Shown: in pieces, positions 1 through 64,000 of the stretch | Layout: every line of letters begins with the position of its first letter | Numbering within the stretch: the stretch's first letter is position 1 | Assembly: GCA_035285865.1 (NCBI GenBank) | Contig: JAYKHS010000003.1 | Location: 32,001-96,000, forward strand | Origin: Candidatus Sericytochromatia bacterium | GTDB lineage: Bacteria > Cyanobacteriota > Sericytochromatia > S15B-MN24 > VGJW01 | DNA length: 64,000 nucleotides | Direction: 5' to 3' | Program-made: the position numbers and the translations under genes | The notes under the pieces: generated by a model | The model's database searches: none | What the model was told of the DNA's origin: nothing | Seen by the model: the letters and a program-made list of their open reading frames with translations, nothing else

Positions 1-3000
1 GGCGTTAGGGATCCTATCAGAGACGGTTTTGACAGCCCTGTGGAGCGGTGGGGAATTGGCAACGCTGTAGGGTATGACTCAGCTGTGCGCCAAGACCAAA
101 TACCATCAAACGGTAATTGCAAGGCTTCATCGCCACATCAATCTGCGGCCGACTCCTCGCTTTCAGGGAAGCCGGAGTTTGAAGAGTCACATAATGCCTG
201 CAGGCTTATCAATCACTGGGCAGTAAAGTCATCATCCGAGCAACGTCGCTTGCATCCTTCCACCAACCATCACCAGGGCACCTACCTTCATGGCCGTTAA
301 GGCATTCAGGTCGCAGCAATGGCGAGCAAGAACAACCGATCACATCAGAGGCCTAGACATTCACCTCGATAAAGAGTCTTTTGAACATAAAATTCTCACG
401 AACAGGCTAGATGATGTCCTAACCCTGGCAGACAGAGTGCTATGGGGACTCGAAAACAAAAATTCCGCGATCATAAACCTCAGGGAGGCAATTACCGATA
501 AAAAACCATACGATCTTTCATACACTCTTTTCCATTCCGCAGAAAAATGGATCAAGTACATTGCAAACGTCCTACATAAAGACAAAAGCCATCAAAAAGG
601 CCTATATAATCTATTCTCAGCAATGATGGCTGTAGATATCTTACCAAAAGAAATGATTAACGCATCAATCAATCCAGATAATGAAATCTGGAAATCCATG
701 AGCAAATGGGAACGAGGAATACTTATCACGAAAGAAGTGCGCAATGTTGAAGCACATGACCACAGAAGTATTTTCGTTGAATACCGCAACAGATTTCCAA
801 TTCTGAACGACTATGACCTAGAAACCGCACCTACTGCATTTTTTATAGGATCAGTTATAAAAGAATTCAACCTACTTCAGAACGCTATGTCTGGATTAGT
901 TCTTAGGGAATTTCATCACGGCAATCGATCCATTGATTCAATGTTAAGGTGCATGCAGTTGGAGAGGCACGAGCACCTGAAACACTTTCAAGGTCGCTCA
1001 AAATTACTCGAGAACCTCCATAGTATTCGGAAATCCGTCGGCCCCCTTGATGAACCCAGAATAATTTTCCTTACCGGACTTGCAGCAAGCGGTAAAAGTG
1101 CCATTATTGCCAAATGGACTGATGAACTATCGTCTTTTGCATCTTCGCACCACGAATCCGAAGATACTGAGTCAAAAGATACTCGATCAAATTGGTCACG
1201 TTCAATATCACAGCAGTTCAGGGAAGAGAGGCCCTGGCTACCTGGATGCCTGATCCATCTTGGCAAGAAGGGGCTAAATGGCGAGGACTTGCTGAGGAGC
1301 CTATTGGTTCAGGCCAGCTCCTTGACAATGGAATTCGACTCAGCGGCAATAACTCAAATTCTTGCGAATAATTGCGAAAAAGAACACCTAAGGAATGAGC
1401 TTTCATCTATGATGTTTGATATTGCAAGAGAAAGAGGGACAATAACAGTTGTAATCGACGCAGCAGACGAAATGCTAGTAAACGACCCACATGCACTATC
1501 ATACCTCCCGTCAGAGCTACCAAGCGGCACACTTCTAGCTATATCTGTTCGCCCAGGAATCGCCTCGGAGCGGCTAAGGAACAGCCTGGACCAAAATCTT
1601 CGGGAACGCATCGAAACGATAGATATAAACTATGCTTCAGCAGATGAGATTGGGGAAATTTTAGAAATAGACGACGATAACCTGCTTTCGCGCTGGGAAA
1701 GACAAACCGGAGGATGTCTATTATCCATTAAGTCAATAAAGAACGACATACTGCATTCCAAAAGCTACGACAACATCATTGGCGAAAAGCCAAAAGGCAT
1801 AATTTTGGCATTCTTGAATGAGTGGAAATCAATAGAATTGCTTCCATTTCTCGCAATACTGTGCATATCACAGGAATACGATAAAATGCTGTCGTGGGAA
1901 ATCGCCATCTCGTGGGCCAAACACTTAAGGAAGACCAATGATCTTAGCAAATACGAGCTAAGAGATGTCCTTTCTGCTGTCTCATCTCAAGTAATCATAG
2001 ACAATGAATCGGGAATATCCCTCTCGCACGCAATGATACAAGAGTACGTAATCCCAAGAAAAATAAACGACATTGATTCCAAGGATTCACATTTCACAAA
2101 AACAGACATAGAGGATCGATTCATAAGGCCTTTTATTGAATTCATAGAAAATTCCCCATCCATGCAAGCCAAGTTCTGGACTGACGGCATCCACCGCGCA
2201 TTGATCTTCAAAGCGGCAGACCTAGAAATGCCAGTGCCGGAGGCATTATTCAACACCATACCAAAGAACTATCAGGCCGAAAAATGCGCCATTAATACCG
2301 CAAGAGAACTAATCGCTAACAAATATCCATCATGCCGAACAACGCCAACAATATACCATAATAACGAAAATATTGACGAGAGCCACCAACTACGCTGCCT
2401 AATAGACGACCACTACAGCATAAATGACGCAATAAGAACAAAATACTGCGTACATTTGCTATTTCCAATAATGGAAAGAAATCCAATCGCATATAGGACG
2501 CTTAGCTTCATATTTAATAAAATAAAAGATGAGCTTAGCATAAAATACAACAATGACCTCGACATACTACAAAAAGAAATTTCAAACAGACTAGAAAACA
2601 GCAGCTGCCTTTTTCATCGCCTAGATCAAACAATATTACTACTTAACTCAAACGAATGCAACGAAAGCGAAGATTCAATCATTAAAAAGATAGAAAATCT
2701 GACACAATCAGAAGGAGTTATTGCAAAAATGATATTTTGCGAACAAATACTGAAAAAAAATCGAAGCAAGGCATTTGAAGACCTAGGCCGAGAACTAAAA
2801 AGCCAACTTCTCCAAGAAGGGTCAATTTGGGCAAAAAACATGAATGAAAACCAAATAAACAGAACAAATATGCAGTAATATCGCAAAATACCGAACAATT
2901 GCAACAATATTTGATTTCAGCCCACGCGCAGACCACATTACACCAAATACGATCTTTACCGGCTTAAGTTTTCACTGAACAGATACTCTCTAGACACCGT

Positions 3001-3050
3001 TAGAGGCTACCACCATCTACCTCCGCAGCCTGAAATCGGCCTAGCAAAAC
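1..3050. mobile_element. Right edge of an AT-rich, probably horizontally acquired island
   Basis: Sample counts: 18/60 GC in 2461-2520 versus 39/60 in 5041-5100. Abrupt switch near 3050. No integrase or transposase in the window. Confidence 0.6.
290..2878 (+). CDS. HEPN-like domain fused to NACHT/STAND P-loop NTPase (candidate defence protein)
   Basis: 862-aa AT-rich ORF. Walker A GLAASGKS (1076-1099), Walker B VVIDAADE. N-terminal HEPN-like helix FHSAEKWIK and Rx4H motif RNVEAH (740-757). Confidence 0.7.
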   Translation: MAVKAFRSQQWRARTTDHIRGLDIHLDKESFEHKILTNRLDDVLTLADRVLWGLENKNSAIINLREAITDKKPYDLSYTLFHSAEKWIKYIANVLHKDKSHQKGLYNLFSAMMAVDILPKEMINASINPDNEIWKSMSKWERGILITKEVRNVEAHDHRSIFVEYRNRFPILNDYDLETAPTAFFIGSVIKEFNLLQNAMSGLVLREFHHGNRSIDSMLRCMQLERHEHLKHFQGRSKLLENLHSIRKSVGPLDEPRIIFLTGLAASGKSAIIAKWTDELSSFASSHHESEDTESKDTRSNWSRSISQQFREERPWLPGCLIHLGKKGLNGEDLLRSLLVQASSLTMEFDSAAITQILANNCEKEHLRNELSSMMFDIARERGTITVVIDAADEMLVNDPHALSYLPSELPSGTLLAISVRPGIASERLRNSLDQNLRERIETIDINYASADEIGEILEIDDDNLLSRWERQTGGCLLSIKSIKNDILHSKSYDNIIGEKPKGIILAFLNEWKSIELLPFLAILCISQEYDKMLSWEIAISWAKHLRKTNDLSKYELRDVLSAVSSQVIIDNESGISLSHAMIQEYVIPRKINDIDSKDSHFTKTDIEDRFIRPFIEFIENSPSMQAKFWTDGIHRALIFKAADLEMPVPEALFNTIPKNYQAEKCAINTARELIANKYPSCRTTPTIYHNNENIDESHQLRCLIDDHYSINDAIRTKYCVHLLFPIMERNPIAYRTLSFIFNKIKDELSIKYNNDLDILQKEISNRLENSSCLFHRLDQTILLLNSNECNESEDSIIKKIENLTQSEGVIAKMIFCEQILKKNRSKAFEDLGRELKSQLLQEGSIWAKNMNENQINRTNMQ

Positions 3051-3087
3051 GCGCTGGCAAGCTGGGGGCAGGGCTAGGAGGGCTGCC

Positions 3088-3269
3088 GAAGGTCGAGATC
3101 GACAGGTCCGGTCGGTCTCGCGGCAACGGGGCAGGCGTGTTGCCCCCCGGGCCCGCAAGCCCTCACGAGAATGGAAGGACTGCCTTTGAAGGCGCTGGAG
3201 CTACTGGCGGAAGACCTGCTGGAAATCACCGCACCTGCCGATCTGGACGTCTTGCTGGACCGTCCCTGA
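3088..3269 (+). pseudogene. Remnant of a DUF4351 (Rpn C-terminal-like) coding sequence
   Basis: EGRDRQVRSVSRQRGRRV in one frame, then ALTRMEGLPLKALELLAEDLLEITAPADLDVLLDRP* in another (stop 3267-3269). Resembles the DUF4351 consensus L..LeaLaeaLLdf....dL..wL. Confidence 0.4.
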
Positions 3270-3355
3270 CGGATCGGTCACGGGTTCATCTCGGGAAGAC
3301 ATTCGAGCCTCTCGAGCGGACGCGGAATCTGCTTCTGCTGCCCCCGCCCCGGCCG

Positions 3356-3901
3356 TCAGCCTCCGTGCACCGCTCCCGCCGACGAAGTCATCCGCGGGAC
3401 CCAGAGGTCCTGATGCCGTGCCTCGATCGCCAGCTCCAGGCCCCAGCGGATGGACGGGAACGCCAACTCCTCCCACGGAATCTCCTCCCAAGGACACATC
3501 ACGACCTCGAGGCTCTCCTCGCCTGCAGCGTGCGTGGCCTCGCGCATGCGCGCCTCGTACAACAGATGGACCTGGCCACGCTGCGGCACGCTGTAGACCC
3601 CGAGCAGGCGGTGCACGTCGACCGAGACGCCAGCTTCCTCGTAGGCCTCCCGCGCGGCGCCGTCCTCGGCAGTCTCGCCGAGTTCCATGAAGCCGGCGGG
3701 GAAGGTCCAGAACCCGATGCGCGGGGGAATGGCCCGCCTGCAGAGCACCAGTTTGCCCCCATCATGACAGACGGCCCCGACCACGATCCGGGGATTCTCG
3801 TAGTGGATGGAACTGCACGCCGGGCAGACCGCCCGCGGACGGTTGTCGCCTGCAGGCACCTCGCGGCGCACCCGGGCACCGCAACCGGGACAATGATTCA
3901 C
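3356..3901 (-). CDS. NUDIX hydrolase with N-terminal zinc ribbon
   Basis: CPGCG...CPAC zinc ribbon; Nudix box GFMELGETAEDGAAREAYEEAG; GTG start at 3901 preferred. Confidence 0.9.
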   Translation of the reverse strand: MNHCPGCGARVRREVPAGDNRPRAVCPACSSIHYENPRIVVGAVCHDGGKLVLCRRAIPPRIGFWTFPAGFMELGETAEDGAAREAYEEAGVSVDVHRLLGVYSVPQRGQVHLLYEARMREATHAAGEESLEVVMCPWEEIPWEELAFPSIRWGLELAIEARHQDLWVPRMTSSAGAVHGG

Positions 3902-4091
3902 GAGGAGATCGTACCCGCGCGAAAGCGCCTTGCCCAGGCTTTTCCACCACCACCGGGCAAGCGTCCACAAGCCCCGACTTCCCCCAAGTAACCCACTCGA
4001 TTTCCTCCGGATTTCCCCCGCGACATCATCAGTTGTTCACCGAAAAATGCGACTTATGCACTTGACCACTTTTTCGGACTGTGCGGTCTGG

Positions 4092-4150
4092 ACAGCACAT
4101 CTAGCGGCCGATAGTGTCTTAACGAGCCCGTGTCACGCTAGATATGGGCA
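4092..4150 (+). promoter_or_regulatory. Two tandem NrdR boxes
   Basis: ACAGCACATCTAGCGG (4092-4107) and ACGCTAGATATGGGCA (4135-4150) match acaCwAtATaTwGtg, lie 43 bp apart and sit directly upstream of nrdJ. Confidence 0.7.
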
Positions 4151-4221
4151 CCATCCGTTTCCCCTTCGCTCGCCCGACGCCCCGGCCCACCCAAGGCCGC
4201 TGCGCCACTCCAAGGAGTCCC

Positions 4222-6636
4222 ATGCTCAGCAAGAATGCCCTGACCGTCCTCGAGAAGCGCTATCTGCGCAAGGACGAACAGGGAGAGATCGCGGAAACCC
4301 CGCTCGAGATGTTTGCCCGCGTCGCGGGCACCCTCGCGGAGGTCGATCGCGAATACGGCGCCGATGACCTCGAGGTCCGCAAGACGACCGAGCGCTTCAT
4401 GCGCATCCTGACCACCCTCGGCTTCCTGCCCAACAGCCCCACCCTGGCCAACGCCGGGACGCGCACCGGCCAGTTGTCCGCCTGCTTCGTGCTGCCCGTG
4501 CCCGATGATCTGGGCGGCATCTTCGAGTCCATCCGCGACGCCGCGCTGATTCACCAGACGGGTGGCGGCACGGGCTTCTCCTTCAGCCGGCTTCGGCCCA
4601 GCGGCGACATCGTCGGCTCGACCAAGGGCGTCAGCAGCGGCCCGGTCAGCTTCATGGACGTGTTCAACGCGGCCACCGAGAGCATCAAGCAAGGTGGCAT
4701 GCGCCGCGGCGCCAACATGGGCATCCTGCGCGTCGACCATCCGGACATCGAGATCTTCATCAGCCACAAGGAAGACCTCTCGAAGCTCACCAACTTCAAC
4801 ATCTCCGTCGCCGCGACCGACGCCTTCATGAAGGCCGTCGAGGAGGGCACTTCCTACGACCTCCTCAACCCCCGCACCGGCGCCGTCGTCGGGCAGCGCG
4901 ACGCCCGGACGGTCTTCCGCACCATCGTCCAGCGCGCCCACAGCACCGGCGAGCCGGGCCTCATCTTCATCGACCGCATCAACGCCGAGCACCCGACGCC
5001 TTGGCTGGGCGACATCGAGTCGACCAATCCCTGCGGCGAGCAGCCCCTGCTCCCCTACGAGAGCTGCAACCTGGGCTCGATCAACCTCGAGCGCATGCTG
5101 ACCCGTGCGGCCGACGGCGCCACCGTCATCGACTGGGACCTGCTCCGCGAGACGATCCACATCGCCACGCACATGCTGGACAACGTCATCGACGCCAACC
5201 GCTACCCCATCGACAGCATCCGCGACATGACGAAGTCGACCCGCAAGATCGGCCTCGGCGTCATGGGCTTCGCCCGCATGCTCTGCGAGCTGCAGGTGGG
5301 CTACCACACCGAAGAAGGGCGGCGCGTGGCCGAGCAGGTCATGAGCTTCATCGACTTCGAGTCGAAGGCCGCCAGCATCCAGCTCGCCCGCAAGCGCGGT
5401 CCCTTCCCTGCCTACCGCAAGGACAACCGCTACGCCCAGCTCTGGCAGAACCGCCACGCCATGGCCGAGCGTCATCCCGAAGCCGATTACGCTTCGCTGA
5501 TCCCGCTGATGCAGGAGTACGGCATCCGCAACGCCTGCACCACCACGGTGGCGCCGACGGGCACGCTGTCGATCATCGCCGACACCTCGGGTGGCGTGGA
5601 GCCGCTCTTCGCGCTGGCGTTCCGTCGCTTCCAGGCCGACACCCACATGATCGACGTGGATCAGCCGTTCCGTGTCCTGGCCGAGCGCGAAGGCTTTGCC
5701 TCCGAGGCGTTCTTCGAGGCGCTCGAGGCCAACCACGGCAGCCTCGTGGGCCTGGACGACTTCAGCGTGCCCGAATGGGTGCGCGAGGTCTACGTCACGG
5801 CGCACGACATCCGGCCCGAGGACCACGTCCTGATCCAGGCCGCCTTCCAGCACTACAACGACTCGGCCACCAGCAAGACCATCAACTTCAGTGAGCACGC
5901 CTCAGTGGAGGACGTCCAGGTGGCCTACGAGCTGGCCTACCGCACCGGGTGCAAGGGCATCACCGTCTACCGCAACAACAGCCGCGCCTTCCAGCCGCTG
6001 TCCGTGCCCAAGAAGGAAAAGGAAACGGCCCCGGCCGAGCACGCCGTGGCCGTCAGCGAACCCGTGCTGCCGCCCCAGGGTGCTGTCCGCCCCAGCGCAC
6101 GTCGGCGCTCCGAGGACCTGTACGGCTTCACCCGCTGCACCGCCACGGGTGACGGCAAGCTGTACACCACCATCAACTACGACGAGCAGGGGATCCGTGA
6201 GGTGTTCACGGTCGTGGGCCGCTCCGGCGGCACGCTCTTCAGCCTGTCCGAGGCCCTCGGGCGGATGGTGAGCCTGTCCCTGCAGCACGGCGTGCCCGTC
6301 GAGGACATCGCCAACAGCCTGATCGGCATCCGCGGGGCCAATCCGGTCGGCTTCGGCCGCAATCAGGTCTTGTCGATTCCCGACGCTCTGGGCAAGGTCC
6401 TGCGGGAAGCTCCGCGTGGTCTCGGGCCCATCCTGGCCGGGATGCCCTCGGGACTGACCGAGTCCATCGAAGTGACGGCCTCCCCCGCGCTGGTCGCGGG
6501 TGGCGAGCAGGATGCCCGCCTCCACGCCACGCTGGTGTACGGCAAGAGCCCCGACTGCCCGGACTGCGGCGGCAGCCTCGAGTTCGGTGAGGGCTGCGCC
6601 ACCTGCCGCTCCTGCGGCTACAGCAAGTGCAGCTGA
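4222..6636 (+). CDS. nrdJ: Adenosylcobalamin-dependent (class II) ribonucleotide reductase with C-terminal TSCPD-like region and zinc ribbon
   Basis: LEKRYL, PNSPTL, SACFVL, TNPCGEQPL, APTGTLS, KGITVYR and terminal CPDC...CRSCGYSKC. RBS AAGGAG before ATG 4222. Confidence 0.95.
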   Translation: MLSKNALTVLEKRYLRKDEQGEIAETPLEMFARVAGTLAEVDREYGADDLEVRKTTERFMRILTTLGFLPNSPTLANAGTRTGQLSACFVLPVPDDLGGIFESIRDAALIHQTGGGTGFSFSRLRPSGDIVGSTKGVSSGPVSFMDVFNAATESIKQGGMRRGANMGILRVDHPDIEIFISHKEDLSKLTNFNISVAATDAFMKAVEEGTSYDLLNPRTGAVVGQRDARTVFRTIVQRAHSTGEPGLIFIDRINAEHPTPWLGDIESTNPCGEQPLLPYESCNLGSINLERMLTRAADGATVIDWDLLRETIHIATHMLDNVIDANRYPIDSIRDMTKSTRKIGLGVMGFARMLCELQVGYHTEEGRRVAEQVMSFIDFESKAASIQLARKRGPFPAYRKDNRYAQLWQNRHAMAERHPEADYASLIPLMQEYGIRNACTTTVAPTGTLSIIADTSGGVEPLFALAFRRFQADTHMIDVDQPFRVLAEREGFASEAFFEALEANHGSLVGLDDFSVPEWVREVYVTAHDIRPEDHVLIQAAFQHYNDSATSKTINFSEHASVEDVQVAYELAYRTGCKGITVYRNNSRAFQPLSVPKKEKETAPAEHAVAVSEPVLPPQGAVRPSARRRSEDLYGFTRCTATGDGKLYTTINYDEQGIREVFTVVGRSGGTLFSLSEALGRMVSLSLQHGVPVEDIANSLIGIRGANPVGFGRNQVLSIPDALGKVLREAPRGLGPILAGMPSGLTESIEVTASPALVAGGEQDARLHATLVYGKSPDCPDCGGSLEFGEGCATCRSCGYSKCS

Positions 6637-6655
6637 TCCGCTGACACCGGAAAGA

Positions 6656-6685
6656 AGCCCCTGAAGCCGCTTGGCTTCAGGGGCT
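6656..6685. terminator. Hairpin between convergent nrdJ and ferredoxin genes
   Basis: AGCCCCTGAAGCC-GCTT-GGCTTCAGGGGCT perfect 13-bp stem. Confidence 0.75.
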
Positions 6686-6910
6686 CTTGCTTGTCTGGAT
6701 GGACTTGCTGGGACACTGGCGCTCGGCCTGCAGGATAGCCTCCGCCTGCGCGAGATCCGGCCCCTCGCGCACATGACTCTTGCCCTTGCGCATGCGGAAA
6801 ACCTCGGGTGCCGTCCCCACGCAGCGACCACAGCCGATGCAGGTCCGTGCGTTGACCGTGACCGAGGCAACCGCACCGGGTTCGGTCTCGCCCGGCTCCT
6901 CGGGCGTCAC
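6677..6910 (-). CDS. Single-cluster ferredoxin
   Basis: CIGCGRC...APEVF...CPSKSI; GTG start overlaps the upstream stop (GTGA). Confidence 0.8.
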   Translation of the reverse strand: MTPEEPGETEPGAVASVTVNARTCIGCGRCVGTAPEVFRMRKGKSHVREGPDLAQAEAILQAERQCPSKSIQTSKSP

Positions 6911-7341
6911 GCCTTCCACCCGCCGCCGGGACGCCCGGCGCGCAAGGCATCCTGGGCTGCCACCACGAGCGACACGTCCGCCCCTCGTGGTCCACCGGGA
7001 ACCTCGGCCTGGATCGTGATGACACAGGGCTGGGCGATCTGGAGCTCCTGCAGCTCCAGTCGGAAGGAAAGGCCCATGCCGGCCACCGAGACAGCAGCCG
7101 GTGGATGCTGATGGACCGAGACTTCCTGACCATCCACCAGAATGCGATGGATCAGACCCAGCGGGCCCCGCGGCGCCCCGGAGACGGCTGTCAGGGCCAC
7201 CAGCCCGCACGCCATCGGGAAGGCCTCGGCAAGGTAGCCCTGCACCGGATTGACAAAGGCCTGCACCTGGGTGCGCGCGTCGTTGATGACGTTCTGGAAC
7301 AGGATGGTCTGGACGACCATGCCGGATGGCGATGCCTTCAC
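6907..7341 (-). CDS. Hypothetical beta-rich protein
   Basis: 144 aa, coupled by GTGA overlaps to acyP and ferredoxin; plausible composition. Confidence 0.65.
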   Translation of the reverse strand: MKASPSGMVVQTILFQNVINDARTQVQAFVNPVQGYLAEAFPMACGLVALTAVSGAPRGPLGLIHRILVDGQEVSVHQHPPAAVSVAGMGLSFRLELQELQIAQPCVITIQAEVPGGPRGADVSLVVAAQDALRAGRPGGGWKA

Positions 7342-7616
7342 CTGCGGACCTCGAATCTGCGGAAATCACCCGTTGGCGGAAACCAGCGCGCCTCGACCGT
7401 CGACACCCCCGCCAAGGGTGTCCCCGTGCGACACCACGCCAGCAACTCCTCAAGGGCCTCGGCGGGGCCTTCTGCCAGACACTCGAAGCGCCCGTCCGGA
7501 AGCGGCCTGGCCCACCCCCTGACCCCGAGCCTCATCGCCAGATCCCGCACGGACGCTGCCATCCACGCCCGGCCGACGTCGCCGTCCACGCGAACATGCA
7601 CGCGACGGGACTCCAT
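7338..7616 (-). CDS. acyP: Acylphosphatase-family protein
   Basis: Family pattern V.V.G.V...A.RLGVRGW...LPDGR.E..AEG....LE.L.AW...G; the catalytic VQGVGFR/N residues are diverged. Confidence 0.75.
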   Translation of the reverse strand: MESRRVHVRVDGDVGRAWMAASVRDLAMRLGVRGWARPLPDGRFECLAEGPAEALEELLAWCRTGTPLAGVSTVEARWFPPTGDFRRFEVRR

Positions 7617-8524
7617 CAGGCTGGGGTGCCCTCGCCGGAGCCACCCAGCCCGAGGCGCTCGGCTGCCCAGGCGACAAGCAAGCCCGTCAACTCTTCATGG
7701 CCACGATCCGCCATCATGCTGTGCCCCGCCCCCACGACGCGCACCCACTCCTTGTCCGCACTGCCGAGCGCCTCGTAGACCTCGCGGCTGTGCGCATTGG
7801 AGATGACCTTGTCCTCGCTGGCAGCGACCACCAGCACAGGTGTTCGGACCTGACGTGCGACGGCAGGGTTGTCGATCTCCTCGAACAGGTAGGGATAGCC
7901 CATCAGACTCAGCGAGCGCTGCAGGAAACCCAGCGCCTCGGCACGGCGCCGCGCGGACGGGTCCGTGAACAAATCTCGGTAGGTGTAGGGATAGGGCACG
8001 TGCACATGCTGGCCCGACCAGTCGTACACCAGCTTGGCAGCCTGGTAGGCGGCGCGATAGGCCGCACGCATCGGAGCCGTCTGGGTCCGCGCGGGAACCG
8101 ACGGCGGCGCAAGCAGGACAGCGCCCGCGAACCGATCCGGATGGGCGGCCAGCAAGCGCAGGACCGACACCGTGCCGAGGCTGTGGCCGATCAGCATCAG
8201 GCGCCTCACATCGACTTCGCCCTGGGTCTCAAGCAGGCCGATGGCCCGGTCCAGATCATCGAGTTGCTGGTCGCCGACCACGAGGCTACGCACCCCGGCC
8301 GAGGCGCCATGTCCCCGGAAGTCGAACGACAACGCCGCAATGCCCCGCCGCGCAAGGGCATTACCCAGATCGGCATACTCTTCTTTGGCCGAAAGCAGGC
8401 CGTGCACCAGCACCACGCCGGGGAAAGGACCCTCACCCTTGGGCCGATGATAGGCCGCGGAAAGGATGGGTTCGCCCGGGATGGCGAGGGGTCGGCTGGA
8501 AAGATCCGGAAAGAGCGCTTGCAT
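7616..8524 (-). CDS. Alpha/beta-fold hydrolase
   Basis: VHG, DFRGHG, GHSLG nucleophile elbow, D (SEDKV) and H (GAGH) triad. Confidence 0.9.
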   Translation of the reverse strand: MQALFPDLSSRPLAIPGEPILSAAYHRPKGEGPFPGVVLVHGLLSAKEEYADLGNALARRGIAALSFDFRGHGASAGVRSLVVGDQQLDDLDRAIGLLETQGEVDVRRLMLIGHSLGTVSVLRLLAAHPDRFAGAVLLAPPSVPARTQTAPMRAAYRAAYQAAKLVYDWSGQHVHVPYPYTYRDLFTDPSARRRAEALGFLQRSLSLMGYPYLFEEIDNPAVARQVRTPVLVVAASEDKVISNAHSREVYEALGSADKEWVRVVGAGHSMMADRGHEELTGLLVAWAAERLGLGGSGEGTPA

Positions 8525-8530
8525 GCGTGT

Positions 8531-10360
8531 TCACTTGACGGTGCTGCTGCGGGACAGGAGCACGAGGAGCCATGTTCCCAGTACCCCTGCCGCCCCGAAT
8601 GTCACGAAGGACAGAGCCGGCAGACCGAGAATGCGAGGACCATGCTCAAGCCCGGCGAGACCTGAGCCGGCAATCAGCAGACCGGCGACGAGCCAGCCCA
8701 GCGTCAGGCGGTTGCCTATTCCGGTCAGCGTCCGTTCGAAGCGCCGCATGTCGCGAACATCGGTCTCGATGCGAATCTGACCCGAGTTGAGCTGTGCGAG
8801 CAGGTCGTCGAGACGCCTCGGGCTGCGCACGAGGACGTTGCGGACATCCAGCGCGAAGCGCATGAACTCGGGCCCCCTGAGCAGGCCGGTGAACTGCCCC
8901 CGCACGATGCCACGGATGAAGGGTTCTGCAACCTTGACCAGCATGTAGTCAGGATCCAGCTGGCGACAGATGCCCTCCAGAGTCACGAGCACGCGGCTGA
9001 TCAGCAGGAAGCTGGTCGGCATTCGGACGCGATAGCGTCCCATCAGCTCGAGCACGCGCTGCATCAGCTTGCCCATCTGGACCTCGGAAGACGGTCGTCC
9101 CAGGAACTCACGCAGCAGATGGTCCAACGAAACGGTAAGGGCCTGCCGATCCACGCGCCCCTGAGGATGCCCGTACTCGAGGATGCGCTCCGTCGCCCGG
9201 GCCGCATCGAACTGGATCATGGCGAGGAAGAAGTCCACGAGGATCTCCCGCGACCGGGGGTCTGTCCGCCCCACCATGCCGAAGTCGATGAGCAGCAGAC
9301 CCGGCAGGCGTCCCGCCCCGCGATCGGCAAACATGACATTGCCCGGATGCGGATCGGCGTGAAAGAGCCCGTCGACGAAGATCTGGCGCAGGAAACATGT
9401 GGTGATCAGCGCCGCGAGCCGGCGACGCTGCTCTAGCGGCATGGCGACATCAGCGGGCGTGCCGTCCGCCCTGGGGAACAGGACGGAAATCTTGGCACCC
9501 GTCAGGAACTCCTGAGCCTGCAGCCGGCGCGACGTATAGGCCCGAATGATCCGTGGCGTGCGGACGTCCTCGCCCGTTTCGGCAAGGCTGCGGCCGATCT
9601 CCTCCGTATTCGCCGCCTCCTTGGTGAAGTCCAACTCGGCCATCAGTACCGCGGCGAACTCGGAGGCGAGCCCCTCGACATCGTTCCACTGGCCCCAATG
9701 GGTCCTGGCCGCAATCAGTCGGGCAAAGTCCTGCAGGACGGCCATGTCGGCCTCGACCATCACGTCGATGCCGGGCCGCTGGACCTTGACGATGACCGGA
9801 AGCAGACGGCCTTCCTCCGTCACGGTTGCGCGATAGACCTGCCCCAGAGAACCGCAGGCGATCGGAGTCGTGTCGAAGGTCGGGAAGATGTCATGTACTG
9901 TCCGGGGCCTCACCGCATCCGGATGCAGCGTCATCCACTCTTCGATGATGACCTGCTCGATCTCGCGCCACGGGGCGGGCGGAACCTGCTCCTGAAGCTT
10001 GGCCAGCTCGTCGATGTAGGGCTGGGGGAGGAGATCGGCACGCGTGGACAACACCTGACCCAGCTTGACGTAGGTCGGTCCCAACTCGATGAGAATCTGC
10101 CGCAGGACCGAAGGCAGCGGAAGGGTCGGATCGTGCTCGGTCTCGGCCTCGCCCTCGTCTTCCTCCCGTTGCCGCCGGACCAGGAACGAAGACATCTGGA
10201 TCTGCTGGCGCAAGCCGGCAGGCAGCACCTCGAGCAGCGAGAGACGAAGCAGCAGCACGTCCCAGCCGTAGCGCGCGAGCGTCGAGGCGATCTCGGCCCG
10301 TCGCTGGTTGGCATTGGGCGGGCCTGACGCCTGCCTGGCCGTGCGCGTGGGGTCGGACAT
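8531..10360 (-). CDS. ABC1/UbiB (AarF) atypical protein kinase
   Basis: LGPTYVKLGQVLSTR, IACGSLGQVY, VKVQRP, FHADPHPGN, DFGMVG; two C-terminal TM helices. Confidence 0.92.
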   Translation of the reverse strand: MSDPTRTARQASGPPNANQRRAEIASTLARYGWDVLLLRLSLLEVLPAGLRQQIQMSSFLVRRQREEDEGEAETEHDPTLPLPSVLRQILIELGPTYVKLGQVLSTRADLLPQPYIDELAKLQEQVPPAPWREIEQVIIEEWMTLHPDAVRPRTVHDIFPTFDTTPIACGSLGQVYRATVTEEGRLLPVIVKVQRPGIDVMVEADMAVLQDFARLIAARTHWGQWNDVEGLASEFAAVLMAELDFTKEAANTEEIGRSLAETGEDVRTPRIIRAYTSRRLQAQEFLTGAKISVLFPRADGTPADVAMPLEQRRRLAALITTCFLRQIFVDGLFHADPHPGNVMFADRGAGRLPGLLLIDFGMVGRTDPRSREILVDFFLAMIQFDAARATERILEYGHPQGRVDRQALTVSLDHLLREFLGRPSSEVQMGKLMQRVLELMGRYRVRMPTSFLLISRVLVTLEGICRQLDPDYMLVKVAEPFIRGIVRGQFTGLLRGPEFMRFALDVRNVLVRSPRRLDDLLAQLNSGQIRIETDVRDMRRFERTLTGIGNRLTLGWLVAGLLIAGSGLAGLEHGPRILGLPALSFVTFGAAGVLGTWLLVLLSRSSTVK

Positions 10361-10405
10361 CGTCGGACCGTCAGCGTCGATCGGCGGGACAGGGCATGAC
10401 CCATT

Positions 10406-11635
10406 CTACCGCCTTCCGTCAGCCGGGGCAGTGGTCCACAGCGGCAAACCGGCCCCGAACCAGGCGTCTGGCCCGGGTGGCCCCAGATCCACCCGATACC
10501 GCCCGAGCTCCCGTCCGAGCTCCGCCGCCCCGAGCGTCGGCTGACGGGCCAGCAGTCGGGCTGCCAGTCCCGCAACATGCGGTGCGGCCATCGAGGTGCC
10601 CATCATCCCGCCGTCGCGCGTCTGCGGGCTGGGGGAGCCAAGGTCCGACGCCACCACGTGGGTCGGCCAGGCGGACCAGACAGGCACGCCCGCATCACCG
10701 CCCGGCGCCACGAAGGCGAGCCCCGGTCCGCGATTCGAGTAGGCCGCAAGCCCCTCGTCGGCCGTGGTTGCGCCGACGGCGAGGACCTCGGGCAGGCAGG
10801 CGGGAAAGTCGAGGCCCCGACCGCGGTTCCCCGCAGCAGCAACCACGACGATGCCGGCTGCGGTCGCCGCCCGCAGAGCCTGTCCCAGGCGCTCGGACAT
10901 GGTCCGGCCCCCGATCGAGAGGTTGAGGATACGCACACGCGCACCGGAGCCATCCCGCCACGATGTCGCGGCGTCGACAGCACGGGCGATGCGCTCGTCC
11001 TCGCCGGATCCCGACATGTCCATGGCCTTGATCGGCAGAATCCGGATGCTCGCGGTCCCGGCCACCGAGGCGAGGATGCCGGCGACGTGGGTTCCGTGCC
11101 CATTGCCGTCACGCCCGGTGTAGGTCACGGGTGGCTGTCGGTCCCGGACCACCTCTTCCCCGACGAAGTCGAGGCCCGGCAGCACCAAACCGGCCAAGGC
11201 AGGATGGCGATCATCCACGCCGGTATCGAGGACCCCCACGACCACCGGGCTGCGGATGCCCCGGGAAGCCTTTCGCTCGTCCTCGGCAAGTCCCAGCATC
11301 TCGAGGTTCCACCCAAGGGCACCCCGTCGTCTCGCCTCCCCGAAATCGGCCTGCACGCGATATCCGGAGAGAGTCCAGCGATCCCCGGGACGGGGCCAGC
11401 TGGCCCCGCCCCGGACGCCGTCCGACCCGCCCCCGGACGGCACGTCCAGCCCGCAGGCGGTAGTCATCAGGACCATCGCTCCGCCGGGAAGGACGGCCCG
11501 GACAAACCGCGACAGGAAGCAAGGTTCCACGGCGCGTGCCCTCCACGAACGCATCGTCACACCGAGGGGGGCGCACCCCATCGCCCATCGTCGACAAATC
11601 TCCATGGCCGGTCTGTCCGGAGTGACGAAAGGCAC
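10406..11635 (-). CDS. S8 subtilisin-like serine protease, probable lipoprotein (start uncertain)
   Basis: VLDTG, HGTHVAG, AAAGN, GTSMAAPHVAG; lipobox-like TTAC. Confidence 0.88.
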   Translation of the reverse strand: MPFVTPDRPAMEICRRWAMGCAPLGVTMRSWRARAVEPCFLSRFVRAVLPGGAMVLMTTACGLDVPSGGGSDGVRGGASWPRPGDRWTLSGYRVQADFGEARRRGALGWNLEMLGLAEDERKASRGIRSPVVVGVLDTGVDDRHPALAGLVLPGLDFVGEEVVRDRQPPVTYTGRDGNGHGTHVAGILASVAGTASIRILPIKAMDMSGSGEDERIARAVDAATSWRDGSGARVRILNLSIGGRTMSERLGQALRAATAAGIVVVAAAGNRGRGLDFPACLPEVLAVGATTADEGLAAYSNRGPGLAFVAPGGDAGVPVWSAWPTHVVASDLGSPSPQTRDGGMMGTSMAAPHVAGLAARLLARQPTLGAAELGRELGRYRVDLGPPGPDAWFGAGLPLWTTAPADGRR

Positions 11636-11709
11636 CGAGCCGGAACCGGAGCGGCAGGTAACCTCCTACCAGACCGGCGTTCCCGACCCACGGCCGCCGA
11701 GCCTACCCC

Positions 11710-12423
11710 ATGACCTCGACAGCGGTGGCCACAGCCATCGGGCACCTTCGTGCCCGGATGACCCGAGCTGCCGCCGGCGCAGGTCGTGATCCGGGTGCGC
11801 TCGAGATCGTGGCGGTAACCAAGGGAGTTGGCGTGGATCGGATACGCGAGGCTTTGGCCTGCGGCATTCGCAGCTTGGGAGAGAACAGGGTGCAGGAAGC
11901 TTGCCTGAAGCAGGAGCTCCTCGGGGACGACGTTCCCGAGTGGCACCTGATCGGGCCGCTGCAGGCCAACAAGGTCAACAAGGCCGTCGGCCGATTCACC
12001 TTGCTCCACGGCATCGACAGCACGGACCTGGTCACGCGCATCGGGCGCCGCGCCACCCAGTTGGGCCTGACCCAGCGGCTGCTGTTGCAAATCAACACCG
12101 CCCGCGACCCGCGCAAGGCTGGATTCGCACCCGAGGAAGCCGCATCGGCCATCGAGATGGCACGCGGGACCGAGGGGGTTTCCCTCGATGGCTTCATGGC
12201 GCTTGCGTCTCAGGACGCATCCGAAGCGGAGGTCCGCAGGACCTTCCGCGAACTGCGCGAACTGCGCGACCACCTCGCGCCCGAAGGGTCCATCCTCTCG
12301 ATGGGCATGTCGGGCGATTTCGAACTGGCGATTCAGGAAGGGGCAACCCACCTTCGCATCGGCAGTGGCATCTTCGGGCAAAGGCCCACATCACAGCAGG
12401 AGGCAGATGCGAACCATGGGTGA
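11710..12423 (+). CDS. yggS: PLP homeostasis protein YggS/PipY
   Basis: VAVTK, GENRVQE, WHLIGPLQANK, LSMGMSGD, RIGSGIFG. Confidence 0.95.
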   Translation: MTSTAVATAIGHLRARMTRAAAGAGRDPGALEIVAVTKGVGVDRIREALACGIRSLGENRVQEACLKQELLGDDVPEWHLIGPLQANKVNKAVGRFTLLHGIDSTDLVTRIGRRATQLGLTQRLLLQINTARDPRKAGFAPEEAASAIEMARGTEGVSLDGFMALASQDASEAEVRRTFRELRELRDHLAPEGSILSMGMSGDFELAIQEGATHLRIGSGIFGQRPTSQQEADANHG

Positions 12424-12874
12424 CGGACTCAAGAACTTCATGCGGGACTTCTTCGGCGTCGAGCAGGATACGCCCGAAGGCCCCGGGAGTGAACAACTCG
12501 GGGGAGCGGTCGACAACACCGTGCCCTTCATCCGGCCGGCCAGCCGGTCTGTCGATCACGAGATGCTCGTCGTCGAACCCCTATCTTTCGAGGAAGCGCC
12601 GGCACTGATCTCCGAGATCAAGTCCCGTCGTTCCCTGCTCATCAACCTGCACCTGATGCCCGGCGATCAGCACCAGCGTCTCGTCGACTTGCTGACCGGT
12701 GCCATCGTGGCCCTCGACGGTCAGAGCCAGCGCATCAGCAAGGACATCTTCACCTTCGTTCCGTCCAACGTGAACCTCGCTGCCGCGCCCCGCGGGCAGC
12801 AGACCTGGAACCAGCCCCCCGCTGCGGGCGCCGGCCAGCAGATTCCAGCGCACTACGTCCACAGCGCCGTCTAG
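12416..12874 (+). CDS. sepF: Cell division protein SepF
   Basis: EPLSFEEA...LINL...QRLVDLLTGAIVALDG..QRIS..IF.FVPSNV; follows yggS. Alternative ATG at 12407. Confidence 0.88.
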   Translation: MGDGLKNFMRDFFGVEQDTPEGPGSEQLGGAVDNTVPFIRPASRSVDHEMLVVEPLSFEEAPALISEIKSRRSLLINLHLMPGDQHQRLVDLLTGAIVALDGQSQRISKDIFTFVPSNVNLAAAPRGQQTWNQPPAAGAGQQIPAHYVHSAV

Positions 12875-12977
12875 GACTTCCGCCAGGGCCGGCCGGCCCC
12901 TCGCCGTTCAGAACGCGACGGACGAGGGAGACCGGCCGGCCCTGGTGTATGCTGGACCCCATATGCACGAAGCACGC

Positions 12978-13802
12978 ATGAAGGGCCCGTGGCATCTGGC
13001 CTTCGTGGGCGGTGGCACCATGGCAGAGGCCCTCATCAAGGGCCTCGTGGCGCGCGGCGTCCATGAACCGGCACGCCTGCTGGTCGCAGACCCGTTGCCG
13101 AGCAGGTTGGCCCACCTCGCGCAGACCTATGATGTCGCGACCACGCAGGACAACAGGGACTGCCTCGGGGCGGACGCGGTCCTTCTGGCCGTGAAACCCG
13201 CGCAGCTCCCCCTCGTGATGCACCAACTGGCTCCGCACTGGCCGGCCTCGGTGCCTGGCCTGTCGATCGTGGCCGGTGCCAGACTGGACCAGTTGGCGGC
13301 CTACTTCCCCGATGCCGTCCCCCCTCTGGTCCGCGCCATGCCGAATACATGCGCGACGATCGGCCAGGGCATCACGTCCGTGGCGTGGACGACCGGCACC
13401 GAGACCTCGGTGCAGCAGGCAGCCAAGGCCATCTTCGACAGCGTTGGCGAGACGGTGGAGCTTCCCGAGACCTACTTCGACGCCGTCACCGGGCTTTCGG
13501 GGAGTGGTCCGGCCTACGTGACCCTCATCATCGAGGCTTTGATCGATGCGGGCGTCCAGCAGGGCTTGCCGCGTCGCATCAGCCGGGAGCTGGTTTGCCA
13601 GACGGTCGCGGGCGCAGCCCTGCTGGTCAAGGCCTCGGGCATGCATCCGGCCGAACTCAAGGACCAGGTCGTCACGCCGGCCGGCACCACGGCGGCGGGC
13701 CTCCAAGTGCTCGAGGAAGCCGCCGTCCGAGCGACCTTCTGCCTGGCGGTCAAAGCAGCCACCGAACGTTCCCGGACCCTTGGCCAGGAGGCCACGCGAT
13801 GA
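12978..13802 (+). CDS. proC: Pyrroline-5-carboxylate reductase
   Basis: GGGTMAEA, LAVKP, RAMPNT, TGLSGSGPAY, VTPAGTT. Start could be 12963. Confidence 0.95.
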   Translation: MKGPWHLAFVGGGTMAEALIKGLVARGVHEPARLLVADPLPSRLAHLAQTYDVATTQDNRDCLGADAVLLAVKPAQLPLVMHQLAPHWPASVPGLSIVAGARLDQLAAYFPDAVPPLVRAMPNTCATIGQGITSVAWTTGTETSVQQAAKAIFDSVGETVELPETYFDAVTGLSGSGPAYVTLIIEALIDAGVQQGLPRRISRELVCQTVAGAALLVKASGMHPAELKDQVVTPAGTTAAGLQVLEEAAVRATFCLAVKAATERSRTLGQEATR

Positions 13803-14068
13803 CATCCGTGCTCGTCGATCTGCTCGACGTCGTCTATAACGTATGGAGCATCCTACTGCTCGTCTGGGTGGTGATGAGCTGGGTCCCGAACGTGGATCGG
13901 AGCCATCCCCTCGTCAACGGCATCAGCCGCGTCATCGAGCCGGCTCTGGCGCCATTCCGCAAGCTGGTGCCCGGCATGGGCCCGATCGACATCTCGCCGC
14001 TGATCGCGATGGCGGCCTACCAGGTCATCTACCAGGTCTTGCGACGTCTGCTGACCACAGGGTTCTGA
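13799..14068 (+). CDS. yggT: YggT family membrane protein
   Basis: MSWVPN...EPALAPFRKLVPGMGPIDISPLIA; ATGA overlap with proC. Confidence 0.9.
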   Translation: MTSVLVDLLDVVYNVWSILLLVWVVMSWVPNVDRSHPLVNGISRVIEPALAPFRKLVPGMGPIDISPLIAMAAYQVIYQVLRRLLTTGF

Positions 14069-14071
14069 CGT

Positions 14072-15031
14072 TCAGTCGTCCTCGCGCAGCCGCCAGGACA
14101 CGGCGGTACGCCACCACAACTCGGGTTCGGCAGCGTCGGCGCGTTTCCGCCACGTCAATCCGGTGACGGCCTGAGTGTGGTCGTCGGGTGCCGCGCCAAC
14201 CCCAATCCCGGCCTCCCAGGATGCCGAAGCCTCCGCGGCAGGCTGCGTGCCGCGCAACCCGCGACCCGACAGGACCACCCACGAACCCGTGGCCTGAGGC
14301 GCGGCGTCGCCCGTCCACCACAAGCGGAGTTCCGCCTGGCCGGCAACGTCGATACCGACGGCCGCAGAGGACGAGGCGCCACCCGAGAGGTGCCACGAGA
14401 CCGGGCCGACGTGGTCATGCACCATGGCCATGACCTGCTGATCATCCGCGAAGTTGAATCTTCCCCCTAATGCCCACGTCCCGAGTCCGGGCACACGCGC
14501 CCGCAGGCGTCCATGCAGCGCGGGGCCTCGCCCCCAGTAGGCCGGGACGATCGGCCCCGGCCTGCTGCCGGCACCGCCCAGCCAGCCCTCCGAGGCCACG
14601 GCGGCCACGGCGGCGCCAATCTCGGCGCCATCCGCATCACCCAGGTCAAGAGCGGTCGAGGCCCCCAGGCCCGCCGGCTCGAGCAGCCCCGAAGCCCCCA
14701 TCAATCCGCCCGGGAACCACTGCCCGAAGGAGGTACGGTCTTCCAGTTCCTGCCACGGCAGGCGCACCTGCCCTCCGGAAACGGCAAGACGGCCCGCCGG
14801 ACGCCACGTCACCGAGGCCTCGCGGATTCCGACGCCCTGACGGCCTGCGGTCTCGGCAGGCAGGACGCCCAGCACCACCTTGCCGTCCAGGCCGGGCAGC
14901 AGCGTGACGCCCACCCCGCCACGCAGGGCCGGCGTGAGGACCTGCGGTGCCTGGGAAGCCGTGGAGGGCGATGGCGGCAGGGACAGGTAGCCCACGTCGA
15001 TACGGGCAACGGGCTGCAGATCGAACGCCAT
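14072..15031 (-). CDS. Hypothetical protein, possible outer-membrane beta-barrel
   Basis: Alternating beta-strand pattern, IREASVTW...GGQVRLPW porin-like segment, terminal WRTAVSWRL; ATG overlaps the upstream TGA. Confidence 0.5.
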   Translation of the reverse strand: MAFDLQPVARIDVGYLSLPPSPSTASQAPQVLTPALRGGVGVTLLPGLDGKVVLGVLPAETAGRQGVGIREASVTWRPAGRLAVSGGQVRLPWQELEDRTSFGQWFPGGLMGASGLLEPAGLGASTALDLGDADGAEIGAAVAAVASEGWLGGAGSRPGPIVPAYWGRGPALHGRLRARVPGLGTWALGGRFNFADDQQVMAMVHDHVGPVSWHLSGGASSSAAVGIDVAGQAELRLWWTGDAAPQATGSWVVLSGRGLRGTQPAAEASASWEAGIGVGAAPDDHTQAVTGLTWRKRADAAEPELWWRTAVSWRLREDD

Positions 15032-16326
15032 CAGGGGTACAGGTGCACCTTCCGCCAATGTGGCTCATGGGCTGCAAGGCCCGCGGTCCAAGCCTCCAGC
15101 AAGGCACCGGCGGGCCGGCCCTCGGACAGGCCCTTCCTGAGGCGGTCGGTTCCCGCCATGCGGTCGAAGCCTCGGCTCTCCAGACCCAGCGCATCCCCAT
15201 GGCGCTTGCGAATCCAGGCCAAGGCATGCACCGCAAGCGTCACGGGACGGAATCGGCGGGCGTCCGTCACCTCGAGCACCACGGCCTCGAACGGCGTCGC
15301 CGCGGCCTCACGGTCGAGGGCTCGCGGGCCCGGCGCGGAGGTCCACAGATCCCGCGTCCGCAGGGTGCCCGCCGGCAGAACACGCACCGTGACCGCGACG
15401 CCGGGCAGGGCCAGTCCGGCCAGATGGTCCCCGAGTCCCCGTACATCCAGCCAAGGCGCCGCCCACGCGGTGAACGGCCGATCACCCACGCGGACATCGA
15501 CTCGCGTGGCCTCGAAGAAACATGCTCCGGGATAGAGCAAGGCGGACTCCATCGAGGTCATCGCCGGGCTGGGCGAGGTCCAGGCACGGTCCAGATCCGA
15601 CCACAGGTCCCGACGCCGCAGGCCCTCGACAGGTACGATCTCGAGCTGCCCGCCGACCTCGGCATGGAACCAGCGCGCAAGCTCCCCGAGCGTCAGACCG
15701 TGCCGCACGGCCACGGTAGCCGGCCCCGTGAAGGACAGGAAGGCCGGTTCCAGCACGCCACCCTCCACGACCTCCCCCCCGAGCGGGTTCGGGCGATCGA
15801 GCACGATGGTGCGCAGGCCCCGATCAGCGGCCGCCTCCATGACCTTCCGCAAGGTTGCGCCGTAGGTGTAGAAGCGTGCGCCCACGTCCTGCAAGTCGAC
15901 AACCAGCGCATCGAGGCCGGCGAGATCCTCGGCCGAGGGCTTCAGCCGAGAACCATACAGGCTTCGGACAGGCAACGACTGCGTGCCCGTCGGCGTCGGC
16001 ATGACCACCTGGCCATCCTGGATGCGCCCCTGCAAGGCGGCGTCCAGACCGTGCTCGGGCGTGAAGAGGCGCACCACCTGCCACGGGCCCCTGGCCACCA
16101 GCGCCAGCACATCTCGCTCCCCCGAACGTGTCACGGCGGCTCCGTGGGTGACGAGGCCGACCTTGAGACCGGCTGGCTGGGGCCACATCCCTTCAAGGAC
16201 GCGTTCCGCTCCGGTCCGGATGATGCGGTCGGGCGCTGGTGCCGCGCCGGCGACGATCCCGTGAACCAGCAGCCCGAGCAGCCACGGCCGCACCGCCCGG
16301 AAAGCGCTCATCCTGCCGGCTGACAA
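15031..16326 (-). CDS. namZ: Exo-beta-N-acetylmuramidase NamZ-like (DUF1343/YbbC)
   Basis: KVGLVT, LFTPEHG, SLYG, DLQDVGARFYTY, LDRPNPLGG, RHGLTLGELA. Confidence 0.85.
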   Translation of the reverse strand: MSAGRMSAFRAVRPWLLGLLVHGIVAGAAPAPDRIIRTGAERVLEGMWPQPAGLKVGLVTHGAAVTRSGERDVLALVARGPWQVVRLFTPEHGLDAALQGRIQDGQVVMPTPTGTQSLPVRSLYGSRLKPSAEDLAGLDALVVDLQDVGARFYTYGATLRKVMEAAADRGLRTIVLDRPNPLGGEVVEGGVLEPAFLSFTGPATVAVRHGLTLGELARWFHAEVGGQLEIVPVEGLRRRDLWSDLDRAWTSPSPAMTSMESALLYPGACFFEATRVDVRVGDRPFTAWAAPWLDVRGLGDHLAGLALPGVAVTVRVLPAGTLRTRDLWTSAPGPRALDREAAATPFEAVVLEVTDARRFRPVTLAVHALAWIRKRHGDALGLESRGFDRMAGTDRLRKGLSEGRPAGALLEAWTAGLAAHEPHWRKVHLYP

Positions 16327-16329
16327 GGG

Positions 16330-18987
16330 TTAGGCCTCGAGCAACTGGAGACGCCTGACGAGGGCACGTTCCTGGTCGGCGACCTCGGTGGCCCGGTGAC
16401 GGAGCTTGTCGACCACGGCGACGGGGGCCTTCGAAACGAAAGCCTCGTTCGCCAACTGGCCGGCCAGTCGGGCGGCTTCGGCCTTGGCAGCCTCCAACGC
16501 CTGACCGAGGCGCACACGCTCCTTGTCCAGGTCCAGCAAGCCGCCCAAGGGCAGATGCACCGTCACCCCCCGCACCACCACCGAGGCACTGCCTTGGCCA
16601 GGGAATGGCTCATCCTGGAAGGAGAGGGTCTCGGCACGCGCGAGCAAGGCCACGACTTCCGCCAAGGCCCGCAGCCCGGCCGTATCCGCCGATGCGCCCT
16701 CGACGACGAGGCGCTCGGCCTTCTTTGCGGGCGGCACGTCCAGCTCCTGACGCAAGGTCCGGACGGCACGCACGACCTCGATGGCCCGTTCGAACACCTC
16801 CTCGGCCTCGAGATCCCGCTGTCCTGCAGCGGGCCAACGGCGACGAAGCAGCGTGTCCACAGGCTCGGCCAGACCGGCGCGCACCATCTGGGCATGGACC
16901 TCCTCGGACAGGAAGGGCACGAAAGGATGCAGCAGGGCCAGAAGGTCGACGAGCACCCGGCGCAGCGTGGCCTGGGCTGCGAGGTCCCCGGCCCGCAGGC
17001 GCGGCTTGGCCGCCTCGAGCCACCAGTCGCAGAACTCGAACCACGCGAAGGTCTGCAACGCTTCGGTGGCCAGATGCAACTGGAAGCTCTCGAGCGCACG
17101 ATCCACCTGCTGGATGGTCCGGTCCAGGCAGGACAGGATCCAGCGGTCCTCGAGGGCAACGGACGGAGGCTGGGCGACGAGGCGCTCCCACGCTCCTGCA
17201 CCCTCGGGCAAGGACATCATCGAAAACCGGGCAGCATTCCAGACCTTGTTGCAGAAGTTGCGGGCCGCCTCGATCTTCTCGGGCATGAAGTTCACGTCCT
17301 GAGCGGCCGTGCCTGCCCCGGCCATCCACCATCGGCAGGCATCCGTGCCGTACTGTTCCATCATGTCCAGCGGGTCCACGCCCGTGCCCTTGGACTTGCT
17401 CATCCGCTTGCCGTCCCGGGTCATGATGGTGGCGTGGATGACCACGTCCCGGAAGGGCAGCTTGCCTGTAAGCTCAAGCGACATGAAGACCATCCTCGCG
17501 ACCCAGAGGGCCATGATGTCCCGGGCAGTCGAGAGCAGCTGGGCCGGGAAGTAATGGTCACCAGCAGGCGTTTGCTCCGGCCAGCCCTGTGTCGCGAAGG
17601 GCCACAGCGCGCTCGAGAACCAGGTGTCCAGCACGTCGGGGTCCTGAGTGACGGCTGCCCCGCAATCGGGACACGCCTCGAGGTCGTCGACCGAGGCGCG
17701 GACATGGCCTTCCGTGCAGGTGAACACCGGAATGCGATGGCCCCACCAGAGCTGTCGCGAGATGCACCAGTCCCGGACATTGCGCAACCAGTCGAGATAG
17801 ACGTCCCTCCAGCGCTCGGGGTGGAAGCGCAGTTCGCCGGATTCGGCGACGGCGATGGCCGGCCCGGCGAGATCGGCCATGCGCACCCACCACTGCTCCG
17901 AAAGCCGGGGCTCGATGACGGTGGCGCAGCGCTCGCAAGTGCCCACCTGATGGACATACGGCTCGCTGGCCACGAGCAGGCCTTCGCGCTCGAGTGCCGC
18001 GACGAAGCGAGCACGCGCCTCGAAACGGTCCGCACCAGCCCACGGTTCGCCGGTCCACTCCTCCATCCGACCGTCAGCCGTCAGGAGATCGAGCACCTCC
18101 AGTCCGTGACGTTGACCGATTTCCCAATCGTTGGGGTCGTGGGCCGGCGTCACCTTCAGGCCGCCGGTGCCGAACTCGGGATCGACGTAGGTGTCGGCAA
18201 TGACGGGCACCGTGCGGCCCGAGAGCGGCACACGCACGCGCCGGCCAAGCAAGGCGGCATGACGGGCATCCTCCGGATGCACCGCGACGGCCGTGTCCGC
18301 GAGGATGGTCTCAGGACGGACCGTCGCAATCTCGATGGCTCCGTCGCCGTCCTCAGCCACATAACGCACCCGGTAAAGGCGCCCCTCGCGCTCCTCGTGC
18401 TTGACCTCCAGATCGGAGAGGCTGGTCAGGCAACGCGGGCACCAGTTGATCATCCGCTTGCCGCGGAAGACCAGGCCCTTCTCGAAGAGCCGCACGAAGG
18501 CGGTGCGCACAGCCAGGCTGTAGGCCGGGTCCATCGTGAACTGCCAGCGATCGAAATCGAGCGATGCCCCCAGCCGACGGAACTGGTTGATGATCTGGTT
18601 GCCTGAGGCTTCCTTCCAATCCCAGACCCTTTCGAGGAAAGCCTCACGTCCCAGATCGTGCCGCGTCTTGCCTTCCTCGCGGTGCAACTTGCGCTCCACG
18701 ACCATTTGCGTGGAGATGCCAGCATGGTCCGTGCCCGGCTGCCAACGGACCACATGGCCCTTCATGCGCATGGAACGAGCCAGAACGTCCTGCAGCGTTC
18801 CGTTGACGGCGTGCCCCATGTGCAGGGCTCCCGTGACATTGGGGGGCGGACAAGGCGCAGTCCACGTCGGTCCCGCGGGGACGTCGGGGCTGGAAAATGC
18901 ACCCAGCTCCTGCCATCGCCCGAGCCAGAAGGACTCGACAGTCCCCGGTTCATAGGCCTTGGCCATCCCGGTCTCGACCTGCTCCAT
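16330..18987 (-). CDS. valS: Valine--tRNA ligase
   Basis: PPPNVTGALHMGH, DHAGISTQ, DWCISRQLWWGH, DTWFSS, RMSKSKG, C-terminal coiled coil. Confidence 0.97.
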   Translation of the reverse strand: MEQVETGMAKAYEPGTVESFWLGRWQELGAFSSPDVPAGPTWTAPCPPPNVTGALHMGHAVNGTLQDVLARSMRMKGHVVRWQPGTDHAGISTQMVVERKLHREEGKTRHDLGREAFLERVWDWKEASGNQIINQFRRLGASLDFDRWQFTMDPAYSLAVRTAFVRLFEKGLVFRGKRMINWCPRCLTSLSDLEVKHEEREGRLYRVRYVAEDGDGAIEIATVRPETILADTAVAVHPEDARHAALLGRRVRVPLSGRTVPVIADTYVDPEFGTGGLKVTPAHDPNDWEIGQRHGLEVLDLLTADGRMEEWTGEPWAGADRFEARARFVAALEREGLLVASEPYVHQVGTCERCATVIEPRLSEQWWVRMADLAGPAIAVAESGELRFHPERWRDVYLDWLRNVRDWCISRQLWWGHRIPVFTCTEGHVRASVDDLEACPDCGAAVTQDPDVLDTWFSSALWPFATQGWPEQTPAGDHYFPAQLLSTARDIMALWVARMVFMSLELTGKLPFRDVVIHATIMTRDGKRMSKSKGTGVDPLDMMEQYGTDACRWWMAGAGTAAQDVNFMPEKIEAARNFCNKVWNAARFSMMSLPEGAGAWERLVAQPPSVALEDRWILSCLDRTIQQVDRALESFQLHLATEALQTFAWFEFCDWWLEAAKPRLRAGDLAAQATLRRVLVDLLALLHPFVPFLSEEVHAQMVRAGLAEPVDTLLRRRWPAAGQRDLEAEEVFERAIEVVRAVRTLRQELDVPPAKKAERLVVEGASADTAGLRALAEVVALLARAETLSFQDEPFPGQGSASVVVRGVTVHLPLGGLLDLDKERVRLGQALEAAKAEAARLAGQLANEAFVSKAPVAVVDKLRHRATEVADQERALVRRLQLLEA

Positions 18988-19048
18988 CACGGCCTCCCCG
19001 CCCCAGCGCAAGGGGTCATGCTACCACGGCCCTGCCCCCCCAAAGCGC

Positions 19049-19074
19049 GACGGACCCTGCTGAGAGGGTCCGTC
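19049..19074 (-). terminator. Hairpin downstream of the 987-aa gene
   Basis: GACGGACCCT-GCTGAG-AGGGTCCGTC; weak U tract. Confidence 0.5.
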
Positions 19075-19089
19075 ACGGAGCGTCGTGGG

Positions 19090-22053
19090 CTACTTGCCGG
19101 CCAGCAACTCGGCCATCCTGGACGCCGTGGACTCGTCCACGTACTCGTTGATGGCGTACTCGCCACTGGCGAGTCGGTAGGACTGCTTGAGGCCCTGCTT
19201 TTGCTTGAAGGCGATGACGGCCTCGGCCGTCGCATCGTCGAACTGACCGCTCGCTGCGACCTTGAAGCCCAGCTTGCCGAGCACCAGTTGCAAGCTGCGA
19301 ATGGTATCCGCATCGCCGGTGTCGGGACCGACAGCCGCCTGCGGATACGAGGCCACCTCGACCACAAAGGCCTCGATGTTCGCCCGATCGGCCTTGAGGC
19401 CGTACTGCTTGGCGTATTCTGCCACCTGGGCGTCGGTCATCCGCTTGTCCGAAGGCGCAGCAGGCTTGTCCGCAGGCTTTGCCGGGACGGGCTTGTCCGC
19501 AGGCTTCGTCGCGGCAGGCTTGTCCGCAGGCTTGGCAGGCTGGGCCGGAGCCGCCTGCTGCCCGGGAAGTCCCTTGGCGTCGGCAGGCATCTTCAGGGTC
19601 TGGCCGATGTGGATCATGTTGGCATTGGCACCGATGAGCTCCTTGTTGAGCTCGTAGATCTCACGCCACCGTGCTTCGCTGCCCAGGTAGCGCCGTGCGA
19701 TCCCGGACAATCCAGCCTGACGATCTTCCTTGGTGACGGCGTAGGACAGCTCCTTGGGAGCCTCCGGCTCGGCCGGCGCCTCGGGATCGACGATCTTCGG
19801 CTCTTCGACCGGCGTCTCGGCCGCAGGCTCCTCGGCAACGGGCTTGGTCGCGACAGGATCCTCCGCGGCCGGCTTGCCAATCACGGGCTCCTCCTCGGAG
19901 GGGACATCGACAGCAGGCTCTTCGAGGGTCGGCTCGGCCTTGACCTTGACGGGCTGCCCGGCGCGCTCACCGGCCTTCATCGCCTCCACGAGGAGGGCCG
20001 CCGTGCGGTCATCGACATACTCGTTGACGGCGGGTTGGCCGTCGGCCAGGCGATAGGACTGCGTGATGCCGTGACGCTGCTTGAAGTCGATGACCGCTTC
20101 AGCCGTGGCATCGTCGAAGGTGCCGGAAGGCTCGACCTTGTAGCCGTAGGCCCGCAGAACCGTCTGCAGCTGGCGCACCTGCTCGGGAGAACCGGTGTCG
20201 GGCCCGATGGAATCCGTCTCGTAGCTACGGATCTCCTGCACGAACGCCTCTACGTTACGAGATGTGGGCAACAGACCGTAACGCTCGGCGACGGCCTGGA
20301 TGCGCTCCTCGGAGAGCGGACCGTCTGCGGAGGGCTCGTCGGTCGCCGACGGACGGTCCACGTACAGATCGTCGTAGTCGCGGCGCACGTCACCGAGAGT
20401 GCCCTGACCGACACGATTGGCCAGCCCGGCGACGCCCAGCGCAGGGACGAACAGTGAGGCAGGAGTCGCGAGTGCCGCTGCGGCAAGGGTGCCGGGCGCC
20501 TTGATGATTGACTGGATCAGCTCGGATACCGTCATCGACCCGACGGCCGTGAGTCCGCGGCCGATGGCCCGGACAGGTGCCGTGACAATCTGCCCGACGT
20601 TGATGGTCGAAAGCGTGGCTGCCGCAGAGCGCAGGACCTCACCAGCGGAAGAGATGACCTTGCCCGGCAGGCGGACTGGCGCCAGGATCAGGTCCTTCAG
20701 CGTCATCTGGCCGATCTGACTGACGACGTTGCCGATGCGGCCCGCAGCGGAAGCCACCTCGTTGCCGAGGTAAGTGCCCACCTTGACGGTGCCGGCGATG
20801 CCGCGGTCCACGCCCTTGCCGACGAACCGAGCACCGTTGACCAGGGGGCGCTCGACGAAATTCGAGCGTGCGAACCACTTGGACGCGTCGGCCGCAGCAC
20901 CCGTGAGGCGGGCGCTGTCCACCAGTTTGCGAACAGCGGCGGCATCCTTGGCGAGGCCCATGACCTCGGCAGCCTTGGCCGCGGCGGCAGCCTTGGCCGC
21001 GGGCACGGCCTGGCCGGCGGCGCGGGCCTGCCAATAGGTCTGATGCGCGGCGGCAAGACCGGCGGAACCCATCTTGTGGGTGATGCCCGCTTCCTTGAGT
21101 GCAGCCTTGGCTGCACCCGTCATCACCGGCTTCTGAGCCAGTCGCGTGGCGACACGACCCGCATCGGCCGCCTTGTCGGCACCCGAGACGACCTTGGCTG
21201 CGCCTGCGGCGGCGCGGCTGGCCACCTGTCCGGCGCCCTGCAGGGCGGACGAGGCCTTGAAGGCCGCCGTCATGCCCGAAGCCTTCATGCCCGCCTGAAC
21301 ACTGGCTCGAGCAGCGGCAATGGCCGCAGAATCACCGGCGGCAGCGACCTGGGCGGCCTTCTTGAGGACGCCGGCGTATTCCGTCAGCTTGGCGGCCTGC
21401 GCCGACAGCTTGGCGGCGTTCGCGGTCGCGCCGGAGGCCTTGGCGGCCGCTGCGGCATCCTGCAGAAGCTTGGCCTTGCCGAGGACCTTGTCGACACCGC
21501 GCGTCAGACGCATACCATAGGAAAGCTTGCCCGCGACGGTCGCGGTCTTCTCTGCAGCTGCTGCACCCTTGACGACGGCGTTGGTGGTGGTCGCCGCACC
21601 CTTGGTTGCGGCACCGACGCCCTTGGCACCGCCCGAGGCCGCGCCACCGCCGATGAAGAACGATCCGATCTCGACGATGCCCCGACCCAGGGCCTTCCCC
21701 GGTCGGCCCTCCTTGATGGCCGAGGTGTAGGGATCGACAAACGCGCTGATGAGCGCAGCGGGATGCGTGATGGCGTAGCCGATGCCCTTGATGGTCTGGA
21801 TCGGGTGGGCGATCATCGTGCCCACGCCCTTGGCCATGTCCCAGATGGCCTCGCCACCGCCGACGAAAACGTCGGCTACGTGGCCGAACAGGCCACGACC
21901 TTCCTTTTCGCGAACGTAGCCGGAATCGAGATCCTCCTCGAGCTCACGGCGGCGCGCCGGATCCACCGAAGGGAGATCGTAGCGCTCCTCCGGCAGAGCC
22001 CGCGACGGGTAACCGGAACCGCTGATCGACGAATTGGAAACGCCGGACATCAC
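19090..22053 (-). CDS. Large protein: pre-toxin-like N-terminus, Ala/Lys-rich helix, two peptidoglycan-binding domains flanking a LysM domain
   Basis: Duplicated ~110-aa module (GPDTG...V/IR.LQ.VL...G.KV..SG.FDDATAEAVI.FKQ..G); LysM (YAV...LSGIARRYLGSEARWREIYELN...IHIGQTLKMP); no signal peptide. Confidence 0.8.
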   Translation of the reverse strand: MMSGVSNSSISGSGYPSRALPEERYDLPSVDPARRRELEEDLDSGYVREKEGRGLFGHVADVFVGGGEAIWDMAKGVGTMIAHPIQTIKGIGYAITHPAALISAFVDPYTSAIKEGRPGKALGRGIVEIGSFFIGGGAASGGAKGVGAATKGAATTTNAVVKGAAAAEKTATVAGKLSYGMRLTRGVDKVLGKAKLLQDAAAAAKASGATANAAKLSAQAAKLTEYAGVLKKAAQVAAAGDSAAIAAARASVQAGMKASGMTAAFKASSALQGAGQVASRAAAGAAKVVSGADKAADAGRVATRLAQKPVMTGAAKAALKEAGITHKMGSAGLAAAHQTYWQARAAGQAVPAAKAAAAAKAAEVMGLAKDAAAVRKLVDSARLTGAAADASKWFARSNFVERPLVNGARFVGKGVDRGIAGTVKVGTYLGNEVASAAGRIGNVVSQIGQMTLKDLILAPVRLPGKVISSAGEVLRSAAATLSTINVGQIVTAPVRAIGRGLTAVGSMTVSELIQSIIKAPGTLAAAALATPASLFVPALGVAGLANRVGQGTLGDVRRDYDDLYVDRPSATDEPSADGPLSEERIQAVAERYGLLPTSRNVEAFVQEIRSYETDSIGPDTGSPEQVRQLQTVLRAYGYKVEPSGTFDDATAEAVIDFKQRHGITQSYRLADGQPAVNEYVDDRTAALLVEAMKAGERAGQPVKVKAEPTLEEPAVDVPSEEEPVIGKPAAEDPVATKPVAEEPAAETPVEEPKIVDPEAPAEPEAPKELSYAVTKEDRQAGLSGIARRYLGSEARWREIYELNKELIGANANMIHIGQTLKMPADAKGLPGQQAAPAQPAKPADKPAATKPADKPVPAKPADKPAAPSDKRMTDAQVAEYAKQYGLKADRANIEAFVVEVASYPQAAVGPDTGDADTIRSLQLVLGKLGFKVAASGQFDDATAEAVIAFKQKQGLKQSYRLASGEYAINEYVDESTASRMAELLAGK
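19458..19540 (-). repeat. Short intragenic tandem repeats encoding a KPADKPA linker
   Basis: GGCTTGTCCGCAGGCTT occurs three times at 27-bp spacing. Confidence 0.8.
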
Positions 22054-22113
22054 GACCTCCTCGCAACGAGGCTTGGAACGGGATCAGGGGGGCGATGGAC
22101 GTCCCCTGTCTTC

Positions 22114-22140
22114 TTGTCGCCGGATGGGGGACCAAGCTTA
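22114..22140 (-). promoter_or_regulatory. Possible sigma28 (FliA)-type promoter
   Basis: Minus strand TAAG-N15-GGCGACAA versus consensus TAAA-N15-GCCGATAA, about 60 nt upstream of the 987-aa gene. Confidence 0.3.
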
Positions 22141-22333
22141 CGGGTCCTCGCCTGAATTTGCGTATAAATTCTGGTGAAGACCCACATCCGGGACCTCCGG
22201 ACCAAGGGCCGCCAACAGGCGACCATGGCCTCTCCGGGCATCATACCCCAATTTGACGGCTGCTTGACAGCCCCCGACACCCAAGCCGGGAACAAGCCCC
22301 GCACAAGTCTCTTTGCCGAAACTCCCTCGCCGG

Positions 22334-22756
22334 TTAACCCTGGCACGTGGAGCAGACGCCGCGGACCTCGAACTCGAACGCGGAGAGCGCGAACCCGTGC
22401 CGTTCCGCAACCTCCCGCGCCAGATCGCCGACGGCGGGCTCGGAGAACTCCAGGGGCCGCAGGCATACGACGCAGATCAGGTGGTGGTGCTGGGGATCGG
22501 CCTGACGGACCCACTCGTAGTGGCGATGGCCTTCCGTGAAGTCGTGTTCCCTGAGGTGGCCCAGGCGAACGAGCAGGTTGAGCGTCCTGTAAGTCGTCGC
22601 GAGGCTTATGCCGGCACGTCTCTGGACCAGGCGCGCGTGCAGATCCTCCGCAGACAGGTGAGTACCCGCGGGCAACTCGGCGAACGCCTCCAGAATGGCG
22701 AGGCGCTGGGGCGTGACCCGCAGGCCCGACTGCCTCAGCAGTTCGGCATCAGCCAT
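22334..22756 (-). CDS. fur: Fur family transcriptional regulator
   Basis: GLRVTPQRLAIL, HLSAEDL, ISLATTYRTL, HHHLICVVC, GVCSTC. Confidence 0.9.
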   Translation of the reverse strand: MADAELLRQSGLRVTPQRLAILEAFAELPAGTHLSAEDLHARLVQRRAGISLATTYRTLNLLVRLGHLREHDFTEGHRHYEWVRQADPQHHHLICVVCLRPLEFSEPAVGDLAREVAERHGFALSAFEFEVRGVCSTCQG

Positions 22757-22766
22757 GCCCGATCCT

Positions 22767-23783
22767 TCAGACGGCCGCGGCCGTCTCGGCGCGCCATGGC
22801 ATCCGGATGATGAATTCGGTACCGACGTTGATCTCCGAGGCCACGTCGATGGTGCCCTTGTGCGCCACAATCAGATCCTTGACGATGGACAGACCCAGAC
22901 CCACACCACCCGTGACCCGACTGCGGGACTTGTCGACGCGGTAGAAGCGATCGAAGATGCGCGGCCTGTCGATCTCGGGAATGCCGATGCCCGTGTCGAT
23001 GACGCGCACTTCCAAACCGCCCTCGAGCATCGTGAACCGCAGCGTGACACGTCCCTCGGCAGGCGTGAACTTGATGGCGTTGTCAACCAGATTGAGGATG
23101 ACCTGATGCACGCGATCCCGATCCCAACGCACGGCCGGAACATCGTCCGGCGCCTCGAGGCGAAGATCGACATGATTCAGGGCCGCATGGGGCTCCAAGG
23201 TCGCGATCACCTCCTGGGCAAGATCCAGCGGCGAGAAGTCGGACAGGTGCAGGACCGGACGTCCGCGCAGGTTGGCGACCACCAGGATCTCGTTGACGAG
23301 GCGCGTCAGGCGCTCCGCCTCGCGCTGGATGTTGGAGGCGAACTTCGTCCGGAGCGTCTCGCTGGCCATGGCGCCCATCTGCAGAGACTCTGCCGCCATC
23401 CGAATGCTCGTGAGCGGCGTGCGCAGTTCATGTGAGACGTTGGCGACGAAATCCTGCTGCAGGCTTGCCAGGCGCTGCTGGGGACCGATGTCCGTCAGGG
23501 CCAGCACCTGACATCCTCCCGGCCGCGAAGCGGAAAGCAGCAAGACCTGGTCCTGGGCCCAATCCGGGGTGATCTGGATGGCGCCCTCGCCCTCGCGCAC
23601 CAGGACTGCGACCTCTGGAAGCGCCAGCAGCATGTCGAGGCGACGCGCTGCCTCCGCCGAATCGGCATCGTCCGACGCCACAAGGACCGCGAGGGCCGCC
23701 GCCGAGGGGCGCGGCTCGCCGCCGCTCCCCCAGCAGATTGAACCCAGAATCTGGGGAGGCAGGAACAGACCGTCAGTCGCCAT
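22767..23783 (-). CDS. Cytoplasmic sensor histidine kinase (PhoR/SphS-like)
   Basis: H-box DFVANVSHELRTPLTSI, N-box NLVDNAIKFT, G1 DTGIGI, F-box RFYRVDKSRSR, G2 GLGLSIVK; no TM segment. Confidence 0.9.
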   Translation of the reverse strand: MATDGLFLPPQILGSICWGSGGEPRPSAAALAVLVASDDADSAEAARRLDMLLALPEVAVLVREGEGAIQITPDWAQDQVLLLSASRPGGCQVLALTDIGPQQRLASLQQDFVANVSHELRTPLTSIRMAAESLQMGAMASETLRTKFASNIQREAERLTRLVNEILVVANLRGRPVLHLSDFSPLDLAQEVIATLEPHAALNHVDLRLEAPDDVPAVRWDRDRVHQVILNLVDNAIKFTPAEGRVTLRFTMLEGGLEVRVIDTGIGIPEIDRPRIFDRFYRVDKSRSRVTGGVGLGLSIVKDLIVAHKGTIDVASEINVGTEFIIRMPWRAETAAAV

Positions 23784-25044
23784 CTCGATCCTCACAAAGG
23801 GCAAGAGCCAAGGCAGCATAGCCCAGGGCAGCATTCGCCACAGCTCCCAGGGACACCCGCTCCCCGGGCGTATGGGAAGTGGCTTCCTCGCCGGGACCGT
23901 AGCCGATGGTCGGCAGGCCCAAGGCACCGGCGGCATAGGAACCGTCCGTCCCGAAAGCCCACTTGTCGAGCCGTGGTTGCTGGCCGACGCCCCGAAGCGC
24001 CTCCAGCGCGCGCCTGACCATCGGATGGTCATCGCGGGTGAGCCACGGGGCCATGACCTTGGGCACTTCACGGACGAGGCCGGTCCATGTCGTCTCGACC
24101 TCCTCGCGGATGCGCACGTCCCCGAGGAAGGACGGATCCCGTTGGCTAACCTGGCTCAGGATGGTCCGCATCTGCCCCACGACGGCATCGAGGGACTCGC
24201 CTGGCAAGTAGCGACGGTCGATGGTGGCCACGCATCGATCCGGAATGCGGCTGCCATCGGCCGGCCGGGTGGCGAGGCCCGTCAGGGCCACGGTACTGCG
24301 TTCGAGCAGCGGGTGACTGGGCAGGGCACGCTGCAACTCCTCGACGGCCTCAATCACCGGCATCATCTTGTGGGCTGCATTCTGTCCCAGCCACGGCACG
24401 CTCGCATGGGCCGTGCGACCGTAAGTCTCGATCTCGAGTTCCGCCCGACCGCGATGGCCCAGATGAACCGCGAGGCCCGTCGGGTCTCCCAGCACCACCA
24501 TGGCGGGGCGGATGCCCAGATCCGGCAACGTCTGCTCCAGCAGATGCTGGGACCCCAGACAACCCGCCCGTTCGGAGTGCACCACGGCGGCAAACACCAA
24601 ATCGCCTGTGGGCCAACCCTCCTCGGCCAGAGCAGCCACGGCCTCAACCTGCGCCGCCATCGCCCCTTTGCAGGAGGCCACCCCCAGCCCGTGCAACCAG
24701 CCGTCGCGCACCTCCCCCGAATGGGGCGAGACCGGCCACGACTCGGACGCGCCGGCAGCCGCAGTGTCGAGGTGAGTCGCCAGAACCAGCACGGGCCCCG
24801 GCCGAGCCCCCTTCAGGACGTGTACCACGTTGCCCGCACGGTCGATACGCGCACCCTCGAGGCCACGGGCCGCAAGCATCGCCACGAGTGCCTCCGCCAG
24901 CACGCCCTCGGCACCCGTCGGGCTGGGGATCCGAGCAAGGCTGACGACGAGCGCCTCGAGGCGGTCGCGTCGTTCCGCCAGACGCCGTGCCACGCGGGCT
25001 CCCAGGTCGTCGCTCATGACAGGCGAGGATAGCACCCCTGCCAT
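23773..25044 (-). CDS. M20/ArgE/DapE-family (YgeY-like) metallohydrolase with altered metal ligands
   Basis: HLDT, GHRGR, GRTAHASVPWLGQNA, FGTDG, GYGPG..SH; DMKG reads SCKG and EE reads SE. Confidence 0.85.
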   Translation of the reverse strand: MAGVLSSPVMSDDLGARVARRLAERRDRLEALVVSLARIPSPTGAEGVLAEALVAMLAARGLEGARIDRAGNVVHVLKGARPGPVLVLATHLDTAAAGASESWPVSPHSGEVRDGWLHGLGVASCKGAMAAQVEAVAALAEEGWPTGDLVFAAVVHSERAGCLGSQHLLEQTLPDLGIRPAMVVLGDPTGLAVHLGHRGRAELEIETYGRTAHASVPWLGQNAAHKMMPVIEAVEELQRALPSHPLLERSTVALTGLATRPADGSRIPDRCVATIDRRYLPGESLDAVVGQMRTILSQVSQRDPSFLGDVRIREEVETTWTGLVREVPKVMAPWLTRDDHPMVRRALEALRGVGQQPRLDKWAFGTDGSYAAGALGLPTIGYGPGEEATSHTPGERVSLGAVANAALGYAALALALCEDRDGD

Positions 25045-25081
25045 GTCCCGGCCAAGCCCGGAGGAAATGCAGGACCAGCCC

Positions 25082-25111
25082 TTGACGGACTCTGAATGAC
25101 GGCTTTACACT
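25082..25111 (+). promoter_or_regulatory. Sigma70-type promoter of the infC operon
   Basis: TTGACG-18 bp-TACACT. Confidence 0.7.
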
Positions 25112-25117
25112 GATTGT

Positions 25118-25223
25118 CGAAGTAGAAGGCCCACCTTCTCGCCTGGCGACTCATCGCCCAGGCCAACACTGCGAGTTCTCGCGGTACGTCAGGCAGGTGG
25201 AGCACCACCTGCCTTTTTGTTTT
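25118..25223 (+). ncRNA. Ribosomal protein L20 leader (autoregulatory attenuator)
   Basis: AAGTAGAAGGCCCACCTTCTCGCCTG resembles the 5' hairpin of the L20 leader. It ends in terminator AGGCAGGTGG-AGCA-CCACCTGCCT-TTTTGTTTT and lies upstream of infC-rpmI-rplT. Confidence 0.75.
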
Positions 25224-25252
25224 GCACCCACCCCTGCTTGGAGATTCCGACC

Positions 25253-25855
25253 ATTCTGAGGGACAGCACCCTGTTGAACGAGCGCATCCGCGCCCGTGAG
25301 GTCCGCACCATCGACGACGATGGCGCGCAGCTCGGCATCCTGCCGACCCGCGAAGCCCTGCGGATCGCCCAGGAGAAGGGTCTGGACCTGGTGCTTGTGG
25401 CGGCAGACGCCAATCCTCCCGTCTGCAAAATCATGGATTACGGTCGCCACAAGTTCGAACAGGAAAAGAAGAATCGCGAGGCACGCCGGAAGCAGCACGT
25501 CGTCAGCCTCAAGGAGGTCACGCTTTCCTACAAGATCGGCGAGCATGACTATCAGGTCCGCTTCCGGGCCATCCAGCGCTTCCTGCTGGAAGGCGACAAG
25601 GTCAAGGTCACCATCCGCTTCCGTGGCCGCGAGATGCAGCACCAGGCGCTCGGCATCAACGTGCTGATGCGTTTTGCCCGCGAGTTGACGGACATCTGCA
25701 CCATCGAGCGCGATCCCCGCCAGGAGGGCCGCACGCTCTTCCTGATCCTGGCCCCCAAAAAAGGCATCACTCCCGAAAAGCGTGATGCCGTCAAGCAGGA
25801 CAAGGCCGTTCAGGCCGCGGCACCTGCCGGTCCCTCCGGGGACCTTGTTCCCTAA
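25253..25855 (+). CDS. infC: Translation initiation factor IF-3 (ATT start)
   Basis: NERIRAREVR, LDLVLVA, PPVCKIMDYG, GDKVKVTIRFRGRE; GGAG RBS then ATT at 25253. Confidence 0.95.
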   Translation: MLRDSTLLNERIRAREVRTIDDDGAQLGILPTREALRIAQEKGLDLVLVAADANPPVCKIMDYGRHKFEQEKKNREARRKQHVVSLKEVTLSYKIGEHDYQVRFRAIQRFLLEGDKVKVTIRFRGREMQHQALGINVLMRFARELTDICTIERDPRQEGRTLFLILAPKKGITPEKRDAVKQDKAVQAAAPAGPSGDLVP

Positions 25856-25878
25856 GCCCTTTTCCCAAGGAGCATGTC

Positions 25879-26088
25879 ATGCCGAAGATGAAGACTCACC
25901 GCGCCTCCGCGAAGCGTTACAAGACCACGGGTTCGGGCAAAATTGTCCGCCGCACCTCTTTCCGCAAGCACCTGCTCGTCGACAAGTCGGGCGCCCGTCT
26001 CCGCAGGATCGGGGACGAGCAGGAGGTCTCGAAGGCCGATGAGGCTCGGGTCCGCAGTGCCCTGCCCTACATCAAGTACACCCGCTGA
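25879..26088 (+). CDS. rpmI: 50S ribosomal protein L35
   Basis: MPKMKTHRASAKRYKTTGSGK. Confidence 0.97.
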   Translation: MPKMKTHRASAKRYKTTGSGKIVRRTSFRKHLLVDKSGARLRRIGDEQEVSKADEARVRSALPYIKYTR

Positions 26089-26132
26089 TTTCCCTCTTCC
26101 TGTTCTCGCTTTCTTCCTAAGGAGACTCGACC

Positions 26133-26504
26133 ATGCGCGTCAAGCGTGGCAATGCCAACCGTCGCAAGCACAAGAAGGTCCTGAAGCTCGTCCGCGGCCA
26201 TCGCGCGGGCACGAGCAAGCTGTTCCGCACGGCCAACCAGGCGATGATGAAGGCCCTGCGGTACATGTACCGCCACCGTCGGGAGCGCAAGAGCGACTTC
26301 CGCAGCCTGTGGATCCAGCGGATCAACGCGGCGGCCCGCATCAATGGCCTGAGCTACAGCCAGATGATCCACGGCCTGAAGCTTGCCGAGATCGCCGTCA
26401 ACCGCAAGATGTTGGCTGAACTCGCCCTGACTGATGCCGGCGCGTTCACGGCGCTCGCCAACCGGGCCCGTGAAGCCCGCGCGGCAGCTGTCAAGACGGC
26501 CTGA
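26133..26504 (+). CDS. rplT: 50S ribosomal protein L20
   Basis: [29 protein letters not shown]. Confidence 0.97.
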
Positions 26505-26518
26505 AGCCCGAGCAGACG

Positions 26519-26555
26519 ACAGGTCCCCTGCACCGGCTGGTGCAGGGGGCCTGTT
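26519..26555. terminator. Hairpin terminator after rplT
   Basis: ACAGGTCCCCTGCACC-GGCT-GGTGCAGGGGGCCTGT. Confidence 0.7.
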
Positions 26556-26579
26556 CCTTGGCGGATGATAGCCTGGTGC

Positions 26580-27461
26580 TCAGCTGTCGTCGCCTGGATT
26601 CTCGGGCGGCGGTGCCGGGGAAGGCAGGATGATCGGAGGCTCTTCCGGAACGGGCTCCACGATGTAGCGGATGACCTCGAGTTTCAAGCCGGCACGGATG
26701 ACCTCGCCACTGATGGCGTCGATCGCAATAACGGTCATCTGCGTCTCGAGCCCGTCCAGAAAGGCCCAGACGGGACCGATGACCAGCGGCCGGATCAGCA
26801 CGGCCGCCTTGGCGAGACCATCACCCGAATACCCGGCACGCCGGGCGATGGCATAGGCCTCGTGGGCATCGATGCCGAAGTCGTCCTGCACACCCTGCAG
26901 GAAAGGTGAGCCCCTATCCATGCGTCGGGAGATCTCCTCGTGGTTGCGGCTGATCCACGGCTGCAGGCGGAAGGCCTGAACGAGGCTGCGCCGAACGGCC
27001 GGCGAGTAGTGGACGTGTTGGACCTCGGAGAGGGACTTCAGGCCCTTGAAGCCCCAGGCCACATAGACCTGCCGAGCGTCACGATGCCACGCCCTTGCCA
27101 CCGCAGAAGCCCGTTCCTGGCTATGCTTCGGCTGTACCTGAACGGTGCGCGCCGGGGAACCGCTCTCCCCGACCTCACCCTCCGGGTAGCGGATCAGGCC
27201 ACCGGCCTGCTCCCGGCGCAACGCCCCGTACAGATCCGCGACCGGATCCGTGGGCCCGACGCGGAATGCCGGCAAGCCATCGGCCACCGGAAGGACCTCC
27301 CGAGTCGCCCCCGAGCCAACCGTGAGTGCCAGTTCCAGCGGGACGACAGGGCCCACGTGCTGCGACGGGACACCAGCGACTGCAGACATGCCCAAGGGCA
27401 CCGCCCGGCCGCAGCCGACGGCAACGCCGCAGCACAACAAGCCGGAAACGACCCAACGCAT
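26580..27461 (-). CDS. Hypothetical lipoprotein with PepSY-like C-terminal segment
   Basis: Lipobox AVGC; IDAHEAYAIAR...PVW...IAIDAISGEVI; Pro-rich tail. Confidence 0.6.
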   Translation of the reverse strand: MRWVVSGLLCCGVAVGCGRAVPLGMSAVAGVPSQHVGPVVPLELALTVGSGATREVLPVADGLPAFRVGPTDPVADLYGALRREQAGGLIRYPEGEVGESGSPARTVQVQPKHSQERASAVARAWHRDARQVYVAWGFKGLKSLSEVQHVHYSPAVRRSLVQAFRLQPWISRNHEEISRRMDRGSPFLQGVQDDFGIDAHEAYAIARRAGYSGDGLAKAAVLIRPLVIGPVWAFLDGLETQMTVIAIDAISGEVIRAGLKLEVIRYIVEPVPEEPPIILPSPAPPPENPGDDS

Positions 27462-27535
27462 GGCCTTAGTTTACCGCATCTTAACTGCTGCTTCAAGGTG
27501 TCGTGACACCCTCGCGGAGTGTGAAAGCCCGGCAC

Positions 27536-30500
27536 ATGGGGCAAAATCAGGACATGGTCTGCCCGGGCTGCCAGACGCCCCACGTCCCGACCGCTGCCTT
27601 CTGCGGGCACTGCGGACGTCGGTTGGCCACCTCAGGCCAGCACGCGCGACGGGCTGCCGACCAAAGCCCCCTCGCCCTGCTGGGCGTCCATTGGCCCGAT
27701 GCCTTCAGCATCCACGAGGCCGCGCACGTGCTGGGTCTCTGGGGCGGCACGATGGAGGCCTCGCACGACGGACGCATCCTGGCCTCGTTCGGACGCCCCA
27801 ACCCGCGGGAGGACGATCTGCGCCGTGCGGCCGCAGCCGCACTCGACCTCATGGCACGGCGCGCACGCTGCGAGATCGGCACGCCCAAAGCCTACCTGAT
27901 GCATGGCAGCCTGCCGCGTGCCGTCCCCTCGCTTGCCGAGACAGCGCTGGGTCAGGAAACGCTCCAAGGCCTCGAGCAGGTGCAGGACGGCCGAATCGGC
28001 ATGCCGGGCCGGACGGCGCGCCTCGTCGAGGCCAACTTCGACGCGGAGCAGCACGAGGGCGGGGACATGCACTGGCTGGAACCGGGCCAGCGCCGCATGG
28101 ACCCGGACCGTGTCGCGACCCTTCACGGGCGAGAAGCGGAACGCCGGAAGATCGAGGGCATGGCCACGGCGTGCCTCGCCGGCCACCCGCAGGTCTGGAT
28201 CGTCACCGGCCCGGAGGGCTCGGGAAAGTCCCGATTGGTCGTCGAAGCCCAGGCCCGGACCAATCGCGAGGCCCTGTCGCGGCTCATCTTGATCCGCGTG
28301 CACAGCCTGTCGCCCGACCGCAGCCACGGCCTGATTCGCGACCTTATTCACCAGATCATGGCCGATCCCGACACAGGCAACCCGTGGCCCTCGGCGGCGG
28401 CCTTCGGCAAGCAGTGGCCAGATGCCCACGCCGAGTTCCTGTGGCCCATCCTGCGCAATGTTTCCCAGTTGGACAGTCCCTCCCCCGAACAGGTCCAGCA
28501 AGTCCTGCCCCACCTCACCCGTTTCCTTTGGGAAGCCACGCGCCATCGCCCCCTGCTGCTCGCCGTGGACAACATCGAGTGGACGGACGCTCTCTCGTGG
28601 GGCTGGTGGCAACAATTCCTTCAAGCAACCCCGTCAGCGGGACATCGTCTCTGGATCATCCTGACCAGCACCCAGAGGTTCATCCTGCCGGAGACTGGAC
28701 TCGACCTCACGGTCACCAACCTGCAACCACTCTCGGAAGCCGAGTCCTTGGCTTGCCTCGCCAGTGCCCTTGGCCTGGACCCTGCCCAGGATTCCTGGCC
28801 CGCTCGGATCCTGCCCGTGCTGCGTGAAGGTGTGCGGCATGCCGGGGGCAACCCGCTGTTCCTGCGGGAATTGGCCTTCGATCTGCTCGCGACCGGCACG
28901 ATCTCATACGGCCCCGATGGCTGGCAGGCCCGAGAGACTCCAGCGGGGGAGTCGCTCGTGCCCGAGAGCCTCTCGGCCCTGCTGCGGGCCAAGGAAGCCA
29001 GGTTGCCTCCAGCTGCCCGGCAGACGCTGGCAACGGCCGCCGTCATCGGGACGCGCTTTGCGTGGGAGGACCTCGAGGATCTGGTCGGCCGTGAAGTCCT
29101 TCCCGACATCCTGCAGACGCTCGTGGACGCCGGACTGCTGGCAGTCGAAGGCAATGAGGTCTGCTTCCGGCAGGAAGCCCTGCGGACGCTGGCGGCCGCG
29201 GCACTGACCGAGGAGCAGCGGCAGACCATCCGGCGCCAGTTGGCCAATCGGCTGATGGCACGCCAACAGGAACAGATGGAGGAGCTGGACGGTCGCATCG
29301 CCGACCTGCTCGAAGAAGGCGGCGCCCTTTCCGAATCGGCGGAGTGGGCCCAGAAGGCCCTCGCTCTGGCCACGGGCCGACAGGAATGGGGCGAGGCACT
29401 GCGTCGCGCCCACCAGATCGTGCGCTTGGCCCGAACGCTGCCGGACACCTCACCGGAGGACCTCCAACGGGCCACGCGCGATGTTGCCACACTCGAACTG
29501 CAAGTGGGCAGCGTGGGAGAAGCCGAGCGCCTCTGGCAAGCGCTGCACGACATGGCTCCCATCGCGCAGCGTCACGAAGCCCGCACCCAGCTGGCCCGGA
29601 TAGCCGGTATCCGTGGCGACTTCGACCGAGCCCTCGCGTTCGCCGAGGAAGGCCTCGCGGTGGCCGAGTTGCTGGGGCAAGCCGGCAACCAGGTCAAGTT
29701 CCTCATCGAGCTGGGACAACTCGCTGTCCAGCAGGAGCGATGGGACGTGGCCGAGGCTGCCTGCAACAGGGTGGTCGGCCTGGTTCCCCCGGACAGCACC
29801 CATAAGGAGGCCGGAGACCTGCTGGTGCTGCGTGGCAAGCTCGACCTGCGCGCGGGACGCGGGGAGCCAGCGCTCGCAGCCGGCAGGGCGGCCCTCGACA
29901 TCTTCGAGTCGCAGCGGGAGCCCGACGCGATGGCCGAGGCCTTCCAACTCATTGCGCTGGCCCATCGGGCCACCGGGAATGCCACGCAGACCCAGAGAAG
30001 CCTGCGCCAAGCCATGCATGCGGCGCGGGACACGTCCGTCGTGCGTGAACTGGGGCTGTTGATGGCGAGCCTCGCGCTCGAGGAGGGTGACACCCCCACG
30101 GTGCTTGAACTTGATGACAACTGGCTTCTTGCTACCGGTTCGGGTCGCCTCGGACGAGAGCACCTGCTCTTGGGCACGGCGTGGCTCTTCGCTGGCATGC
30201 GTGATCCGATCCGCATCCATCTCGAGGGTCCTTTCGAGGGGCGTGCCGAGGATCTTGCGGTCCTGCACGCCATCCAGGCCATCGCCAAGGCGGAATCCGA
30301 CGACATGCCCGGCGCCACCCTCTCGGTGAGACACGCCCTCCAGAAGGGCACCGAGGTCGAAGGCCGTGCGCCCTTGGCTCGGGCGCTCGCTCTGGGTGCC
30401 GCCGGGCACGTCGCTTTCGTTGCCGGTGAGTACGAGCCCGCCGTGCGGCACCTGAGCGAAGCGCGGGCCGCTTTGCCGGCCCCCCCGCACCCGGTCTGGT

Positions 30501-30730
30501 CCCTGTGGTTCGACGTCCTCTACGGCATCAGTTTGCAGACACTCGGCAGCCCGCTGCCCTTCCTGCCCGAGGACCTTTCGGTTCGCGCCAGCCAACTTCG
30601 CGTGCCGCTGACGCTGGAACCCTACTGGACCATGCTGCGCGGGGGATTCGGAACGCAGGCCGAGGAATTCACGGAGTCGTTCACGGCTTGGGATGCTAGC
30701 ATGCCGGCATGGACGATCGGGAACGACTGA
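27536..30730 (+). CDS. Zinc ribbon, degenerate class III cyclase, AAA_16/STAND ATPase and TPR protein
   Basis: CPGC..FCGHCG; FGRPNPREDDLRRA; LHGREAE; GPEGSGKS; LAVDNIEWTD; GGNPLFLREL; helical TPR-like C-terminus. Confidence 0.85.
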   Translation: MGQNQDMVCPGCQTPHVPTAAFCGHCGRRLATSGQHARRAADQSPLALLGVHWPDAFSIHEAAHVLGLWGGTMEASHDGRILASFGRPNPREDDLRRAAAAALDLMARRARCEIGTPKAYLMHGSLPRAVPSLAETALGQETLQGLEQVQDGRIGMPGRTARLVEANFDAEQHEGGDMHWLEPGQRRMDPDRVATLHGREAERRKIEGMATACLAGHPQVWIVTGPEGSGKSRLVVEAQARTNREALSRLILIRVHSLSPDRSHGLIRDLIHQIMADPDTGNPWPSAAAFGKQWPDAHAEFLWPILRNVSQLDSPSPEQVQQVLPHLTRFLWEATRHRPLLLAVDNIEWTDALSWGWWQQFLQATPSAGHRLWIILTSTQRFILPETGLDLTVTNLQPLSEAESLACLASALGLDPAQDSWPARILPVLREGVRHAGGNPLFLRELAFDLLATGTISYGPDGWQARETPAGESLVPESLSALLRAKEARLPPAARQTLATAAVIGTRFAWEDLEDLVGREVLPDILQTLVDAGLLAVEGNEVCFRQEALRTLAAAALTEEQRQTIRRQLANRLMARQQEQMEELDGRIADLLEEGGALSESAEWAQKALALATGRQEWGEALRRAHQIVRLARTLPDTSPEDLQRATRDVATLELQVGSVGEAERLWQALHDMAPIAQRHEARTQLARIAGIRGDFDRALAFAEEGLAVAELLGQAGNQVKFLIELGQLAVQQERWDVAEAACNRVVGLVPPDSTHKEAGDLLVLRGKLDLRAGRGEPALAAGRAALDIFESQREPDAMAEAFQLIALAHRATGNATQTQRSLRQAMHAARDTSVVRELGLLMASLALEEGDTPTVLELDDNWLLATGSGRLGREHLLLGTAWLFAGMRDPIRIHLEGPFEGRAEDLAVLHAIQAIAKAESDDMPGATLSVRHALQKGTEVEGRAPLARALALGAAGHVAFVAGEYEPAVRHLSEARAALPAPPHPVWSLWFDVLYGISLQTLGSPLPFLPEDLSVRASQLRVPLTLEPYWTMLRGGFGTQAEEFTESFTAWDASMPAWTIGND

Positions 30731-31023
30731 TTCGCCAGGCTCTCTCGGAAATCGAACCGGACGAGTCCGAGTGGAAACACTTTGCCGTCCTGGCCGCCGA
30801 CGCCACGACGTGTCCCGAGACCGTGATCCGCAAGTTTCTGAGCCGGTCCCCGAGACCCTATCCGGTGCCCGTGGAGTCCGTGGTCTACACGGTCCGTCAT
30901 CTCGCCGGAGCAAAGGTCGTCTTCCTCGACCTGCGTCCGGTCGACCGTCTCTACCGCAAGATCGAGCAGGCATTCGGCGAGGCTGGCGTACCCTCCGCGC
31001 CGCGGGGCTTTTTCCGGACCTGA
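30709..31023 (+). CDS. Hypothetical protein
   Basis: 104 aa with host-like codon use, tightly packed between its neighbours. Confidence 0.6.
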   Translation: MDDRERLIRQALSEIEPDESEWKHFAVLAADATTCPETVIRKFLSRSPRPYPVPVESVVYTVRHLAGAKVVFLDLRPVDRLYRKIEQAFGEAGVPSAPRGFFRT

Positions 31024-31024
31024 G

Positions 31025-31864
31025 GTGGCGCACGAGTCGGCAAATCGCCCCGGTATCCTGGAGACACTGTGGGGTGCCTCCAACAGGGCGACCTGGGGCA
31101 TCAGGGAACGACTGGCCTTCCGCAGGCGAGTCCGCGGGGTGCGTCCGGTCCCGAGAGGCGACCTGCTGCGGGGGCTGGCGGATCCCGAACGCGCGGCCCT
31201 TCATCTGGACACGTGGCTTTCCCCTCTGGGGATCGACGCCACCCTTCTCACCGCCGAGGCATCGTGGGCCCGAGACGCCTTGGACATTCTCGCGGCCCTC
31301 GAGGTGGCGATTGCCTGCCTGCCTGGCCCCTTGCCCGATCCCCTGCGCGTCGCGGACATCGGCGCCAAGACCTGGCATTACATCCGCGGAGTCCACGCGC
31401 TGCTCTCACGCGGGCCGGCCGGCCCGCGCCGCGTGGCCTTGACCGGCCTCGAGATCGACGCCTTCCGCGTCTACCGGGATTTCCACTCGCGCTGGGACTG
31501 GGCCCACTGGCATGCCGCCCCCTGCCCGGGCAGCAGGTACCTTGCGCTGGATGCCCTCGCGTTCCGTGAACCTCAGGATCTGGTACTGCTCTTCCTGCCG
31601 ATCCTGTTTCTCGAGGAACACCTCGACTGGGGGCTGTCGCTGGGACAGTACCGTCCGGAGGCACTTTTCCGGCACGCCCGCATCCTCGCCGGGGCCCGGG
31701 GTCACGTGGTGATGCTGAACTTCGCCTATGAGGAACCACTGCTGGACCGCCTGGCCGAGGCACAGGAAGTCCCGCCCTTGCTGCGAGTTCCGGCGCCCGC
31801 CGCCCTCGAGGAAGGCGAACTCCCGCGCATCTTGACGGTCTGGCCGGGCCTCCTCGCAACTTGA
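31025..31864 (+). CDS. Putative SAM-dependent methyltransferase-fold protein
   Basis: LRVADIGA motif I, LTGLEID motif II; RBS GAGG. Confidence 0.6.
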   Translation: MAHESANRPGILETLWGASNRATWGIRERLAFRRRVRGVRPVPRGDLLRGLADPERAALHLDTWLSPLGIDATLLTAEASWARDALDILAALEVAIACLPGPLPDPLRVADIGAKTWHYIRGVHALLSRGPAGPRRVALTGLEIDAFRVYRDFHSRWDWAHWHAAPCPGSRYLALDALAFREPQDLVLLFLPILFLEEHLDWGLSLGQYRPEALFRHARILAGARGHVVMLNFAYEEPLLDRLAEAQEVPPLLRVPAPAALEEGELPRILTVWPGLLAT

Positions 31865-31947
31865 CCGCAGCTTTACCCAGTCGTTACCGAACAGAGCCGG
31901 GAACTGGCGACAAGAGACTTACCCCCCACTGGTTGGCGAGTCTGAAC

Positions 31948-32094
31948 ATGCAGCAATTCTGGATCACGGCCGAGTTGGACGACGCGACGACGCTGTCCCG
32001 CTGTTTCACCGCCAGCGACCGCGACACCGCAGTAGCCCGGATGATGGCCTACCTGGAGCTCGAGTTCGGGGCCGCGACCACGGCCGCCGGCTGA
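31948..32094 (+). CDS. Small hypothetical protein (48 aa)
   Basis: MQQFWITAELDD...; GC3-rich codons; 3' end overlaps the convergent gene. Confidence 0.35.
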   Translation: MQQFWITAELDDATTLSRCFTASDRDTAVARMMAYLELEFGAATTAAG

Positions 32095-32819
32095 AGAGGC
32101 CGTGTTCCCGGTCGCCTGTAGCGATCGTAGGAGCCGATGACGGCACGGATGTACCGCCCGTTTCGGTAGCGACCACGGCTGATGATGCCGCGGCGCCCCG
32201 CGTTGTAGTAGCTGAGCGCCATAGCGAGATCACCGCCGAACTCGCGCAACAGGGCTTTAAGGAAGTAGGTCCCGACACGGATGTTCTGCTCGGGATCGTA
32301 GAGGTCGATGTGGCGCATGCCGAGCTTGCGACGGAGTCCGCGGGCTGTCGCCGGCATGACCTGCATGAGGCCGACGGCCCCGACGGGACTGACGCAATTC
32401 GGGTCGAATGCGGACTCGATCTGGATGACGCCCGCAATCAGGCTCGCAGGAAGACCATGTTCGGAGGCGATCCGACGGATGAGACCGGCGTAGGGATAAT
32501 AAGCGCGCCGCCCCTCGCGCACGCCGAAAGCCCGGACCCTGGCGGCCTCATGAGCCCCGGGCATACGCGAGACTGCTGCCGTCCGATGGTGCGCAGCGAC
32601 ATGTATCCGCGGCATCGGCAATTGCACGTCTCGGCCAGCCGGGCCGACGGCCGCGCGTCCTGCAAGATTGGCGACCGCACCCAGCATGAGTGCCACGGCA
32701 CCGAAACCGAGCACGATCCGAGGTTGGATGGCCGTCGATTCCTCTGCAGCAGGGGACGGCGTCACTCCATCCGCCGGACGCACGAACACACCAAGTACCG
32801 GTTCAGTTGCTTCGGACAC
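32049..32819 (-). CDS. Lytic transglycosylase (SLT domain), membrane-anchored
   Basis: IQIESAFDP, GAVGLMQVMP, NIRVGTYFL, ALSYYNAG; N-terminal TM. Confidence 0.92.
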   Translation of the reverse strand: MSEATEPVLGVFVRPADGVTPSPAAEESTAIQPRIVLGFGAVALMLGAVANLAGRAAVGPAGRDVQLPMPRIHVAAHHRTAAVSRMPGAHEAARVRAFGVREGRRAYYPYAGLIRRIASEHGLPASLIAGVIQIESAFDPNCVSPVGAVGLMQVMPATARGLRRKLGMRHIDLYDPEQNIRVGTYFLKALLREFGGDLAMALSYYNAGRRGIISRGRYRNGRYIRAVIGSYDRYRRPGTRPLQPAAVVAAPNSSSR

Positions 32820-32953
32820 ACGAATTCCCCATGACGGCCAAAATCAGGCTCGGCGGAGAATCTGAAGGTTAGGTGTATGGACTGCGAAAGGGTCGGAACA
32901 GGGCGCCAAGGCAGGTACGGCCGATGTACCCACCTGTTCAGCCTAGCACTCCA

Positions 32954-33970
32954 TCAAGGGATGGTAAAGCCCAGGACCGGACTGGCCCCCATCGTGCCAA
33001 CCCCTCCGGCCAGAATCATGGCGGCCGCAAAGAGGCCCACCGCGAGGCCATACCAGACCGGCCTGCCCGGCTCGATACGGAACCCTCGCCAGACGACCGT
33101 GAACTGGGCCACGGCGGTAACGGCGATGGCGACTGCAGGGGCCGGATGCTTGACGCCAAGCAGGATGGCCACGGCCACGAGCGAGGTCAGCAGCAGCATC
33201 GACCCGATGAGAAGGCCCATTTCCGGCCCCAGAAGCGCGGCGAGGGTGCGCAGGCCGACGCGTCGATGGGCGTCGACGTCGCCGAGGGTCCCAAGCGTGA
33301 AAAGCCCGACCGCCCCATAGGTGAAGCCCCCACCAAGCAGCAGGGCGCCCGTGACGGGCGGACCAAACAAAAGAATGCCGACCAGCCAAGGCATGAACAC
33401 GACGCAAAGGGCGTTGAAGAGCCCGCTGGCCCAAGTCTGCCGGCGCAGGGAGAGCGGTGGGGCATTCATGGCAAAGACCAGCGCGGAGGCTGCAAGCGTC
33501 GCGTAAAAGACGCCCGACCCATCGGTGCTGCCGACCCCGAAGCGCCCAGACCAGGAGAGCCCCAGACCGTGGTCCAGTAGGTGGGCGAAGAACAGCATCA
33601 GCATGCCCATCAACCCCATCTGGGCCACGAGGACGTTCAACGGCAGAGCCCCGGAAGGCAAAGGACGCTCGGGATGATTCACCGAGTCGAGGTCACGGTC
33701 GAAGATGGCGTTGACCACGCTGCCGAGCCCCGTGATCAACGGCCCGCAGAGCAGCGCGCCAAAAGCCAGACGCGTGGCCCCGACACCAGTCGCGGGCACT
33801 TGGCCGGTAGCCAGCGCTCCGGCCAGCATGGCGGCAATGGGGATGATCCACCGCTCCGGCCGTGCGGTACGAAGCGACAACTGCCACGGGGCCCGCTCGG
33901 GCTGCAGAGGCAGGGAGACGGTTTCGGCCCGAAGGACACGGAGCGTCGGGGGAGCGGCATGCAACTGCAT
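32954..33970 (-). CDS. UbiA-superfamily prenyltransferase, chlorophyll synthase (ChlG/BchG)-like
   Basis: LLCGPLITG..VNAIFDRDLDSVNHPERPLPSG, APPLSLRRQTW, MPWLVGILLFG, VDAHRRVGLRTL; many TM helices; start uncertain. Confidence 0.75.
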   Translation of the reverse strand: MQLHAAPPTLRVLRAETVSLPLQPERAPWQLSLRTARPERWIIPIAAMLAGALATGQVPATGVGATRLAFGALLCGPLITGLGSVVNAIFDRDLDSVNHPERPLPSGALPLNVLVAQMGLMGMLMLFFAHLLDHGLGLSWSGRFGVGSTDGSGVFYATLAASALVFAMNAPPLSLRRQTWASGLFNALCVVFMPWLVGILLFGPPVTGALLLGGGFTYGAVGLFTLGTLGDVDAHRRVGLRTLAALLGPEMGLLIGSMLLLTSLVAVAILLGVKHPAPAVAIAVTAVAQFTVVWRGFRIEPGRPVWYGLAVGLFAAAMILAGGVGTMGASPVLGFTIP

Positions 33971-34031
33971 CGCGGGGATGACCTGTCCTCGGAAGGCTGC
34001 GGGGGATACGCCCGGGACACTCCGGACTCCC

Positions 34032-34098
34032 TTTAATCTTCCGTTAATCTTAATCCAAAGTAAAGACCCGGGCGAGTATATTAACCCGCCCTTAACCG
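34032..34098 (+). promoter_or_regulatory. 11-bp-period TTAAYC direct repeats (Pho-box/OmpR-type operator candidate)
   Basis: TTAATC at 34033 and 34044; TTAACC at 34081 and 34092; AT-rich divergent intergenic region. Confidence 0.45.
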
Positions 34099-34140
34099 GC
34101 AAGCACAACACGCCCCCTGCGGCCTGGGTATGTGGCCCCT

Positions 34141-36291
34141 ATGTTCCGTGACCGGCCGCACTGGCGAGCATCCTTGCTGCTCACAGGCATGCTGCTGGCA
34201 GGGTGCCGGCAAGGCTTCGGGGATCTGGCGCGCCTTCCGGCTGCGGTGACGGGAACTCCGGCCGCGGAGACTGCACCCGCCGGGAACAGCACCTACATGC
34301 TGCCGGGTCGCGTCGTGGACGCATCAGGTCAGCCCATCCCGGGCGTACCCGTCAGAGCATGGCCTTCGGACGCGCTGCCACCCGGTAGCCGGGCCAGCCT
34401 CATCGCCAACGATGCAGCTGGCCTTGTCGCCCATGATGCCGCCGGACGAAGGGCGATCCAGCAGGCAACCGATCTCGTCGTTTCGGATGCAAGCGGCTCC
34501 TTCCGCCTTGACCTGCCCGCCGGCCGCTACAACCTCGAAGCCATCCGCTCCGCCACGGCCAAGGGCTGGCTGACGGACGTGGCCGTCGGCCCGGGCTCAA
34601 CGCCCCGGGAAGCCGTGTTGCGGACGTTGCAGACCGGCCGGGTAACGGGCAGGGTCCTTATGCCAGTCGCCTCCGGTGCCAGCAAGCCCCTCTTCGTCAC
34701 CGAAGCGGAAGTCCTGGTGGTCGGGTCGTCCTACAAGGCCCGGCCCGATGCGACGGGCCATTTCAGCATCGACGACGTGCCCGTCGGCATCCTGCACCTG
34801 CTGGTCTGGCATCCGGTCGTCGGAGCCTCGCGGCCTTGGGGAGCAACCCGGGAGGTACCGGCGGCCTCGGGTTCGCTCGTCCTCGACGATGTCCGACCTG
34901 CATTCGGCGGGGGCTGGGTCGCGATACCTGCGGAATCGCTGCCGAGGCCGACAGCATCACCCGGCGACAGCCCGATGCCGACGATCGCACCCACGCCGTC
35001 CCCCGCACCGACACCCGAGCCGACCCCGTCTCCCGCGGCAACGACCCCGCCATTGCCCAGCTCGTTGCCCACGGAGCAACCCTCAGCCTCGCCTGGTGCG
35101 ACAACCCTGCCCGAGCCGACGGCATCCCCTGCAACGACGCCTGCACCGACCGAAGTGCCCGCGCCATCACCGCAGCCATCGCCACAACCCTCGCCCGTGC
35201 CGTCGGAACCACCGACCCCGACTCCGACCGCATCGCCAGCTCCCCGGGGGCCCGGGATATTCTTCCTCGATGGCAGCCTGCCCTTTGCCCTGCAGCAAGC
35301 AGGCGTGGTGACCGTGGATGCCTTGACCCTCGGCGATCTTGGCGTGGATTCGGCCAGTCCGAGGCACTTCCTGGTCGGCGGCGTGACGCCTGAGGCCAAT
35401 GGTGGCCGGGAGGCCACGGACTCGGTCCTGATGATCTCGGAAAATGCCGCCGGCCGCATCGAGAACATCCAGGTCCTCCCGAGCAGGCTGCGCGTGCCGC
35501 GCCGCAGTGCTGCGGCGGTACTCGTCCCCCCCTACGTCTATGTCATCGGCGGCTTCGAGGTCGCTTCGCTGGACACACCGCTGGCCTCGGTCGAACGCGC
35601 ACGGCTGACGGCAGACGGCCTCGGGCCCTTCGAATCGATGGGTGAGCTTCTGGATGGTCCGCGTGCCCGCCACTCCGTGGTCCGCATCGGGGCGTGGCTG
35701 TTCAGCATCGGGGGCCGTACCGGTCCGCAGGACCAGAATTTCACTGCCGTGATCGCCCGCGCACCCATCGGGCCGGACGGTACGATCGGCTCCTTCCAAC
35801 CCCACGCCAGCTTGCTGCAACCGCGGGCCGCAGCCGCGCTCGTGGGGCCATGGGGCACCCAGTTCCAGCTCATTGGCGGCGTCGGGACGGACCGGAACGG
35901 TCAGGTCAGGCTCTCCAGTTCCGAGCGCCTCGCATTCACGGAGTATCAGTCAGCGGATCGACGCGTCGATCTCGGCAGCGATCCGGCCGGAGCACGTGGC
36001 GACGCCCTGCCGACGTCGCGCGCAAGGCTCGGGCACGCCCTGCTCGGGGACCGCCTCTACGTGTTCGGCGGTTCGACGGGCCAGGTAGGTACCGAGGTGC
36101 TGTCCGGCGTGCTCGAGGGCGATGCCCTCGGTCCCCTCAGGGAGTTCGCCGGCGCACGTCTTGCCGCGGGTGTCGATGACGCCGCCACGCTGGTGACGAG
36201 CGAGAACATCTATGTGCTCGGGGGATCCAATCCCTCCGGTTCCGCGGGCGTTTCCTTCATCCAGCGAGCCCCGATCCTCGACCTGCGCTGA
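34141..36291 (+). CDS. Lipoprotein: carboxypeptidase-regulatory-like domains, Pro/Thr linker, Kelch-type beta-propeller
   Basis: LLAGC lipobox; GRVVDASGQPIPG; PTP-rich linker; repeated YVIGG/FSIGG/YVFGG/YVLGG blades. Confidence 0.8.
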   Translation: MFRDRPHWRASLLLTGMLLAGCRQGFGDLARLPAAVTGTPAAETAPAGNSTYMLPGRVVDASGQPIPGVPVRAWPSDALPPGSRASLIANDAAGLVAHDAAGRRAIQQATDLVVSDASGSFRLDLPAGRYNLEAIRSATAKGWLTDVAVGPGSTPREAVLRTLQTGRVTGRVLMPVASGASKPLFVTEAEVLVVGSSYKARPDATGHFSIDDVPVGILHLLVWHPVVGASRPWGATREVPAASGSLVLDDVRPAFGGGWVAIPAESLPRPTASPGDSPMPTIAPTPSPAPTPEPTPSPAATTPPLPSSLPTEQPSASPGATTLPEPTASPATTPAPTEVPAPSPQPSPQPSPVPSEPPTPTPTASPAPRGPGIFFLDGSLPFALQQAGVVTVDALTLGDLGVDSASPRHFLVGGVTPEANGGREATDSVLMISENAAGRIENIQVLPSRLRVPRRSAAAVLVPPYVYVIGGFEVASLDTPLASVERARLTADGLGPFESMGELLDGPRARHSVVRIGAWLFSIGGRTGPQDQNFTAVIARAPIGPDGTIGSFQPHASLLQPRAAAALVGPWGTQFQLIGGVGTDRNGQVRLSSSERLAFTEYQSADRRVDLGSDPAGARGDALPTSRARLGHALLGDRLYVFGGSTGQVGTEVLSGVLEGDALGPLREFAGARLAAGVDDAATLVTSENIYVLGGSNPSGSAGVSFIQRAPILDLR

Positions 36292-36398
36292 ACACGGCCT
36301 GCGTGACAGCCATGTGACGCATGGACGCAGGGCATGGCCTAGAATGGGGCTTCCCGTTCCCGTCCCGGGCCGGATTGCAGAGGGAGACCCAGACGCCT

Positions 36399-38240
36399 AT
36401 GTGCGGCATCGTCGGCTATTGGGGGGCCAAACAGGCCTCGGACGTCCTCGTGGGTGGCCTGCGCCGCCTCGAGTACCGGGGCTACGACTCCGCCGGCGTG
36501 GCCGTTCTGGCGGACGGCGCCCTGCAAATCCGACGTGAGGTCGGCAAGCTTCAGGCGCTCGCCGATGGCCTCGGCCGCGCGCCGGTTCCCGGCACCGTGG
36601 GGATCGGCCACACCCGCTGGGCCACGCACGGGCGCCCGACGACCTACAACGCGCATCCCCACACGGATGCGACGGGCAAGCTGGTGGTGGTCCACAACGG
36701 CATCATCGAGAACTACATGGCCCTCAAGGAGCGTCTGCAGGGAGCTGGCCACACATTCCAATCGGATACCGACAGCGAGGTCCTCGCGCATCTGGTCGGC
36801 AGTTGCTATGCCGGCGACCTCCCCGCCGCCGTCCGCAAGGCCCTGAAACAGGTCGAAGGAACCTATGCCGCGGCCTTTCTCCATCAGGACCACCCCGACA
36901 CCATCGTGGGCGTCCGTCACGGTGCACCGCTCGTGGCCGGCGTCGGTGATGACGAATCCTTCCTCGCCTCGGACGTCAGCGCCCTGCTCGATCACACCCG
37001 CTCCGTGGTGTATCTGGACGACGGCAATCTCGTGCAAATCGGTCCCGAAGGCGTCAGGGTTTCCGATCTCGCAGGCCGCGACCTGCCGCTCGAGGTGCAT
37101 CGCGTCGACTGGAACCCTGCCGCTGCCGAGAAGGCCGGATTCGAGCACTTCATGCTCAAGGAAATCCACGAGCAGCCCGCCAGCTTGACGAACACGCTGG
37201 GCGGACGCCTCGACCAGGCCGCAAACCGCATCCATCTCGGAGACCAGCGCCTGACGGACGACGTCCTGAAGGGCATTCGCCGCGTCGTCGTCGTGGCCTG
37301 CGGGACGGCCTACTACGCGGGCCTCGTCGGCAAGTACGTCCTCGAGGAGCTCGCGCGACTGCCGGTCGAGGTCGACGTGGCCTCCGAGTTCCGCTATCGT
37401 CGCCCGGTTCTCGACCCCGAGACCCTCGTCATTGCCATCTCGCAGTCGGGCGAGACAGCCGATACGCTCGCTGCGCTGCGCGAGGCCAAGCGCCTCGGCT
37501 GTCCGACCCTCGGTGTCATCAACGCCATCGGTTCGACGATGGGCCGCGAGGTCGATGCCGTCCTCGCCCTGCAATCCGGACCAGAAATCAGCGTCGCCTC
37601 GACCAAGGCCTACACGAGCATGGTCGCCGCCATGCTCGTCCTGGGAGTCCACTTGGGTCAGGTCCGCGGCACGGTCGGGGATGCCGACGCCGCCGCGCTC
37701 ATCCGCGATCTCAAGCATCTGCCCGCACTGGTCACGAAGACCCTCGAGATGGCACCCCAGGTGCGCACCCTCGCCGAGGCCTTCGCGCTGTCGCAGAACT
37801 TCCTGTTCCTTGGACGCGGCATCAACTACCCCACGGCGCTGGAAGGCGCACTCAAGCTCAAGGAAATCTCCTACATCCACGCCGAGGCCTATGCGGCCGG
37901 CGAGATGAAGCACGGCCCCATAGCCCTCATCAACGAGGCGATGCCGGTCCTGGCCATCGCGACCCGAAGCGCGACCTACGACAAGATGGTCAGCAACATC
38001 CAGGAAGCCCGCTCGCGCAAGGGCTCCGCGATGGGTACCGTCATCGCCGTGGCCACCGAGGGCGACACCCAGATCGCCCACCACGTGGATCGGGTGCTGT
38101 ACGTGCCGGACAGCACCGAGCTGCTCTCGCCCATCATCAACGCAATCCCGCTGCAACTGCTGGCCTACGACATCGCGCGCATTCTGGGCAAGGACATTGA
38201 CCAACCCCGCAACCTGGCCAAGTCGGTGACCGTGGAATGA
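36399..38240 (+). CDS. glmS: Glutamine--fructose-6-phosphate aminotransferase
   Basis: [45 protein letters not shown]. Confidence 0.98.
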
Positions 38241-39220
38241 ACCTGCCGTCGCCGGAGTTCCGTCCGCGTCGCTTGCGGCGCACAGAAGCCCTGCGGCGCG
38301 CCGTCCGCGAGACGGTACTCGAGCCCCGGAACCTCATCCTGCCACTGTTCGCCTGTCCGGGCAGCGGCATCGCACGCGAGGTTCCCTCGATGCCCGGCGT
38401 CTTCCAGCAGAGCGTGGACAAGCTCCTCGAGACGGCGCATCGGGCCCGCGAGGCGCGACTCGGGGGCGTGATCCTGTTCGGCCTGCCCGAGTCCAAGGAC
38501 GCCACCGGCAGTTCGGCCTGGGACGAAGCCGGCCCGGTTCAGGAGGCGTTGCGGCGCATCAAGCGCGAGCTTCCGGACCTGCTGACGATCGCCGATGTCT
38601 GCATGTGCGAATACACCGACCACGGCCATTGCGGCATCCTCGAAGGCGACCATGTCGTCAACGACGCGTCGCTCGAACTGCTGGCACGAGCCTCCGTTAG
38701 CCTCGCGGATGCTGGCGCGGACATCCTGGCGCCCAGCGACATGATGGACGGACGCGTGGCGGCGATCCGTGCCGCGCTGGACGAAACCGGCCATGACGAC
38801 AAGCCGATCCTGTCCTACTCGGTCAAGTACGCTTCCGCCTTCTATGGCCCCTTCCGTGACGCTGCGGGCAGTGCCCCCCGTTCGGGCGACCGCCGGGGGT
38901 ACCAGATGGATCCTGCCAACGTGCGCGAAGCCCTCAAGGAGGCTGCCGAGGATCTGGCCGAAGGCGCCGACATGCTGATGGTCAAGCCGGCACTTGCCTA
39001 CATGGACATCATCCGGGCCGTGAAGGAGATGACGGATCGTCCGCTGGCTGCCTACAACGTCTCGGGCGAGTACGCGATGGTCAAGGCGGCCGCCCGTGCG
39101 GGCTGGATCGACGAACGGCGCATCGTTCTCGAGTTGCTGACCGGCCTGAAACGGGCAGGGGCCGACCTGATCCTGACCTACCACGCCCTCGACGCGGCGG
39201 CCTGGCTCGCCGAGGGCTGA
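38237..39220 (+). CDS. hemB: Porphobilinogen synthase (ALA dehydratase)
   Basis: [43 protein letters not shown]. Confidence 0.97.
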
Positions 39221-39221
39221 C

Positions 39222-39701
39222 TCACCAGCCCATCAGGCGGGCCCAGAGGTCGCTGGCCAGCTCGATCGAGCGCGGTGCACGCGGCGCGCGCAGCAAAGGC
39301 ATGCGGGCCTCGTCCGGCGTGCGATCTCCCTTGCGGTTGTTGCAGCGCAGGCAGGCCGCGACCAGGTTTTCCCAGGAATCGTCGCCCCCGCGAGAACGGG
39401 GCATGACGTGGTCGACCGTCAGGTCGCCGCCCTTCCGGCCACAATACTGACAGGCTTGCCGATCGCGCCGGAAGAGGGCCTGCCGGGAAGGTTTCAGGCT
39501 CTCGAAGGTGTAGCGGGCAACCACGCGGACAAGCAGGCGGATGGCATAGGGGACGCGGATCTCCGTCGATGGGGAACGAACCACGTCCTCCGTGTCGCGC
39601 ACCGAGACCGCACGGCCCTGGTAGAGCATCGTGATCGCCTTCTCGACCCCTACGGTGTAGAGCGGTTGGTAAGTGGTCGACAGGACGAGAACCTGCATCA
39701 C
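39222..39701 (-). CDS. HNH endonuclease
   Basis: RDRQACQYCG, TVDHVMPRSRGG, WENLVAACLRCNNRKG. Confidence 0.92.
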   Translation of the reverse strand: MMQVLVLSTTYQPLYTVGVEKAITMLYQGRAVSVRDTEDVVRSPSTEIRVPYAIRLLVRVVARYTFESLKPSRQALFRRDRQACQYCGRKGGDLTVDHVMPRSRGGDDSWENLVAACLRCNNRKGDRTPDEARMPLLRAPRAPRSIELASDLWARLMGW

Positions 39702-39824
39702 GGGAACACTCCCTTGCGGGCACCCCGGGGACGACCGAAGCGCCCTGTTGCAGTTTTACCCGCCCAAGTCCCCGTCGTAGCAGGCTTTCGGGCCAAATTT
39801 CCGAGAGGCTGTATGCTGGATGCC

Positions 39825-40583
39825 ATGGCAGGCAGCGGATGCCTCTACCTCGTGGCTACCCCCATCGGCAACCTCGAGGACATCACCCTGCGTGCACTGG
39901 ACACCTTGGCCAACGTCGACCGCGTCGCAGCGGAAGACACGCGCGTTGCCCGCAAGTTGCTGGACCGACACGGCATCGACAAGCCCCTCGTCTCGTGCCA
40001 CGCCCACACGGCCGGACCGAAGCTGGAAGCCCTGGCGAATGCCATGGCTGCGGGCGAACGCCTCGCCTTCATCAGCGATGCGGGGACCCCGGGCATCTCG
40101 GACCCTGGGCATGAGCTGGTCTGCCTGGCCGTGTCGCGCGGCGTGACCGTCGTGCCCATTCCGGGTGCGAGCGCTCTGACGGCATTGCTGTCCGTTGCGG
40201 ACCTGCCAGCCGGACGGTTCGTCTTCGAGGGCTTCCTGCCGCGCGAGGGCAAGGCGCGACGACGGCTGCTCCGCACGACCGCGGCCGAACTGAGGCCGAC
40301 CGTGTTCTTCGAAGGCCCTCACCGCCTGGAAGACACGTTGACGGACCTGCTGGCCATCTGGGGCGACAGGCGTGTCGTGATCGGCCGGGAGCTGACCAAA
40401 CTGCACGAGGAAGTCTTCCGGGGCAGCCTGTCCGAGGCGCTGGCCCGCTTCACGGCCGATCCGCCGCGCGGGGAGTTGTCGCTGCTCGTGGCCGGTGCTT
40501 CGGCGGAAGCACCGACCATCGACCCTGAGCCCGAAGCCTCCCCACCCCTTCGTCCCGGCCGCCGGGAGAGGAACCGCCGATGA
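39825..40583 (+). CDS. rsmI: 16S rRNA (C1402-2'-O)-methyltransferase
   Basis: LYLVATPIGNLEDITLRAL, AEDTR, SDAGTPGISDPG, RELTKLHEE. Confidence 0.95.
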   Translation: MAGSGCLYLVATPIGNLEDITLRALDTLANVDRVAAEDTRVARKLLDRHGIDKPLVSCHAHTAGPKLEALANAMAAGERLAFISDAGTPGISDPGHELVCLAVSRGVTVVPIPGASALTALLSVADLPAGRFVFEGFLPREGKARRRLLRTTAAELRPTVFFEGPHRLEDTLTDLLAIWGDRRVVIGRELTKLHEEVFRGSLSEALARFTADPPRGELSLLVAGASAEAPTIDPEPEASPPLRPGRRERNRR

Positions 40584-43444
40584 CCGCGCCCCTGCCCGCG
40601 ACCCCGGGCGGCATCCTGCTGCTCGTCGATGGTCACGCGATGGCCTACAGGGCCCACTACGCCCTGATGCGCCAGGGCCTCCGGGCCAAGGACGGGACGC
40701 CCACTTGGGCGGTGTACGGCTTTGCCAGCATCCTGTTCTCGGCCATCGCGCGGCTGAAGCCCACCGGAGTGGCTGTCGCTTTCGACCTGCCGGAACCGAC
40801 CTTCCGCCACGAGGCCTTCGCGGCCTACAAGGCCAACCGCAAGCCGATGCCGGACGAGCTGGTGCCTCAGATCGATCTGATGCGCGAACTGGTGGTGGCC
40901 CTCGGCATGCCGCTGCATGAGCGGCCGGGCTACGAAGCTGACGATGTGCTCGGGACGATTGCCACTCGGGCCGCTGAGGAAGGCTGGCAGGTCCGCATCC
41001 TGACGGGCGACCGCGACACCTTCCAACTGGTCGACGACCGGATCCATGTCGTCATGCCGGGCAAGGGTGTTGGCGACCTCGACTTCTTCGACGCCCAGGG
41101 CGTCACCGAACGCATGGGCCTGCCGCCGGACCGCATCGTCGACTACAAGGGACTTGCCGGCGACACGTCGGACAACATCCCCGGCGTACCGGGCGTGGGC
41201 GAGAAGACTGCCGTCGATCTGCTCCGGTCCTTCGGCAGCTTCGACGCAATCTTCGCCGGACTCGCCGGCATCGCCAAGCCGAAGCTTCGCCAGAACCTCG
41301 AGGAGCATCAGGAGCTGGCCCGCATCTCCCGGCAATTGGCCACCATCGACGTGAACGTGCCCCTCGAGGACCTCGACTGGCATCGCTGCAAGCTCGAGGT
41401 CCCGGACCTCGACACGCTGACCCGATTTCTGGAGCGGCTGGACTTCAAGGGCCTGCTGCGCAACCTGCCCCGACTGCTGGGGGACTTCATGCCCGGTTTG
41501 CCGGGCACTTCGGGAGCAACAGAACCATCCGCAGCCATGCATGCGGGCCCTGCCGGTGGATCGCCGACGGGCCAGGGCGCCCTCTTCGCCGATGCGCCGA
41601 GCTCGCCCGCGACGATGCCGGAAACCCTCCTCGAGCCGACACCGGTCGTACCCGTCGATCGCGAAGCGCTTCAGGCCCTTCGAGATGCCCTCGAAGCCGC
41701 GTCCGGTCCGATCGCCTTCGACACGGAAACCGATGGCCTCTTCCCCCTGCGCTGCCAACTGGTGGGCCTGTCCCTCGCCTGGGGCGACGGCGCACCGGAG
41801 TACTGCCCTACGGCTTACATCCCGATCGGCCACGCCGAGGGCCCGAATGCCCCGCTCGCCCTGGTGCGCGAGATCCTCGGGCCCGTGCTGGCCTCGGATC
41901 GCCCAAAGGTGGCCCACAATGCCAAGTTCGACCTGCACGTGCTCGATCGGGCCGGTCTGCCGGTCGCGGGGCTCGTCGAGGACAGCATGCTGGCCGCGTT
42001 CATGGCCGAGGGTGGTCAGGGCCGCGTCGGCCTCAAGGACCTGACGCGCCGGGTGCTGGGCCTCGGGATGACCCCCATCGAGGAACTCATCGGCACCGGC
42101 CGAAAGCAGATCACGATGGATCGAGTCCCCGCAGACAAGGCCTCCCGCTATGCCGCCGCCGACGCGGCGGCTACCCTGGCGCTCCACCACGGCTACCGGG
42201 ATCGTCTTGTCGAGGCCCGCCAGGACAGGCTGTACCACGACCTGGAGTTGCCCCTGCTGCAAGTCCTCGCGCGCATGGAGCGTCGAGGCGTCCGCCTGGA
42301 TCGCGAGCGCCTGGCGACGATCAGCGACCGGCTCGGTGCGCGCATCGTTGCCCTGGAGGCCGAGGCCCACGGCCTGATGGGACGCCCTTTCAACCTCGCC
42401 AGTCCGCGCCAGATCGAGACGATTCTCTTCGACGACCTGGGCTTGCCGGCCCCCCGGCGCACCAAGACCGGGCGCTCCACGGAGGCAGCCGTGCTCGAGG
42501 AGCTGCAGGACGCCCACCCGCTCGTCCGCCTGTTGCTGGAGCACCGCCAGCTCAGCAAGCTCAAGGGCACCTACCTCGACGCCCTGCCGGACTACGTCCA
42601 TCCCGACACGGGCTGCTTGCACACGTCCTACAACCAGCACGTTGCCGCCACCGGTCGGCTGTCCTCGGACAATCCCAACTTGCAGAACATCCCGGTGCGC
42701 GGGGAACTGGGCCGCGCCATCCGCGGCGCGTTTCTGCCCCGGGATCCGGCCAACCTGATGGTCTCGGCCGACTACTCCCAGATCGAGCTGCGTCTGCTCG
42801 CGCACATCTCGCGCGACGAGGCCTTCCTCGAGGCTTTCGCCCGCGGCCTCGACATCCATACCGCGACGGCTTCCGAGATCTTCGGCGTGGCCCCGGAAGC
42901 CGTCGATGCGGACATGCGCCGTCGTGCCAAAGCCGTGAACTTCGGTGTGGTCTACGGGCAAACGGCCTTCGGCCTGGCCCGTCAACTGGCCATCCCCCAG
43001 AAAGAAGCCAAAGCCTTCATCGATGCCTACCGTGCCCGATACCCGGGCATCCAGCGCTACATGGTGGAGACCATTGCCCGAGCCCACCAGAACGGCTGGG
43101 TCGAAACGCTGATGGGCCGTCGGCGAATCCTGCCCGGTCTGCGATCTTCCATGCGCCAGGAAAGGGATCTGGCCGAACGGGCCGCCATCAATGCGCCCAT
43201 TCAGGGCACGGCGGCCGACCTCATCAAGGTGGCCATGCTGCGCGTCGATGCGGCGCTCGTGCGCGAGGGCCTGCAAGCGCGCATGGTCCTGCAGGTGCAC
43301 GACGAACTGGTCCTCGAGGTGCCCCCGGCGGAGCAGAAAGGCGTCGAAGCCTTGCTGGTACGGGAGATGACCGGTGCCATGCAGCTTTCCGTGCCTCTCG
43401 AGGTCTCGGTGCACGCTGGCCCGGACTGGGGATCGGCCAAGTAG
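40580..43444 (+). CDS. polA: DNA polymerase I (5'-3' exonuclease, 3'-5' exonuclease, polymerase)
   Basis: LVDGH, EADDV, GDTSDNIPGVPGVGEKTA, AFDTET, SADYSQIELR, KAVNFGVVYG, LQVHDEL. Confidence 0.98.
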   Translation: MTAPLPATPGGILLLVDGHAMAYRAHYALMRQGLRAKDGTPTWAVYGFASILFSAIARLKPTGVAVAFDLPEPTFRHEAFAAYKANRKPMPDELVPQIDLMRELVVALGMPLHERPGYEADDVLGTIATRAAEEGWQVRILTGDRDTFQLVDDRIHVVMPGKGVGDLDFFDAQGVTERMGLPPDRIVDYKGLAGDTSDNIPGVPGVGEKTAVDLLRSFGSFDAIFAGLAGIAKPKLRQNLEEHQELARISRQLATIDVNVPLEDLDWHRCKLEVPDLDTLTRFLERLDFKGLLRNLPRLLGDFMPGLPGTSGATEPSAAMHAGPAGGSPTGQGALFADAPSSPATMPETLLEPTPVVPVDREALQALRDALEAASGPIAFDTETDGLFPLRCQLVGLSLAWGDGAPEYCPTAYIPIGHAEGPNAPLALVREILGPVLASDRPKVAHNAKFDLHVLDRAGLPVAGLVEDSMLAAFMAEGGQGRVGLKDLTRRVLGLGMTPIEELIGTGRKQITMDRVPADKASRYAAADAAATLALHHGYRDRLVEARQDRLYHDLELPLLQVLARMERRGVRLDRERLATISDRLGARIVALEAEAHGLMGRPFNLASPRQIETILFDDLGLPAPRRTKTGRSTEAAVLEELQDAHPLVRLLLEHRQLSKLKGTYLDALPDYVHPDTGCLHTSYNQHVAATGRLSSDNPNLQNIPVRGELGRAIRGAFLPRDPANLMVSADYSQIELRLLAHISRDEAFLEAFARGLDIHTATASEIFGVAPEAVDADMRRRAKAVNFGVVYGQTAFGLARQLAIPQKEAKAFIDAYRARYPGIQRYMVETIARAHQNGWVETLMGRRRILPGLRSSMRQERDLAERAAINAPIQGTAADLIKVAMLRVDAALVREGLQARMVLQVHDELVLEVPPAEQKGVEALLVREMTGAMQLSVPLEVSVHAGPDWGSAK

Positions 43445-43480
43445 GCAGGCGGCAAGCCTGTCGCACGGCCACCGCCACCT

Positions 43481-45580
43481 TCAGAATCGAAAGGCCGACC
43501 CGGCTCTGAAGATCGGCACTAAGGCTCCGCCTGCCGGCATGGTCCAGACCGGCACGAACACCCCGAGGATGCTCGGGAAACCCAGGCCAGGCAAGCCCAG
43601 CACGACGCCGAAACCGGCTTCCGTGAGCGTCCCGGCGGCGCCGCCGACTGCGAGCGGGCGGCCGTACCAAGCCTGGTTCAAGAAGGCCGTGCCGAGGGTC
43701 CACCCCTCGAAGGGCAAACCCGGAAGGTGCCAGGTGCCCCCGAGTGGAGTGACGCCTTCGGCCCCAAGCGTCGTCCCCCAACGAATCGCGCCCACAGGGT
43801 CCCATTGAGTAAGGCCCTCGTGGCCGAGGTCGAGCATCGAGCGTCCCTGATCGGGGGCGACGCCCGTCCATGCCCGCAGCGAGAGCCGCCGCCGCCACCC
43901 CAGATCCTGATGCCACACCAACTCGGCGTCGGCCAGAGAAGAATCAGGCTGTCCAGGCAAGCCCTCGGCCCCGGCCCGGAAGAGCAGGCCGCGAGGCCGA
44001 ACGCCCAGCACCGGCTCGGGCACCCAGGCCACACCTCCGTCCACCCGCGGCACGCCACGGACCACGCCCCGCTCGACCAGCGCCCGGATTCCGGGCCGAA
44101 TGTAGGGCACCAGGCCCTCCCCGGGCGGATGACCTCCCAGGAAGTTCATCCGGACATCGCCGATGAGCGTGTCGTTCCGAGATGCCCATGTCGCCGCCCA
44201 CGGATAGGCTCCGAGCCCGAAGAACCAGGGCTGCGGGCGGAAGACTCCGCCCACATCCGTGTGCCAGCCGACTGCCGGGGCCGACAGATGCGGGGGCCTG
44301 GCCTTGTGGCCATCCGGTGTCCCCCCCGTCAATTGGCGTTCGAGACGGATGGCCGCATCCGGTCCGACCTCGCGCGCCCGGATCAGCACACCCTCGGTCG
44401 TGGCCTCGCCACGCACCATGTCACCACGCACTCCCTCGAGCCAGCGCGCAAAGGCTTCGGCTGGCAGGGCCTGCCGGAAATCCTCAATCACGCGCGGCCC
44501 GCGCACGCCCCACAGACGCGGACGTGCCATCCGGTCCGCAGGTTCGAGGCGCGCCAGAGGGGCATCCTCCCCCATCGCCTCCTGATAGGCCACGCCATCG
44601 GCCTCTTCCTCGGCCAACCCTGTTGTCCAGGCCCGCAGGGGATCCAGCCACGCAAAAGCAGGCTCGAGCCACGCGCGCGCCACGCGTCCCCCGGGGCGCG
44701 TCTCGCGAAGCCAGCTCCCGGCCACCCAGTTGGGCATCACCTCGTCCAGCCACGGACTGCCCGGATCGCGCTGTCCCGGCGGGAACCACTGCCGCGCGAG
44801 CCCACGCATCAGGACGAACTCTAGGCCGGACAGACTGCCAAGCCCGCGAAACAGTTCCTCCTGCCTCAGCATGAGGTTCGGCAACACGACCAGGCCGGGC
44901 TCCACGACTTCACGTGCCACGGTCGTGACTCCACTCCAGGATAACGTCACGGCCCTGTCAGGTGGCGGGCCGAATCGCGACTCCAGCCATCGCACCATCG
45001 GCTCCGCACGGGTCAGAAGCGCCTCGGCACTGGCGCTCTCACCGGCAGGTGCCGCCACCCTCACGGTCACGCCCGCCACCTGTGACTCTCTCCAAAGCCC
45101 CCGAGGCCGGACCAGCCCCAGACCTCCACCGCCGTGGGCCCCGTCGATTCGCCACCGCCGCCTCGCTCCGGTCCCCGGCTCGGCCATGGCCGGCACTGCC
45201 GCCACGGGCTCGAGGGTCTCGGGCAGTTCCAGCAGCACGGAAACCGACTGACGCCAAGGGCCGGCCGATTCCCACGACGGATCGCCGGCGGAATCGGGCG
45301 CAACCGGGATCGGCAGGGCACCACCCAGCAAGAACGTGTCGCCCTCACGGCCGGGATTGGCGCTGCAGTCCTCGATCGGCAGCGAGAAGTTCCACACGCA
45401 ACCCGAGCCATCCGTTTGCACGGACCACGTGGCCGGCCGGGAGCCGGGCTCCCGTCGACAGGCCACGTCGTCTCCGTACCGGATCTCCGCAGCTTGTCGC
45501 AGGGACCAGCCGCGGTCGGACGAGGCTGGGTAGCCCATCGATGTCGGCCTGCTCGGCACGCGAATGGTACCGTGCAGCAC
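43481..45580 (-). CDS. M1-aminopeptidase-fold protein lacking HExxH, with C-terminal beta-rich region
   Basis: [11 protein letters not shown]...[10 protein letters not shown] corresponds to VIAHELAHQWF...WLDEG; N-terminus may extend to 45676. Confidence 0.55.
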
Positions 45581-45672
45581 CCCGAGGTCTGCGTCGAGGC
45601 TGGCCTCGACTTGCCAGGAAGACGAGGCTGCGGGTTCCGGACCCGCAGAGACGGCCGGGAAATTCAGGCCGA

Positions 45673-46377
45673 TCAGTCCCGCACGACGCCGCCGACGCTG
45701 CCGCCGCCGGTCCCGCCCCCGGCAGTGCCATCGCCGTTGAGCAACGACCGGGAATCGACGCCTCCGGAAAGAAACTGCAAGTTACCCTGCTCGCCCGTCA
45801 CGCCGACGATGTAACCCGACACCTCGACCGGGGTCTGGATGGCCATGTCCATCATCACGACGCTCTGACCGCGTGCCACCCGAGCATACTGCATCATCCC
45901 GACGTAACCTTCGTCATTCGGATTCGGCGTCATGATGGGCGTCGGCTCGCTGTCATAGCGCCCGGACGGCAGATCCCGCCGACTGACCGGAAACGTCGCC
46001 GGGCCACCGCGCCCATCGATGCCCTGGCAGATGGAATCATTGTCGCTGAAGCCCGAGATGACGGCATTGGTGACCTCACGCCGGTCGAGCCCGGTGGAGA
46101 TGCTGCCGCCCCATGGACTGGCACCGGCATCGAAGCGCTTCTGGAGCCAGGTGACCGAGAGTGCGAGGATGTCGGGGTAGGCTCGGGCATTGACCGTCGC
46201 CAACTCCTCGACCACGGCCTGGAGGGCGACGACCTTCTGCTTGGCCTTGGCCGTACCCGCGCTGGACTTGGCCACCTGATAGACATAGGTGGCGCTGGCC
46301 AGCAGGACAACGCCGACGACCGTGACGAGGATCGTCTCGACCAGCGTGAATGCGGGGGCAGCGGTAACGCGACGCAT
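45673..46377 (-). CDS. Type IV pilin/pseudopilin-like protein
   Basis: MRR...AFTLVE plus hydrophobic helix; GGAGG RBS. Confidence 0.8.
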
Positions 46378-46450
46378 GGAACCTCCGGGGGGACGAACCC
46401 GTTGTACCCTGCCACGGGCATGCGGCAACCAAACTTGGCACTAATGTCAT

Positions 46451-46481
46451 TTGACAAGCCGACACTAAATCATGTTAGCTT
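46451..46481 (+). promoter_or_regulatory. Promoter with overlapping dyad upstream of hspR-clpC
   Basis: TTGACA-19 bp-TAGCTT (TGn extended -10); imperfect inverted repeat AAGCCGACA-N8-TGTTAGCTT (46456-46481). Confidence 0.5.
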
Positions 46482-46545
46482 GGACCAGACAGGATGCACG
46501 GCGAACGGGGCAACTGCTTGCGCCTCGTGCCGGCAGGAGGTGGCG

Positions 46546-46950
46546 ATGCTCGACCCCGGTGCCAAGGACCGGCCGCTGTACATCATCAGCGTGGCGGCGG
46601 AACTCGTGAACATGCATCCCCAGACCCTCCGCCTCTACGAGCGCCGCGGACTGGTCCAACCCAAGCGGCAGGGCAAGAACCGGCTCTACAGCCAGCGGGA
46701 CATCGAGCGCCTCGTCTATATCCAGAACCTGACGCAGGAACTGGGCATCAACCTGGCCGGCGTCGAGCGCATCATCCGTCTCCAGAACGAACTGGACCAG
46801 ATGAAAGCGCTCAAGGAAGCCGAATTGCGCGACATTCAGGACCGCCTCACCCAGCTGGAGGCCATGAAGCGGGTGCGGCAAGGCGAGATTGCGGACTTGC
46901 AGGCCCGTCTCCACGGTGCTCTGGAAGAAGGTTCCGAGGCGGAGGGATAG
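46546..46950 (+). CDS. hspR: MerR-family heat-shock repressor HspR-like
   Basis: [48 protein letters not shown]. Confidence 0.88.
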
Positions 46951-47017
46951 GCTTTCGGGGTGCGTGGTAGGATGCCCCTCGGGCCCACCGGGCTCGCTTC
47001 GATGACGAGGTGCCAAG

Positions 47018-49480
47018 ATGTTCGAACGCTTCACCGAGAAGGCGATCAAGGTCATCATGCTTGCCCAGGAGGAGGCCCGTCGGTTGGGCCACAACTTCGT
47101 GGGCACGGAGCAGATCCTCCTGGGTCTGATCGGGGAGGGCACCGGGGTCGCGGCCAAGACGCTCAAGAGCATGGGCGTCTCCTTGAAGGACGCCCGCATC
47201 GAGGTCGAGAAGATCATCGGCCGCGGATCGGGCTTCGTGGCCGTCGAAATCCCCTTCACTCCCCGTGCCAAGCGCGTGCTCGAACTGTCGTGGGATGAAG
47301 CCCGGCAACTCGGCCACAACTACATCGGCACGGAGCACCTGCTGCTCGGCTTGATCCGCGAGGGCGAGGGCGTGGCCGTCCGGGTGCTCGAGAATCTGGG
47401 AGTCGACCTCTCTCGTGTGCGCAGCAATGTCATCCGGCTGCTGGGCGAGTCCGGTGCGCCGGCAACCCAGGGTCAGCAGCGCTCCAAGACTCCGACACTC
47501 GACGAGTTCGGCGCGAACCTGACGCACATGGCCGAGGAGCATCGTCTCGATCCCGTGGTGGGCCGAGAGAAAGAAATCGAGCGTGTCATCCAGATCCTGG
47601 GCCGACGCTCTAAAAACAACCCGGTCCTGATCGGCGAACCCGGCGTGGGCAAGACAGCCATCGCCGAAGGTCTGGCCCTGCGCATCTCCAGTGGCGAAGT
47701 CCCCGACATCCTGTCCGAGAAGCGGGTGGTGACGCTCGACATCGGCAGTCTGGTCGCCGGAACGAAGTACCGGGGCGAGTTCGAGGAGCGCCTCAAGAAA
47801 ATCATGGAGGAGATCCGGGGAGCCGGAAACATCATCCTCGTCATCGACGAGCTGCACACCCTGATTGGGGCGGGTGCCGCCGAGGGCGCCGTCGATGCCG
47901 CCAACATCCTCAAGCCCGCCTTGGCGCGTGGCGAGCTGCAGTGCATCGGTGCGACGACGCTGGACGAGTACCGCAAGCACATCGAGCGAGATGCCGCGCT
48001 CGAAAGGCGCTTCCAGCCGGTCATGGTGGGCGAGCCGAGTGTGGATGAGACCATCGAGATCCTTCGCGGCCTGCGCGAGCGCTACGAGAGCCATCACAGG
48101 CTCACGATCTCGGATGAGGCCCTCGTGGCCTCGGCCAAGCTGGCCGACCGCTACATTTCCGACCGCTACTTGCCGGACAAGGCCATCGACCTGATGGACG
48201 AGGCGGCCTCGCGGGTCCGCCTGCGCTCGAGCAGCCTTCCCCCCAAGGCCAAGGAACTGGAGAAGGAGCTGCGTCAGTACACCAAGGAAAAAGAGCAGCA
48301 CATCCGCAACCAGGAGTTCGAGAAGGCCAGCCAGGTTCGCGATCAGGAGCAGGCACTGCGCGAGCGCATCAAGGAGATGGCGGCCGAGTGGCGCCAGGAG
48401 CGTGGCGACGTGGCAGCGCCCGTCGTCGACGAGGAGGAAATCGCAGCCATCGTGGCCTCGTGGACGGGCATTCCCGTCTCGAAGATCACCGAGGGCGAGA
48501 CCGAGAAGCTCCTGAAGATGGAAGAGGTCATGCACGAACGGGTCATCGGCCAGCACGAGGCCATCGAGATGATCTGCAAGGCCGTCCGGCGCGCGCGCGT
48601 CGGCCTGAAGAACCCCAAGCGTCCGATCGGGTCGTTCATCTTCAGCGGCCCCACGGGCGTCGGCAAGACCGAAGTCGCCAAGGCGCTGTCCTCCTACTTC
48701 TTCGGGCAGGACGACGCCCTGATCCGCGTCGACATGTCCGAGTACATGGAGAAGCATGCCGTCTCCAAGATGATCGGCTCGCCTCCCGGCTACGTCGGCT
48801 ACAACGAAGGCGGCCAACTGACTGAGGCCGTCCGGCGCAAGCCCTACAGCGTGGTGCTCTTCGACGAAATCGAGAAGGCGCATCCCGACGCGTTCAACAT
48901 CCTGCTCCAGATTCTGGAGGATGGCCGCCTGACGGATGCCAAGGGCCGCACGGTGGATTTCAAGAACACCATCGTCATCCTGACGTCCAACATCGGGGCG
49001 CGGGCCATCGAGAAGGGTTCCTCGCTGGGCTTCCAGACCGGCGGCGCCGACCAGCGCTACGGCAAGATGAAGGACCTGGTGATGGACGAACTCAAGCAGG
49101 CCTTCCGGCCCGAGTTCCTCAACCGCATCGACGAAATCATCGTGTTCCACCCGCTGACGAAGCCCGAAGTGGCCCAGATCGCGGATGTGATGATGAAGGA
49201 GGTCTACGCCCGGATGAAGGAGAACGAGTTCACGCTCGAGATCAATTCCGAGGTCAAGGACAAGCTCGTCGACGAAGGCTACAACCCGTCCTACGGGGCT
49301 CGCCCCCTGCGTCGCGCCATCCAGAGACTTGTCGAGGACCCTCTGGCCGAGGACATCCTCTCCGGTGCCGTGCGCAAGGAAGGTGTCGTCGAGGCCTATC
49401 TCGACGAGGGCAAGGTCCGCTTCCGCAACCGCGAACTGGTGGCAGCCACGCCGCCTGCCAGCGAGGATTCGGCGGGCTGA
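47018..49480 (+). CDS. clpC: ATP-dependent Clp protease ATP-binding subunit ClpC
   Basis: Two ClpN repeats, [11 protein letters not shown] middle domain, [11 protein letters not shown] ClpP-binding loop. Confidence 0.97.
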
Positions 49481-49508
49481 CCGAACGGGTCGACTGGCGA
49501 AGGTCGGC

Positions 49509-49550
49509 AAGACGCGGGTGAACCCTTTCCGGGTTCACCCGCGTCTTTCT
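49509..49550. terminator. Intrinsic terminator after clpC
   Basis: AAGACGCGGGTGAACCC-TTTCC-GGGTTCACCCGCGTCTT 17-bp stem. Confidence 0.8.
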
Positions 49551-49591
49551 GCCGCGCCCGTGCGTCAGCCGAGGCCGCCCGACGGCTCGAC

Positions 49592-50368
49592 TCAGCGCCT
49601 GCGGCGCGTGGTCTCGAAGAGACAGACAGCAGCCGCGGCTGCGGCATTGAGCGACTCGGCCCGACCGGTCATGGGGATGTGCACCCGCAGGTCGGCCGCT
49701 TCGAGGGCCTCAGCCGACAAGCCCGTACCCTCCCGCCCGATCCACCAGCAGACCGGACCGTCAAGGTCGGCGTCCCAGAGCGGCTGCGCACGCTCGAGGG
49801 TGGTCGCGACCCACCTCATCCCCGCGGCACGCGTCGCTGCACAGCAGGCCAGCATGTCCGGCACACGGACCATCCGGACGTGGAAAACCGAACCCATGCT
49901 GGCCCGGACCACCTTGGGCTGGAAAGGGTCCGCACAGCCCGGCCCCAGCACGACCGTGGTCACGCCTGCTGCATCCGCCGTCCGCAGCAGAGCGCCGACG
50001 TTGCCCGGATCCTGCAAGCCATCGAGCGCCAGCCACACGGCGTCGGGCTCGACCCGCGGCAATGGCTCCGCCCGGGGCAGCTCCACGACAGCCAGAAGAC
50101 CTTCTGGATGCTCCAGAGCGCTCATCACCCCGAAGACGTGGGGCGCGACGACGGTGACCCGGTCCTGCCACTCCTCCGGGACCAGGGCCAGGCGCTCCTC
50201 GAGGACGTAGACCTCACGCACGCCCCACCCACGTGCCCGCAGCACCTCCACCAGACGGGTCCCCTCGACGAGAAAAGCCCCCTCCTCGCGTCGCCCCTTG
50301 GCCTCATGCAGGCGCCGCACGCGCTTGACGCGGGGATTCTGCACGCTCGTCAACACCGACCCATTCAC
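49592..50368 (-). CDS. TrmH/SpoU RNA methyltransferase
   Basis: QDPGNVGALLRTA, RASMGS, GREGTGL, IPMTGRAESLNAA. Confidence 0.93.
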   Translation of the reverse strand: MNGSVLTSVQNPRVKRVRRLHEAKGRREEGAFLVEGTRLVEVLRARGWGVREVYVLEERLALVPEEWQDRVTVVAPHVFGVMSALEHPEGLLAVVELPRAEPLPRVEPDAVWLALDGLQDPGNVGALLRTADAAGVTTVVLGPGCADPFQPKVVRASMGSVFHVRMVRVPDMLACCAATRAAGMRWVATTLERAQPLWDADLDGPVCWWIGREGTGLSAEALEAADLRVHIPMTGRAESLNAAAAAAVCLFETTRRRR

Positions 50369-50697
50369 CTCGTCATCGTAGCAGCACGCAGCGCCGACCG
50401 TGCCTCGGCCACGTCGCGGTGAACACGGGCCACCCTGGGCAGACCGAGCAGATCGGCCACACCCCGGACCTCCGGACGAAATCCGCAGAGCCAGAGGTCG
50501 CCCCCAGTCTCGCGAAAGGCACCCGACTCCGCGACCAGCACCCCGAAGCCCGCACTACCCACGAACGACACGCCGCCCAGATCCACGATCACATGGGTCT
50601 CGCCGGCATGCCGCAAGGCTTCCAGCGCCTCGGCCAGGCGTGCAGAGGCACCGGCATCGAGATCGCCCGCCCACTCCAGCACCGTCCCGATGTCCAT
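50365..50697 (-). CDS. STAS-domain anti-sigma factor antagonist
   Basis: GDLDA, IVDLGGVSFVGSAGFGVL with the phosphorylatable Ser. Confidence 0.85.
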   Translation of the reverse strand: MDIGTVLEWAGDLDAGASARLAEALEALRHAGETHVIVDLGGVSFVGSAGFGVLVAESGAFRETGGDLWLCGFRPEVRGVADLLGLPRVARVHRDVAEARSALRAATMTR

Positions 50698-50809
50698 GCC
50701 CCCATCGTGGCGCATCCTCCCGACGGAAGGCCAGAGGTAACGGTCCGATTTCACGGCGCGGACATCACGGCGCAGGGTCCTCGTCACGCCACCGGGGCTT
50801 CAGAGGATC

Positions 50810-52957
50810 ATGCGGCACGCGACGGCAAGGGGCCTGATCCTGCTGGGCCTCGCCCTGCAAGCCATCCTCGCCATGCAGACGTGGCAGGCCGCCCCTTTCG
50901 AGGGCTACCTGCTGGAGCGCCATCGCATTGTCTCGGCACTGCATGACCCCGCCTGGCCGGCCTTTCGTGCCGGCTTGCGGTCCGGGGACGTCGTGCTGGG
51001 AAGAAGTCGCCTGGCGGACGGGCGCGTCGCCGTGGCGGTCCGGACGCGCGCCGCCACCCGCGAAGTGACCTTTGCCCCCGCTGCCTTTCCGGCCTACGCG
51101 CGATGGCGCTTCCTGCTGCCCTGGCTGATGCTGGGCCTGCTGCTGGGCAGCCTCGGCATCGCCATCGTTCGGGTTCGTCCGGATCACGTCGGAGCCTTGG
51201 CCCTTGCCGACTTCACCTGGGTCGTGGCCATCTTCGCGCTCACCAATCTGGAAAGTGTCACGACCCAACAGACCTGGCTCATCAACCAACTCGCCCTGGG
51301 AGCCACGCCAGCGCTCGCCTTCACCCTCGCCCGCACCTTGACGGCCCGGCAGCCAGCCGAGCAGCAGGCATCCGGACGCACGGCACGCGGTCTCACGCTC
51401 GCCGGCATGCTGCTCGCGGCCGCCGGTGGCGCGAGCGAGGCTTCAGCCAGCATCATCTACCCGGCGATCATCTCCGCTGCCTGTGTCGGCCTCCTTGCCA
51501 TCCCGATCATGTCGCTCCACCGAGCCCTCGATCGGAGGAGCACGCGGCACGCGCGGCGTCGTGCCGCGACATGGGCTGCGGGAACCGGACTGGCTCTGCT
51601 GCCGTTGCTGGGCAACGGGGCGGGTGGCTTCATCGGGGGCGGCATGCCCGCAGGCATCCTCGCCACGATGCTACTCTTCCCCGTGACACTGGGTGTGCTG
51701 CTGGCCCGGGACCAACTCTTCGACATCGACCTCCGCGGCCGACGCGTCATCGCCTACGTGCTTGCCACCGCCGCTCTGACAAGCCTGCACGCCCTGGCAG
51801 TGTCGCTCGTCGCGACGCCCGTCCGTAACGGGGGGCACGCGTGGGCGACAGGCGCCGGGGGGCTTGCTGTCGCCGTGGGCATCGCCCCGCTCGCCCGCCT
51901 GCTCAGGAGTCTGCTGGACCGATTTTTCGACCAGGTTCCGTATGACCCGCCCGAAACCTTGTCCCGCTTCCACGCCGAGGCCAGGCGCTGTCCCGACCCC
52001 GGATCCCTGGATCGCCTGCGTGCGCATGTCTTGAACACGACGGTGGCCCCGATCGAGATACCTCCGGCACGAGCGGCCGCAATCCGGTCGGCAGGCGGGC
52101 TGCCTCCGCGCGTGTCCGGACAGCCCTGGGGGCCGCGAGACCTGCGATTCCTTCAGGAGCTGGACAATGCCCACGCACTTTGGCACGAGCACCTGGCTCT
52201 GGTCGCGGCCCACGTCCGCGAGGAACGGGTCGCGCGCGAACTGACCCTGGCACGTCAGTTGCAGCGCGCGTGGCTCGGCCGTCCCCCGCCGCCGGACCAG
52301 GCCCTCGATCTGGCCATCCGCTGCCTGCCGGCGCTGGAGGTCGGGGGAGACTTCGCGGAGGTCCACCGTCGGGCCGACGGCCGATGGCTGATTGCGCTTG
52401 GCGACGTCTCGGGCAAGGGCGTACCGGCGGCCCTGCTGATGGCCGCGACGCTGGCTCTGCTGCGCGCGCGCCTCGAAGGCGACGAAGGGCCGGCCGAGAT
52501 GCTTCGGGAACTGGGCAGCCTGCTGCACCGCCAACGTCCCTCCCCGGCCATGTTCGTGACGTTGTCTCTCGCCCTGTTCGACAGCACGAGCGGTGAGTTG
52601 CGCACGGCATCTGCCGGACAACGCGAGCCGTGGATCGGGGCGATGCCACCGGGCGCCTCCGGCGCTGCCCTCGGTTGGTTCGCGGACGAACGTCCTCCGG
52701 AGCACCGCCACATGTTGCAACCGGGCACCAGAGTCCTCTGGGCAACGGACGGACTCGAGGACGGCCTTGGCCACCTGGGCTGCCCCGCCCCTGATCGCGT
52801 CGGGAAAGTATGGACTCGGCTCACGGATGCAACCTCGGAGGATCTGGCCGAGCGCCTGGTCGCCGCAACGCGCGGAGCGCAAGGGCCGACGCCCCCCGAC
52901 GACCTTACACTCGTAGTGCTGAGATGGCGCCCCGTCTCCGCCCTTCCTCCCGCATGA
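50810..52957 (+). CDS. Membrane-bound SpoIIE/PP2C (RsbU-like) phosphatase with PDZ-like segment
   Basis: PAFRAGLRSGD; many TM helices; EVGGDF, GDVSGKGVPAALLM, TDGL, DDLT. Confidence 0.85.
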   Translation: MRHATARGLILLGLALQAILAMQTWQAAPFEGYLLERHRIVSALHDPAWPAFRAGLRSGDVVLGRSRLADGRVAVAVRTRAATREVTFAPAAFPAYARWRFLLPWLMLGLLLGSLGIAIVRVRPDHVGALALADFTWVVAIFALTNLESVTTQQTWLINQLALGATPALAFTLARTLTARQPAEQQASGRTARGLTLAGMLLAAAGGASEASASIIYPAIISAACVGLLAIPIMSLHRALDRRSTRHARRRAATWAAGTGLALLPLLGNGAGGFIGGGMPAGILATMLLFPVTLGVLLARDQLFDIDLRGRRVIAYVLATAALTSLHALAVSLVATPVRNGGHAWATGAGGLAVAVGIAPLARLLRSLLDRFFDQVPYDPPETLSRFHAEARRCPDPGSLDRLRAHVLNTTVAPIEIPPARAAAIRSAGGLPPRVSGQPWGPRDLRFLQELDNAHALWHEHLALVAAHVREERVARELTLARQLQRAWLGRPPPPDQALDLAIRCLPALEVGGDFAEVHRRADGRWLIALGDVSGKGVPAALLMAATLALLRARLEGDEGPAEMLRELGSLLHRQRPSPAMFVTLSLALFDSTSGELRTASAGQREPWIGAMPPGASGAALGWFADERPPEHRHMLQPGTRVLWATDGLEDGLGHLGCPAPDRVGKVWTRLTDATSEDLAERLVAATRGAQGPTPPDDLTLVVLRWRPVSALPPA

Positions 52958-53942
52958 GCCAGCCCGCTGCCACGCCGTGGCCAGGGGGAAGTCCGAGGCT
53001 TCGCTCGAGATCGCCGCCGCATCGCCGGTTCAGGACCGAGAGGGCCGGACGCGCGAGGGCCATGCCACCGAGCCCGCAGACCCATACCACGTCACCGGAA
53101 TGTCCCAGAGGCCGCCAGGCACGCACCAGTTTGCGTACGGCCCCCCGCACGATGGCATGCGCCAGGGACGCGAAGGGGTCGGAAAGTCCCGGAAAAGCGC
53201 GCAGCATCGCCGGCGGATCGAGGGCCAAGGCAGCCGCGAGCTCCACCGCCAGATCGCGACGTTCCGCGAGGCTCGGCTTGGGCAGGGGTGACAGGCCCAG
53301 CCACCGGGTGGCTGCGCGGATGCGGGCATGACGTGGGACCACGGGCCAGCGGCGGAATCGGCCCAGGACGGCATCGACGGGCGTGTCAAGTAGACCGATC
53401 CAACTCAGACGGCCATCGCGTAGACGCTCGAGAGCGGCACCCGACGCCTCGGTTGCCGGCCCCGGCGAAACCCACTCTGCAGAAGATGCGCCCAAGTCGA
53501 CCACCGCCGAATCTTCCGCCCCCGGAATGGCCCCCGCCAGGGCACGCAGGCCCGGGGCACGCGGCACGGCGAATCGGGTAGCGGGCAAGCCGGAGGCGCA
53601 GGCAGCCCTGACGGGCCAACCACAGCCGTCCACCGAGGCCAGCCGCAGCGGCCAGCGCAACATCCCCTCGAGGCGCCCCATGCCCTCGAGCGTTTCCCGA
53701 TGGCCGCCGAAACGATCCTGACATGCAAGGACCAGCAAGATCTCGGGAAACGACAGGGGCGCGACAAGGGTGTGTACCGCTGCCGCAAGGAGACGTGCGG
53801 GATCACCGGCCCCCTGCCACGACGCGGTACCGTGCGGCAAGGTACCGTGCTGCATGGCACCCTCCCGCCACACCGCACGCACGGCGTGCCGGCCGACCTC
53901 GACCACCACGGGCCGCGAGCCGAGGGCGACAGACAGCGTCAT
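52905..53942 (-). CDS. Divergent hydantoinase A/MfnF-like ASKHA-fold protein
   Basis: VVEVGRHAVR, VVDLGASSAEWV, LERLRDGRLSWIGLLDTPV, VCGLG resemble D.GG / DIGSTTTD / LERL..GELVY.G.LRTPV / .GLG of the MfnF family. Confidence 0.5.
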   Translation of the reverse strand: MTLSVALGSRPVVVEVGRHAVRAVWREGAMQHGTLPHGTASWQGAGDPARLLAAAVHTLVAPLSFPEILLVLACQDRFGGHRETLEGMGRLEGMLRWPLRLASVDGCGWPVRAACASGLPATRFAVPRAPGLRALAGAIPGAEDSAVVDLGASSAEWVSPGPATEASGAALERLRDGRLSWIGLLDTPVDAVLGRFRRWPVVPRHARIRAATRWLGLSPLPKPSLAERRDLAVELAAALALDPPAMLRAFPGLSDPFASLAHAIVRGAVRKLVRAWRPLGHSGDVVWVCGLGGMALARPALSVLNRRCGGDLERSLGLPPGHGVAAGWLMREEGRRRGAISALRV

Positions 53943-54958
53943 CCGGCTTGCGCGAAATCAGGCAGGCTGCAGTCGGGATCCCGGAGGCCCCAGTCGCCGA
54001 GCCGCGCCATTGCCATGGCCCGACTGCCGCCCTGACATCGTTCCGTGTAGGGACAACCTCCGCACGATTCTTCGGGGCGCCACGCCCGCAGGGCGCGCAT
54101 CAGGGGGTGTCCCCATGCCTCCCTGGGGCCCATCCTGCCGGCCCTGCCAAGCACAACGGGCATCCGACGGGAGACCAGCCAGGAACCGTCCGCATCGATG
54201 GCGAGGATGTCCCGACCCTCCTCGGACCGCCATGGGGCACCTTCGATCGATGCCTGAGAACGCGCGAAGGGGGCATCCCTCCAGACCAGACGGATGCCCT
54301 CGGGATCATCAAGGGCCTCGCACTGTGCATGCCAGACGGCATCCGGCAGAATCGTGGTCTGTCCGGCGGGCCAGCGCCCGAGCGGCAGCACCCGCGAGAA
54401 GGCGATGCCGCAGACGTCCCAGGCCCTGGCGAGGGCAAGCCAGTCAGCCGGGGAAGCCAGTGGTCCCGCGCCCACCGTCACCTTGAGCCAGACCTCGATC
54501 CCCGCACGCCGCATGGTGGCCACGCCCCGGGCCGTGCGCGCGAAGGTCCCGGAACCACGCACGGACTCATGGCCCTCGGCGTCAGGGGCCTCGAGCGAGA
54601 CCTGCGCGAAGGACAGGCCGCGCGCGACAAGGCGTTCGATGCGCTCCGGGGTTGCGAGGATGGCATTGGTGTTGAGGCGAACACCTGCGCCGGCGCGAAC
54701 GGCAGCGTGGACCAGATCGGCAAGGTCACGCGCCAGCAAGGGCTCGCCTCCCGTCAGGACGACCACCGGGGGCCGCCCCAAAAGGGAGGCAAAGGCCACC
54801 CACGCCGCGACGAGGCCCGCCTGGCCAAGCAGCCCCCACTCGTCCGGCAACCGGCCGGGCTCCGTCCTGTAGCAATGGCGGCAGTGGAGGTTGCAGGCAT
54901 TGGTCGGAGCCAGTTGCAACACCAGGGGTCTCAACAGCCGATGCCCCAGCCAGCCCAC
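53939..54958 (-). CDS. Radical SAM/SPASM-domain protein
   Basis: CNLHCRHC, LTGGEPLL, NTNA, QVSLE; C-terminal CGGCPYTERC...DPDC. Alternative TTG start at 54934. Confidence 0.9.
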   Translation of the reverse strand: MGWLGHRLLRPLVLQLAPTNACNLHCRHCYRTEPGRLPDEWGLLGQAGLVAAWVAFASLLGRPPVVVLTGGEPLLARDLADLVHAAVRAGAGVRLNTNAILATPERIERLVARGLSFAQVSLEAPDAEGHESVRGSGTFARTARGVATMRRAGIEVWLKVTVGAGPLASPADWLALARAWDVCGIAFSRVLPLGRWPAGQTTILPDAVWHAQCEALDDPEGIRLVWRDAPFARSQASIEGAPWRSEEGRDILAIDADGSWLVSRRMPVVLGRAGRMGPREAWGHPLMRALRAWRPEESCGGCPYTERCQGGSRAMAMARLGDWGLRDPDCSLPDFAQAG

Positions 54959-55167
54959 GGCCTCCCTTGGGCCGCACGCACCTCGAGCAGACCGCCATGC
55001 AGCAGCAGGCTGCGCAGCACGGCCACGCCATCAGGCGACATACCGACCGCAAGCCGCGCAAGGGCCCCGTCGAGATCCTCCCTGAGCGCGTCCCACCAAT
55101 CGGGCTCGCAGGCGAACTGCTCCAGCCACGCCGCGACGTCTCGATCCCCGTTGACGACCTGTTCCAC
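54931..55167 (-). CDS. 78-aa protein, NHLP-leader-like candidate RiPP precursor
   Basis: GGGAGG RBS before GTG; helical pattern WLEQFACEPDWWDALREDLDGALARLAVGMSPDGVAVLRSL; tail PWAGWGIGC. Confidence 0.55.
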   Translation of the reverse strand: MEQVVNGDRDVAAWLEQFACEPDWWDALREDLDGALARLAVGMSPDGVAVLRSLLLHGGLLEVRAAQGRPWAGWGIGC

Positions 55168-55315
55168 GAATCCGTCCTCCCGAGCCCATCGTGGCGCTTC
55201 GGAGAGCCTTCGGGAAGCAGTCCCGGCAAGGCTTCACGGACGAGAGAACAGCCGGTGTCCCGCACGCAACACACCGCGAGGCCATGAACCCGACATGCCT
55301 GACTCGAGATTCGGG

Positions 55316-56635
55316 ATGCGGGGTGTCCTGCCCGCGTGGACCCTGTTGCTGGCGGCGTGCGGAACACGCGTGACCATCCCTGCGGCGGCGACCGCCGAGC
55401 ATTGGTTGGTCCTGGTGGAGCCGGGCAAGCAGGGCGAACGCACCTTGAGCACCCTGAGTGAACAAGGCTGGCAGACGCGCTCCTGGACCGGAGTTCCAGG
55501 CCTCGCGCGCATCTACGGAAGCGGTGAACCGCGGGTGCCGGGCATTCAGGGTGCGTGGCGAGATACCAACCACCCGGTGGACACCGGCCATCCGGGAACC
55601 TCACGAAGTCTGGCAGGGCTCGGGCAGAACACCACGGACGAAGTCGGACGTCCGTCCGGCATCCCGTGGAACCTGAAGCTGATTCGCGCCCCGGAAGCGT
55701 GGCGGCAAGGACTGCTCGGACGAACGGCGATCGTGGCCGTCGTGGACAGCGGCCTCGATCCCGGCCATCCCGCCTTCGCGGGTGCAGTCGACTGGCAACG
55801 CTCCCACAACCTCGTCCAGGACGAGCCCTTCACGGACCTGAATGGCCACGGCACCCACGTGACCGGCATCATCGGGGCCCGACCGGACGCACGAGGCAGC
55901 ACGGGCGTTGCCCCGGCCTGCACGCTGCGCATCGTGAAAGTGCTCGACCGTCGCGGCTACGGCCACGACCATCTGGTGATGGAGGGTGTCCTGCTGGCCG
56001 CGCGCGAGGGCGCGGAAATCATCAACGTCAGCATCGGGACCCGACTGCCGTGGGGCAGTTCCGAAGCGGGGGCACTGGCCCTCGCGTGGGACCGCACCCT
56101 GCGCGAGGCCGCGCGACTCGGCTCCTTGGTCGTGACAGGAACCGGCAACGACGGCGAGGAAGAACGGACAAGCGGCTGGACCCACCTGCCGGCGGCCAGC
56201 CCATGGGCTTTCGTGGCGACAGCCTGCGGACCGATCGGTGGAGTCCGTCCCGATCGACTGGCTTCCTGGGCAAACAGGGGCCCGGGACTCGCCGAGGTAA
56301 TGGCCCCCGGGGGCGGGCTCGAGACAGATGCGCAGGGCATGCCCCGCCTGAGGCATCCGGACGACCTCGTCTGGTCGACGTGGAGCCGGGACGCGGATCC
56401 GGCGCGCACCTGGCAAGGCTGGGCAGGAACCAGCATGGCCGCAGCCCACGCCTCCGGAGTCGCCGCCCTCGCCCGTCAGGCGCGCGCGGACCTCAAGGGT
56501 TCGGCCCTCGGCGACTGGATCCGGGCCACGGCCACGGAGGTCGCGTCCTCGGCCGTGCCTTTGCTGCGCGCCGACAGGTTGGCGTCGGGCGTCCAACAAC
56601 CCCGGGGGCTGCCCGGGGCCCCGGAATCGGACTGA
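55316..56635 (+). CDS. S8 subtilisin-like serine protease, lipoprotein
   Basis: LAAC lipobox; VVDSG, HGTHVTG, GTGN, GTSMAA. The 970-aa ORF in the track is over-extended. Confidence 0.9.
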   Translation: MRGVLPAWTLLLAACGTRVTIPAAATAEHWLVLVEPGKQGERTLSTLSEQGWQTRSWTGVPGLARIYGSGEPRVPGIQGAWRDTNHPVDTGHPGTSRSLAGLGQNTTDEVGRPSGIPWNLKLIRAPEAWRQGLLGRTAIVAVVDSGLDPGHPAFAGAVDWQRSHNLVQDEPFTDLNGHGTHVTGIIGARPDARGSTGVAPACTLRIVKVLDRRGYGHDHLVMEGVLLAAREGAEIINVSIGTRLPWGSSEAGALALAWDRTLREAARLGSLVVTGTGNDGEEERTSGWTHLPAASPWAFVATACGPIGGVRPDRLASWANRGPGLAEVMAPGGGLETDAQGMPRLRHPDDLVWSTWSRDADPARTWQGWAGTSMAAAHASGVAALARQARADLKGSALGDWIRATATEVASSAVPLLRADRLASGVQQPRGLPGAPESD

Positions 56636-56681
56636 CTTTCAGGACGGCCCATCGCCCTAAAAGTCAGCTGTCCAGGCGCGT

Positions 56682-57734
56682 TCAATGGCCTGCTTCTGCC
56701 GGTTGCTCCGCGGGGACCATCGCCGCATCCGGCGGAGGCGGCGGAGGCGCGGCCTGGTCTGCCCGGCGGCGCTTGCGTTTCTTGCGGCGGGGGCGGTCCT
56801 GGCCGGCGTTCGCGCCCACCGCGGGCGAAACGGACTGGGAAGCGACCCAGACATGGTCCTTCTCAGCAACCCGCAGCATGTAAGGCAGGTTGTAGCGCGG
56901 TCGATCGTTGATCTGGGACGGCACGATGAACCGGGCCTTGTTGCCCTGGTCGACGTAGTAGGCCTCCTCGAGACCCTCGTTCTGGGCAATGCGCACCGCT
57001 TCCTCGCGCGTCCGGGGAGGCGTCTTCATGACCACGAGATGGTCGTTCGCCGAGCGACCGACGATCAGGCGTTCACGGGGAATGGCATCGTGCAGACGCT
57101 GCTTCAGGCCGGAATAGGGATCCGAATACTCGGGACGCGGACCGTAACTGTTGAAAAGGTAGCCGAGGCCACCGATGAAGACGCGGTAGTTGTCCTCATC
57201 GCCATCTTGCCAGCTGCCGAAGCCGAAGCGGATGTTGCCCCGCTTGGTCTGCGCCATGAAGTACCGACGGTTGGCGAAGCCCCGGCTTTCCTTCGACGCG
57301 GGGATCAGTTCCCCGTAGAAGTAAAGGTCCCCGATGACCTTGGCGTCATAGTCCGTGCCGCCCTCCTCCTCGAAGAACGGCCCCGTGAAGTAAAGTAGGG
57401 CATTCGTATCCTGGAAGGCAGTCTGCTCGACGGTCCAGCCACGCGCAAGATCGATGCGCACCTTGCGGGTATTGACGTCCGCCTTGAGCACGCCGTTGTC
57501 CTCGACGATCCGGACGCCCTTGCCGGGCTCGTCCGCGAGGCGCGCCACGATTTCGGGCGGTTCGGGGATGAGGCGCTTCCAGATGACGCCGGCCCCGGCG
57601 CCCACGAGGAAGAAATTGCCGAGGACAAAGGGAACGGCCAGCGCACGCAGGAACCACCCGAGGGCCCCCGGGCCGCGCCGAGCAGGCCGCGGCGGCATCG
57701 ACGGCGCGGCTGGGCGGGTGGACAGACCTGCCAT
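56682..57734 (-). CDS. Membrane-anchored protein, divergent phosphodiester-glycosidase (NAGPA-like) fold
   Basis: N-terminal TM; RLIVGRS...HLVV...TREEA.RIA...GLEEAYYVDQG resembles RtaiG..A.nLDGGGS; basic/Pro tail. Confidence 0.5.
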   Translation of the reverse strand: MAGLSTRPAAPSMPPRPARRGPGALGWFLRALAVPFVLGNFFLVGAGAGVIWKRLIPEPPEIVARLADEPGKGVRIVEDNGVLKADVNTRKVRIDLARGWTVEQTAFQDTNALLYFTGPFFEEEGGTDYDAKVIGDLYFYGELIPASKESRGFANRRYFMAQTKRGNIRFGFGSWQDGDEDNYRVFIGGLGYLFNSYGPRPEYSDPYSGLKQRLHDAIPRERLIVGRSANDHLVVMKTPPRTREEAVRIAQNEGLEEAYYVDQGNKARFIVPSQINDRPRYNLPYMLRVAEKDHVWVASQSVSPAVGANAGQDRPRRKKRKRRRADQAAPPPPPPDAAMVPAEQPAEAGH

Positions 57735-57896
57735 CTTCAGGGTGATGCGGCTCGGAGAAGGGGCATGGAGACCAAGGAAAAGCGCGCCTCCCACGGGGCA
57801 TGTTACTCGGCGCGGCAACGGCTGGGCAACTCCGGCAGCCGAATTGCGGCCTGACCACGCGGGCATGGTCGACAACTTCGGCGGCAAGTCCTTACC

Positions 57897-58889
57897 ATGA
57901 GCAATACAGGGGGTTCGCAGATGCTCGATCGCGCGACGAAGATCAAGATTCACGACCTGATGGTCAAGACGCGGTGCACGGAAGAAACCGCGATCTCGAT
58001 GAACAAGCAGGGCGAAGGTTTCTTCTGGATCGGTGGTGCCGGAGAAGAGGCCTTCGGTGTTTCGCTCGGCCTGCAGATTCGCAAGGGACAGGGCCCGGCC
58101 TACGACTACCTGCACCTTCACTATCGCGGAGCACCCATCGCCATCGCGATGGGCGCCGAACCCATCGACCAGATTCGGCAGATGCGGGCAACGGCTACCG
58201 ACCGATATTCGGGCGGCCGCCAATTCGTCGAGCACTTCGCCATTCCCGAGTGGAACATCGTGCCCGTCACCCCGACCATCGAGACCCAGTACCTGATGGC
58301 CCCGGGTACCGCCCACGTCCAGCGGCGCTTCGGGGGTGAGGGTCTGACAGTCGTGACGGGAGGCGATGCGGGCACGGCCGAAGGTGACTTCCACTGCTGC
58401 CTGAACTGGGCCAGCCGGCCGGGCGAGGAGCTGCCGATGCTCATCGTCGTCACCCACAACAAGTTCGGTATCAGCACGCCGTCCAGCCAGGTGCAGGCCT
58501 CGCGCGAGCTCAACCGGCAGGCCGAACCTTTCGGCATTCGCAACTCGATGCATGACGGCAACGATGTCGAAGAAATCTGGGCGGCCCTCGAGGAGGCCAT
58601 CTCCTACATCCGCAAGGAGCGCAAGCCTTACGTCCTTCAGGCGAACGTCAGCCGGATCTTCGGTCACTCGTCCGCGACCGGCGCCAACCGCGTGCCCGAG
58701 GTCGACTGCATCACCGCCTTCGAAGACAAGTTGATCAAGGACGGCATCATGACCCGCAGCGAGATCGATGCCGTCTGGAAGAAGTGGAAAGACCACCTCA
58801 AGGAGTGCCTCGCCCAGGTCCGCCAGGAACCGCTTCCCGACGGCGGGGACATCTGGCGCCACGTCTTCGCCGAACCAGCCACCGTCTGA
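57897..58889 (+). CDS. 2-oxoacid (probably branched-chain) dehydrogenase E1 alpha subunit
   Basis: GEEA, HYRG, TPP motif GDAGTAEGDFH...NKFGIST, RIFGHSS. Confidence 0.9.
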   Translation: MSNTGGSQMLDRATKIKIHDLMVKTRCTEETAISMNKQGEGFFWIGGAGEEAFGVSLGLQIRKGQGPAYDYLHLHYRGAPIAIAMGAEPIDQIRQMRATATDRYSGGRQFVEHFAIPEWNIVPVTPTIETQYLMAPGTAHVQRRFGGEGLTVVTGGDAGTAEGDFHCCLNWASRPGEELPMLIVVTHNKFGISTPSSQVQASRELNRQAEPFGIRNSMHDGNDVEEIWAALEEAISYIRKERKPYVLQANVSRIFGHSSATGANRVPEVDCITAFEDKLIKDGIMTRSEIDAVWKKWKDHLKECLAQVRQEPLPDGGDIWRHVFAEPATV

Positions 58890-58908
58890 ACCGCCGGGAG
58901 AATTTCGC

Positions 58909-60018
58909 ATGGCCACTTACGCGCAGGGCATTAGACTCGCCCTTCACTACGCCGAGGAGAACCTAGGCCTGACCGATGTCTTCGGTGAAGACGTCGGACC
59001 ACCGCTGGGCGGTGTCTTCACTGCCACCCAAGGCATCAAATGCGCCTGGAACTCACCGCTCGACGAGCGCGGGATTATCGGCATGGCCATCGGCATCGCC
59101 TTGGCCGGCGGTCGTCCCGTTGCGGAGATCCAGTTCGCCGACTACATCTTCAACACGATAGACATGCTGAAACTGGCCGGCAACCTGCGCTGGTCCAGCT
59201 ACGGGAACTACGGCGTGCCGCTGGTCATCATGACCCCGGTTGGAGCGGGCATCCACGGCTCCATCTACCACTCGCATTCCTTCGAGAGCATGGCGACCCA
59301 TATCCCCGGATTCAAGGTGGTCGCGCCTTCGAACGCGCTGGACGCCTATGGCCTGATGCTGTCGTCCATCGTCGACCCGGACCCGGTGCTCTATCTGAAG
59401 TCCAAGTTCCTCATGCGGGTCAAGGGCGAGCATCTGATCCCCGGCGAACCCGCCGATCTTGCCGAACTCAACAAGCGAATCAACGCTCCCATCGGCGATC
59501 GCAGCAAGTGGAAGCCGGACTGGCCGGCGGTCGAAGACTATCGGGTGCCCATCGGCAAGGCGTCGGTCGTGCGGGAAGGCTCGGACCTGACGGTCATCAC
59601 CTACAGCCGTCACGTACTGGAGTGCACCCGGGCCGCAGACCAGCTCCGCGGCGAGGGCATCTCCTGCGAGGTTATCGACCTGCGCACGCTTTTCCCCGTG
59701 GATTGGCCGACCTTGCGCCGCAGCGTGGCCAAGACCCGCCGTGTCCTCGTCGTCAACGAGGACACCGAGGTCACGAACTACGGCGAGCACCTGATCCGCA
59801 AGCTGACGGAAGAGTTCTTCTTCGACCTGCAGGTGGCTCCGCGTCTGCTCGCCGGAGCCAACGTCCCCGGCGTGGGCATCTCGATTCCGCTCGAGGAAGC
59901 CAGCGTGCCCCAGTACCGCGATGTTCTCGAGACGATGCGGGACGTGGCGACCCAGCCAGGTCGCGGGACAGGCGGGGAGTGGCCTCTGCTGCCCGAGACC
60001 GTCTTCGGCCGCCGCTGA
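58909..60018 (+). CDS. 2-oxoacid dehydrogenase E1 beta subunit
   Basis: FGEDV..GGVF, PVAEIQFADY, YHSHS, EVIDLRTL.P.D. Confidence 0.92.
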   Translation: MATYAQGIRLALHYAEENLGLTDVFGEDVGPPLGGVFTATQGIKCAWNSPLDERGIIGMAIGIALAGGRPVAEIQFADYIFNTIDMLKLAGNLRWSSYGNYGVPLVIMTPVGAGIHGSIYHSHSFESMATHIPGFKVVAPSNALDAYGLMLSSIVDPDPVLYLKSKFLMRVKGEHLIPGEPADLAELNKRINAPIGDRSKWKPDWPAVEDYRVPIGKASVVREGSDLTVITYSRHVLECTRAADQLRGEGISCEVIDLRTLFPVDWPTLRRSVAKTRRVLVVNEDTEVTNYGEHLIRKLTEEFFFDLQVAPRLLAGANVPGVGISIPLEEASVPQYRDVLETMRDVATQPGRGTGGEWPLLPETVFGRR

Positions 60019-60074
60019 CTGGCTGCGGCCGGGGTATGGGACGCTTGTCCCGATCCAATGCGCGAGGCCTCTCC

Positions 60075-61868
60075 ATGGTCGCCAGAATGCTCTCCTTCCT
60101 GACGGCAGGTCTGATCGGTCTGACCGTGGCGACACCGGCCTTGGCGTGTGGCGGCTTTTTCTGCACCCGTGCGCCGGTAGATCAGGCCGGCGAGCGGGTG
60201 GTCTTCGCCGTAGACGGCGAGGAAGTGACGGCCATCGTGCAGGTCCAGTACCAAGGCCCGGCCGAGGAGTTCGCGTGGGTCATACCCGTGCCGGTCGAAC
60301 CCAAGGTGGGCATCGGCAGCGAGGCGCTGTTCGCGCGGCTGGGCGCCGCGACGCGACCGACCTATCGCCTCGAGGTCCAGACCACGGGCACCTGCAAGTC
60401 GGCATCCCGGGGCTTCTTCGACTTCGGCGGCGTGAACGCGACTTCGGCGGCGATGCCCGAGGCGGCAATGAAATCGGCCGATGGCGTGACGGTCGTGGCA
60501 CAAAAGGCCGTCGGCCCCTATGAAACCGTCACGCTGCGCTCGGACGATCCCGAAGCCCTTGCCAAGTGGCTCCGGACAAACGGCTATCAGATTCCGGAGA
60601 CGCTGGATCCGCTCCTTGCCCCGTACATCCGCAGCCGGCACCTTTTCGTGGCGCTGCGCCTGAAGAAAGACCGCAGCACGGGCGACCTTCAGCCGATCAC
60701 GCTAAGGATGCGCGAAGCTTATCCTTGCGTCCCCATCCGACTGACGGCAGTAGCCGCCACGCCCAACATGCCCATCACGCTCTGGGTCTTCGGGGAGGGG
60801 CGCGCCATTCCGCGGAACTATCGGCACGTTCACCTGAATGAGGCCTTGATTGACTGGCAGGGCGCCACGTCCATGGCCGTGACCTCTCCTCAGGCCCCGT
60901 TCGCGGCCTCGGCACCCAACTATGATGCAATCGTCAGCCAGGCCATCACCGAAGCCGGGGGCAACGGCTGGGTCACGGAAAAGGCCGGACCGACGACTGA
61001 CCTGCAACTGGATGCGGAACCTGGTCTCGACAAGGACCGACTGCTGACGATGCCCGGGCCGCGGGATCTGGCTTTCGCACTTGCTCGCGCAGGCTTGCCG
61101 GGTTCGGCCCTGCAGGGCCTCCTGCGTCGCCATCTGCCGCTTCCGACGGAATTCGCCGCCTCAGGTTGGACGGAGGACCGCTACTGGGCTTGGTATGGAT
61201 TCGTGACAACAGGCAACGGCATCACGGCCTCGGCCAACGGCTTCGTGTCGGTGGGTCCTTCCCTTGCCGGCGAGCCGGCAGCAGTGCCGGCCGGCTTCTC
61301 GGTACCTGCCTTCGTGGCCGACCTGGACGAGACCTACATCTCGCCGATGCGCGAGGCAGCCGCCCTGATCCGGCGCAATCCTACGATGACCCGGTTCTAC
61401 ACGACGATGTCCCCGGAACAGATGACGGAGGATCCGACGTTCTCCTTCCACCCGGGCATGGCCGGCGTGGCCTCGGACCATCTGGCACGCGGCGAACGGC
61501 TCTGTTCGGACCAGGTGACCTTCGAGGAGGCACCCGTCCGCGTGACCCTCGCCAATGGACAGACCTTCACGCTGACCAGCAGCAGGCGCGTCGTCCCGAT
61601 GGGCACCATGCCTGCGGCAGCCCGGATCGAACGGCTCTTTGAGGACCGCGATGCCGAAGTGGTCATCGACAATGTGGGCCGCATTGCCGAGTCCCTGAAA
61701 GCCATCGCTGGCGTGGTGCAGAGCCAACCGGGATGCGGTTGCAGCAACCCGGTCCAAACGGCCGGCATGCCCGATGCAGGGCGAGGCGAAGCCATGTTGC
61801 TGGCCGGCGTTTGGAGTGGTTTCGCGTGGTGGCGTCTGCGCCGCCGCCGCCCGGATCGGGACGACTGA
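60075..61868 (+). CDS. DUF2330-family secreted protein with MYXO-CTERM-like C-terminal anchor
   Basis: Signal peptide then ACGGFFC, FAWVIPVP, WLRTNGY, PIRLTAVAA; tail GCGCS...hydrophobic helix...RLRRRR. Confidence 0.8.
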   Translation: MVARMLSFLTAGLIGLTVATPALACGGFFCTRAPVDQAGERVVFAVDGEEVTAIVQVQYQGPAEEFAWVIPVPVEPKVGIGSEALFARLGAATRPTYRLEVQTTGTCKSASRGFFDFGGVNATSAAMPEAAMKSADGVTVVAQKAVGPYETVTLRSDDPEALAKWLRTNGYQIPETLDPLLAPYIRSRHLFVALRLKKDRSTGDLQPITLRMREAYPCVPIRLTAVAATPNMPITLWVFGEGRAIPRNYRHVHLNEALIDWQGATSMAVTSPQAPFAASAPNYDAIVSQAITEAGGNGWVTEKAGPTTDLQLDAEPGLDKDRLLTMPGPRDLAFALARAGLPGSALQGLLRRHLPLPTEFAASGWTEDRYWAWYGFVTTGNGITASANGFVSVGPSLAGEPAAVPAGFSVPAFVADLDETYISPMREAAALIRRNPTMTRFYTTMSPEQMTEDPTFSFHPGMAGVASDHLARGERLCSDQVTFEEAPVRVTLANGQTFTLTSSRRVVPMGTMPAAARIERLFEDRDAEVVIDNVGRIAESLKAIAGVVQSQPGCGCSNPVQTAGMPDAGRGEAMLLAGVWSGFAWWRLRRRRPDRDD

Positions 61869-61997
61869 TCCACCAAATGGATTAGGCCAAGGGAAACGAG
61901 GCCTGCCTGGCTGCCTGGCAGCATCCTTGAGGGGTGCCCGGCACGCACCCGCGTGGTCGGGCCAATCCAAGGCCCACAACCAACCAGGAGGAATCCC

Positions 61998-62489
61998 ATG
62001 GCTGTCGACAGACTCATGGCCGTCAAGCAGCACACCGCCGTATCCGAGGGGCTCTGCAAGCTCCTTGCCGACACCTACACCCTGCAAATGAAGACCCAGT
62101 ACTTCCACTGGAACGTCACGGGAGCCCAGTTCGACACCCTGCACCGGCTCTTCGAGCGTCAGTACGAGAAGCTCTTCGCTGCCTGCGACGACCTTGCCGA
62201 GCGCATTCGCGCCCTGGGTAACGTCGCCCCGTCGGGCTACAGCGAGTATGGTCGCCAGACGCGGATCGAGGAACCCAATGGCAGCGTGCCGGCGGCCCAC
62301 GACATGCTCGGTCAGTTGTTGAAGGACCACGAGGTACTCGAGAAGGAAGCGCGTGCGATGCTGGAGATTTGCAGGACGGCCAAGGACCCCGTCACGGAGG
62401 ACCTCGTCATCGAGCGCATGGAGGCGCATGACCGGATGGCCTGGCAGCTGCGCAGCCTGGTCGAGGGTGAACAGGGCGCCCGGAGCTGA
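61998..62489 (+). CDS. dps: Dps ferritin-like DNA protection protein
   Basis: LADTY, FHWNVTG, LHRLFE, DDLAERIRALG, W.LRS; AGGAGG RBS. Confidence 0.95.
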   Translation: MAVDRLMAVKQHTAVSEGLCKLLADTYTLQMKTQYFHWNVTGAQFDTLHRLFERQYEKLFAACDDLAERIRALGNVAPSGYSEYGRQTRIEEPNGSVPAAHDMLGQLLKDHEVLEKEARAMLEICRTAKDPVTEDLVIERMEAHDRMAWQLRSLVEGEQGARS

Positions 62490-62500
62490 AGAAGTACGGC

Positions 62501-62528
62501 CCACCCCGGACGCATGCGTCCGGGGTGG
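62501..62528. terminator. Perfect 28-bp palindrome after dps (hairpin, no U tract)
   Basis: CCACCCCGGACGCATGCGTCCGGGGTGG. Confidence 0.5.
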
Positions 62529-62579
62529 CACCCGGAGGGGTAAGATCGCATCGGGTCCCGTTCCGGAAAGGGCTGCTCG

Positions 62580-63092
62580 ATGCGACGTCTGCTTCTCACC
62601 CTGCTGATGCTTGCGGCCATACCCGCAACGAGCCTGCCCGCTCTCGCGCAGGGCTCAACGTCCCCCAAGCCTGCCGTCGGGGCATCCAATCCCATCGCCA
62701 AGGCGCTGGATCGGCTGGGCTATCGCTACCGACAGGATGAGGACGGTGATTTCAGCTTGGTCTTCGAGACCGAGAACAAGCGCAGCCAGATGGTCTGGAT
62801 CAACGGCGAGACCGAGACCTATGGACCCTACGACATCATCGAGGTGTGGTCCCCGGCCTATCGCTTCCGTGGGCCGCTCGAGCGGGCGGAAGGCTACATG
62901 GAAGCCAGCCAGGTCAAAAAGCTGGGGGCATGGCAGATCGCCCGAAACCCGGACGGCGAAGGCATCTTGATGTTCGTTGCCAAGCTGACGGCCCCGCCCA
63001 CCGAAGCCGGTCTGGACGCCGCCATCCATCTCGTCATCGATGTGGCGGATCGCATGGAAGCCCAGCTCACCGATGGAGGCGATGCACTGTGA
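62580..63092 (+). CDS. Secreted YbjN/T3S-chaperone-fold-like protein
   Basis: Signal peptide; LDRLGYRY..DEDGDF.L.F...RSQ.V pattern. Confidence 0.6.
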   Translation: MRRLLLTLLMLAAIPATSLPALAQGSTSPKPAVGASNPIAKALDRLGYRYRQDEDGDFSLVFETENKRSQMVWINGETETYGPYDIIEVWSPAYRFRGPLERAEGYMEASQVKKLGAWQIARNPDGEGILMFVAKLTAPPTEAGLDAAIHLVIDVADRMEAQLTDGGDAL

Positions 63093-64000
63093 AGACACCC
63101 TTGCCTGCCTTGACTCTGCTTGCCGCAAGCGCGCTGCTTGCGGCGTCACCCGCCGAGGCCCTGCAGATGAAATTGCGGTTCGGAGGCCGACCATTGCCCA
63201 AGGATGCCCACAAACCCGTGGAACTCGAGATTACGGTGACGGACGACGAAGGTGGTGTGCCCTCCGTATTGCTGCCACATCACGAGAAGATGATGCATTT
63301 GGTGGCCGTGCCCGAAGATCTGGACGACCTGGTGCACATCCATCCTGCGGATCTCGGCCAAGGCCGATTCCGGCTCACCATTCGGGACAAGCGCCTGAAG
63401 AACGACATCGACAACGGTCAGGCCGTGGCGGCGTTTGCCCGCCCCGGTGCCTGGTGGGTCTTTGCCGAGGTATCGGACTTTCCGGAACAGACCGTCCTGC
63501 TGACAGACCGCGTCGTCGTCCCGGGGAAGTCCACGACCCTGCCCATGCCGAATCCGATGAGGTGGGCAGGCGACGTCGCCACCGCATCGGTCGCCCTGGG
63601 AGATGTTGCTGCCATGGCAACGTGGACGCGCTCCCGGCGGCCGAATGGCACGCTCGTCCTCACGTGTCGCCTGAGTGACCGTGCCGGGGTGGAATCCGAG
63701 GGCTTCCTGCCCTGGCTGGGCATGACGGCCCACGGCGTGCTGGTCGGCAAGGGGCCGGACGGTCCGATATTCCGCCACCTGCATCCGGAAGGCGGCATGG
63801 TCCATGGTGCCGGTGGTCATGGCGGAGGCAACGGTGCAGGGCACGGGGATGGGGGGAAGCATTCGGGCGCTCACGGTGGCCATCACGACCATCATGGTCA
63901 TCACGCCGAGCCGACCTGGCCGGGCAAATGGACCTTCGTGCTGGGACCCGACGAAGCGGTGCCCGGGGGCGTCTACCGCTTCTGGCTGCAGACACGTCTG
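63089..64000 (+). CDS. Secreted His-rich putative metal-binding protein (runs off the window end)
   Basis: GTGA overlap. MKTPLPALTLLAASALLAASPAEA signal, HHEKMMHLVAVPEDLDDLVHIHP, second repeat LPWLGMTAHGV...FRHLHP, then a Gly/His tract. Absent from the ORF track because no stop is in the window. Confidence 0.8.
   Translation, partial: MKTPLPALTLLAASALLAASPAEALQMKLRFGGRPLPKDAHKPVELEITVTDDEGGVPSVLLPHHEKMMHLVAVPEDLDDLVHIHPADLGQGRFRLTIRDKRLKNDIDNGQAVAAFARPGAWWVFAEVSDFPEQTVLLTDRVVVPGKSTTLPMPNPMRWAGDVATASVALGDVAAMATWTRSRRPNGTLVLTCRLSDRAGVESEGFLPWLGMTAHGVLVGKGPDGPIFRHLHPEGGMVHGAGGHGGGNGAGHGDGGKHSGAHGGHHDHHGHHAEPTWPGKWTFVLGPDEAVPGGVYRFWLQTRL

Follow-up and report, generated by a model that had tools for sequence, protein, structure and literature searches.

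(Bacterio)chlorophyll synthase serves as a marker for tracing the history of phototrophs, and the main text of PMC11194577, which treats it in this way, places the basal divide between ChlG and BchG at the deepest split among these enzymes. Our point of reference is cyanobacterial ChlG (PDB 9sas and 9sau; TIGR02056), which has the nine-helix UbiA fold. In the text of bioRxiv 10.64898/2026.05.13.724888, 14 of 16 alanine variants of ChlG show 1% activity or less, the exceptions being Q301 and Q305, and N218, K221 and Y181 are modelled against chlorophyllide. We use the residue numbering of that preprint, with the cyanobacterial ChlG L026 as ruler, which matches at each of the 16 residues that the text names. 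Eleven of the residues considered here, N89, D93, D97, R104, Y159, K167, Y181, N218, D219, K221 and D226, are invariant in the 187 canonical synthases that we compared. The BchG and BchK enzymes (TIGR01476, PRK12392) of Chloroflexota, Chlorobia, Pseudomonadota, Vulcanimicrobiota and heliobacteria belong to the same protein family.

The window studied here, a stretch of 64,000 nucleotides from a Sericytochromatia metagenome-assembled genome (MAG), carries at 32954..33970 (-) a stop-free frame of 338 aa, present as a single copy in the genome, that encodes a UbiA-fold protein with eroded catalytic residues. A first-pass annotation made from the sequence alone had assigned this gene to the ChlG/BchG clade rather than to generic UbiA or DGGGP synthases, and our results confirm that by descent it belongs to the (bacterio)chlorophyll synthase family. 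The closest solved structure is chlorophyll a synthase (PDB 9sas, E 1e-18), with which the protein is collinear over residues 29-261, whereas DGGGP synthase 6m31 aligns over 50 residues (E 2e-5). Among the NCBIfam models, those of the synthases rank first (PRK07566 141 bits, TIGR01476 127, TIGR02056 90 and the BchK model PRK12392 70), and the DGGGP-synthase models and all other UbiA models give 40 bits or less. However, all synthase scores fall under their cut-offs, the curated values being 313 bits for PRK07566, 212 for TIGR01476 and 436 for TIGR02056, and the top scorer among nine scanned family members, with 197 bits (PRK07566) and 185 bits (TIGR01476), is also below them. An ESM Atlas feature search with the protein led to ChlG-named clusters at 0.95. 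Its AlphaFold2 model (pLDDT 70.8, pTM 0.76) has the UbiA helical fold with nine helices, and Foldseek matched this model to generic UbiA structures only (TM 0.54-0.60), its library giving no ChlG structure; the likeness to DGGGP synthase, MenA, CyoE and HPT is one of fold. All peptides quoted in the first-pass annotation are present in the translated frame, but one pair, AQ..AHLLD against TQ..AYGLD, adjoins an insertion specific to the host's own family and so is no cyanobacterial signature. For the prenylation of quinone and heme the host has paralogues of their own, one MenA-like and one CyoE-like, and the same types were classified in relatives. The genome also encodes, at G000:C7:38225-39469 (-), a further UbiA-like protein of the membrane, which has diverged very far (E 0.35 against the synthase profile).

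The host belongs to a sister class of cyanobacteria, and those of its close relatives that carry names are MAGs of Candidatus Sericytochromatia and Tanganyikabacteria. Orthologues of the gene, one full-length copy each, occur in 17 of the 47 genomes of this class, all within three families of one order: 7/8 genomes of the host's family (f1), 9/10 of family f3 and 1/1 of family f4, against 0/8 in family f2 and 0/20 in other orders. Two profiles agree on this distribution, full-length copies matching the broad profile with E below 1e-94, and in the two genomes of f1 and f3 that miss the gene (G011 and G021) the contigs break at or inside glmS, the expected gene site. Four weak extra matches in the class were rejected as orthologues, three being classified as CyoE and one as MenA. 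No hidden, more eroded orthologue was found in f2 or the other orders in 17 stretches upstream of glmS (one of only 500 bases), and a metagenome scan with an f4-type alignment found no relative. In 401 genomes of another non-phototroph class (around G048), which we infer to be Vampirovibrionia, there was no ChlG-type match and one weak generic UbiA match. Two members carry NCBI record labels, as deposited, of 'Pantanalinema sp.' (P0024) and 'Bacteroidota bacterium' (P0223, a partial sequence).

The view that the host is not phototrophic is borne out by the gene searches. PsaA/B, the type II reaction centre (Photo_RC) and BchH were each found in 0/47 class genomes; BchB, CobN/Mg-chelatase, Hlip, PUCC and AcsF were not found in five genomes each, and ChlP and ChlM gave nothing over cut-off in five each, while a cyanobacterial control was positive in every one of these searches. 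The host's own assembly is 83% complete, and relatives that are 98-100% complete show the same absences. Unlike cyanobacterial ChlG, the gene thus lies in a host without the Hlip partner, a reaction centre or Mg-chelatase H, and unlike BchG and BchK it lies outside any photosynthesis cluster. The two outcomes that the first-pass annotation had named as speaking against its reading, a grouping with DGGGP synthase or other UbiA clades and a phototrophic host with a canonical chlG, were therefore not what we found. A misbinned contig from a contaminating phototroph was also rejected, given the fixed place of the gene beside the host glmS and a GC content of 67.4% against 66.9% for the genome.

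Sequence comparison of the active site was carried out with 51 family sequences, which are partly redundant, against the 187 canonical synthases. Across the family, Y159, Y181, N218, K221 and D90 are each retained in 0/51 members and D219 in 1/51. The remainder of the first aspartate-rich motif is better preserved, with N89 kept in 41/51, D93 in 47/51 (plus three with Glu), D97 in 17/51 and R104 in 20/51, although this motif is eroded further in families f3 and f4, and the N89 equivalent is Arg in f4 and in genus g13. K167 has changed to Arg in 49/51 members, and D226 is Asp in 15/51 and Glu in 30 more, so that 45/51 have one or the other. In the window protein the equivalents of K39, N89, D90, D93, D97, R104, Y159, K167, Y181, N218, D219, K221 and D226 are R37, N87, A88, D91, D95, R102, M168, R176, V190, G227, T228, G230 and H235, respectively. 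Its first aspartate-rich motif (N87-R102, 33665..33712 (-)) therefore keeps the N89, D93, D97 and R104 equivalents and has Ala for D90; the segment M168-V190 (33401..33469 (-)) has lost both catalytic tyrosines and carries the Lys-to-Arg change; and the second motif (G227-R236, 33263..33292 (-)) has G, T, G and H for N218, D219, K221 and D226. The Arg that follows the second motif is invariant in the family (51/51). The loss of motifs claimed by the first-pass annotation is thus real and larger than it had stated, with the correction that in the first motif the D90 equivalent alone is lost. This loss is not decisive, because D90 can be Glu or Ala in synthases whose core is intact in all other respects; of 79 metagenome synthases, 14 vary there alone. 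Judging from the alignment, the decisive losses are those of Y159, Y181, N218, D219, K221 and D226.

The acceptor side and both tyrosines are lost, and part of the diphosphate side is kept; because of this pattern the window protein is likely a pseudoenzyme, a non-catalytic membrane protein, its inactivity being predicted by analogy with the mutagenesis of its homologue. The loss of catalytic residues would be older than the split of f1, f3 and f4. The first-pass annotation had also suggested a tetrapyrrole-binding role. The data do not favour it: N218, K221 and Y181 are lost in 51/51 members, which suggests that the polar contacts to chlorophyllide are gone in the family, and the protein would more likely bind an anionic lipid or a partner protein. 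Three further segments set the family apart. A patch on helix 7 (33164..33229 (-)) is conserved in the family (E250 in 48/51; G252, T262 and I269 in 51/51) and not in canonical synthases, and is a candidate new interaction surface. At the N terminus lies a family-specific peptide of the MQL..P type (33947..33970 (-); Q in 46/51, L in 47/51, P in 47/51), which is modelled with low confidence and is probably disordered; a second match to this peptide in the host genome was discarded as a chance match in a shadow frame. The loop between helices 3 and 4 (33506..33577 (-)) contains an insertion that is specific to family f1 and is not the insertion of cyanobacterial ChlG, since this loop spans 24 residues in 13/51 members, 6 in 37 and 9 in one, against 13 in 44/44 cyanobacterial ChlG proteins. 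A short loop at this place, the ancestral state, is a feature in common with BchG and BchK, although most members lack the Phe found at the bacteriochlorophyll specificity gate of those enzymes.

The gene is kept under purifying selection. Its dN/dS is 0.053-0.173 over 11 within-genus pairs, and that of glmS is 0.047-0.146 over five pairs (Nei-Gojobori in both cases, with several dS values above 1). A pseudogene or a recent decay is rejected by these values together with the intact frames in 17 genomes. In 16 of the 17 genomes the gene is divergent from glmS at a distance of 0.2-4.2 kb, and in the 17th the contig stops some 440 bases upstream. In the window the conserved anchor of this locus, glmS-hemB, is at 36321..39220 (+), a gene for a lipoprotein-like protein with Kelch and carboxypeptidase-regulatory domains lies between (34132..36291 (+)), and an SLT lytic transglycosylase gene (32049..32819 (-)) is downstream, all as the first-pass annotation had described. 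Other genera, and one genome of the same genus, have no Kelch-type gene at this position. The transglycosylase is the downstream neighbour in f1 and most of f3 and follows the gene in 6/6 f1 and f3 loci by Pfam scan, but not in f4 or genus g13. The proximity of hemB is not specific to the gene, because glmS and hemB are adjacent in 8/8 f2 genomes, all of them without it, and hemB linkage is thereby weakened as a sign of a tetrapyrrole function. In two genera of different families a TIGR03492 lipid-A-disaccharide-synthase-related gene is located between the ChlG-like gene and glmS (L081:10182-11240 and L085:7756-8988; also L086 and L087).

Upstream of the gene an AT-rich element (34030..34100 (-)) resembles a sigma-70 promoter, with a -35-like hexamer, a 17-base spacer holding a short palindrome and a -10-like hexamer that is degenerate in the host genus. 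Inspection by eye shows a similar element at each of the 17 loci, and on this pattern it is likely a promoter or operator; a consensus scan gave a different, weaker site at 34075-34102. A similar AT-rich element apparently stands 5' of the transglycosylase in the downstream intergenic regions of L008-L010, hinting at a shared regulator. Other genes of the surroundings include a stand-alone HNH endonuclease convergent on hemB (39222-39701 (-)), in the same place in f1 and f3 loci; a 279-aa protein without Pfam or NCBIfam match (31025-31864 (+)), with apparent counterparts near the locus in f3 (L085:3621-4406 and L087:9167-9952); and a 1075-aa AAA ATPase/TPR protein (27503-30730 (+)) whose N-terminal region looks adenylate-cyclase-like by eye.

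The family is monophyletic with 100/100 support in every tree. References were cyanobacterial ChlG from genomes of the phylum, plasmid BchG, and named and unnamed proteins, the group labels of unnamed rows resting on their clustering with named ones. The careful trees contain seven slow family members and leave out the longest branches, among them that of the window protein, which nests in the family in quick trees. With five outgroup rows (one DGGGPS-like, three HPT-like and one other UbiA; MenA, CyoE and UbiA were set apart by HMM score only), the family falls inside the synthase ingroup with 99/99 support, in agreement with the first-pass annotation, and is weakly sister to the BchG clade (67/78), with the caveat that long branches in this tree converge on the outgroup. 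The ingroup tree with the best sampling (41 rows, LG+C20) joins it to the deepest division, that between ChlG and BchG, in 835 of 1000 bootstraps; the ChlG side (95/88) holds cyanobacteria, P0053, Chloroflexia ChlG-type proteins, heliobacteria and BchK, and the BchG side has 88/70. A sister group made up of cyanobacteria only does not figure among the ten most frequent attachments, which together account for 995 of the 1000 trees. AU tests reject no placement: p is 0.398 for a position basal to all synthases, 0.16 with heliobacteria, 0.115 with Chloroflexi BchG, and 0.095, 0.161, 0.112 and 0.201 with cyanobacteria. A sister position to cyanobacterial ChlG is thus disfavoured but not rejected, while a placement within cyanobacterial ChlG is excluded (100/100). 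Of 22 cyanobacteria-specific sites, none is common to two or more host families (four occur in one family), and the 7-residue insertion of cyanobacterial ChlG is absent. The specifically cyanobacterial affinity read by the first-pass annotation is therefore not supported, and a recent transfer from cyanobacteria is rejected on the same grounds. Mean identity is 25-28% to all groups (28% to BchG groups, 26% to cyanobacteria), and the side-diagnostic sites are mixed, with ChlG-side states at 44 (non-Phe), 182 (non-Glu), 185 (Pro), 246 and 259 and BchG-side states at as many (47, 49, 158, 211, 238 and 307). Denser sampling, with 58 dereplicated rows, revealed no intact kin. The donor or ancestor of the family would be a deep lineage, although a long branch drawn to the centre of a star-like tree may make the deep position artefactual. 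The first-pass annotation had listed a relic of photosynthetic ancestry, a pre-photosynthetic outgroup and a repurposed transfer as origins that would each bear on the origin of phototrophy in the cyanobacterial lineage; this bearing stands, but by the AU tests the gene tree does not separate the three.

Eroded copies occur elsewhere among BchG proteins. The P0092 group (L139:5659-7059 and L140:1-1125) is an eroded BchG outside a photosynthesis cluster that has lost Y181, N218, D219 and K221, a loss parallel to that of the window family, and its gene lies directly upstream of a gene for a DUF92 membrane protein, which we take to be of the phytyl-phosphate kinase family. The sister of L140 (support 99), L141, has an intact BchG followed by a geranylgeranyl-reductase-like gene, and P0083, another eroded BchG-like protein, groups inside proteobacterial BchG. 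Both L140 and P0083 are thus of independent origin, grouping with intact L141 and proteobacterial BchG, whereas the window family is nested in none of the BchG and BchK groups; a kinship with the P0092 group was rejected by the denser sampling.

The explanation that we favour, and to which we give about even credence, is that the protein is a ChlG/BchG-family pseudoenzyme which came by ancient transfer from deep unsampled phototrophs and is now a membrane scaffold or a lipid-phosphate-binding regulator. The common ancestor of f1, f3 and f4 would have acquired a still intact synthase whose source branched close to the division of ChlG from BchG. As the cell had no chlorophyllide, the residues on the acceptor side, those that stabilise the carbocation and the second Mg site would have decayed before the three families separated, leaving the nine-helix fold, several arginines of the cap and a single acidic residue, the D93 equivalent. 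The N-terminal peptide and the helix-7 patch would be new features that became fixed and that serve in docking a partner and perhaps in holding an anionic lipid of the prenyl-phosphate type. The process served might be envelope biogenesis, as the neighbouring glmS, lytic transglycosylase and lipid-A-disaccharide-synthase-related genes suggest; this is the weakest step, a tentative and rather doubtful one, and f4 and genus g13 have no transglycosylase next to the gene. As for the origin, the most economical history has one gain, in the common ancestor of f1, f3 and f4, because the gene is in 0/8 f2 genomes, 0/20 genomes of other orders and none of 401 genomes of the other class, and we regard a transfer of this kind as about evenly balanced. 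Within the order inheritance has been vertical, as the f1, f3 and f4 clades of the gene tree and the glmS-divergent place in 16/17 genomes show; f1 and f3 are clades in the GlmS tree as well. At least one loss may be needed even so, because the GlmS tree leaves the position of f2 among f1 and f3 without clear support. The family stands outside every crown group, which speaks against any close donor. Against the transfer, no donor was found and the AU tests reject no placement, and against inactivity, f1 still has the N89, D93, D97 and R104 equivalents.

A possible but less probable history is that the gene is a molecular fossil, a vertically inherited ChlG pseudoenzyme from a chlorophototrophic ancestor of Sericytochromatia and cyanobacteria, which this order kept in a non-catalytic role and the other non-phototroph lineages lost wholly along with photosynthesis. 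The standing of the host class as sister of cyanobacteria, the age of the family, the AU values for a cyanobacterial sister and the ChlG-side states all agree with this, and under it the non-phototroph lineages must have lost all other photosynthesis genes anyway; the text of PMC8047818 argues that these lineages lost photosynthesis, and that of PMC11194577 implies it. The bootstrap attachments, the missing cyanobacterial sites and loop insertion and the equally many BchG-side states weigh against it. It also requires separate losses in f2, in three other families of the class and in the other non-phototroph class, and no second relic accompanies the gene, whether Hlip, ChlP, PUCC, ChlM, AcsF or BchB in five genomes, or BchH and both reaction centres in 47. 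In three of five cyanobacteria psaC lies directly upstream of glmS, on the same strand at 150-420 bases (L220, L221 and L223, in genomes G051, G077 and G081), so that a photosynthesis gene occupies the corresponding place, a weak hint that the locus is old; however, psaC is not the same gene and points the other way, and each of the five genomes has chlG at a great distance from glmS.

It is improbable, in our judgement, that the family goes back to a UbiA enzyme which had branched away before the (bacterio)chlorophyll synthases arose and never had a part in photosynthesis. The attachment at the deepest split, the AU value of the basal position and the mixture of ChlG-side and BchG-side states would suit such a sister, but the best 150 matches among 1.84 billion representatives (39 of them classified) contain no intact non-phototroph member, none of the 51 family sequences is catalytically intact, the family is confined to one order, and the free outgroup tree puts it, with weak support, inside the synthase radiation. 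Slightly more improbable still is an enzyme of changed chemistry, which would use one Mg site and the arginines of the cap to bind a prenyl diphosphate that is transferred to a new acceptor or hydrolysed, since D or E at the D93 equivalent in 50/51, Arg for K167 in 49/51, D/E at D226 in 45/51, the N89, D97 and R104 retained in f1 and the strong selection on the gene are set against the family-wide loss of both catalytic tyrosines and D219, the sparse retention of D97 and R104, the Arg for N89 in f4 and g13 and the His at D226 in the window protein itself.

An eroded ChlG-like family in Sericytochromatia was not found in the literature that we searched, which consisted of freely available main texts: the main-text portions of PMC11194577, PMC8047818, PMC10156173, PMC5873394, PMC10151467 and PMC9066304 hold no mention of it, and in that of PMC11194577 the word 'Sericytochromatia' does not occur. 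Databases already label some members automatically as 'chlorophyll synthase' (P0008, P0027 and P0028), and such labels do not indicate phototrophy. A conserved, probably catalytically dead branch of (bacterio)chlorophyll synthase in non-photosynthetic Cyanobacteriota is thus real, and with it the UbiA superfamily gains a branch that is likely made up of pseudoenzymes. An order-wide, selected and deep-branching family member in Sericytochromatia is a direct and testable datum on the history of phototrophs: if the gene was inherited vertically, it would date phototrophy before the split of the classes, and if it was transferred, it would sample a phototroph lineage that is lost or unsampled.
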